DNA of 7,205 nucleotides from Pseudomonas phage WX_Y: the sequence record OQ354711.1. The stretch is one strand, 5' to 3'. This document shows, in pieces, positions 1 through 7,205 of the stretch. Position 1 is the stretch's first letter. Every line of letters starts with the position of its first letter. The notes under the pieces are model-generated. The model had not been told where the DNA came from. It worked only from the letters and a program-made list of their open reading frames with translations, and searched no databases. Made by a program: the position numbers and the translations under genes.

Positions 1-1137
1 ATGTTCATTGATTGGTTAAGCGTTACTCAGGAGTTTCCGTACGACCTTCCGGTCGTGAGTGACGTATTCCGCATGACTGTCGATGCCTTGACTGGTGAGC
101 ATCTGGCGACAAGCCAGCCGCGCATAACTCACGAAGGCAGTTACTCCACAACGGTTTCTATCAGTGTCCAGGGGCGCAAGGTCACGGTTGAGGGCAACCC
201 ATCCCGGATCAATCGCCGGGACAATCTTTGGGGTTACACCCGCATCGAGCAGTGCATCGCTGTTTACAACCGGTTGCTTGCGGAGCGTGGCCTTCCGGGC
301 TTCACACGCTGCCGTGAAATTTTCTTGCGTGACGGTGCGTCGGGCGCGAAGCCGGGTGATTGGGTGGCTGATGGTGCGGTGATCACCATGATTCACCTGA
401 CTAGCAATGTCGGGGTAGGGAAGGGGAATCAGCTCGATTATTTGCGTGGTCTTTCCAGTGTTCGTTATGGCCGGTTGATCCCGTTTCTCTTCCCGAACGG
501 TCGGACTGTGAGTTGGACGACAAAGGGGGCCGACAAGGGTGCGCGGCTCCGTTACTTCAAGGTCTATGACAAGGCCTTTGAGCTTGAACAGCACCTGTTG
601 CCTCGGATGCGTCGGGAGTTCGGCCCTGAATCCGAAGAGTGCCGCTATGCCGAACAACTGCGTGACTACTGCCTTGAACATGGCGTGGTGCGCTTTGAGC
701 AAGAGCTAAAGAGCGAATTTCTTGCCCGCCTGAACCTCCGCTATTGGGGCCTTTTCGATGAACGCCGGTTTGAGCCGTTGCATGACGAATTCCTGGCCCT
801 GGATTCCCGCTTAAAGGTGACTGCTATGGACCTCGCTTCGATCTCCGATCAGTTGTTGTTGGAAAAGGTTGTGGACACTCCGAAGGCCGCCCGGACGACT
901 GCTTCTTATGCTCTGGAGTGGGCAACTGGTGGCAAGTTCGATTTTCATAAGCGCCAGGTGAAAGAACATGCTGCGCGTTTGAATCGGATCGGCATTGATA
1001 TCCGCCAGCCATTTGATGTGACCCGTAACTCGCTGGTCTTCGTTCGTGAGGCTCGCGAGGTGGTTAAGACTTTCGATCTGATCGCGCCGAGCTGGTACAG
1101 GAAGCCTGTCGGTCATCTGCAATTGGTGGCGGCATGA
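1..1137 (+). CDS. gII: Rolling-circle replication initiation protein, filamentous-phage gII / Phage_CRI-like
   Basis: 378-aa ORF at the head of a gII-gV-gVIII-gIII-gVI-gI gene order. It contains a KVYDK motif that resembles the catalytic Tyr motif of inovirus replication initiators (from memory). GC3-rich codon usage matches the neighbouring genes. It begins at window position 1, so the 5' end may be exact or truncated. Confidence 0.7.
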   Translation: MFIDWLSVTQEFPYDLPVVSDVFRMTVDALTGEHLATSQPRITHEGSYSTTVSISVQGRKVTVEGNPSRINRRDNLWGYTRIEQCIAVYNRLLAERGLPGFTRCREIFLRDGASGAKPGDWVADGAVITMIHLTSNVGVGKGNQLDYLRGLSSVRYGRLIPFLFPNGRTVSWTTKGADKGARLRYFKVYDKAFELEQHLLPRMRREFGPESEECRYAEQLRDYCLEHGVVRFEQELKSEFLARLNLRYWGLFDERRFEPLHDEFLALDSRLKVTAMDLASISDQLLLEKVVDTPKAARTTASYALEWATGGKFDFHKRQVKEHAARLNRIGIDIRQPFDVTRNSLVFVREAREVVKTFDLIAPSWYRKPVGHLQLVAA

Positions 1138-1220
1138 TTGCGCCGACTCTCGAAGTTCTCGCGCTGCTCGCCGGTGCCGTCACCCTGATTCACGTCCTGG
1201 GCGTGTGGGCTCGGTCATGA
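1134..1220 (+). CDS. Small hydrophobic peptide (28 aa, MIAPTLEVLALLAGAVTLIHVLGVWARS), hypothetical
   Basis: Its ATG overlaps the gII stop (ATGA) and its own stop overlaps the next ATG (ATGA). It is one predicted TM helix. It is supported only by its position in a chain of coupled start/stop overlaps. Confidence 0.25.
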   Translation: MIAPTLEVLALLAGAVTLIHVLGVWARS

Positions 1221-1456
1221 CCTTGATTAACAGCCTTCAGGGTGTGCGTCTTTCGCCGAGTGAACGCCGCTCGCTTGAGCTTCGCCAGCGTGCCATGGCG
1301 GCGGTGAATCAGTCCGTGTTGCAACAGCAAGTTGTGGCCACGCTCCAGGCCCTGGAGCAGCACAAAGAGCAGGGCGGCAAGCCTGAGCGCGTCTGGACCA
1401 CTGTCACCAACGAAAAGGGCACGCCGTTCCTGGGCGACGTGTTCGGGTGGCCGTGA
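1217..1456 (+). CDS. Hypothetical protein (79 aa from ATG 1217; the ORF track extends it to GTG 1205)
   Basis: Hydrophilic ORF. Its stop overlaps the next start (TGATG). It sits between gII and gV, where inoviruses carry small genes of unknown function. Confidence 0.45.
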   Translation: MTLINSLQGVRLSPSERRSLELRQRAMAAVNQSVLQQQVVATLQALEQHKEQGGKPERVWTTVTNEKGTPFLGDVFGWP

Positions 1457-1719
1457 TGGCTATCGAGATCAACCGCCAGTCGTACCTGTCGCTCCGGTCC
1501 TCGTTGGAGCTTGAACTGCTCGATGCCGGTATCGACTCGCCGGACCTGCTGAGCCGGCTTATGCGCCACGTGCTTGCCGCCGAATCCGCGACCCGCGCTG
1601 AGTCGCAAACCGTGCGCCGTGCGTTCGTCACGGCCCGTAGAAACCCGCTGCTGGGCGCAATCCCTCAGCACAGTCCAGGGCGCACAAATCGCCCGTATAT
1701 CCGCAAGAGGAAACCCTAA
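1456..1719 (+). CDS. Hypothetical protein (88 aa, MAIEINRQSYLSL...)
   Basis: ATG at 1456 overlaps the preceding stop (TGATG), and its stop TAA overlaps the gV ATG (TAATG). Codon bias matches its neighbours. Confidence 0.45.
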   Translation: MAIEINRQSYLSLRSSLELELLDAGIDSPDLLSRLMRHVLAAESATRAESQTVRRAFVTARRNPLLGAIPQHSPGRTNRPYIRKRKP

Positions 1720-2015
1720 TGCCCTTCGTCTATCTCGGCCTGACTCGCGACGCCGGAACCTCGAAAAAGACCGGCAACGCCTACGACATCGCGGTCGTGC
1801 ACTTCGCCGTCGATGCCACGCAATCGACCCGGCCCGATCGCAAGTTTGCCCTCGGTTTGGAGCCTCAGAACCTGCCGATCGCGCCTGAAGCGGTGAGCCA
1901 GTTCCAGCGCGTTGAACCGCTGTCGTCTGTGAACTTCGAGTTCGAGCCGGACCCTCGGAACATGCAGCGCAATCGCATTCGCGGCGTGAAGCCGCTGCCG
2001 AAGACTACTGGTTAA
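1719..2015 (+). CDS. gV: ssDNA-binding protein (gV-like), Pf3/Xanthomonas-inovirus type
   Basis: 98 aa. The segment DAGTSKKTGNAYDIAVVHF aligns with Pf3 ssDNA-binding protein ...RQGTSAKGNPYTFQEGFLHL..., and the C-terminal NFEFEP aligns with ELAFDFKAM (recalled Pf3 sequence). Size and position before the coat gene are typical. Confidence 0.75.
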   Translation: MPFVYLGLTRDAGTSKKTGNAYDIAVVHFAVDATQSTRPDRKFALGLEPQNLPIAPEAVSQFQRVEPLSSVNFEFEPDPRNMQRNRIRGVKPLPKTTG

Positions 2016-2029
2016 GCGGCCTCCTGATC

Positions 2030-2299
2030 ATGCTGCCGCTCTGCATCGTCGTCGACGAGTCTGGACGGCTCGTTTCGCAAGGTGAGTTCACTGGCGATTG
2101 CACCGGTTACGTACTCATGACCCCGGCTGATTTCGCGGGGTCCATGACCGTTGCTCAGTTGTTCGGCTGGCCTGATCCGGTCGCCTTCGGGGCAGCGTTC
2201 ACGACCGCTTTCGGCGTCGTCCTGGGCTGTGCGGTCGTGGCCCACACCATCGGCTCGTTAGCCGGTTTCTTCGATACCAATCGTGAGGAAGAACTATGA
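2030..2299 (+). CDS. Small membrane protein, possible minor virion/assembly protein (gVII/gIX position)
   Basis: 89 aa with a hydrophobic C-terminal TM segment (VAFGAAFTTAFGVVLGCAVVAHTIGSLAGFF). The stop overlaps the gVIII ATG (ATGA). There is no good SD at 2030, and an internal ATG at 2117 is an alternative start. Confidence 0.4.
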   Translation: MLPLCIVVDESGRLVSQGEFTGDCTGYVLMTPADFAGSMTVAQLFGWPDPVAFGAAFTTAFGVVLGCAVVAHTIGSLAGFFDTNREEEL

Positions 2300-2520
2300 A
2301 AGCCAACCTGAAACAAACCGCCCTGGTCCTGGGCGCTGTCGCTGCATCCGCTGCGGTGCCGGCCTTCGCCGCCGAGGGCGATCTCGACTTCTCGTCGATG
2401 ATCAGCTCGGTCAACGGCTCGGCCGTGATCGCCGCGTTCATGGCCATGGGCGTGGTCAAGCTCGGCCCGAACTTCGCCCGCTGGGCGGTCAACAAGGTGG
2501 CCGGCTTCTTCGGTCGCTGA
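2296..2520 (+). CDS. gVIII: Major coat protein precursor (gVIII-like)
   Basis: 74 aa. It has a signal peptide MKANLKQTALVLGAVAASAAVPAFA with an AxA cleavage motif. The mature ~49-aa protein has an acidic N-terminus (AEGDLDF), a hydrophobic core and a basic C-terminus (KLGPNFARWAVNKVAGFFGR). A strong SD GAGGAAG lies upstream and an intrinsic terminator follows. Confidence 0.8.
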   Translation: MKANLKQTALVLGAVAASAAVPAFAAEGDLDFSSMISSVNGSAVIAAFMAMGVVKLGPNFARWAVNKVAGFFGR

Positions 2521-2539
2521 GTTCCTGCCGGCGTTGCCT

Positions 2540-2568
2540 GGGGTGCCTTCGGGCGCCCCTTTTTGTTT
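2540..2568 (+). terminator. Rho-independent terminator after the major coat gene (UUCG tetraloop)
   Basis: GGGGTGCC(2540-2547)-TTCG-GGCGCCCC(2552-2559) forms an 8-bp stem with one G-U pair. It is followed by TTTTTGTTT (2560-2568). A strong terminator after gVIII is classic for filamentous phages. Confidence 0.7.
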
Positions 2569-2575
2569 CAGCTTC

Positions 2576-2621
2576 CCCTGTCCTGGTCCGTCTGTGCTTG
2601 CACAGCCGGACCAGGACAGGG
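2576..2621. repeat. Perfect 15-bp inverted repeat with a nested palindromic loop (large hairpin) between gVIII and gIII
   Basis: CCCTGTCCTGGTCCG (2576-2590) and CGGACCAGGACAGGG (2607-2621) are exact reverse complements. The 16-nt loop contains CTGTGC-TT-GCACAG (2592-2605). No U-tract follows, so it is not a simple terminator. Confidence 0.6.
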
Positions 2622-2656
2622 AATTCCAACTTCTTTTCGCGCAGGTGAATCATGAT

Positions 2657-4105
2657 ATGGCTCGTTATTGCAGTGTTCGGCGGCTTAGTGTGTGGTGGTG
2701 TCTCTGCTTATGCGTTTTATGCGCGACAGTAACTGAGGCTGCTACTCGGAAGCATGTGAATGTTCCTCCGGCCCGTGATCAAGTTAGGAGTGGTAAGTCT
2801 GCAAGTGTCTCTGGTGGAATTCTGACTATTACTGGCCCGGCTTTGGAGGGTGAATATATCCCGCGTGGCGGCACGGGCGGTGCAAATATTCCGGTGCGCG
2901 GTATTCATGGCGGGGTTACTGCCGGTGCTCGTACTATTGCCAGTCGTGCGGTTTCCGGCTTGCGCGGTGGCATTATAGGGGTTGTCGGAACTGCCGCTGT
3001 CGCGGCTGCGCTGGATGGTATAGGCGCGCTTATTGATGAGGCGGGGAAGCCTGTTAAGAAAGTACAGGAGACCGCGCCGCAAGACGTGTTCTGTTACTAT
3101 TTTACAGAGCACGAACTAGGTACAGAGTGTACAAGCCCGACAAGCTTGCAGACTAAGTTTGCGAGTATATTTACTCAGCAAATGGGGCCGCCTTATGTTT
3201 ATAGGCCGAAAGAAATACTTTACGATAAAAATAACATAGCAACCGATGTTGTTATTGTTTATCAGAATGACGTCAGAACGGCTCCGATTAATGCGCGTGG
3301 CACTTGTCCGGGGTCTATCAACTCTTCGGGCGAATGTGTTGTTGATGAAATTATTGTGCCGTTAACTGATTCTGACTATACGGCCATTGAGGATGCCCTT
3401 TCGAACGTACAGAACTCTACATGGCTCAAGGATTTGCTTACGGCTACATGCGAAGGCTCGCTTAGTCCTGGCCGGTGCTACGACGAGTTGACCAGTCTTG
3501 CGGACCAGTTGAAAGGACCTGGCTCGGTCAAAGGCCCGTCAAGCTCGACCACAAGCACTTATACGCGTCCTGATGGCACTACCGGCACGACTAACACTAC
3601 TACGGAAACTAATTACACGATCAATTACGGCCCGAACTATTTCGACTACTCGAAGACGACGACCACGACAACTAGCAAGGATGGCGAGAAACCCACGACG
3701 ACGACGGAAACTGAATCGCCGGGGGTGACGGGGGAGGAGCCTGCGACTGAGCCTGAGTCTCAGACGCCTTCGCCATGCACGACAAACTGCGAGGGTCCCG
3801 CATATGAGGATCAGTACAAGCCGACTGAGGAAACGAAAGAAAGCGTTATCGACAACTATCTGTCGCGTGTAGAGCAGGCGCCGATAGTGAATGCGGCAAC
3901 GGGATTTTTCGATGTTTCGGTTTCCGCATCGTGTCCAACTTGGCAAGCGCCTGTCGATATGTCGATTATGGGTGCAAGCTTTCACTCTGAACTTGTATTT
4001 GATCATCACTGCCAGCCCTGGTTTACCGGATATAGGACGGCGGCCATGGCCGTTGTGATGATTCTTTGTGCGTTCGGCGCGTTCTATATCGCCATGCTTG
4101 ATTGA
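2657..4105 (+). CDS. gIII: Minor coat / adsorption protein (gIII-like host-recognition protein)
   Basis: 482 aa from ATG 2657, with SD AGGTGA 8 nt upstream. The TTG-2534 extension in the ORF track runs through the terminator. The protein has a Cys-rich signal peptide, several Cys pairs, a Thr/Pro/Glu-rich linker (about 3539-3780) and a C-terminal TM anchor (AAMAVVMILCAFGAFYIAML). This is the architecture of pIII-type proteins. Confidence 0.7.
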   Translation: MARYCSVRRLSVWWCLCLCVLCATVTEAATRKHVNVPPARDQVRSGKSASVSGGILTITGPALEGEYIPRGGTGGANIPVRGIHGGVTAGARTIASRAVSGLRGGIIGVVGTAAVAAALDGIGALIDEAGKPVKKVQETAPQDVFCYYFTEHELGTECTSPTSLQTKFASIFTQQMGPPYVYRPKEILYDKNNIATDVVIVYQNDVRTAPINARGTCPGSINSSGECVVDEIIVPLTDSDYTAIEDALSNVQNSTWLKDLLTATCEGSLSPGRCYDELTSLADQLKGPGSVKGPSSSTTSTYTRPDGTTGTTNTTTETNYTINYGPNYFDYSKTTTTTTSKDGEKPTTTTETESPGVTGEEPATEPESQTPSPCTTNCEGPAYEDQYKPTEETKESVIDNYLSRVEQAPIVNAATGFFDVSVSASCPTWQAPVDMSIMGASFHSELVFDHHCQPWFTGYRTAAMAVVMILCAFGAFYIAMLD

Positions 4106-4113
4106 GGTGATGT

Positions 4114-4461
4114 ATGCAAGCAATTATTGAAACGGTGGCAAGTTGGTTTAAGGCGCTTTTGGCGTGGTTCGGTCGAATCTTTGAATGGTTCCTTGGCATG
4201 TTCAAGGATTTCATGGAGTTCATTGCTGATTTGCCGCTACTGATATTCAAGGGCGTCATGGAAGGCGCGCTGTACTTGATCAATGCGCTTCCGGTTCCGC
4301 AGTTCCTGGTGCAGTACAAGTTGCAGACGCTGTTCAGTGGTTTGCCTGAGTCGGTGCTGTGGTTCGTCCAGTTCTTCGGCATTCCGCAGGGGCTGGCGAT
4401 CCTGGGTGCGGGTGTCGCGTTTCGGCTGCTGCGCAAGGCGCTGACGCTGGGCCAATGGTAA
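4114..4461 (+). CDS. gVI: gVI-like minor coat protein
   Basis: 115-aa hydrophobic protein immediately after gIII, similar in size to M13 pVI (112 aa). SD GAGGTGA lies upstream. Confidence 0.6.
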   Translation: MQAIIETVASWFKALLAWFGRIFEWFLGMFKDFMEFIADLPLLIFKGVMEGALYLINALPVPQFLVQYKLQTLFSGLPESVLWFVQFFGIPQGLAILGAGVAFRLLRKALTLGQW

Positions 4462-4476
4462 GGGGAGGGGTAGGGC

Positions 4477-5664
4477 ATGATTTTCGGTCATGAGGGCCTT
4501 CCTGGCTCTGGCAAGAGCCTTGAGGCCATGGTTCATGTGGTCAACTCGCTGCTCAGCGGTCGCACTGTGGTGACCAACATCAGCGGCATTGACCATCGGG
4601 CAATCTCTGAGCATCTGGCCATCCCGTTGCCCACGGTCCAGCAGCTGCTGATCTGCCTGGAAGCGCCGGATGAACTCGACGAGGATGCGAAGGTGGCGTG
4701 GGTCAAGGGCCAGTTCTTCGCGAACCGGCATCATGACTGCCTTTGGATATGGGACGAGATCAACCAGTTCTGGCCGCCTGACCGGCAGCCGCTGTCTGCG
4801 GATTGGGCCAAGTTCGTGACCGAGCACCGGCACCTGGGCATCGACATTCTGATCATGGGCCAGGACCTGACCGAGCTGCATCAGACGTGGCGCAAGCGGC
4901 TCCAGCGCTATACGCGATTCACCAAGCTGGACATGATGGGCAAGGACGACCAGTACCACTGGGCCAGTTACTCCAGCGCCGGACGGCTCCGGTTCAAGCA
5001 GACGGCCTCGGGGAAGAAACCGTACAACAAGGACTTCTTCGGGTTCTACAAGAGCCACGATGACGGGACGGCCAACGTTGCGAACTACCAGGACAAGCGT
5101 TTTTCTGTGTTCCAGGCGAAGCACAAGGCGTTGGGCTGGGGGCTGTCGATCGCGATTGCGGTGTCGGTTGCGTATCTCTGGAACTTCTTCCAGCCGGGCG
5201 ACCAGGACCTGAAGGCCGCTGTTCAGGATGCGCCCAAGACTGAGCGCGCGGTGACGCCGGCAGTCTCGGCGCCGGTTCGGGCTCAAGTCGTCGTAGCCTC
5301 GGCGCCGGCCAAGGCGGAAGAGCCGAAGGAACCGCCGCCCATCGACTACCTGGACAAGCTCGCGCAGCAGTACGATCTGCGGCTGTCGGCGATACTTGAT
5401 CGCAAGAGTCCCCAACCCGAACAGGCCGCGTTCGAGTTCGTCATGGACGTCCTGGACCCTGGGTATCGCGTGAAGGAACGGTTCCGCCGGATCGACGTGG
5501 TGTCGCTGGGCTGGACGGTCGAGCGCAAGGATTACGGGGTGTTGATCAGCAAGGGCGGCAAGTCGTACGTTGTCAGGCCCTGGCCGCTGGACAACTTCGG
5601 GAAAGCGCCGGAGCGTCAGTTGAGCCAGCTTGGGCAGATGCCTGTGGCTACAGGCAAGCCCTGA
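4477..5664 (+). CDS. gI: Zot-family assembly ATPase (gI-like)
   Basis: 395 aa. Walker A GLPGSGKS sits at residues 6-13 and Walker B-like LWIWDEIN is present. A central TM segment (LGWGLSIAIAVSVAYLWNFF) is followed by a periplasmic C-domain. SD AAGGGGAGGGG lies upstream of ATG 4477. Confidence 0.9.
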   Translation: MIFGHEGLPGSGKSLEAMVHVVNSLLSGRTVVTNISGIDHRAISEHLAIPLPTVQQLLICLEAPDELDEDAKVAWVKGQFFANRHHDCLWIWDEINQFWPPDRQPLSADWAKFVTEHRHLGIDILIMGQDLTELHQTWRKRLQRYTRFTKLDMMGKDDQYHWASYSSAGRLRFKQTASGKKPYNKDFFGFYKSHDDGTANVANYQDKRFSVFQAKHKALGWGLSIAIAVSVAYLWNFFQPGDQDLKAAVQDAPKTERAVTPAVSAPVRAQVVVASAPAKAEEPKEPPPIDYLDKLAQQYDLRLSAILDRKSPQPEQAAFEFVMDVLDPGYRVKERFRRIDVVSLGWTVERKDYGVLISKGGKSYVVRPWPLDNFGKAPERQLSQLGQMPVATGKP

Positions 5665-5689
5665 TCACCCACACGCTCTAACCTATGGC

Positions 5690-5800
5690 TTCGCATAATG
5701 TGGACGGGATTACGTTAGGCCAGGCCCGACCGAAGGGAGAATGCGCAGACCGGAAAATTGCAGTCCGGTCAAGCATTTACACGTAATCCCCATTATGCGA
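5690..5800. other. Candidate Xer-recombination attachment site: a dif-like XerC-arm motif present as an imperfect inverted pair (forked-hairpin attP candidate)
   Basis: TTCGCATAATGT (5690-5701) matches the XerC arm plus the start of the central region of gammaproteobacterial/Xanthomonas dif (recalled as ATTTCGCATAA-TGTATA-TTATGTTAAAT). 5781-5800 (ACGTAATCCCCATTATGCGA) is the reverse complement of 5691-5715 minus the 5-nt TGGAC. No canonical XerD arm is present. Confidence 0.45.
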
Positions 5801-5809
5801 TGCGACCCG

Positions 5810-6364
5810 TTATTTGCGGCTTTGTCCGAAGACAACAGGCTCTTCGGTCAAGGGTCTGGCCCTGAAGCTCGACAGTGCCTTTGTTCTCTCTGCGCTCTTT
5901 TGGGCGACTACAATGGCGTCCTTTTTTGCCATTGGCTCGGATCCTGTTGGCTTCCAGGTCCTTGAGTTCTTTATCTTGAATTCAACCACCCATTTTTCGT
6001 GATCCGTCACGGCATTGCTGTTTTCCGTGACGCGTGACGCTAATTCTTTCTTCAGTTCGCGGCATTGGCGGATCAAGTTGTCACGCTGCATGAGCAGGTC
6101 TTGTACCTGATCGTGCAGTTCGTCTCGACGTATCTCTGCGCGTGAGCATCTTTCCCCTAGCTCCAGGGCTATCGACTTCAGCTCGTCGTAGCTGACGTCT
6201 TGTTTTTTCTGTGACGGCTGATCGTTACGCTTTTTCTTGTTCGCCCGGTAGCGCCGCGCCCGCTCTGCGTCGGACAGGGCTTTGCCTGTGGCTGGCCGAC
6301 CGCGCCCGCGCTTCGGCTGCTCCAGGGGGAGGGCTTGGGTTTGCTTGTCTGCTGGGTCGATCAT
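5810..6364 (-). CDS. Putative phage transcriptional regulator/repressor with an AT-hook-like motif, a basic region and a coiled coil
   Basis: 184-aa ORF with SD GGAGA 7 nt upstream of its ATG. The N-terminus carries KRGRGRPATGKALSDAERARRYRANKKKR (AT-hook-like GRP plus basic region), followed by heptad-like LHDQVQDLLMQRDNLIRQCRELKKELA. It is divergent from a repeat-rich operator region. I recognise no specific family. Confidence 0.5.
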   Translation of the reverse strand: MIDPADKQTQALPLEQPKRGRGRPATGKALSDAERARRYRANKKKRNDQPSQKKQDVSYDELKSIALELGERCSRAEIRRDELHDQVQDLLMQRDNLIRQCRELKKELASRVTENSNAVTDHEKWVVEFKIKNSRTWKPTGSEPMAKKDAIVVAQKSAERTKALSSFRARPLTEEPVVFGQSRK

Positions 6365-6420
6365 GGTTGCGTCTCCATGCTGGCTGGCATGGGTTAATTA
6401 TACGTGACGCGTCACGATAA
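6365..6420 (-). promoter_or_regulatory. Putative promoter of the minus-strand regulator, with a palindromic operator in the spacer
   Basis: Minus-strand -10 TATAAT corresponds to plus 6397-6402. The perfect palindrome GTGACGCGTCAC (6404-6415) lies immediately upstream of it. The -35 is weak. Confidence 0.35.
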
Positions 6421-6510
6421 ATACACGAATTAGCGTGACGAATCACGATAAATAGCGACCGTTCGTCGGTATTTAATGTGACGAATCGAGGCTCGTCACG
6501 ATAAATAGCG
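6404..6510. repeat. Iteron/operator array: three copies of (C)GTCACGATAAATA(G) phased at 31 and 53 bp, each with a GTGACG-type half-site
   Basis: TCACGATAAATA occurs at 6412-6423, 6443-6454 and 6496-6507, and copies 2 and 3 share CACGATAAATAGCG. GTGACGCGTCAC is at 6404-6415. GTGACGAATCAC is at 6435-6446. GTGACGA-N8-TCGTCAC is at 6478-6499. Confidence 0.65.
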
Positions 6511-6828
6511 CCGCCCGCTTTTTGGATCCCCAGCCCCCTTGGAAGTCCCGGCAGGTCAAGGGCCGCGACCCCGGCTTGTCAGCGCTTGCGGTGACAAACG
6601 GAGTCCCGGGCGGAGCGAACCCTTGAGCCACCTCGACCAACAGCCTCAGCTCGGGAGGGAGGGACAGCTCTTCCGTCCCTGCCTCCTGAGCCCTCGGCGG
6701 CAAGAGCGGGTTGTAGGGCAGCGCCCTACGATCTTGTTTGCCGTCCAGGGTGCAACCCTGGCCGTCGGAGACACGCTTTTGACTGTACTGAATTCGCGTG
6801 ATGCGTCACGGGAATGACGCCGGAAGGG

Positions 6829-6873
6829 GTGGGGGTGCTGTTACACCCCCACTTCGGTGCGGAATCCCGCACT
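6829..6873. repeat. Two tandem hairpins in a GC-rich noncoding tract
   Basis: GTGGGGGTG (6829-6837), loop CTGTTA, CACCCCCAC (6844-6852). Then GTGCGG (6857-6862), loop AATC, CCGCAC (6867-6872). The first loop contains the TGTTACA motif that recurs at 7122 and 7171. Confidence 0.5.
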
Positions 6874-6879
6874 CCGTGA

Positions 6880-7071
6880 TCACTCCTTTGAGCCGAACTC
6901 TTCCCGGAATTCAAGCACGTCCTTAGTCGTGATCTTGTCCAGGTACTTCCATAGCGTCGCGTTGATTAGGTCCGATTCCCGGACGTCGTCCTTGGTCTCA
7001 ATGATCATTTTCACGCGGCGGTCTTTCACCTCGTCGACGAATTTGTCGCGTACTCGATATGCCTTCGACAT
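6880..7071 (-). CDS. Hypothetical small charged protein (63 aa, MSKAYRVRDKFVDEVKDRRVKMII...), possible regulator
   Basis: Clean ATG with AGGTAA SD. It is rich in K/E/D/R. The opposite-strand ORF (6857-7144) has the Ser/Arg-rich look of an antisense frame. It is divergent from a palindrome-rich promoter region. No family assigned. Confidence 0.45.
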   Translation of the reverse strand: MSKAYRVRDKFVDEVKDRRVKMIIETKDDVRESDLINATLWKYLDKITTKDVLEFREEFGSKE

Positions 7072-7115
7072 GCACCGTTACCTGTCACAAGTGGTGGGCG
7101 TTATTCTGGCACGTG

Positions 7116-7146
7116 TTGCGCTGTTACAAGTTACTGAGGTATAAAT
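7116..7146 (+). promoter_or_regulatory. Candidate rightward promoter (TTGCGC-N18-TATAAA)
   Basis: The -10-like TATAAA is at 7140-7145 and TTGCGC at 7116-7121 with an 18-bp spacer. A palindromic operator sits just downstream. The promoter would read toward the window end, and toward gII if the molecule is circular. Confidence 0.3.
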
Positions 7147-7153
7147 CCCCCTG

Positions 7154-7179
7154 CCTGTAACACGTAACGTTGTTACAGG
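7154..7179. repeat. Operator-like inverted repeat CCTGTAACA-N8-TGTTACAGG
   Basis: The arms 7154-7162 and 7171-7179 are exact reverse complements. Related half-sites are CCTGTCACAAG (7081-7091) and CTGTTACAAG (7121-7130). Confidence 0.55.
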
Positions 7180-7205
7180 GGTGCTAGGACAGCCTGGGGT
7201 GGTCG

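Follow-up and report, generated by a model that had tools for sequence, protein, structure and literature searches.

How does a filamentous phage of Pseudomonas aeruginosa that encodes no integrase enter the chromosome of its host, and what is the role of the strong hairpin that follows its zot gene? The Pf filamentous phages of this bacterium are clinically important. A survey of these phages takes integration by their own integrases, with tRNA genes or direct repeats as targets, to be what distinguishes them, and sets it against the XerCD/dif route of the other filamentous phages (PMC7549136). We addressed the question on a window corresponding to the whole 7,205-nt stretch of DNA given above. 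Comparison with prophages, related phages and known Xer-dependent elements suggests that the interval 5688-5803 is very probably a CTX-type single-stranded DNA (ssDNA) hairpin attP, through which this integrase-less P. aeruginosa inovirus would exploit the XerC and XerD recombinases of its host. The class of mechanism is already known; the host and the lineage are newly assigned.

An integrase-less inovirus of P. aeruginosa

The window is a complete and small inovirus genome whose host is P. aeruginosa. Its close DNA relatives are all filamentous phages of this species (97-1, 42-1, 17897, 36-2, 5a-DAzarov and NEU2023), 97-1 sharing 94% identity with the window across half of the genome. As judged by Pfam and PHROGs, the + strand codes for a G2P-type replication protein, an RstB-family protein, an inovirus capsid protein, a DUF2523 (g6-like) protein and Zot/gI, and two small genes lie on the opposite strand. 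No integrase or recombinase was found among the 10 ORFs compared with Pfam, and PHROGs adds none, in agreement with a preliminary description of this DNA that had called the phage integrase-less. The window contains no tRNA.

The RstB-family protein shares 29% identity with RstB of CTXphi (E = 6e-7), and in CTXphi RstB is an ssDNA-binding protein required for integration. No similarity was detected between the Rep protein of the window (G2P type) and RstA of CTXphi, and the phage is therefore merely a mosaic relative of CTXphi. The 184-aa gene of the minus strand, located directly beyond the element studied here, gave no Pfam match at E <= 0.01 and no DUF3653/XafT match either. A TLC-type IMEX, in which XafT (which we take to be DUF3653) lies beside an attP devoid of XerD arm, was considered and set aside, the 184-aa product having no DUF3653 match.

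The zot gene product of the window is indexed in 159 blocks of an assembly collection. In P. aeruginosa CP056094, two prophage copies are arranged in tandem about 3.6 Mb along the 7.0 Mb chromosome, each of them identical to the window over 7205/7205 positions (rotated at 5690). A prophage repeat, interrupted by a gap, is also present in GCA_950100875.

Two inverted dif-like sites after the zot gene

The dif site of strain PAO1 reads GATTCGCATAATGTATATTATGTTAAAT (Carnoy & Roten 2009, PMC2731167). Two sequences resembling it were found in the intergenic region, in inverted orientation and about 100 nt apart, which pair in the (+) strand; the whole element, 5688-5803, spans about 116 nt (Table 1). 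The end of the Zot/gI gene and the start of site 1 are separated by 24 nt.

Site 1 is organized as GCTTCGCATAA-TGTGGACGGGA(11)-TTACGTTAGGC, as anticipated by the preliminary description, whose best XerD-arm candidate required an 11-nt central region. Its segment TTCGCATAATGT matches dif, the XerC arm plus TGT being common to site 1 and the PAO1 site. This homology does not extend past the XerC side of the central region (TGT|GGACGGGA in site 1 vs TGT|ATA in dif). In Pf 97-1, TG alone is common with the dif central region, and the terminal repeat is 11 nt long. The XerC arm had thus been recognized correctly as dif-like, but its attribution to a Xanthomonas-type dif does not hold: the matching dif is that of P. 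aeruginosa, and the relatives are all P. aeruginosa phages.

Site 2 is the sole 28-mer of the window with 9 mismatches or fewer to dif. The element had been presented as two inverted dif half-sites; the inverted dif-like pair stands, but site 2 is a complete site with 6-nt spacing that had been missed on the minus strand. The two central regions differ in length (11 vs 6 nt), hence the 5-nt bulge seen in the fold.

Table 1. Position of the genes, sites and structural elements in the window (site 2 is read on the minus strand)
Feature	Position	Strand	Basis or remark
RstB-family gene, 98 aa	1719..2015	+	Pfam CTX_RstB 31.6 bits (cut-off 26.2); PHROG 929, E = 1.6e-31
Zot/gI assembly gene, final gene of the + strand block	4477..5664	+	Pfam Zot, E = 1.9e-25
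Site 1 (attP1-like, crossover site)	5688..5720	+	Sequence; tripartite layout recurs in at least 35 distinct variants
Site 1 XerC arm, GCTTCGCATAA	5688-5698	+	Sequence
Site 1 central region, TGTGGACGGGA, 11 nt	5699-5709	+	Sequence
Site 1 XerD-like arm, TTACGTTAGGC	5710-5720	+	Sequence
Crossover interval TTCGCATAATGT, inside site 1	5690..5701	+	Direct repeat at prophage ends
Helix 1, TCGCATAATG x CATTATGCGA	5691-5700 x 5791-5800	+	Fold; duplex XerC arm and first 2 central nt (TG)
Bulge TGGAC, 5 nt, 5' strand	5701..5705	+	Fold
Helix 2, GGGATTACGT x ACGTAATCCC	5706-5715 x 5781-5790	+	Last 4 central nt and first 6 nt of the XerD-like arms
Small hairpin GGC-CAG-GCC within the three-way junction	5718..5726	+	MFE fold
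Helix 3 (inner hairpin), outer part, AATGC x GCATT	5740-5744 x 5773-5777	+	Fold
Helix 3, core, GACCGGA, N9, TCCGGTC	5748-5754, N9, 5764-5770	+	Fold
Site 2 (attP2-like)	5776..5803 (read 5803-5776)	-	dif match 19/28, ungapped
Site 2 XerC arm, GCATCGCATAA	5803-5793	-	Sequence
Site 2 central region TGGGGA, 6 nt (canonical spacing)	5792-5787	-	Sequence
Site 2 XerD-like arm, TTACGTGTAAA	5786-5776	-	Sequence
184-aa gene, directly beyond site 2	5810..6364	-	ORF list; PHROG 10506 (function unknown)

Folding of the (+) strand

Folded as DNA, the (+) strand of 5686-5805 reaches -30.5 kcal/mol, and none of 200 shuffled sequences equals this value (-15.7 +/- 2.4; z = -6.1). The two outer helices are separated by the bulge and enclose a 65-nt loop, in which a three-way junction bears a short GC hairpin and helix 3. 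Both arm pairs were recovered by an independent repeat finder, and the pairings, the TGGAC bulge, the 65-nt loop and the inner hairpin proposed in the preliminary description all proved exact to the nucleotide. A short GC hairpin occupies the position of the small hairpin in relatives, and in CTXphi too. The minus strand is nearly as stable (-28.8 kcal/mol). Within a continuous helix, the XerD arm is represented by just 6 bp (8 with a 1-nt bulge), fewer than in CTXphi, so that binding of XerD is uncertain. The ATTTA of the 3' strand of helix 3 is the complement of TAAAT, the distal XerD-arm consensus. Elsewhere in the window, a second strong hairpin is found at 2576-2621.

A stable hairpin with convergent genes on either side could also act as a bidirectional transcription terminator between gI and the 184-aa gene, an explanation that the preliminary description had itself raised. 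We consider it highly improbable since there is no T-run on either side, a terminator scan of 5686-5805 returned no terminator-like site, the long stem is interrupted and closes a branched loop of 65 nt, and the stem sequences are those of dif arms conserved across genera. A search of Rfam gave no match in 5500-6000 at E <= 1.

Prophage junctions at the chromosomal dif

The prophage copies sit at the chromosomal dif, sometimes in tandem, and not in a tRNA gene, the location that had been named as the alternative to dif. The right junction, ...CCTATGGCTTCGCATAA|TGTATATTATGTTAAAT, reads GCTTCGCATAA TGTATA TTATGTTAAAT, which is identical to PAO1 dif at 27/28 positions; a functional-looking dif is thus regenerated at the right end. 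The left junction is ...GGCTTCGCATAATGT|GGACGGG, and the left end and the copy-to-copy junction both read ...GGCTTCGCATAATGT GGACGGGATTACGT..., i.e. they carry site 1. Taken together, the right, left and inter-copy junctions place the crossover within 5690-5701. In agreement with this, GenBank prophage records of four relatives start and finish with the same 11-12 nt repeat, which is the crossover sequence. According to the established Xer mechanism, XerC would cleave between 5698 and 5699, where TG(T) provides homology to the dif centre TGTATA.

In a relative (L078/L112), the left junction bears the host-specific GA of the dif XerC arm ahead of TTCGCATAA. In the prophage identical to the window, GC is found at this place, vs GA in PAO1, and the junction adjoins a gene with HTH_23/HTH_32 domains. 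That the left flank derives from an older IMEX or IS was considered and rejected, the 4-kb left flank being 97-99% conserved across strains with different prophages. Since this flank is conserved and just a few bases before the arm vary, it corresponds to host DNA with a local polymorphism.

Integration at dif does not by itself require a hairpin. VGJphi is likewise an integrase-less inovirus that integrates at dif via XerC-first exchange, and the Xanthomonas phages Cf1c, XacF1 and phiLf are VGJphi-type IMEXs. It could therefore be proposed that XerCD, or XerC alone, acts on the replicative form and recombines its double-stranded site 1 with dif, in which case the hairpin would play no part in integration. 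The junctions show merely a crossover within TTCGCATAATGT, and VGJ-type elements likewise display XerC-first exchange, dif-like junctions and arrays (PMC4246890). However, VGJphi has one duplex dif-like attP with normal spacing, whereas a partner site that covaries with site 1 is present here, and in site 1 the XerC and XerD-like arms are 11 nt apart, where 6 nt would be normal. The corresponding site of CTXphi, attP1 (12 nt), was reported to be unsuitable as duplex (PMC4246890). Moreover, despite its normal spacing, site 2 was never used for the crossover at the prophage boundaries and junctions examined. Assignment to the VGJ-type IMEXs, defined by a single duplex attP with 6-8 bp spacing at the crossover, was rejected on the 11-nt spacer. 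Overall, we judge a purely duplex attP unlikely. Whether ssDNA is truly the substrate is the main residual doubt about a hairpin attP, and the junctions alone do not show it because XerC acting on double-stranded site 1 would leave identical ones.

Conservation and covariation of the hairpin

Diverged relatives were compared in an alignment of 27 sequences. In this alignment, 94.8% of the cells are paired, vs about 35% when the partners are slid by 1-3 columns, and RNAalifold independently predicts the three helices. The XerC arm shows no variation across the 27 sequences. Helix 1 is essentially invariant (7 of its 10 pairs do not vary at all), which points to a sequence constraint beyond pairing; invariance of the 3' XerC arm is not independent evidence because this arm is paired with the invariant 5' arm. 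In helix 2, 99.6% of the cells are paired and 5 of the 10 pairs have changed on both sides. Helix 3 has compensatory changes at 9/14 pairs, together with invariant ATTTA and GA(A/G)T and a conserved loop motif. The preliminary description had made its proposal depend on conservation in related phages, and the fold is indeed kept in the diverged relatives with compensatory changes.

Viral contigs were also scanned with a pattern of 16 specified bases, which yields many chance matches, and the matches were filtered by folding energy and site parsing; the resulting counts are a sample, not a census. At least 35 distinct site 1/site 2 variants, belonging to several sequence families, were recovered. 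Among the variants listed, the central region of site 1 measures 9-13 nt and that of site 2 measures 6 nt in 34 of 35, with 7 nt in the remaining one; the bulge, of 3-7 nt, is always in the 5' arm on the coding strand. The XerD-proximal central bases are identical within a phage and differ between phages (GGGA, GACG, GGCG, CAGG, GTGT and others, among these variants). Nothing argues more strongly for selection on the folded form than such covariation of the two central regions, since an attP working only as a duplex gives no reason for compensatory changes linking them. An E. coli-like variant with GGTGCGCATAA arms was also seen in the scan (L125).

Selection on the fold could, however, serve another purpose. 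In Ff phages, the packaging signal and the complementary-strand origin are hairpins of the (+) ssDNA located past the last morphogenesis gene. The element of the window lies directly after gI/zot, and the strong conservation of helix 3, with its 9/14 compensatory pairs and conserved loop motif, would suit a packaging signal or an origin that the dif-like XerC arm merely overlaps. In addition, short GC-rich hairpins are the packaging signals of integrative Xanthomonas phages (bioRxiv 10.1101/2023.12.30.573655). As the main role of the fold, this is nevertheless distinctly improbable. It leaves unexplained that CGCATAA and TTAYG are invariant and that the outer stems are XerC/XerD arm sequences in every lineage, as well as the identical topology of the CTXphi attP, and the window offers another strong candidate in the hairpin at 2576-2621. 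Xer recognition accounts for the fold most economically, the stems being XerC and XerD arms in every lineage. Packaging or origin activity is plausible as an added function of helix 3, compatible with an attP and not a replacement for it.

Polarity and distribution

The long-centre site is on the zot/rep coding strand in 42/42 of the hairpin occurrences listed from phage and viral loci, and at 17/17 genome loci from other genera. This polarity fits the need for the XerC-cleaved top strand to be on the packaged (+) strand; it is supporting evidence only, and shared ancestry or synteny of the compared phages could also account for it.

The distribution of the architecture was determined by scanning one genome per species with a stricter pattern, followed by site parsing. 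Within Pseudomonas, it was found in P. putida, P. syringae, P. lundensis, P. caricapapayae, P. tremae and several further Pseudomonas. It is also present in Moraxella, Psychrobacter, Xenorhabdus, Moritella, Cellvibrio and Motiliproteus, and in OM182, Alteromonadaceae, Pseudoalteromonadaceae and Desulfocapsa-like MAGs. Rep or zot homologues lie alongside many of these loci. Matches in Lentisphaeria were left out, as they belong to another multicopy element, whose two sites both have central regions of 6 nt.

Comparison with known dif-integrating phages

The reference for this type of attP is the forked hairpin of attP(+) of CTXphi in Vibrio cholerae (Val et al. 2005; Das et al. 2010; reviewed in PMC4246890 and PMC5357621). 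In the CTXphi sequence (NC_015209), attP1 on the + strand is GTGCGTATTA-TGTGGCGCGGCA(12)-TTATGTTGAGG and attP2 on the minus strand is ATGCGTATTA-TACGCCA(7)-TTATGTTACGG, which agrees with the published central regions of 12 bp and 5-7 bp and the 90-nt spacer (PMC4246890, PMC5357621). The right junction reads GTGCGTATTA TGTATG TTATGTTAAAT. Submitted to the same folding tool, the CTXphi attP gives two stems, the outer one of 14 bp, a bulge of 5 nt on the 5' side, and a three-way junction from which two hairpins emerge, the same topology as in the window and the CTXphi-style geometry that had been suspected from the sequence.

The resemblance extends to most features of the locus. Both phages have inverted dif-like sites with a long and a short centre (12/7 nt in CTXphi vs 11/6 nt in the window), a 5' bulge of 5 nt and a three-way junction; in both, the crossover takes place at the long-centre site of the + strand, TGT homology is on the XerC side and the right end carries a regenerated dif. 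They also share tandem prophages, an RstB homologue and the location of the site, which is preceded by the last gene of the + strand and followed by a gene in reverse orientation (rstR in CTXphi). They differ by the host, by the XerC arm (GTGCGTATTA in CTXphi vs TTCGCATAA here), by the length of the element (about 150 vs about 116 nt) and by the Rep family. The XerD arm duplex is nearly full-length in CTXphi, whereas here the junction interrupts the arm and leaves 6-8 bp continuous. Finally, the window carries no toxin genes.

The geometry had been considered notable outside Vibrio, which was overstated. An inverted XerC/XerD site pair has already been described in YpfPhi of Yersinia pestis, with the suggestion that it works in the CTXphi manner; this phage lies at dif in tandem arrays, with an intact dif reconstituted at the 3' end (PMC4266046). 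CUS-1 of E. coli K1 and YpfPhi have been called CTXphi-related IMEXs (PMC3442271). Likened to the window by published description, YpfPhi and CUS-1 are non-Vibrio and integrase-less, and lie at dif in arrays of 2-4 copies; they differ by their enterobacterial hosts and by genomes of about 8.7 kb.

The direct relatives of the window are the Pf groups 4-7 (Pf 36-2, 42-1, 97-1 and 17897; PMC10675462), which are small and integrase-less and carry the same hairpin. Evseev et al. 2023 (PMC10675462) termed the integration sites of these relatives 'intergenic regions' and suggested 'host-encoded integrases', with no mention of dif, Xer sites or a hairpin. In the literature, we found no published description of this attP mechanism in P. 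aeruginosa, and a search of subsequent publications gave nothing on this attP.

Discussion

Starting from direct observations, namely the fold and its conservation, the junctions at dif, the regenerated dif and the tandem copies, we infer an integration pathway that would depend on XerCD, use ssDNA as substrate, involve catalysis by XerC only, be resolved by replication and be irreversible. In the (+) single strand, either packaged or produced by rolling-circle replication, site 1 would pair with the inverted site 2. The XerC arm would thereby become double-stranded in helix 1 and the proximal XerD arm in helix 2, the central region would contain the 5-nt bulge, and the three-way junction would cap the structure. 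XerC and XerD would bind both this forked hairpin and the chromosomal dif, and XerC would cut the top strands after TTCGCATAA, which would then be exchanged. Ligation would be possible because TG(T) is common with the dif central region TGTATA, and no XerD exchange is expected because the remaining central region is not homologous to dif. Replication would then convert the pseudo-Holliday junction into a double-stranded prophage. The left junction, which retains the 11-nt spacer, should be inactive as duplex, while the right junction would be a working dif; integration is thus expected to be irreversible and repeatable, yielding tandem arrays. From such arrays, new (+) strands could be made through rolling-circle replication.

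The interruption of the XerD arm by the junction raises the question of how XerD would be accommodated. In the Pseudomonas clades, both strands continue beyond helix 2 with TA, which on the bottom strand is set apart by one variable base (alignment column 99), and helix 3 opens with the invariant GA(A/G)T facing the invariant ATTTA. Helix 2 and TA would give TTACGTTA, to which the 5' strand of helix 3 would add AAT past a 22-nt branch of the top strand; if coaxially stacked, TTACGTTA^AAT agrees with the dif XerD arm TTATGTTAAAT at 10/11 positions. This composite arm would face a continuous bottom strand with one extrahelical base. In other lineages (e.g. L033, L038, L081 and L117) and in CTXphi, the XerD-arm duplex is continuous. 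The folded attP of Pseudomonas may thus be a new structural variant in which the XerD arm is assembled across a three-way junction and not as a continuous duplex, an idea that we put forward tentatively, as the less probable arrangement. If it were true, the substrate recognized by XerD would be branched, and helix 3 could provide a link between integration and either packaging or the priming of the complementary strand.

A CTX-type hairpin attP has practical consequences for the study of P. aeruginosa phages. It makes it possible to draw the borders of these prophages exactly. Tandem arrays are to be expected at the replication terminus, and assemblers and prophage finders cope poorly with such arrays. 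Lysogeny is predicted to be stable and non-excising. With this phage, ssDNA Xer recombination could readily be studied by experiment beyond Vibrio, and the widespread attP design revealed by the pattern scans supplies comparative data on a mechanism for which a single phage has provided most of the experimental work.

For the biology of these bacteria, the sequence comparisons support the existence of a second and common class of P. aeruginosa inovirus, which would use the host XerCD/dif system instead of an integrase of its own. More broadly, our results suggest that ssDNA-hairpin Xer integration may be a major inovirus lifestyle in Pseudomonadales, Moraxellaceae and Alteromonadales, and not a peculiarity of Vibrio and Yersinia.

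The loop of the inner attP hairpin is conserved

The loop of the inner hairpin, which is the third helix of the attP fold, carries the motif GGGA.AAT.GCGCAGCCCC, kept across Pseudomonas clades in the alignment of 27 hairpin sequences (A1, columns 63-82) and reading CCGGAAAATTGCAG in the window (5754-5763). Its conservation across the clades suggests that the loop has a sequence-specific role in addition to pairing. The same hairpin as in the window is found in a 7.3-kb inovirus relative, Pseudomonas phage 5a-DAzarov (L003, PQ758391). Despite this inovirus kinship, the phage is classified as Caudoviricetes in its record.

Closely spaced hairpins and a distinct Xer-site pair

In genomes of Moraxella, P. 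syringae, OM182, Pseudomonas and Psychrobacter (loci L174, L166, L153, L155 and L180), we observed phage-type hairpins repeated at 0.3-2.9 kb spacing or lying 1-1.7 kb from a perfect dif. These closely spaced hairpins look like remnants or satellite-sized elements inside arrays of IMEXs, the integrative elements that use host XerC/XerD. In the assembly GCA_950100875, the hairpin region is present once in part and once in full, with a run of N in between (L004 3867-3965). This pattern fits a tandem array of prophages that collapsed during assembly.

Two inverted dif-like sites also form a unit of about 127 nt present on at least 18 contigs of a single metagenome-assembled genome, Lentisphaeria MAG RGIG4167 (L131, L135, L141-L143, L145, L146, L148, L150, L152, L156, L162, L164, L167, L168, L172, L178 and L181). 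Its central regions are 6 nt long at both sites, as in TTCGCATAA TATTGA TTATG, and its fold is weak (-15 to -20 kcal/mol). This unit is a multicopy Xer-site pair, distinct from the phage hairpin.

Other repeats of the window

Two hairpins lie downstream of the capsid gene, and the second is a candidate for the packaging signal or for the origin of complementary-strand synthesis. The inverted repeat between the two minus-strand genes may serve as an operator or belong to the origin.

Coordinates of hairpins and repeats in the window and at loci with closely spaced hairpins
Feature	Sequence	Position	Location or spacing
GC hairpin with T-run, terminator-like	window	2540-2568	3' of capsid gene
Near-perfect 22-bp hairpin, 2-nt loop	window	2576-2621	3' of the terminator-like hairpin
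20-nt inverted repeat, 80% complementary	window	6430-6504	between two minus-strand genes; repeats 35 nt apart
Two hairpins	L174	2775 and 3102	
Two hairpins	L166		~1.6 kb apart
Two hairpins	L153	2450 and 5304	
Hairpin	L155		~1.65 kb from perfect dif

Host DNA left of dif is polymorphic

P. aeruginosa strains differ in the host bases directly left of the dif XerC arm (L005 3990-4010 compared with the loci L046, L070, L078 and L112), the variants preceding TTCGCATAA being ccatgGA, tcctgGC and ttcttGC. The next 4 kb leftward, which include a gene with HTH_23/HTH_32 domains, are 97-99% conserved between strains. The polymorphism next to the XerC arm may be a scar left by past integration and loss.
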